This document shows positions 1 through 64,000 of a stretch of 64,000 nucleotides of DNA, in pieces. Under the pieces are notes generated by a model. It worked only from the letters and a program-made list of their open reading frames with translations. It did no database searches and was not told the DNA's origin. How positions within the stretch are numbered: position 1 is the stretch's first letter; every line of letters begins with the position of its first letter. Source of the DNA: Eledone cirrhosa. Its lineage: Eukaryota. The DNA lies in NCBI GenBank assembly GCA_964016885.1, contig OZ024750.1:25296001-25360000 (forward strand). The letters are read 5' to 3'. The translations under genes and the position numbers were made by a program.

Positions 1-26489: not shown

Positions 26490-26790
26490 TCCCGTAACTC
26501 CTGGTAGAGTCATAGGGGTTCCATATTGACATACAGTGTTTCTTGGGCAGAGCCCATTCCACTCCAGACCTGAGTACAGCAGATTTCTTCCAGAGAAAGA
26601 TAGAAAGTGGGAGAGAGGAAATGAGAAAGAATCCACCCCAGTACTAGACTGGTACTTTTCTTTTTATCGACCTCCAAAGGATGAAAGGCAAAGTTGACCT
26701 TGACTGGATTTTAACTCAGAGAGCAGAGAGCTGGAACGAATACCATAAAGCATTCTATCTGACATTCTTAACGACTGCCAATTCCCCACC
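26490..26790 (-). mobile_element. SINE family 1-related element with an extended tail
   Basis: Inverted homolog at 27895-28140 and a third copy at ~39393-39670. Confidence 0.75.
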
Positions 26791-27894
26791 TATGGACATC
26801 ATTAGGTTAAGTGTATATGTCTAACACAATTTGTTGATATCTCAATTCCTTCCAAATGATACAACACAGTGTGTTTGATGAGATACAAACTCTTCATTAG
26901 TTTCTGCCTGGTGGTAAAATGTGTAACTAATAGTTATATGTAACTAATAGTTATACAGTATACAATTATGAGCTTTGAAATACATGTCTTTTTCGAGACA
27001 AGATAACTTTTACTTGGTTGTTAGAAATAACAGCTAAATTTCCTTGAAAAGGGGAGCAGACACACTGAGTAATCTAGTTGTAGGTTTTTAATGACTAAGA
27101 GAAGGGTGAGGTAGTCATGGCTGTAACACCTTTGATAATATACTTTGTCAGGAATGAACTAGGGGTAAATGAACAATGTTGTCATTTGATCATCCGTCGA
27201 AATAGATTTGATAATTTCTATTCACTTCATTGATAATTACATAATATTCAAATGAGATAATTCTTAATTTTAATTTTATCTATTTATTCTTCAGATCAGT
27301 TGAAGATGTGAAGTAGACATGAATGACTTGAGGGATTCATTTTCCGATGACTTTCATCTATTGCAGATGTTGCAAAAATATTCATAGAACTGTCCATCTG
27401 AGACACCTTGCTTCAATATATTATTGATATATCTCTTTTATCTTTGTTATTTAAACACCTTGTTTCTATATATTACTGAAATACATCTTATATCGTAATG
27501 GTGGACAGCCAACGGGTTAAATCAATTTGACATGTTTCTCTTGTAAGTTGTTGATGATATATGTTAAAAAGAAAATTGTACGTGGACATGAATAAATGTA
27601 AGATGGTAGGTTTCGTGCTGTTAATGTAATAATTGCTCATGCGTGTGTTTTAATAATTGTTCAAGCGTATGTTTCTAAAATGTTGTATGTTATGATGGTG
27701 TATTGTTCAGAAACATCATATAATAAGTTACATAGTCAACTTTTATAGATACAAGTTAAACCTTGTTAATTCTAGAATCACCGGTCTAACAGCTTCGATA
27801 TAATTTGAACCCCGCTTATTGGTCGAATTACTGGTCTAGCAGCTTCAATACAAGTTAAAACTTGCTAATTCTAAAATCACTAGACTAGTAGCTT

Positions 27895-28140
27895 TTAGTT
27901 CAAATCCCGCTGAGGTCAACTTCGTTTTTCATCCTTTTGAGGTTGATAAAAAAAGTACCAGTCTAGTACTGGGGTGGATTCTTTCTCATTTCCTCTCTCT
28001 CTCTCACGTTCTATCTTTCTCTGGAAGAAATCTGCTGTACTCAGACCTGGAGAGGGATGGGCTCTGCTAGGCTTAAAATTTCCAAGAAACCCAGTATGTC
28101 GCTATGATGTCTCTACGGTTCCACTAAGAATTACGGGTCT
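27895..28140 (+). mobile_element. SINE family 1-related element with an extended tail
   Basis: GTTCAAATCCCGCTGAGGTCAAC...AGTACCAGTCTAGTACTGGGGTGGATTCTTTCTCATTTCC... Confidence 0.75.
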
Positions 28141-28346
28141 AGTAACAGAAACAACTGAAGATGCCATCGCCTCTCCTCTAAAATGTGGTATATTGATGAT
28201 AGTGTTGTGTGCAGAATCGATAACATATGATGTTAAGAAAGAAAGAGAGAAAATAGTGAAAATGTTTTGACAGAGGTTGACACAGAAAATAAGAAGGTTA
28301 TAACAACCAGAAACATTAACAGATAATAGCCAACATTGATTTAGAT

Positions 28347-29886
28347 CACAGGTTCTCAACCCATTTGTCCCTTGAAATCACGAAACGCCCCCCCCCCCCC
28401 TCCCTCCTTTCCATTTTTCAATATACTACTGATTTTTATATCAGTAGATTACTAAAAAATTGATTAACAATATTCCAAAGATGTGTGTATTATCTGATTA
28501 TGTGTTGTATGTGGTCCTAGATGTGTGTATTATCTGATTATGTGTTGTATGTGGTCCTAGATGTGTGTATTATCTGATTATGTGTTGTATGTGGTCCTAG
28601 ATGTGTGTATTATCTGATTATGTGTTGTATGTGGTCCTAGATGTGTGTATTATCTGATTATGTGTTGTATGTGGTCCTAGATGTGTGTATTATCTGATTA
28701 TGTGTTGTATGTGGTCCTAGATGTGTGTATTATCTGATTATGTGTTGTATGTGGTCCTAGATGTGTGTATTATCTGATTATGTGTTGTATGTGGTCCTAG
28801 ATGTGTGTATTATCTGATTATGTGTTGTATGTGGTCCTAGATGTGTGTATTATCTGATTATGTGTTGTATGTGGTCCTAGATGTGTGTATTATCTGATTA
28901 TGTGTTGTATGTGGTCCTAGATGTGTGTATTATCTGATTATGTGTTGTATGTGGTCCTAGATATGTGTATTATCTGATTATGTGTTGTATGTGGTCCTAG
29001 ATGTGTGTATTATCTGATTATGTGTTGTATGTGGTCCTAGATGTGTGTATTATCTGATTATGTGTTGTATGTGGTCCTAGATGTGTGTATTATCTGATTA
29101 TGTGTTGTATGTGGTCCTAGATATGTGTATTATCTGATTATGTGTTGTATGTGGTCCTAGATGTGTGTATTATCTGATTATGTGTTGTATGTGGTCCTAG
29201 ATGTGTGTATTATCTGATTATGTGTTGTATGTGGTCCTAGATGTGTGTATTATCTGATTATGTGTTGCATGTGGTCCTAGATGTGTGTATTATCTGATTA
29301 TGTGTTGTATGTGGTCCTAGATGTGTGTATTATCTGATTATGTGTTGTATGTGGTCCTAGATGTGTGTGCTACTCGCTTCTGTTTTTTCTTTTCTTTTTT
29401 TTATTTGTAATATTATTTATACAATAGGGAATAAAATAGATCTACAGAAGTGTTAACTCGTTGCGGTTGAGTCAATAATTTCAGACATGAAATACATTGT
29501 TATCGGTGAAGGAAAGATAAGATTCTAATTGGCTGTGCTCAAAGTGTCCTTGACCTGTTGACTGTGGGTTTTTCCATTTTTAGGATCTCAATTACCGGTT
29601 AACGTCTCAATTACCAGACATGCCTGCACACCTGCGGTCAGACTATAGTTATGCTGTCTGCAAGCTCATTCAAATGCATTCACACAGGCTGTCTCAAAGA
29701 CATACAAATATGGCTTATAAAACTTACCAAAATAAAGGCCTTCCAGCGCCCCCTAACCCCTCCCCCCTCCCCCAGCTCCAAACGCCCCCCCCCCCCCCCC
29801 CCCAACGCGACCTTGCTCCCAAACGCCCCCCCTGGAGTTCTGAAACGCTCCCCGGGGGTGCATATGCCCCCCGTTGAGAACCTTTG
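28347..29886 (+). mobile_element. Non-autonomous hAT (Charlie-like) DNA transposon carrying a satellite
   Basis: TIRs CACAGGTTCTCAAC / GTTGAGAACCTTTG and a perfect 8-bp TSD ATTTAGAT at 28339-28346 and 29887-29894. Confidence 0.85.
28481..29368. repeat. 40-bp near-perfect tandem repeat (~22 copies)
   Basis: ATGTGTGTATTATCTGATTATGTGTTGTATGTGGTCCTAG, with only three variant positions seen. Confidence 0.98.
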
Positions 29887-30258
29887 ATTTAGATTGACAG
29901 GAGAATCAAATATATAGTGGATTTACAATAAAAGTTAAGGTGAATATATGGTTGCTGTTATTTCTAGTTTTGGGGCAATATTCCACAGGTAGCTATGGAC
30001 ATATCTTCTTTTCCCTTCAGCTCACCTATTTTTATTAATCTATTTATTTTTATGTCAGTCCAGTAAACTAATCATGTAACAGTGTATACAATATATATAT
30101 CTATATATCTATATCTATATCTATATCTATATATATATATTATAATGGCTTCTACAGGACTAGAATTGTTTCATTCAAAGAAAATCATCAGGAAAGGTAT
30201 ATATATAGAATAAGAAAATACAAAGTAGTTTCAGATGTTAAAGTCCTTTATTGATAAG

Positions 30259-30333
30259 GCTGTGATACATATTTCAATGACGACAGTGGCCACACAATTC
30301 CGCTTAACCTGTGCCATGATCTCATCAGACAGC
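30259..30333 (-). ncRNA. Minimal type-I hammerhead ribozyme
   Basis: Minus strand: GCTGT-CTGATGA-GATCATGGCA...TGTCGTCATT-GAAA-TATGTA-TC|ACAGC. Stem I is 5 bp, with an AUC cleavage triplet. Confidence 0.65.
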
Positions 30334-31269
30334 TTCTTACATAATAAGGTTACGTTCTTGAGGTAATCCAAATTAAAACAAGGAAACGGACCAAGATGAT
30401 GTTCTTGAAGCCTTTTCCCCTGTTCCTTTGTGAGCCCTAATTCACCTTTGTGAGCCCTAATTCACCTTTGTGAGCCCCAATTCACCTTTGTGCAAGCGCA
30501 ATATATATATATTTATATTTATAATGTAAACTGCTTCAATACAGATGTTTGACTATGAAATCTACTCCAAAAAGTTGAGCGTATTAGCTTCAAGAGACGG
30601 GAAAAGATGGACAGTAAATAAATTGGTTTTGGTAATCCCCCGTTTTCAGATCACAAAGGACTGCCATTTTGTTTAGTGAGTGAAAATGACAATTTGTTTT
30701 TTTTTAAATTTTATCAGCATAATTCTTTATCTATATTGACTAAAAATGTATTTCTGCCAAATAAACATAAAAGAGTTATGAGAAAACAAATCAGGTGGGG
30801 ACAATACACCATGTTGTCTTATATATATATATATATAACAAAGGAATTGTGGTAAGGAACCAGATGGACTATATATATATATATATCATCATCATCATTT
30901 TACGTCCGCTTTTCCCTGCTTGCAAGGGTGGGACGGGAACAATGCAAAATTGATAGTGGATTTTGAAATAAATTGAAGGCTGTTGCTGTGTTACTTGTTA
31001 TTTCATTTACCTATATCCGACAGGTAAATATATATATATATATATATATATACACAAATTTTAGTACAGCATTAACGAAGCTTTAGGCTGCGGCTAAGCT
31101 AACGAATGCAAATTCGGAATGTAGCTTTAGCACTCGGTGGAGAATAATACCCCAGAGTAATAACAATACGTTTAGACAGCTTTGCAAATCAAATATAGCG
31201 GTCGGCAGTCCAGCTGCATTGCCATAGCAACGAAAAAGACTGGACTCAGGAACAGATTTATATATATGT

Positions 31270-31301
<32 letters not shown>

Positions 31302-31312
31302 ATATATATATG

Positions 31313-31358
<46 letters not shown>

Positions 31359-31367
31359 ATATATATA

Positions 31368-31470
<103 letters not shown>

Positions 31471-32255
31471 CAATATATTAACAAATGGAAACTATATTTA
31501 TAAAACCATATTTATTTCATTATACATATTTCAAGGGCCACCTGAGCAAACTATGGTGCGCTTTCATCAGATAAAATATAATATAGGTTAGTTTTATAAA
31601 TAAATATTGACATACCCTTAAAAAATGCAACCATTCTGGTTGGAATCTCCTGGATTTTTTAAGGGTATGTCAATATTTATTTATAAAACTAACCTATATT
31701 ATATTTTATCTGATGAAAGCGCACCATAGTTTGCTTAGGTGGCCCTTGAAATATGTATAATGAAATAAATGTGGTTTTATAAATATAGTTTCCATTTGTT
31801 AATATATTGTATATATATATGGAGGCACATGGCTTAGTGGTTAGAGCATTGACCTTGCAATCGAAAGGTTGTGAGTTCAATTCTCAGACCGGGTGATGTG
31901 TTGTTTCCTTGAGCAAGACACTTTATTTCACATTGCTCCAGTTTACTCAGCTGTAGAAATGAGATGATAGAGACTGGGGTCCATATCATTCCACTGCAAA
32001 GTGGTCGTGGAGGTGCCATGGCAAAAAAGCACCCAGCACTCACTGTAAATTAGGTTGGTGTTAGGAAGGGCATCCAGCTGTAGAAATCAAGCCAGAATCA
32101 GTTCCCGTCCCACCCTTGCAAGCAGGGAAAAGTGGACGTAAAATGATGATGATGATGATGATGATGATTTACTCCAATAATTTGTTGAGTGCTTTATATC
32201 AGTTATAAAAATATTTTGCTTGTTGTATCCCAACAAATTAAATATAACCTCTACA
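31471..32255. mobile_element. Family A fold-back element, interrupted by a SINE
   Basis: Inverted arms at 31471-31625 and 31655-31810, with hammerheads at 31513-31578 (-) and 31702-31767 (+). The remainder (32168-32255) is the reverse complement of 17727-17812. Confidence 0.8.
31821..32168 (+). mobile_element. tRNA-CORE SINE with RTE-related 3' half, family 2, full length
   Basis: tRNA head (A-box TGGCTTAGTGG, B-box GAGTTCAATTC), CORE-like CCTTGAGCAAGACACTTTATTTCACATTGCTCCAGTTTACTCAGCTGTAGAAATG, GGAAGGGCATCCAGCTGTAGAAA block, and (GAT)n tail. Confidence 0.93.
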
Positions 32256-32310
32256 TATATATATATATATTTAATATAGAAATGGCTTCTACAGGACTAG
32301 AACTGTTTCA

Positions 32311-33711
32311 TGGTGTTATGCAGTAATACAGAAGACCCGAGTTCCCACAGGTACAAGTCGAAGATGAAGCATATAGACAATATGTCCCCACCTCTCCCAC
32401 TGCAAAGTGGTCTTGGAGGTGTCATGACAAAAAAAGCACCCAGTACTCATTGTAAATGACCCCTACACCACCCTCCCACACCCCCTTACTTTGTAAAGTT
32501 ATGTTGGCATCACAAAAACATCCAGCCCACACTGTAAAGTGGTTGTGTAGGTGTCACAACAAAAAGCACACAGCCTATACTGTAAAGTAGTCTTGTAGGA
32601 GACACTGCAAAAAGCGCCCAGTCAACACTAAAGTGGTTGTGTAGGAAACACTGCAAAAAGCATCCAGCCTACACTGAAAAGAGGTTGTGTAGGAGACACT
32701 GCAAAAAGCACCCAGCCCAGACTGTAAAGTGGTCGTATAAGAGACACTGCAAAAAGCACCCAACCCACACTGTAAAGTGGTCGTGTAGGGGACACTGCAA
32801 AAAGCGCCCAGCCTACACTGAAAAGTGGTCGTGTAGGTGTCACAACAAAAAGCACCCAGCCCACACTGTAAAGTGGTCGTGTAGGTGTCACAACAAAAAG
32901 CAGCCAGCACACACTGTAAAGTGGTCGTGTAGGTATCACAACAAAAAGCAGCCAGCACACACTATAAAGTGGTCGTGTAGGTGTCACAACAAAAAGCACC
33001 CAGCCCACACTGTAAAGTGGTTGTTTAGGTGTCACAACTAAAAGCAGCCAGCCCACATTGTAAAGTGGTCGTGTAGGTGTCACAACAAAAAGCACACAGC
33101 CTACACTGTAAAGTGGTCGTGTAGGTGTCACAACAAAAAGCACCCAGCACACATTGTAAAGTGGTCGTGTAGGTGTCACAACAAAAAGCAGCCAGCACAC
33201 ACTGTAAAGTGGTCGTGTAGGAGACACTGCAAAAAGCGCCTAGCACACACTGTAAAGATGTCGTGTAGGTGTCACAACAAAAAGCAGCCAGCACACACTG
33301 TAAAGTGGTCGTGTAGGTGTCACAACAAAAAGCACCCAGCACACACTGTAAAGTGGTCGTGTAGGTGTCACAACAAAAAGCAGCCAGCACACACTGTAAA
33401 GTGGTCGTGTAGGAGACACTGGAAAAAGCTCCCAGCACACATTGTAAAGTGGTCGTGTAAGAGACACTGGAAAAAGCGCCCAGCACACACTGTAAAGTGG
33501 TCGTGTAGGAGACACTGGAAAAAGCGCCCAGCACACACTGTAAATGTAGTTGGCGTTAGGAAGGGCATCTAACTAGAAATCCTGCCAGAAACAGCCCTAC
33601 ATGAGCAAAACACGGTCACCTGACCCAACTTGCCTCAAATGGGACAAACATGTCAAACCCATGCTAGCGTGGAAAATAGATGTTAAACGATGATGATGAT
33701 GATGATGATGA
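32311..33711 (+). mobile_element. RTE 3' fragment with an internally expanded 48-bp minisatellite
   Basis: The start matches the RTE ORF end (GCAGTAATACAGAAGACCC, cf. 17259). About 22 units of 48 bp lie at ~32490-33545, followed by the GGAAGGGCATC block and a (GAT)n tail. Confidence 0.85.
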
Positions 33712-34026
33712 TATGTAAATACATCATACAAAAGAGAGAGTATATGGAGGATTTTTCTGTTGCTGATGAGATAAATATTGTGGTAAACACAATAATACAA
33801 ATAACACACAAAACACATGTATATACACATATAGAAAGGGATTGATAAACACACATGTGTATGTGCACACATACACACGGACAAACATATATCTCTTTTC
33901 TCTTCTCTGCTGCTCTGTTTGGCTCTTTATCATATTCTTTCTCTTTTGTATATATATATATATATATGTTGATTTAAAACTTCACTATTCACAATGTTTT
34001 TTAACCTTCATATCATGTATCCCTAT

Positions 34027-34091
34027 TTTATCTGATGAAAACGCAGATGTCATCTCATGATGATATTTGTTTTTGAAATGCGCATAATAAA
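34027..34091 (+). ncRNA. Minimal type-I hammerhead ribozyme
   Basis: TTTAT-CTGATGA-[16-position stem II, 15 paired including G-U, loop TCAT]-GAAA-TGCGCA-TA|ATAAA. Stem III is the palindrome ATGCGCAT. Confidence 0.78.
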
Positions 34092-34115
34092 CTCTTTTAA
34101 CCATCTTTTGATCTT

Positions 34116-34153
<38 letters not shown>

Positions 34154-34676
34154 TTCATATATATGTATATTTATATATACATACATATGTATACATATAT
34201 AAATATACACATGTTCAAATATATATCTATATTTATATATACATATATAAATATACACATATATTCATATATATGATTATACACACACACACACACACAT
34301 ATATATATACACATATTCATATACATGTATATTTATATATATACATATAAACATATAAACACACACATACATACATACATACATACATGCATACATACAT
34401 ACATACATACATACATACATACATACCTACATACATACATACCTACATACATACATACATACATATGTATACAATGACAGTTTAAAATACTTCATAATAG
34501 TTTCTATAAGACTTGTAAGTAAATATTAAAAAAATGTTTCAATTAAAAAAAAATAAATAAATAAAATAAAAAAACCGGGGTGGCAGGTAAAAAAACAAAA
34601 CAAAATAAAAACAAAAAATAAAACCAATAGATAATGAATTAAAATATATTATTTAGAAAATAATAAGTCTACTTAC

Positions 34677-34698
34677 GTTGAGAATAAAGTGCAGTAAT
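34677..34698 (-). other. Putative non-coding first exon (~22 nt)
   Basis: Begins at an Inr-like GC(A)TT, 30 nt downstream of TATAAA, and ends at CAAC|GTAAGT. Confidence 0.62.
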
Positions 34699-34780
34699 GC
34701 AGTGTGTGTTAATAGCAGTGCATTTATAGAGATGCTGTTTGCGTCAATCATTGATGACGTCAGCACAAGCAACCAATCAA
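34699..34780 (-). promoter_or_regulatory. Pol II promoter: CCAAT box, full CRE, half CRE, TATA
   Basis: CCAAT at 34773-34777, palindromic TGACGTCA at 34755-34762, TGACG at 34746-34742 and TATAAA at 34728-34723, all in canonical order and spacing on the minus strand. Confidence 0.75.
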
Positions 34781-34950
34781 AACAACTACAAGCTATTGTA
34801 ATATCAACTGAGAGTTGATGGCTTTGCGTGGTTTCACGGTAGGATTAGCTTTGGAGCAAACAATTTAGTTTTTTTCTCAGTTTTTTTTTGTTTTCCCCGT
34901 AAATATCAAACGTTTTGTTGATAATTTTGTTGCTAACTTAGTGTGTGCCC

Positions 34951-35009
<59 letters not shown>

Positions 35010-35137
35010 AAACTCATTCTTTGATGTATTCATTGAACCTTGTTTAACTTTTAAATGTATCTATGTAAGTATGTATGTATGTATGTATGTATGTATAGAT
35101 ATATATATATATGTGTGTGTGTGTGTATGTATATATA

Positions 35138-35170
<33 letters not shown>

Positions 35171-35679
35171 GTGTGTGTGTATGTATATATATATGCCGCG
35201 CGGGTTTATGTACGTGTGCGCGTGTTTATATGTACGTGCATGTATATGCATGCATGAAGGGTGTTTTAGCCTATGCATATATATATGTACGTATATAGAT
35301 GTGTGTATGTATAATATATTTAATTATTATTACTTTTATGATTTTAATAATCTCTGTGATTTTCGTTCTACAAATTTATTTACATGAGGTTAACTTTGCC
35401 TTTCATCCTTACGGGGTCGATAAAATAAAGTACCAGTAATACACTGGGATAATTGCTGGCTTTGTGCCAAAAGTAGAAACAATTATTCTTAACTCTGAAG
35501 GCGAGAATCATTCGGTTTCCTAAATAGAATACGACTCCATTTATACCATAAACGTGGTTTTGCCTTTGCGTGTATTTAATCTCATAACTCCAAATAATGA
35601 CGTATTATCTTCGTTTTTTTCCGTTCGTTGCCAGGGAACGTCTTCACGAACCAAAGTATCGTCTTCCTGTTTTCTTTCG

Positions 35680-35978
<299 letters not shown>

Positions 35979-36102
35979 AAACAAACAGCCCGAATTACGC
36001 TGTACAGTGTTTAGGCAACCACGTCACCTTTTTGTTCAACACTGACACATTTAAGTAAGTGCCGACCTAAGAGTGAGAAATGAAATTTCGTTTCATTCTA
36101 TT

Positions 36103-36132
<30 letters not shown>

Positions 36133-36140
<8 letters not shown>

Positions 36141-36853
36141 AAGTGAGTCCTTCATCAGTGACCCTCCAACCGTCCTCGGCATTTCATCGCTTTAAGGGCC
36201 ATATGCCTCAGGTTGGTGCGAACAACGGCTAAAAAAAGTCGTTGGGACACGTAAATAAAGGGGGACGCTAGAGTAACAACAAAAAGGGTTTAAGCAACGG
36301 AAAGTGAGTAGAAATAGACAAGTCCCAGATCTCTATGAATATAAACTCTGTGAAATCGTGAACAAGAGACGAAAGACCATCGAACCTGGTAGAAATGTGA
36401 GCAAGGAAAGAATTTCGCCCAAGTTTGACGGGGGGAAAAAAGAGAGAGAGAGAGACAGAGAAAGGAGAGAAGAGGAAGAAGAAGAAGAAGAAGAAGAAGA
36501 AGATAAGGTGGTCTGGTCTGCGAATTCGGTAAACGCAAGTTTTGTGAAGTCACAGACGAAAGAGAGAGAGAAAAAAATTCCATACCAGCTCGGTCAAGAC
36601 TGCGCGAGAAAAGAATTACACACAGGTCAAACTTGAAGGAGGAGGAGGAGAGGTAGTGACAGAGAATGAGTGAGTGAAAGTTGAGGAGAGGGTAACAGAG
36701 GGAGACTGCTAGAAGTGGTAAAGATACAAGGAACGAAAGAGACAGGCAGCATGGAAAAGTAATATGTGTAAATATGATGATAATAATGGAGCTGCGGCGT
36801 TGCAAATGGGATACATATGAAAAAGTGAGTCCTTCATCAGTGACCCTCCAACC
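36133..36853 (-). mobile_element. Segment bounded by 39-bp direct repeats containing half a hammerhead (PLE remnant?)
   Basis: ATATGAAAAAGTGAGTCCTTCATCAGTGACCCTCCAACC at 36133-36171 and 36815-36853. The reverse complement contains CTGATGAAGGAC. Confidence 0.5.
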
Positions 36854-37903
36854 TATATATATATATGTGTGTGTGTGTGTGTGAGTCCCTGATTCAATCG
36901 TTGGTAACCACAGTAGGTAAGGTACTCAATACTTAGTAGAGTATATACAGCAACATTTAATATAGAAATGGCTTCTACAGGACTTGAACTGTTTCATTCA
37001 CAAATTTTTGCCAATAGAGAATGGAGTCGGTTTCTAACATGGACACAAGACTCTCTCATTGGAATTTACACAACATCAACTAGGTAGATATGTATGCATG
37101 CATGTGTATATATGGATGTTATTGTATGTGTGGATGTGTATGTTTTGAGTTTTATGTGTGCATGTGTATAATATACTTAGTATCTGTACATGTGTATATG
37201 CAGTTATTAGATGCAAAATTTTTGGAATGTTTTACATATGTATGTATGTGTGATATATCTTCCTTTTCTATATATATTATTGCTCTCATATTTACAGTAC
37301 CCCCCTCCAAACCGATTTCCTGTAACAACACATCACACTATCATTTTCTATTTTCCTTTTTCAGTAACCAATTCTTTCTCTGACTCTCATTTAACGACTT
37401 CTTTCTCTTTCTTTCCAGTAATGTATTCTTTCTCTTTCAAGCTTAACTGTTCTTTTCACTTCCATTTTCTCACCTTCGCCTCTCTGACCACCTTACCTGT
37501 CTTCTTTGTTAGTATTCCATTAGAAAAAAGCTTAGAAAGGTTGATTAATATTTTCTTTAATGTACAAATAAATTCTCTAGTCGATTATTTGCTTGATAAG
37601 ATAGTGAATACAGTGATAAATATATGAATATAATATAATATAATATAATATATTATAATATAATATTAGTATATATCATCATCATCATCGTCGTTTAACG
37701 CCCACCTTCCACGCTAGCATGGGCCAGACGGATTTGTTCCATTTGATGCGCGAATGGTCGGGAGACTGTCTCGCTTGTACAGAAGTGTCTCTGGCAGGTT
37801 TTTCTTTTTACAGCTGGATACCCTACCTAACACCAACCACATTTACAGTGTATGTGTATATATATATATATGTGTGTGTTGAAGCAGTGCCTGATAGACT
37901 TAA

Positions 37904-38111
37904 CCCTTTAGCATTTAAACCGGCCATATCTGGCCAGAATTCTTTCACCTCTTTCTCTTCAAACCAGTTGTAACCATCCACTCATACTGATGTTAAGGTA
38001 TCGTTCTCAAAATAAATCATATCAAAATCTCATAGATTCGGTATTATGTGAGATAAAACCTTTACCGTGAAAATATAATAGTAAATATAGAGTAATGTAA
38101 ATGCGAAAGGG
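37904..38111. mobile_element. TTAA-flanked MITE
   Basis: TTAA|CCCTTTAGCAT...ATGCGAAAGGG|TTAA, homologous to 13429-13604. Confidence 0.78.
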
Positions 38112-38511
38112 TTAAGGCTGTAATAAAGAAACGAGGTGGATTTATTGAATAATTGTTTTGCTGTAACATTGTTGAAAATGTTAAAAACTAGTGTGTAAGT
38201 TTTCAAGTAAATTGATTCAGATTTAGTTGAAATACATTGGTTAACCTTTGTAGCTGAACTTTTGGGTCACCCTGTAGTATAATATAATATAATATAGAAT
38301 AATATAGTATAATATAATATAATATAATATAGTATAATATAGTATAATATAATATAATATATTATAATATAGTATAATATAATATAATATAATAGATATA
38401 ATATAGTGTAATATAATATAATATAATATAATATAATATAATATAATATAATATAATATAATATAGTGTAATATAATATATAGTATAATATAATACAGTA
38501 CAATATAATAT

Positions 38512-38685
38512 AATTGTTTCTACTTTTGGCACAAGGCCATCAATTAACCAGTGCATTACTGGTACTTTATTTTATCGACCCCGTAAGGATGAAAGGCAAA
38601 GTTAACCTAGGCGGGATTTGAACTCAGAATGGCAAGGGCCGTAACTCTATGCATCAAAGCATGGCGTCCGACACTCTACCGATAA
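38512..38685 (-). mobile_element. SINE family 1 within an (ATATA)n tract
   Basis: Reverse-complement copy. Confidence 0.88.
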
Positions 38686-39140
38686 TATAGTATAATATTA
38701 ATCAACCTTAATCACACTATATCTATATAGAGCGATTGCCCACTTTAAAATATCTGAGATAGGTGTAACTTGATAAACAATAAATAAATCGTTATTCCGT
38801 AACATCCTGGCAGCCAGGAAATTGAATAGTCACCATAGTCAACGGCTTCAAGATCTCAAGTTGCTCAGATAACTGTATATAAATATACATAGATTTATTT
38901 GGTGAATGTACAGGTCTATCTTAGACAATAGTTCCCGTTGGTCATATAACTCTATATAAACACATTTATTTGATAGATCTATAAACATGTTTTCTTGCAA
39001 CCTGAGGACGATACTGGATGCACTGCGAAAGAACTGGCAAACGCTATGAGAGACAGAGATGGATGGAGGAAGCGTGTCGTAGAAAGCCGAGCAAGCTCGA
39101 CCTGATGATGATGATGATAAACATACATTATTTGATAGAT

Positions 39141-39330
39141 GGGCGGTGGATTGGCAGTATTGGTAGAGGGTCGGACGCCATGCTTTCCAGCATAGTTACG
39201 TCCCTTTACGATCTGAGTTCAAATCCCGCCGAGGTTGACTTTGCCTTTCATCCTTACGGGGTAGATAAAATAAAGTACCAGTAATGCACTGGGTAATTGC
39301 TGGCCTTGTGCCTAAAGTAGAAACAATTAT
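39141..39330 (+). mobile_element. SINE family 1, full length with TSD
   Basis: Flanked by the direct repeat ATTATTTGATAGAT at ~39127-39140 and ~39325-39339. Confidence 0.92.
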
Positions 39331-40160
39331 TTGATAGATGTGTAAACATATAGTTATTTAGTGATTGTAGAAACATACATTTATTTGTTAAATTGGCAGT
39401 CGTTAAGACGTCGGATAGAATGCTTTACGGTATTCATCTCACCTCATTGTGCGCTCTAAGTTCAAATCTCACCGTGGTCAACTTTGCCTTTCATCTTTTC
39501 GAGGTCGATAAAAAAAGTACCAGTCCAATACTGCAGTTCATTCTTCCTCTCTAGAAAAAAATTGGCTGTGTTCAGACTTGGAGAGGGTTGGGCTCCACCA
39601 GGTTTAAAAGTGCCCTAGACACACTGTATGACAGTGTCTCTACGACTCCACAAGGAGTTATGGGGGATAAACATAGTTATTTGATGAATCTATAAACATA
39701 TATTTATTTGGTGAATGTATAAAGACACTTTTATTTGAATGTTACCATAAACTGTACAGGCCCATCTTAGATAACAGCTCCAGTTGTCAAGTTAACTGTA
39801 TATAAATAAACATACAATTGTTTGAATGTTACCTTAAACTGTACAGGTCCATCTTAGACAACAGCTTCAGTTGCCCAGATACTTCTTACTACTACTTTGA
39901 CACAAAACTCTGTCAGTTGCAGACTGCACATCAACATGAGATATTTTTCTCCACAAAGTTTGATCAACAACACCAGAGTTTAAAGAGCAAAGATCAAGTC
40001 CGGTCCATATAAATAAACATACATTTGTATGAATGCTACAATAAACTGTACAGGCTCATGAAGCATGTAAGTTTTGTTTTTAAGGCATTAATGGAATCTT
40101 ACCTTGATGGTAGATTCATGAAAGAAAAACAGATGGGATATATCTTCCACTAGATCGGTG

Positions 40161-40330
40161 CAGGGCCAGACTTTCACTTGATGAAGCCCTAAACTATATG
40201 AAATTTGAGGCGCTTCTCTAAAAAATGAAAACTAATGATGAAATAAAAATATTTATTTTTAAAATTAAGCCCCCGATGGTGTGCGGCCCTAAACTATAGC
40301 TTATTTAGCTTACAGGTAACTCCAGCACTG
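40161..40330. mobile_element. hAT-like MITE
   Basis: Imperfect termini CAGGGCCAGA / TCCAGCACTG and internal GCCCTAAACTATA repeats. The TSD is poorly preserved. Confidence 0.5.
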
Positions 40331-40470
40331 TATTAGTGAGTAATTAAAACAAGAAAAAAATGTCATATCATTTCTTAATTGAAATGAGAAAGATGTGACA
40401 CAACTTGGTGTCGGGAGTAGATATAGAATCATGTCCAAAGAACTTGATGACCAAAATCTTAGCTACGAGG

Positions 40471-40477
<7 letters not shown>

Positions 40478-40567
<90 letters not shown>

Positions 40568-40765
40568 TCACACACACACATTCACATACACACATGCATA
40601 CAGATACACACACACACACACTCACATACACATACACACACATGCATACAGATACACACACACTCTCTCTCTCTCACACACACACACACTCACATACACA
40701 CATTCACATACACATACAGATACACACACTCACACACATAACACACACACACTCACACATACACA
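40478..40765. repeat. (CA)n microsatellite
   Basis: Long perfect, then degenerate, CA tract. Confidence 0.95.
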
Positions 40766-41549
40766 CGTGATCTTTTATACTTCGTCAGGGAAAAGAGCAG
40801 TCCCTATAACTCCATTCAGGACTTCTAAGACTGAGAGAGGGGGCTGACGGGGTAAAGGGAGTGGGGGTAACGTAGGGGGCTAGAACCCGTATTAATCTGT
40901 ATCCAGAACTACGTTATCTAAAGCGTCCTTCCCTTATTTTAAGACGGTATACTATGAGATAAAGGAAATTTAGTTACTAATTTTAACAGGTCAAGTAACC
41001 AATTGGCGGGTAATTTGTTAATTTTGTGTAAGTTCCCTGACTGGTCCACGTAGAGGCTCCCTCTGCACTTACTAGCAAGAGTTATAAAGCAGATCATTTC
41101 TCTTAAGTCTTCACCATAAAGTGGTTACGGTTTATGGGTTAAAGGTATTTTATTTCCTATCAAATATTAGCTCCGTTAGAGAACGGTGTGAGCATCACTC
41201 AATGTCATCTACACCGTTGTCATGGAGACGTGAAGAATTGTGAGTTACTAATAAATCAATTATCGCATTGAATGAGATTATAATATGGAGATATGGTGAT
41301 CTGGGAGCATGGGAACAGTGGAGCTAATCCATTGTGGTGTGTGTGGTGTTAATGAAATTACATATACACACATAATACATACTCATAAATATATATATAT
41401 ATATAAATATCAATATATATCTATAAATATATAAAAATATATATTTATATATTAAAATATATATATATAAATATCAATATATATCTATAAATATATAAAT
41501 ATATATATATGTAAAAGAAATCAAAGAACGCTTACATACTCAAAGAGTT

Positions 41550-41609
41550 TTTATTTGCTGACAATGTTTCATCCATACCGTTGGGTAGGAATCATCAGAG
41601 CTTAATAAA
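41550..41609 (-). ncRNA. Minimal type-I hammerhead ribozyme
   Basis: Minus strand: TTTATTaaGCT-CTGATGA-tTCCTACC caac GGTAtGGAt-GAAA-CATTG-TC|AGCaAATAAA, with a GUC triplet. Confidence 0.7.
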
Positions 41610-41929
41610 CAAAAACACAGTGCTGAGTATAAGCTCTACCAAGCTTAGTCACACAAACAATTGGAATACAAAAGAAGGTAAAAATAGGGATATCGGAGAT
41701 GGCGAATAGGGAGAGAGTACATGTTGGGGTTGTTATTAAGCACTACAGCTAAATGCTAGGGTACAAGCAGATTTCACAAGATGCAGATACAAGTGATGGC
41801 ACACAAAAGCAAAAAGTATAAACAATGGTTAAAACATAATAAAAAAGTAAAAGGAAGATAATATAAAGAGATAAACAATAAATTAAAAAGATAACAAATT
41901 TTAAAAGGAAAAAAATGAAAAAAATAGAA

Positions 41930-42082
41930 AAAGAAAAAAAGAAAAAAGAAAAAAGAAAAAAGAAAAAAGAAAAAAGAAAAAAGAAAAAAGAAAAAAAAAG
42001 AAAAAAGAAAAAAGAAAAAAGAAAAAAGAAAAAAGAAAAAAGAAAAAAGAAAAAAGAAAAAAGAAAAAAGAAAAAAGAAAAA
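41930..42082. repeat. (GAAAAAA)n heptamer tract
   Basis: Directly visible. Confidence 0.95.
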
Positions 42083-42286
42083 GTTTAAGCACATAAAAAG
42101 CCAGAGGAATTTAAGCGCTGGTTCCTAATAAAACAAGTGAATAAGATCTCCGTAACTTATAGTTATATAAGCACTAAGAGGTTCTTAAGGTACCTCCAGA
42201 AAGACCATAGTAATTATAATCCTCGCCATAGTATACACAAACAAGGTATACTGGTAGGTAATTGAATTACGTAGCTCATGGGTGTT

Positions 42287-44428
42287 CAACAAGTATATAG
42301 ACAGGTACCACATAAATGCAAGCCATACTCAAGCAAAGTGGGGTTATTACAAGATAGAGCTGAGAAAAACAAGTATATAGACAGGCACCACATAAATGCA
42401 AGCCATACTCAAGCAAAGTGGGGTTATTACAAGATAGAGCTGAGTACAACAAGTATATAGACAGGCACCACATAAATGCAAGCCATACTCAAGCAAAGTG
42501 GGGTTATTACAAGATAGAGCTGAGTACAACAAGTATATAGACAGGTACCACATAAATGCAAGCCATACTCAAGCAAAGTGGGGTTATTACAAGATAGAGC
42601 TGAGTACAACAAGTATATAGACAGGCACCACATAAATGCAAGCCATACTCAAGCAAAGTGGGGTTATTACAAGATAGAGCTGAGTACAACAAGTATATAG
42701 ACAGGCACCACATAAATGCAAGCCATACTCAAGCAAAGTGGGGTTATTACAAGATAGAGCTGAGTACAACAAGTATATAGACAGGCACCACATAAATGCA
42801 AGCCATACTCAAGCAAAGTGGGGTTATTACAAGATAGAGCTGAGTACAACAAGTATATAGACAGGTACCACATAGATGCAAGCCATACTCAAGCAAAGTG
42901 GGGTTATTACAAGATAGAGCTGAGTACAAGTATATAGACAGGCACCACATAAATGCAAGCCATACTCAAGCAAAGTGGGGTTATTACAAGATAGAGCTGA
43001 GTACAACAAGTATATAGACAGGTACCACATAGATGCAAGCCATACTCAAGCAAAGTGGGGTTATTACAAGATAGAGCTGAGTACAAGTATATAGACAGGC
43101 ACCACATAAATGCAAGCCATACTCAAGCAAAGTGGGGTTATTACAAGATAGAGCTGAGTACAACAAGTATATAGACAGGTACCACATAGATGCAAGCCAT
43201 ACTCAAGCAAAGTGGGGTTATTACAAGATAGAGCTGAGTACAAGTATATAGACAGGCACCACATAAATGCAAGCCATACTCAAGCAAAGTGGGGTTATTA
43301 CAAGATAGAGCTGAGTACAGCAAGTATATAGATAGACACCACATAAATGCAAGCCATACTCAAGCAAAGTGGGGTTATTACAAGATAGAGCTGAGTACAA
43401 CAAGTATATAGACAGGTACCACATAAATGCAAGCCATACTCAAGCAAAGTGGGGTTATTACAAGATAGAGCTGAGCACAACAAGTATATAGACAGGCACC
43501 ACATAAATGCAAGCCATACTCAAGCAAAGTGGGGTTATTACAAGATAGAGCTGAGTACAACAAGTATATAGACAGGTACCACATAAATGCAAGCCATACT
43601 CAAGCAAAGTGGGGTTATTTCAAGATAGAGCTGAGTACAACAAGTATATAGACAGGTACCACATAAATGCAAGCCATACTCAAGCAAAGTGGGGTTATTA
43701 CAAGATAGAGATGAATACAACAAGTATATAGACAGACACCACATAAATGCAAGCCATACTCAAGCAAAGTGGGGTTATTACAAGATAGAGATGAATACAA
43801 CAAGTATATAGACAGGTACCACATAAATGCAAGCCATACTCAAGCAAAGTGGGGTTATTACAAGATAGAGCTGAGTACAAGTATATAGACAGGCACCACA
43901 TAAATGCAAGCCATACTCAAGCAAAGTGGGGTTATTACAAGATAGAGCTGAGTACAAGTATATAGACAGACACCACATAAATGCAAGCCATACTCAAGCA
44001 AAGTGGGGTTATTACAAGATAGAGCTGAGTACAACAAGTATATAGACAGGTACCACATAAATGCAAGCCATACTCAAGCAAAGTGGGGTTATTACAAGAT
44101 AGAGCTGAGTACAACAAGTATATAGACAGGTACCACATAAATGCAAGCCATACTCAAGCAAAGTGGGGTTATTACAAGATAGAGCTGAGTACAACACGTA
44201 TATAGACAGGTACCACATAAATGCAAGCCATACTCAAGCAAAGTGGGGTTATTACAAGATAGAGATGAATACAACAAGTATATAGACAGACACCACATAA
44301 ATGCAAGCCATACTCAAGTAAAGTGGGGTTATTACAAGATAGAGCTGAGTAGAACAAGTATATAGACAGGCACCACATAAATGCAAGCCATAGTCAAGCA
44401 AAGTGGGGTTATTACAAGATAGAGCTGA
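42287..44428. repeat. 80/77-bp tandem satellite (~27 copies)
   Basis: CAACAAGTATATAGACAGG(C/T)ACCACATAAATGCAAGCCATACTCAAGCAAAGTGGGGTTATTACAAGATAGAGCTGAGTA units. Confidence 0.98.
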
Positions 44429-44953
44429 AGCAAAAGCCCAACAATAATGTTTTAGTTACTGTAAAAAACACATCTGGCAAAGAGTTACTACACATGTATA
44501 TTAACCGTATAGGCTAGACTAATCGATTACATATGACCCGATTGTCTAGGGGTTATATAGATATAGGATTGTCAGTAGATAACAAATCAGTCTAAATTAT
44601 ACAACATATGTAGATCGTTCAAAAGTACAAAATAGTTGGATTTATACTATCACTCAAACATAACATCACATCTAGTAACAAGAATTACATGCTGGATTTA
44701 TACATAAAAAAAACCCCACATGTTTAAGATCCCAGACCGTATAGCATAATGTGTTCAAGTTTCAGTTCCAGATATATATTAAAATATATATCTATAAATA
44801 TCAATATATATCTATAAATATATCAATATATATCTATAAATATATCAATATATATCTATAAATATCAATATATATCTATAAATATCAATATATATCTATA
44901 AATATCAATATATATAGATAAATATCAATATATATAGATAAATATCAATATAA

Positions 44954-45047
<94 letters not shown>

Positions 45048-45273
45048 ATATATAAATAAAAAAAAAAAATAAAAATATATATATATATATAAATATAAAT
45101 ATATATAAATATAAATATATATATAAATATAAATATATCATCATCATTTCATCATTTCATTTTAAGTCCGCTTTTCCCTGCTTGCAGGGGTGGGACGGGA
45201 ACTGATTCTGGCTTGATTTCTACAGCTGGATGCCCTTCCTAACACCAACCTCATTTACAGTGAGTGCTGGGTG

Positions 45274-46150
45274 ATAACCTGCGTATATTATATTTGTATA
45301 TAACCTGTGTATATTATATTTGTATATAACCTGTACATATTGTGGATTGGCAGTATCGGTAGAGGGTCGGACGCCATGCTTTCCAGCATAGTTACGTCCC
45401 TTTACGATCTGAGTTCAAATCCCGCCGAGGTTGACTTTGCCTTTCATCCTTACGGGGTCGATAAAATAAAGTACCAGTAATGTACTGGGTAATTGCTGGC
45501 CTTGTGCCTAAAGTAGAAACAATTATATTTGTATATAACCTGTGTATATTATATTTATATATAACCTGTGTATATTATATTTGTATATAACCTGTGTATA
45601 TTATATTTGTATATAACCTGTGTATATTATATTTGTATATAACCTGTGTATATTATATTTGTATATAACAAGTGTATATTATATTTGTATATAACCTGTG
45701 TATATTATATTTGTATATAATCTGTGCATATTATATTTGTATATAACCTGTGTATATTATATTTATATATAACCTGTGTATATTATATTTGTATATAATC
45801 TGTGTATATTATATTTGTATATATTTGTATATAACTTGTGTATATTATATTTGTATATAACTTGTGTATATTATATTTGTATATTAACTTTGCCTTTCAT
45901 CCTTACGGGGTCGATAAAATAAAGTACCAGTAATGTACTGGGTAATTGCTGGCCTTGTGCCAAAAGTAGAAACAATTATATTTGTATATAACCTGTGTAT
46001 ATTATATTTGTACATAATCTGTGTATATTATATTTGTATATAACCTGTGTATATTATATTTGTACATAATCTGTGTATATTATATTTGTATATAACCTGT
46101 GTATATTATATTTGTACATAATCTGTGTATATAATATTTGTATATAACGG
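45274..46150. repeat. ~24-bp minisatellite with embedded SINE family 1 copies (45342-45526, 45886-45978)
   Basis: ATAACCTGTGTATATTATATTTGT units interrupted by SINE sequence. Confidence 0.9.
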
Positions 46151-46222
46151 TATTAAAATGAAATTGCGATTAATTTTCAAAAAAAAAAAAATACATGAAA
46201 ATATATCCACACATATGCAGAA

Positions 46223-46254
<32 letters not shown>

Positions 46255-46389
46255 GAGAAGCACAAATGGTGATAAACATATCAATGTTTACACACGTAAT
46301 GTACAATGTACACATATATCTCCAGTAATATACACTACAGACAGATTCAAACAGAGATATTGTGATTTAGTTTAACATTTAATGTAATA

Positions 46390-47690
<1,301 letters not shown>

Positions 47691-48363
47691 ATAATTTCGC
47701 CAGTACATGTTGCTCTTGTCACAACGTTAGTATTATATTCATGGTTCCATTAGCGAAAACTCAACACATGAGATTGGCAGAATCGTTAGAGAGTTTGACA
47801 AAAGGTTTCTTAACTCTCTAAGTTCATATTCATCCGAGGGCAAATTTACATTCTATCCTTCTGAAGTCGATAAAATAAAGGGTTATCCTTTAATTATTTG
47901 GGTCCAGTATTTTGATAGAAGTTATTTTAGAAAATCTAAAATTAATGGCTATTTTTTCTTCTTGCAAATTCCAAATCTCCGATATTGAAAATATATAAAT
48001 CTAAAAATGTTCAGAAAACATTAAAATGAAAAAAAATAATCTTAATTATAAAGTTTAAATTCTTTGTTTAATACAGAAACACCTGAGCTGTCAAAATAAT
48101 GTTGTTTCTAGCAAGTTTAACGTCCATGTATAGGTTCTCTTGATGGCATATGGCCTTGACCACAAAAAAGTTTCCGAGATGTTAGTTTTCTTATAAGGAA
48201 TCCAACAAAATGCAATATTTTAATAAACACGTCAAATCTGCGACTGCTTAAAAGTTATATAACTTGTTTTTTTCTTTTACCATTATTTACAACACGAAGA
48301 AATATTCCTGAAATTTAAGATTTATTTGAGAACTCAATAACACTGCATGAGAAAGAAATCTAA

Positions 48364-48414
<51 letters not shown>

Positions 48415-48479
48415 CTCTCTCTCTCTCTCTCTCACACACATCATATATGTGTGTGTGTGTGTATGCGTATGTGTGTGTG

Positions 48480-48629
48480 TAAAAGGTAAACAGAAATAAC
48501 AAACCAAACGACACGGCACAATGAAGAAATATATTAGTTTAACGCTTGAAATAATAGGAAAATAATTTTAGCGTTTCGGACACTAGTCCTTCATCAGAAG
48601 ATAGAATGAGCAATAAAAGATGAAGAGAG

Positions 48630-48630
<1 letters not shown>
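48480..48630 (-). mobile_element. pLTR-like repeat, family K, with a hammerhead core
   Basis: Minus strand CTGATGAAGGAC-TAGT-GTCC-GAAACGCTA. Relatives at ~18305-18385, 55160-55490 and 61600-61735. Confidence 0.65.
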
Positions 48631-48710
<80 letters not shown>

Positions 48711-48715
48711 TGTGT

Positions 48716-48789
<74 letters not shown>

Positions 48790-48849
48790 ATTGAAAATAG
48801 AACCAGAAGCTTTTACCGTGAATTAACTACAGAACATAGTCTATTTGAC

Positions 48850-49004
48850 CAGCGGTCGCCAACCTTTCGGACCTCACCGACTACTAAATTTATAATTTTA
48901 AATCTCGCCGACTACTAATAAGAATTTTTTAAAAAGTTAAATACATTAAAATTTTTTTGTGGACCACCAAAATTTTCTCTCGGACCACTGGTCAGCAACC
49001 GCTG
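48850..49004. mobile_element. hAT-Charlie-like MITE
   Basis: TIRs CAGCGGTCGCCAACC / GGTCAGCAACCGCTG and 8-bp TSD TATTTGAC / TATTAGAC (7 of 8 match). Confidence 0.8.
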
Positions 49005-49368
49005 TATTAGACCATTAAGGCATATGAACCTACATAAAAAGCGGGAGCATTAGCGTACATAGGAATCCATTTCCGCGAACGTTAATGCCTACTTTTGTGG
49101 TAGTGAACCTGAAACGATGTGGTTACGAAGCGAACATCTTCACCACACAGCCACACCCGCACCAGTATTTAAAACTTTTGTTTTGTCTTCTACGACAATC
49201 ATTTGATAGTGTTTTTAATTGCTACAGCCATCAGCACTTTTCTCATTTGCTCTTCGGATTAATCCGCGTGGCTGTAATTTAAAATAAAATAAAATAAAAA
49301 TCTTTCAAACTCCGCTTTACTTTTTCTTTCACAATCCTCTACCTTTTGTTTCATAAATTCTCACCTGC

Positions 49369-49433
<65 letters not shown>

Positions 49434-49700
49434 AAAAAGAAGAACAAGAAGACCAACAAGAAGACCCAGAAGAAGACGAAAAAGAAAAAGAAAAAGAGGA
49501 AGAAGAAAAAGAAAAAGCAGAGGAAGAAGAAAAAGAAAAAGAAGAAAAAGAAGAAAAAGAAGAAAAAGAAGAAAAAGAAGAAAAAGAAGAAAAAGAAGAA
49601 AAGGAAGAAAAAGAAGAAAAAAAAGAAGAAAAAGAAAAAGAAAAGGAAGAAAAAGAAAAAGAAAAAGAAAAAGAAAAAGAAAAAGAAAAAGAAAAAGAAG
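49369..49700. repeat. (AGT)n and (GAAAAA/GAA)n simple repeats
   Basis: These explain the poly-V and EK-rich ORFs. Confidence 0.95.
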
Positions 49701-49739
49701 TAGAGCTTCTAATTTACACACGAGGCCAGCAAATTTTGA

Positions 49740-50802
49740 AGGGAAAGGAAGGGAAAGTCGATTAAGCCGACCTCAGTATTTGACTGGTACTATATATCTA
49801 TCAACCGCAAAGGGATGAAAGACAAATGTTAACCTCTGCAGAATTTGAACTGAGAACGTAAAAACTTGGAACAACAACCGCAGACAATTCCTCCAATCCA
49901 ACGCCTTAAGAATGATAATGGTAACAACAACAACAACATCAACAATAATAATTGTTTCTACTTTAGGCACAAGGCCAGCAATTACCCAGTACATTACTGG
50001 TACTTTATTTTATCGACCCCGTAAGGATGAAAGGCAAAGTCAACCTCGGCGGGATTTGAACTCAGATCGTAAAGGGACGTAACTATGCTGGAAAGCATGG
50101 CGTCCGACCCTCTACCGATACTGCCAATCCACCGCCCTTGTTTCTGGTGTAGCCACAAGGTCAACAATTTGAGGGAAGGGAATGTCGATTAAACGGACCC
50201 AGTGCGTTACTGGTACTTTATTTTATAGACCCCGTAAGGATGAAAGGCAAAGCTAAATAAAAATTATAATGTTTCTACTTTTGGCAATTATCCCAGTGCA
50301 TTACTGGTACTTTATTTTATAGACCCCGTAAGGATGAAAGGTAAAGCTAAATAAAAATGATAATATATATATATATATAATATATATATTATATATATAT
50401 AATATATATATATATATTATATATAGGTGGATTGGCAGTATCGGTAGAGGGTCGGGCGCCATGCTTTGAAGCATAGAGTTACCTCCCTTTATGATCTGAG
50501 TTCAAATCCCGCCGAGGTTAACTTTGCCTTTCATCCTTACGGGGTCGATAAAATAAAGTACCAGTAATGCACTGGGATAATTGCTGGCCTGGTGCCAAAA
50601 GTAGAAACAATTATATATATATAATCTATATAATATAATATATATAATATATATATAATATATATATAATATATATATATATAATATATATATATATAAT
50701 TGTTTCTACTTTTGACACAAGGCCAGCAATTAACCAGTGTATTACTGATACTTTATTTCATCCGTAAGGATGAAAGGCAAAGTTAATCTCGGCGGGATTT
50801 GA
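49740..50802. mobile_element. Cluster of SINE family 1 copies in both orientations
   Basis: Copies at ~49770-49900 (-), 49949-50137 (-), partials at 50160-50350 (-), 50426-50612 (+) and 50698-50802 (-). Confidence 0.88.
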
Positions 50803-50836
50803 TATATATAATATAATATATATATATATATATATA

Positions 50837-50876
<40 letters not shown>

Positions 50877-51714
50877 TACGGAATACAGTAGTACCCCACC
50901 ACTGAAGTAGGTTTACCATGTATATGATTTTATATTTTCTATATACTTCGTGATGCTTATACAAGAATATTAATTTTCAAAATAAAAATAGTTATCAACT
51001 TAAAATAAGATTAAATAAATAAATACATATAAAAATGAAATAAATAATGTTTTAATTCACTACAGCTACATTTGGCTAAAACCATTTATAAAATCATTTA
51101 AACATCATAAATATAGTATTGAAGAAATTGACGATTTGAGGAAATGGAAGGCAAAGAAATTGAGTAATGGATTGTTTATTTTTCTGTAAGTATATTCTAG
51201 GAAAACATTACTTCGTACAGGCGTTGTAAGCATTCGTTCTTCATTCAAAAGTCTCTCTCTCTCTCTCGTGGTGAGCGTATTTCCAGAATTTCAGACGCAT
51301 GGAATCTATTTCGAGGGGAAGAAGAAGACTGATTAATGCGCTCAATATAGAAACAGCGATACCACGGATAGAGAGAAATATGAGCTATATAAATAATTGG
51401 ATGTATAAATTGACAGAATTTCAACTGTTAGGAGAAATAAGATTTCTTCACACAATTATAAAAATCTATTCAATATTTGAAGGTTTTCTTTGTCACTCCT
51501 AATCGAGATTACTTCAGCAAATTTTAGTTCAATACAATCATTCCTAACAAAACAGAATTGCTACAAAGAGAAAATGAAATCACCACACAATAAGAAATAA
51601 ATTGTAAATAACAACAAAGGCAACAAGTTCTCCTTCGATTACATTGACTGATTGTAATACCTGAAAGTTTAGTTTTCTAAATACGTTTCTTTCTATTTGC
51701 AGTTAAATTAAGGT

Positions 51715-52362
51715 AGCAGACGATATTGGGACATATGCTGCATAGCAGACGATATGGGAGCATTGGAAGACATAGCAGACGATATGGGGACATATGCTGC
51801 ATAGCAGACGATATGGGAACATTGGAAGACATAGTAGACGATATGGGGACATATGCTGCATAGTAGACGATATGGGAGCATTGGTAGACATAGCAGACGA
51901 TATGGGGAAATATGAGGCATAGCAGACGATATGGGGAAATTAGAAGACATAGCAGACGATATAGGACCAATTGAGGCATGACAGACGATATTGGGATATA
52001 TGAGGCATACCAGATGATATGGGAACATTGGAAGGTATAGCAGACGAAATGAGGACATTGGAAGGTATAGCAGACGAAATAAGGCCAAATGACGCATAGC
52101 AGACGATATGGGGAAATATGAGGCATACCAGACGATATGGGAACATTGGAAGGTATATCAGACGATATGAGGACATATGCGGCATAGCAGACGATATGGG
52201 AACATTGGAAGATATAATAGATGATATGGGGATATATGAGGCATACCAGACGATATGGCAACATTGGAAGGTATAGCAGACGATATGGGAAGATTGGAAG
52301 GCATAGCATACGATATGAGGACATTTGAGTCATCACAGACAATATGAGGATATTTGGAAGGT
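51715..52362. repeat. 24-30-bp degenerate minisatellite
   Basis: CATAGCAGACGATATGGG(G/A) core with alternating spacers. Confidence 0.9.
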
Positions 52363-52675
52363 GCCAATGATTGAATCTGACAAACAAATACACTGTTAAG
52401 CATTATTGATGCCATGCAGGCTGATAAAATAGAATTCTTTATTTAAATCTTCAATAAATTTTGAAGAAAATTAAAACAAAGATGTTTATATAGACAATAT
52501 GTTTAAATACAAATGACTGTAGATATTGAGTATCATTGATAGATAAGTGTGAAATCAATCTCTATAATAAAACGATATTTGATTGAACATTACAGGTACT
52601 TATTTTGTCGACTCTGGGATTTAAATATGCCGAATCTAAAAAAATGTAATATGAAATTCAGCTTTCTTGACAATC

Positions 52676-52950
52676 CCAGTCTCTGTAGGAAAACTGAAGC
52701 CTTACAATAGTAAGGAAGCTATCCTAGTTGTTGTAGGAAGGCTGGACCCTTACAAGAGTAAATAACCTATCCTAGTTGTTGTAGGAAGACTGAAGACTTA
52801 CAATAGTAAGGAACCTATCCTAGTTGTAGGAAGACTGAAGACTTACAATAGTAAGGAGCTTATCCTAGTCTCTGTAGGAAAACTGAACCCTTAAATGAAT
52901 AAGGAACCTATCCTAGTTGTAGGAAGATTGAAGCCTTACAAGAATTAGGT
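52676..52950. repeat. ~45-48-bp degenerate minisatellite
   Basis: TATCCTAGTTGTAGGAAGACTGAAG..TTACAATAGTAAGGAACC units. Confidence 0.85.
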
Positions 52951-53800
52951 TGTGGTTATTTAAAAATCCTTAACTATGTCAGTGAGAAAGGCCGAAATCT
53001 AGCATGAAGTGACTTATCTTTAGTTTATAGTTCTAGAAATGCAGAAGATCAGACTTTGCAAAGATGGATTAAAGTTTATTGAGTTGATCCCAGTATATTA
53101 GATTTACTTACTTTATTGATCACAAAGTGATGGAAGGCGAAATCAAGAACGATGGGATTTGAACTTAGAACTTTGAGGTATTAATACTGTAAGACATTAT
53201 AGGATGTAAGGCTTTTGGATTGGTGTCTCATCACATTTGCTAACTCAAGGTCCTAATGGCTACAGTAACACGTAATTCCGTTCACTTGTATCCAATAACA
53301 TTTACACAAGGAGAGGGTAAAAGTGTGTGACGTTAATTCATTTGTCAAGTGCATAGGTGATGAAAATTAAAGGAGGAAGTTATTACGACCAGAGTTTAAA
53401 TAGATAAAGGTTGAGCTCTATAGTAATGTGTATACTATTAAAGCTACATCATACACATAAATACTGAAAAATAAATTATCATTGTCCTGTCTCTATTAAT
53501 TCTGTGTTTTTATGTGAACTAATACTAACCTTATCTATTCTACACACACAATATATATATATATATATATACTTTATTATTATTAATCTCCCCTGGTCGA
53601 GATAACATTTTGGTCGTTTTGACTGCTGCTATTTCTAGTGGCAGTGGTTTGACCTTTCCGCCTCTGCCTTCTATCTTTGCACACGGCACTGGACAGAATA
53701 GAATTGCTTCTATATCATTCACTCTCATCTCGGGAACAATTTTGAATAGCGCCAGTTCGTGATTTGAACACGGGAATTTTATATTCTCCGAGTGAAAAGA

Positions 53801-53886
53801 ACCTTCTGACGAGGGTCTTTCTTTTCAATGGAGGTCCGTAAGGACTATCCATTTATTTTTGAGACTTGAAACCGTACGGTAAGGGT
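53801..53886 (+). ncRNA. Type-I hammerhead ribozyme with an extended stem II
   Basis: ACCTT-CTGACGA-GGGTCTT...AATGGA-GTCC gtaa GGAC-TCCATT...GAGACTT-GAAA-CCGTACGG-TA|AGGGT. Stem III is the palindrome ACCGTACGGT, with a GUA triplet. Confidence 0.82.
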
Positions 53887-53954
53887 AACTATAGCAGGTA
53901 CAGTGAATTTTTTTTTAATTTATTTAAAAACTTTTTCTTTTTTGCTGAACCTTG

Positions 53955-54011
<57 letters not shown>

Positions 54012-54681
54012 CGAAGGAATTGTGGTAAGGAACATGATGGATCATAACGCACCAAAGTACTCAATACTTATGGTAGTAGCGTGGGTAATAGGAACAAGTA
54101 TGACCCCGACGGCAGAGCTCAAGCCGTTTCAACGGCTATTTCTGGGCTAAAAAAAAATGTATGTATATATACATACTACTGTACGTCTGTATACATATAT
54201 GTATGTACGTATACATACATACACACTTATATATACATATATATACATAAATATATATACATATATATACATAAATATAGATATAGATAGGTAAATATAC
54301 ACGGGTGTGTATGATTGTGTATAGAAGATTATATTAATAAGAGGAATTCCAACTTTGTCTGATTTACTCGTTTTATTTACAATCCTTTAAAATATATATA
54401 ATGGTATTATAATGAAATAGTATGATAGAATATTAAATTCTAAGTGTTAATTGAACAAGTACTTTCATGCTTTCGCAATCTTCAGGTTCATGATATGTGG
54501 TGACAGTCGAGTTTGCAATTTTCAACTGTAATGAGATGGGTAAATTTCCTACCTTTTATACATTTTATACAGAGAAAAGTGGCTCCAGAATGCAAAGCCC
54601 TGTAAACTGTATTTCGACCAATCAGTGTGTATATATCAGTGTATATATCATTTCGACCAATCAGTGTGTATAAATATATAT

Positions 54682-54796
<115 letters not shown>

Positions 54797-55238
54797 GAAG
54801 AGAATACTAAACAAGGAATACAGCAACATAAAAAAATAACAAGAATTAACAGAGCAATACATTATCATTTATCATATCTTACAACATGAAACAATAGATG
54901 TTAGATGTTAGATGTTTTCATCGGCAGCTATGAACATCGCTATTTCCCACACCACTATCAAGTTTTTTCTCTTTATTATCAACTAACGTTAGATAGTGAT
55001 AAATTACAATTTATTTCCTTACAAGTAACAAACTAGTGTTTCAACAATTTTTGGCCACAACACCACTCAAGTATTTGTTTAAGGGACTTCGATTCATGAA
55101 GTATGACTGCAGGCCTCATATGTGACATAGAATATATATATATATATATATATGCACCTCATTCTATCTTCTAGCTAGTGAAAGACTAGCGTCCGAAACT
55201 TTAAGACTCTTTTCCTATTATATCAAGCGTAAAACTAA

Positions 55239-64000: not shown

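What the first reader, a model, noticed from the sequence alone, without database searches (positions are those of the whole stretch)
34671..34780. Hidden cAMP-responsive promoter and ~22-nt micro first exon, 21.7 kb from the CDS
The minus strand reads ATTGG..TGACGTCA..TGACGCAA..TATAAA-(~24 nt)-GCATT..CAAC|GTAAGT: CCAAT box, full CRE, half CRE, TATA, initiator at +30 and a consensus donor, all within 110 bp. The only host CDS downstream on this strand begins immediately after a splice acceptor and so needs such an exon. CRE-plus-TATA promoters are well established for activity-regulated neuropeptide genes. So short an exon would typically be missed in annotation.
Basis: partly seen in the sequence, partly recalled or inferred. 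Interest (0 to 1): 0.7.

Follow-up and report, generated by a model that had tools for sequence, protein, structure and literature searches.

The report
CRE/TATA promoter of octopus orphan prohormone
A compact cluster of standard promoter signals and a tiny non-coding first exon, 21.7 kb upstream, likely drives an unnamed octopus gene predicted to encode a secreted hormone precursor; the layout is an ordinary one, and cAMP control is untested.

Summary
All motifs are at the stated places. The downstream CDS (12996-12331, minus strand, 221 aa, ATG directly after an acceptor) is the ortholog of uncharacterized Octopus LOC106871087/LOC115231982. The best new evidence is an Octopus vulgaris gene model (CAI9718020.1) with a 50-residue N-terminal extension. 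Its last 26 residues map to window 34754-34677 and end exactly at the proposed donor (E 3.7e-5; at least 15 of 75 bases mismatched, next best 25 among about 128,000 positions). So another species' annotation already joins this donor to this ATG, and its residues are compatible with the half CRE and TATA box. Not shown: the start site, the 22-nt length, any junction read, and cAMP response. That model runs through the TATA box, and its residues cannot encode the full CRE contiguously. The protein looks like an octopod-restricted prohormone: hydrophobic N-terminus, 8-Cys helical domain, conserved dibasic sites, and C-terminal peptides 97-100% conserved. It has only a weak fold resemblance to CHH/ITP-type peptides (Z 4.2). 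Verdict: real promoter and first exon of a known kind, on an unstudied gene.

The parts
34773..34777 (-). CCAAT box in reverse orientation (ATTGG), -79 to -75 from predicted +1
   Evidence: sequence; common word (95 copies on both strands of the window), so weak alone
34755..34762 (.). full palindromic CRE TGACGTCA, -64 to -57
   Evidence: only copy in the window; conservation in O. vulgaris unresolved
34739..34746 (-). half CRE TGACGCAA, -48 to -41 (also reads as a CRE/C-EBP hybrid site, recalled)
   Evidence: O. vulgaris residues at this place are compatible with its first 7 bases but not the 8th
34723..34728 (-). TATA box TATAAA, -30 to -25
   Evidence: O. vulgaris residues compatible
34696..34700 (-). 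initiator-like GCATT; predicted +1 at 34698
   Evidence: spacing from TATA only; start site untested; the exact word is not compatible with the three O. vulgaris residues tested
34677..34698 (-). predicted 22-nt non-coding first exon, no ATG
   Evidence: 3' end supported by the O. vulgaris model; 5' end inferred
34677..34754 (-). block that matches the last 26 residues of the O. vulgaris model's N-terminal extension
   Evidence: tblastn E 3.7e-5 within the window; 0 of 300 shuffles as good
34671..34676 (-). consensus splice donor GTAAGT
   Evidence: match to ortholog model ends exactly here
12997..34676 (-). 21,680-nt first intron, rich in satellites and dispersed repeats, with one broken LINE
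12997..13022 (-). pyrimidine tract and CAG acceptor directly before the ATG
12331..12996 (-). single coding exon, 221 aa predicted secreted prohormone: hydrophobic N-terminus, 8-Cys domain (C36-C83), conserved basic sites at 126, 159, 167 and 182-184
11550..12330 (-). probable 3' UTR with AATAAA at 11971, 11732, 11623, 11614 and 11561
   Evidence: contigs of run X4 (kind not on record) cover 11550-11932 and 11960-12975

Best explanation
This is likely the TATA-box core promoter and short non-coding first exon of the octopod gene orthologous to LOC106871087/LOC115231982, predicted to be spliced across a 21,680-nt intron to one coding exon whose ATG follows the acceptor directly. Inferred mechanism: TBP/TFIID on the TATA box fixes initiation near 34698. 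CREB/ATF-family dimers on the CRE and half CRE (57-64 and 41-48 nt upstream), helped by NF-Y on the CCAAT box, would make it signal-inducible. The 22-nt leader is spliced to the ATG. The 221-aa product would enter the secretory pathway and be cut at basic sites into an 8-Cys helical domain, a 13-residue peptide (169-181) and a 37-residue C-terminal peptide (185-221). Shown: motifs, CDS, orthologs, and the match to the ortholog's model ending at the donor. Inferred: start site, exon length, factor binding, inducibility, processing.
For: 1) The last 26 of the 50 extra residues of O. vulgaris CAI9718020.1 map to 34754-34677 and stop at the donor. At least 15 of 75 bases mismatch, next best 25 of about 128,000 positions; 0 of 300 shuffles reached 15; 0 of 200 shuffles matched in a gapped test. 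2) The O. vulgaris annotation used RNA-seq junctions, PASA and EVM (PMC10700109, passages; that this accession comes from it is inferred). 3) The block is 46% identical as protein against 83% for the CDS, as expected for non-coding DNA read in frame; the residues over the half CRE and TATA are unchanged. 4) Canonical spacing; the only TATA+initiator site with a CRE among 285 non-repeat TATA sites. 5) Named models in O. vulgaris/O. sinensis (one shared sequence), O. bimaculoides and Argonauta, and one unnamed record, start at the same Met. 6) Residues 169-182 are 100% and 185-221 are 97% identical to two Octopus orthologs, the spacer only 69%; all 8 Cys are invariant in five sequences. 7) Proximal CRE/TATA promoters are the cAMP- and activity-induced class in mouse neurons (PMC5740062, passages).
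Against: No contig joins the exon to the CDS. The O. vulgaris long model extends through the TATA box to residue 25 and has 24 more residues that match nothing upstream in the window (0 score; 200 of 200 shuffles as good), so an upstream start or exon may exist there. Read contiguously, its residues cannot encode TGACGTCA anywhere, nor a CCAAT box in residues 10-25. Run X4 has two low-depth 151-nt contigs at 34630-34686 (running unspliced into the intron) and 34798-34948, upstream of the predicted start. Full CRE + TATA + donor alone is expected 0.175 times per window. The evidence behind the O. vulgaris model could not be seen.
Confidence: 0.7

Rival explanations
1. The donor is real but the main transcript starts further upstream (a longer exon or an extra exon), so the motifs are a minor or alternative promoter, possibly with an N-terminally extended product like the 271-aa O. 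vulgaris model.
For: The O. vulgaris model runs through the TATA region and has 24 unmatched residues. An in-frame ATG lies at 34751 in an open frame to the donor. Run X4 has a contig at 34798-34948.
Against: The extension is poorly conserved as protein (46% against 83%) and would precede the hydrophobic signal-like N-terminus. The other ortholog models begin at the shared Met. A gene predictor given a junction hint can extend a CDS back to any upstream ATG (inference). The X4 contigs are read-length with depth about 3 and could be one DNA fragment spanning the promoter.
Confidence: 0.15
2. It is the promoter, but the bZIP sites give constitutive, cell-type or stress-linked expression (ATF or C/EBP-ATF heterodimers) rather than cAMP induction; the cells may be glandular rather than neuronal.
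For: TGACGCAA reads as a CRE/C-EBP hybrid site (recalled). CREB binds target promoters constitutively (PMC5740062, passages). Full-CRE conservation is unresolved. Many cephalopod salivary secreted proteins have no homologs outside cephalopods (bioRxiv 10.64898/2026.02.02.703354, passages).
Against: A full CRE 27 nt from a TATA box fits the inducible class. Near-invariant C-terminal peptides suit an endogenous ligand better than a fast-evolving venom protein (inference).
Confidence: 0.25
3. Chance cluster of short motifs unrelated to the CDS.
For: Each motif is short; looser composites give 8 hits in the window; the patterns were post hoc.
Against: The ortholog's model independently ends at this donor in frame with the same Met.
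Confidence: 0.03

Closest known systems
Proximal CRE/TATA promoters (c-fos, Nr4a1, Nr4a2, Dusp1, Ptgs2; PMC5740062, passages)
   Same: Full and half CRE close upstream of a TATA box, within the proximal promoter.
   Different: Those are mouse genes with measured induction and CRTC1 recruitment; here nothing functional is measured and CRE conservation is only partly testable.
Octopus LOC106871087 (O. bimaculoides), LOC115231982 (O. sinensis, Argonauta), CAI9718020.1/CAI9718021.1 (O. vulgaris)
   Same: Orthologous 221-aa protein, 72-83% identical, same Cys pattern and basic sites; CAI9718020.1 uses the same donor.
   Different: All are labelled uncharacterized or hypothetical; CAI9718020.1 treats the promoter-side block as coding. 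Their UTR exons could not be viewed.
Peptide hormone genes with a short non-coding exon 1 and the start codon at the start of exon 2 (general knowledge, recalled)
   Same: Short leader exon, long first intron, precursor in a later exon.
   Different: 22 nt is at the short end; the whole precursor is in one exon; no known family matches the protein.
CHH/ITP superfamily and the derived HAND peptides (Ssm6a, PDB 2mz4; k-Ssm1a, 2m35)
   Same: Small helical Cys-rich secreted domain; C-x2-C and a final C-x8-C spacing; 2m35 is the best natural chain in the wide fold search (Z 4.2, rmsd 3.1, 48 aligned).
   Different: Eight Cys rather than six, adjacent CC in place of C-x3-C, no sequence hit, long C-terminal part with extra peptides; the superfamily is described from Ecdysozoa (PMC7560641, passages).

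Membership tests
Proximal CRE/TATA promoter | [quoted passage not shown] | tested here: met
   CRE 34762-34755, TATA 34728; definition from PMC5740062; the start itself is predicted
Proximal CRE/TATA promoter | CRE conserved between species | tested here: inconclusive
   Only O. vulgaris residues were available: half CRE and TATA compatible, full CRE not encodable contiguously; a splice or indel at residue 24/25 would hide it
Proximal CRE/TATA promoter | Capped transcripts start about 30 nt after the TATA box | not testable with these tools
   Only contigs were available
Proximal CRE/TATA promoter | CREB binding and cAMP induction | not testable with these tools
   Needs reporter or ChIP
Non-coding first exon of this gene | Donor spliced to the acceptor before the ATG | tested here: met
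   By an ortholog's gene model only; no junction read in this species
Peptide prohormone | N-terminal signal peptide, no later transmembrane segment | tested here: met
   Hydropathy peak 2.3-2.5 at residues 13-29, at most 1.2 after residue 40, in five sequences; no dedicated signal-peptide predictor was run
Peptide prohormone | Conserved basic cleavage sites flanking conserved peptides | tested here: met
   Sites at 126, 159, 167, 182-184 in five sequences; peptides 97-100% against spacer 69%
Peptide prohormone | Neural or endocrine expression and processed peptides detected | not testable with these tools
   No tissue-labelled data
CHH/ITP superfamily | Six invariant Cys spaced as in Sco-CHH-L (7, 23, 26, 39, 43, 52) | tested here: not met
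   Eight Cys at 36, 46, 49, 63, 64, 73, 76, 83 against PMC8541221 passage; first six are x9, x2, x13, x0, x8 against x15, x2, x12, x3, x8
CHH/ITP superfamily | Detectable sequence similarity | tested here: not met
   No such Pfam family at E up to 10 for 8 queries; no PDB sequence hit
CHH/ITP superfamily | Helical CHH fold | tested here: inconclusive
   Single-sequence model pLDDT 76; 2m35 Z 4.2 and 2mz4 Z 3.5, tied with designed helical bundles, none at Z 5 or more
CHH/ITP superfamily | Disulfides C1-C5, C2-C4, C3-C6 | not testable with these tools

The most novel reading that the evidence does not exclude
The promoter drives a CREB-inducible, octopod-only prohormone whose N-terminal Cys domain is a CHH/ITP-type fold, a hormone family described so far from Ecdysozoa, fused to a near-invariant 37-residue peptide: a new activity-regulated signalling system of octopuses.
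Probability: 0.12. Interest if true: 0.65.

Novelty: new member of a known kind. Interest (0 to 1): 0.33.

Why it matters
The promoter layout is textbook, so it changes no principle. Its value is practical. It corrects a gene model: the 50-residue extension in O. vulgaris is likely promoter and leader DNA read as protein. It gives an 80-bp cephalopod promoter that can be tested in a reporter. And it flags an uncharacterized, octopod-restricted secreted precursor with strongly conserved predicted peptides as a candidate new neuropeptide or hormone. If inducible, it would be a handle on CREB-dependent gene expression in octopus neurons.

Tried and rejected
No whole genome is held for this window, so copy number and other promoters could not be compared. 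Run search: no RNA holder listed. Run X4 (kind not on record) has a contig ending at 12975, 21 nt inside the CDS, with no loose end, and no cover over 12998-13341 where X1-X3 continue. It also has no cover over 34687-34797. This is one study and contigs only, so none of it is used as evidence on start site or leader length. Family searches gave nothing: Pfam (only sub-threshold zf-UBR, DUF5395, coiled-coil), PDB sequences, and a whole-library HMM search (2 hits, the Argonauta ortholog and a 2400-aa repeat protein judged spurious). Shorter homologs: 0 of 116 candidates. Atlas: best scores 0.79 and 0.88, leads only. The full-length model was poor (pLDDT 43). Foldseek gave no match at E 0.001, and its 3 chains gave no Z of 2 or more. 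A guess that the protein is CCRFamide-like could not be tested; passages read gave no sequence. A guess that the first 24 extension residues come from a repeat or from nearby DNA was not supported. Literature: 0 papers with four locus or accession ids, 0 with four peptide stretches, 0 for octopus+CREB+promoter+start site+neuropeptide, 0; one search listed 16 papers, none on a cephalopod promoter by title. Earlier findings of this scan: none. The sigma-70 scan does not apply to a eukaryote.

Full report
Observation. On the minus strand the window reads, in order: ATTGG (34777-34773), TGACGTCA (34762-34755), TGACGCAA (34746-34739), TATAAA (34728-34723), GCATT (34700-34696) and a GTAAGT donor (34676-34671). 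Taking the A at 34698 as +1 gives a 22-nt exon with no ATG. The only host-like CDS I found downstream on this strand is a 221-codon frame at 12996-12331, whose ATG follows a pyrimidine tract and CAG directly. The intron would be 21,680 nt. Contigs of three runs of one sample carry the promoter sequence with one variant outside the motifs.

Chance. The full CRE occurs once in 64 kb (0.39 expected). Full CRE + TATA + donor is expected 0.175 times per simulated window. Full CRE + half CRE + TATA at this spacing appeared in 0 of 200 simulated windows. Of 285 non-repeat TATAWAW sites, 12 have an initiator-like word 27-33 nt downstream, and only this one also has a CRE. These patterns were written after seeing the site, so they are suggestive only.

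The gene. The CDS has orthologs in Octopus vulgaris/O. sinensis (83%), O. bimaculoides and Argonauta hians (72%), all labelled uncharacterized or hypothetical. An HMM search of 1.84 billion representatives returned only the Argonauta protein and one spurious repeat protein, so at this sensitivity the family is confined to octopods. The protein has a hydrophobic N-terminus and no later hydrophobic segment, eight invariant Cys (36-83), and basic sites at 126, 159, 167 and 182-184 in all five sequences examined. Against two Octopus orthologs, identity is 90% over 1-31, 82% over the Cys domain, 69% over the spacer, 100% over 169-182 and 97% over 185-221. That is the anatomy of a peptide prohormone. 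Expression and processing are untested. Pfam, PDB sequences and the Atlas gave no family.

Independent support for the exon. One cluster member, O. vulgaris CAI9718020.1 (271 aa), has 50 extra residues before the shared Met. Searched against the window, its last 26 residues hit 34754-34677 on the minus strand (46% identity, E 3.7e-5), ending at the last base before the donor. For the last 25 residues at least 15 of 75 bases mismatch, against 25 for the next best of about 128,000 positions. None of 300 shuffles reached 15. So a gene model from another species joins the orthologous donor to the orthologous ATG. The O. vulgaris chromosome-level annotation used STAR/Portcullis junctions, PASA, Augustus, GeneMark and EVM (PMC10700109, passages). 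I infer that this accession comes from it; I could not see the evidence for this model. The block is far less conserved as protein than the CDS, and the residues over the half CRE and the TATA box are unchanged and compatible with both motifs. I read this as promoter and leader DNA translated by a gene predictor that needed a start codon.

Results against, or open. The same model runs through the TATA box. Its first 24 residues match nothing upstream in the window, even with gaps, nor clearly elsewhere. Read contiguously, the extension cannot encode the full CRE, nor a CCAAT box in residues 10-25. The match stops exactly at the edge of the full CRE. The window also has an in-frame ATG at 34751. 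In this species no contig spans the junction. Run X4, whose kind is not on record, covers 11550-11932 and 11960-12975 and has two 151-nt, depth-3 contigs at 34630-34686 and 34798-34948, which may be one unspliced or DNA fragment. These say nothing firm about the start site.

Mechanism. Most likely (0.7) this is the gene's TATA core promoter, with initiation near 34698, a 22-nt leader, and splicing to a single coding exon. My odds by step: donor used 0.9, start within a few bases of 34698 0.7, CREB-dependent cAMP induction 0.55. In mouse neurons, promoters with proximal CRE and TATA are induced by cAMP and depolarisation while CRE/TATA-less ones are not, and CREB binding itself is constitutive (PMC5740062, passages). 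Transfer of that rule to an octopus is inference. Rivals are an upstream main start (0.15), non-cAMP bZIP control or glandular expression (0.25, not exclusive of the promoter reading), and chance (0.03).

The protein's kin. A single-sequence model of residues 32-98 is four short helices, pLDDT 76. Foldseek found nothing. In the wide search of 48,161 chains no hit reached Z 5. The best natural chain was centipede k-Ssm1a (2m35, Z 4.2, rmsd 3.1, 48 aligned), with Ssm6a (2mz4) at Z 3.5, among designed helical bundles of the same score. Ssm6a is named as a CHH-derived HAND peptide (PMC8541221, passages); that 2m35 shares that fold is recalled. The Cys count and spacing differ from CHH, and the superfamily is described from Ecdysozoa (PMC7560641, passages). 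This is a lead, not membership.

Print record. No paper in the library held the four locus or accession ids or four peptide stretches, and none held octopus + CREB + promoter + start site + neuropeptide. The library lacks most subscription papers, including the Sepia neuropeptidome (seen only as a reference). Supplements were not opened; those of the cephalopod venom preprint (10.64898/2026.02.02.703354, passages) are closed and could list this gene. Also seen: PMC8398477 (passages and section 2.7; no precursor described there was recognisably the same) and passages of PMC6158917, PMC5141488, PMC8557429, PMC4888303 and PMC1831778, none informative.

Verdict. The start site and cAMP control remain predictions. 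The architecture is a known kind, and the unstudied gene is the more interesting part. Novelty: new member of a known kind. Interest 0.33.

Noticed in passing
window 14369-17426 (+): Broken LINE (endonuclease, reverse transcriptase and PHD-like pieces in five frames) inside the intron, opposite to the gene.
   Followed up: partly
P0005 (O. vulgaris CAI9718020.1) residues 1-50: Likely mis-annotated N-terminal extension: residues 25-50 correspond to promoter and leader DNA; residues 1-24 have no match in the window.
   Followed up: yes
window 34751-34749 (-): In-frame ATG between the two CREs; a transcript starting upstream would add 25 residues before the signal-like N-terminus.
   Followed up: partly
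window 11905-11989: Fragment of the common ~190-bp dispersed repeat sits in the probable 3' UTR; about 20 copies or fragments of that family occur in the window.
   Followed up: no
window 9215-11187, 28479-29368, 32512-33544, 42287-44428, 51714-52361: Minisatellites of 51, 40, 48, 80 and 59 bp units; the 51-bp array just downstream of the gene carries many TGACG words and inflates the half-CRE count.
   Followed up: no
window 31516-31764, 17861-18147, 56381-56649: Elements matching their own reverse complement (inverted-repeat or MITE-like) in the self-comparison.
   Followed up: no
window 12116: A/G difference in the probable 3' UTR seen in contigs of X2, X3 and X4 but not X1; present in runs that cover introns too, so an allele rather than editing.
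   Followed up: no
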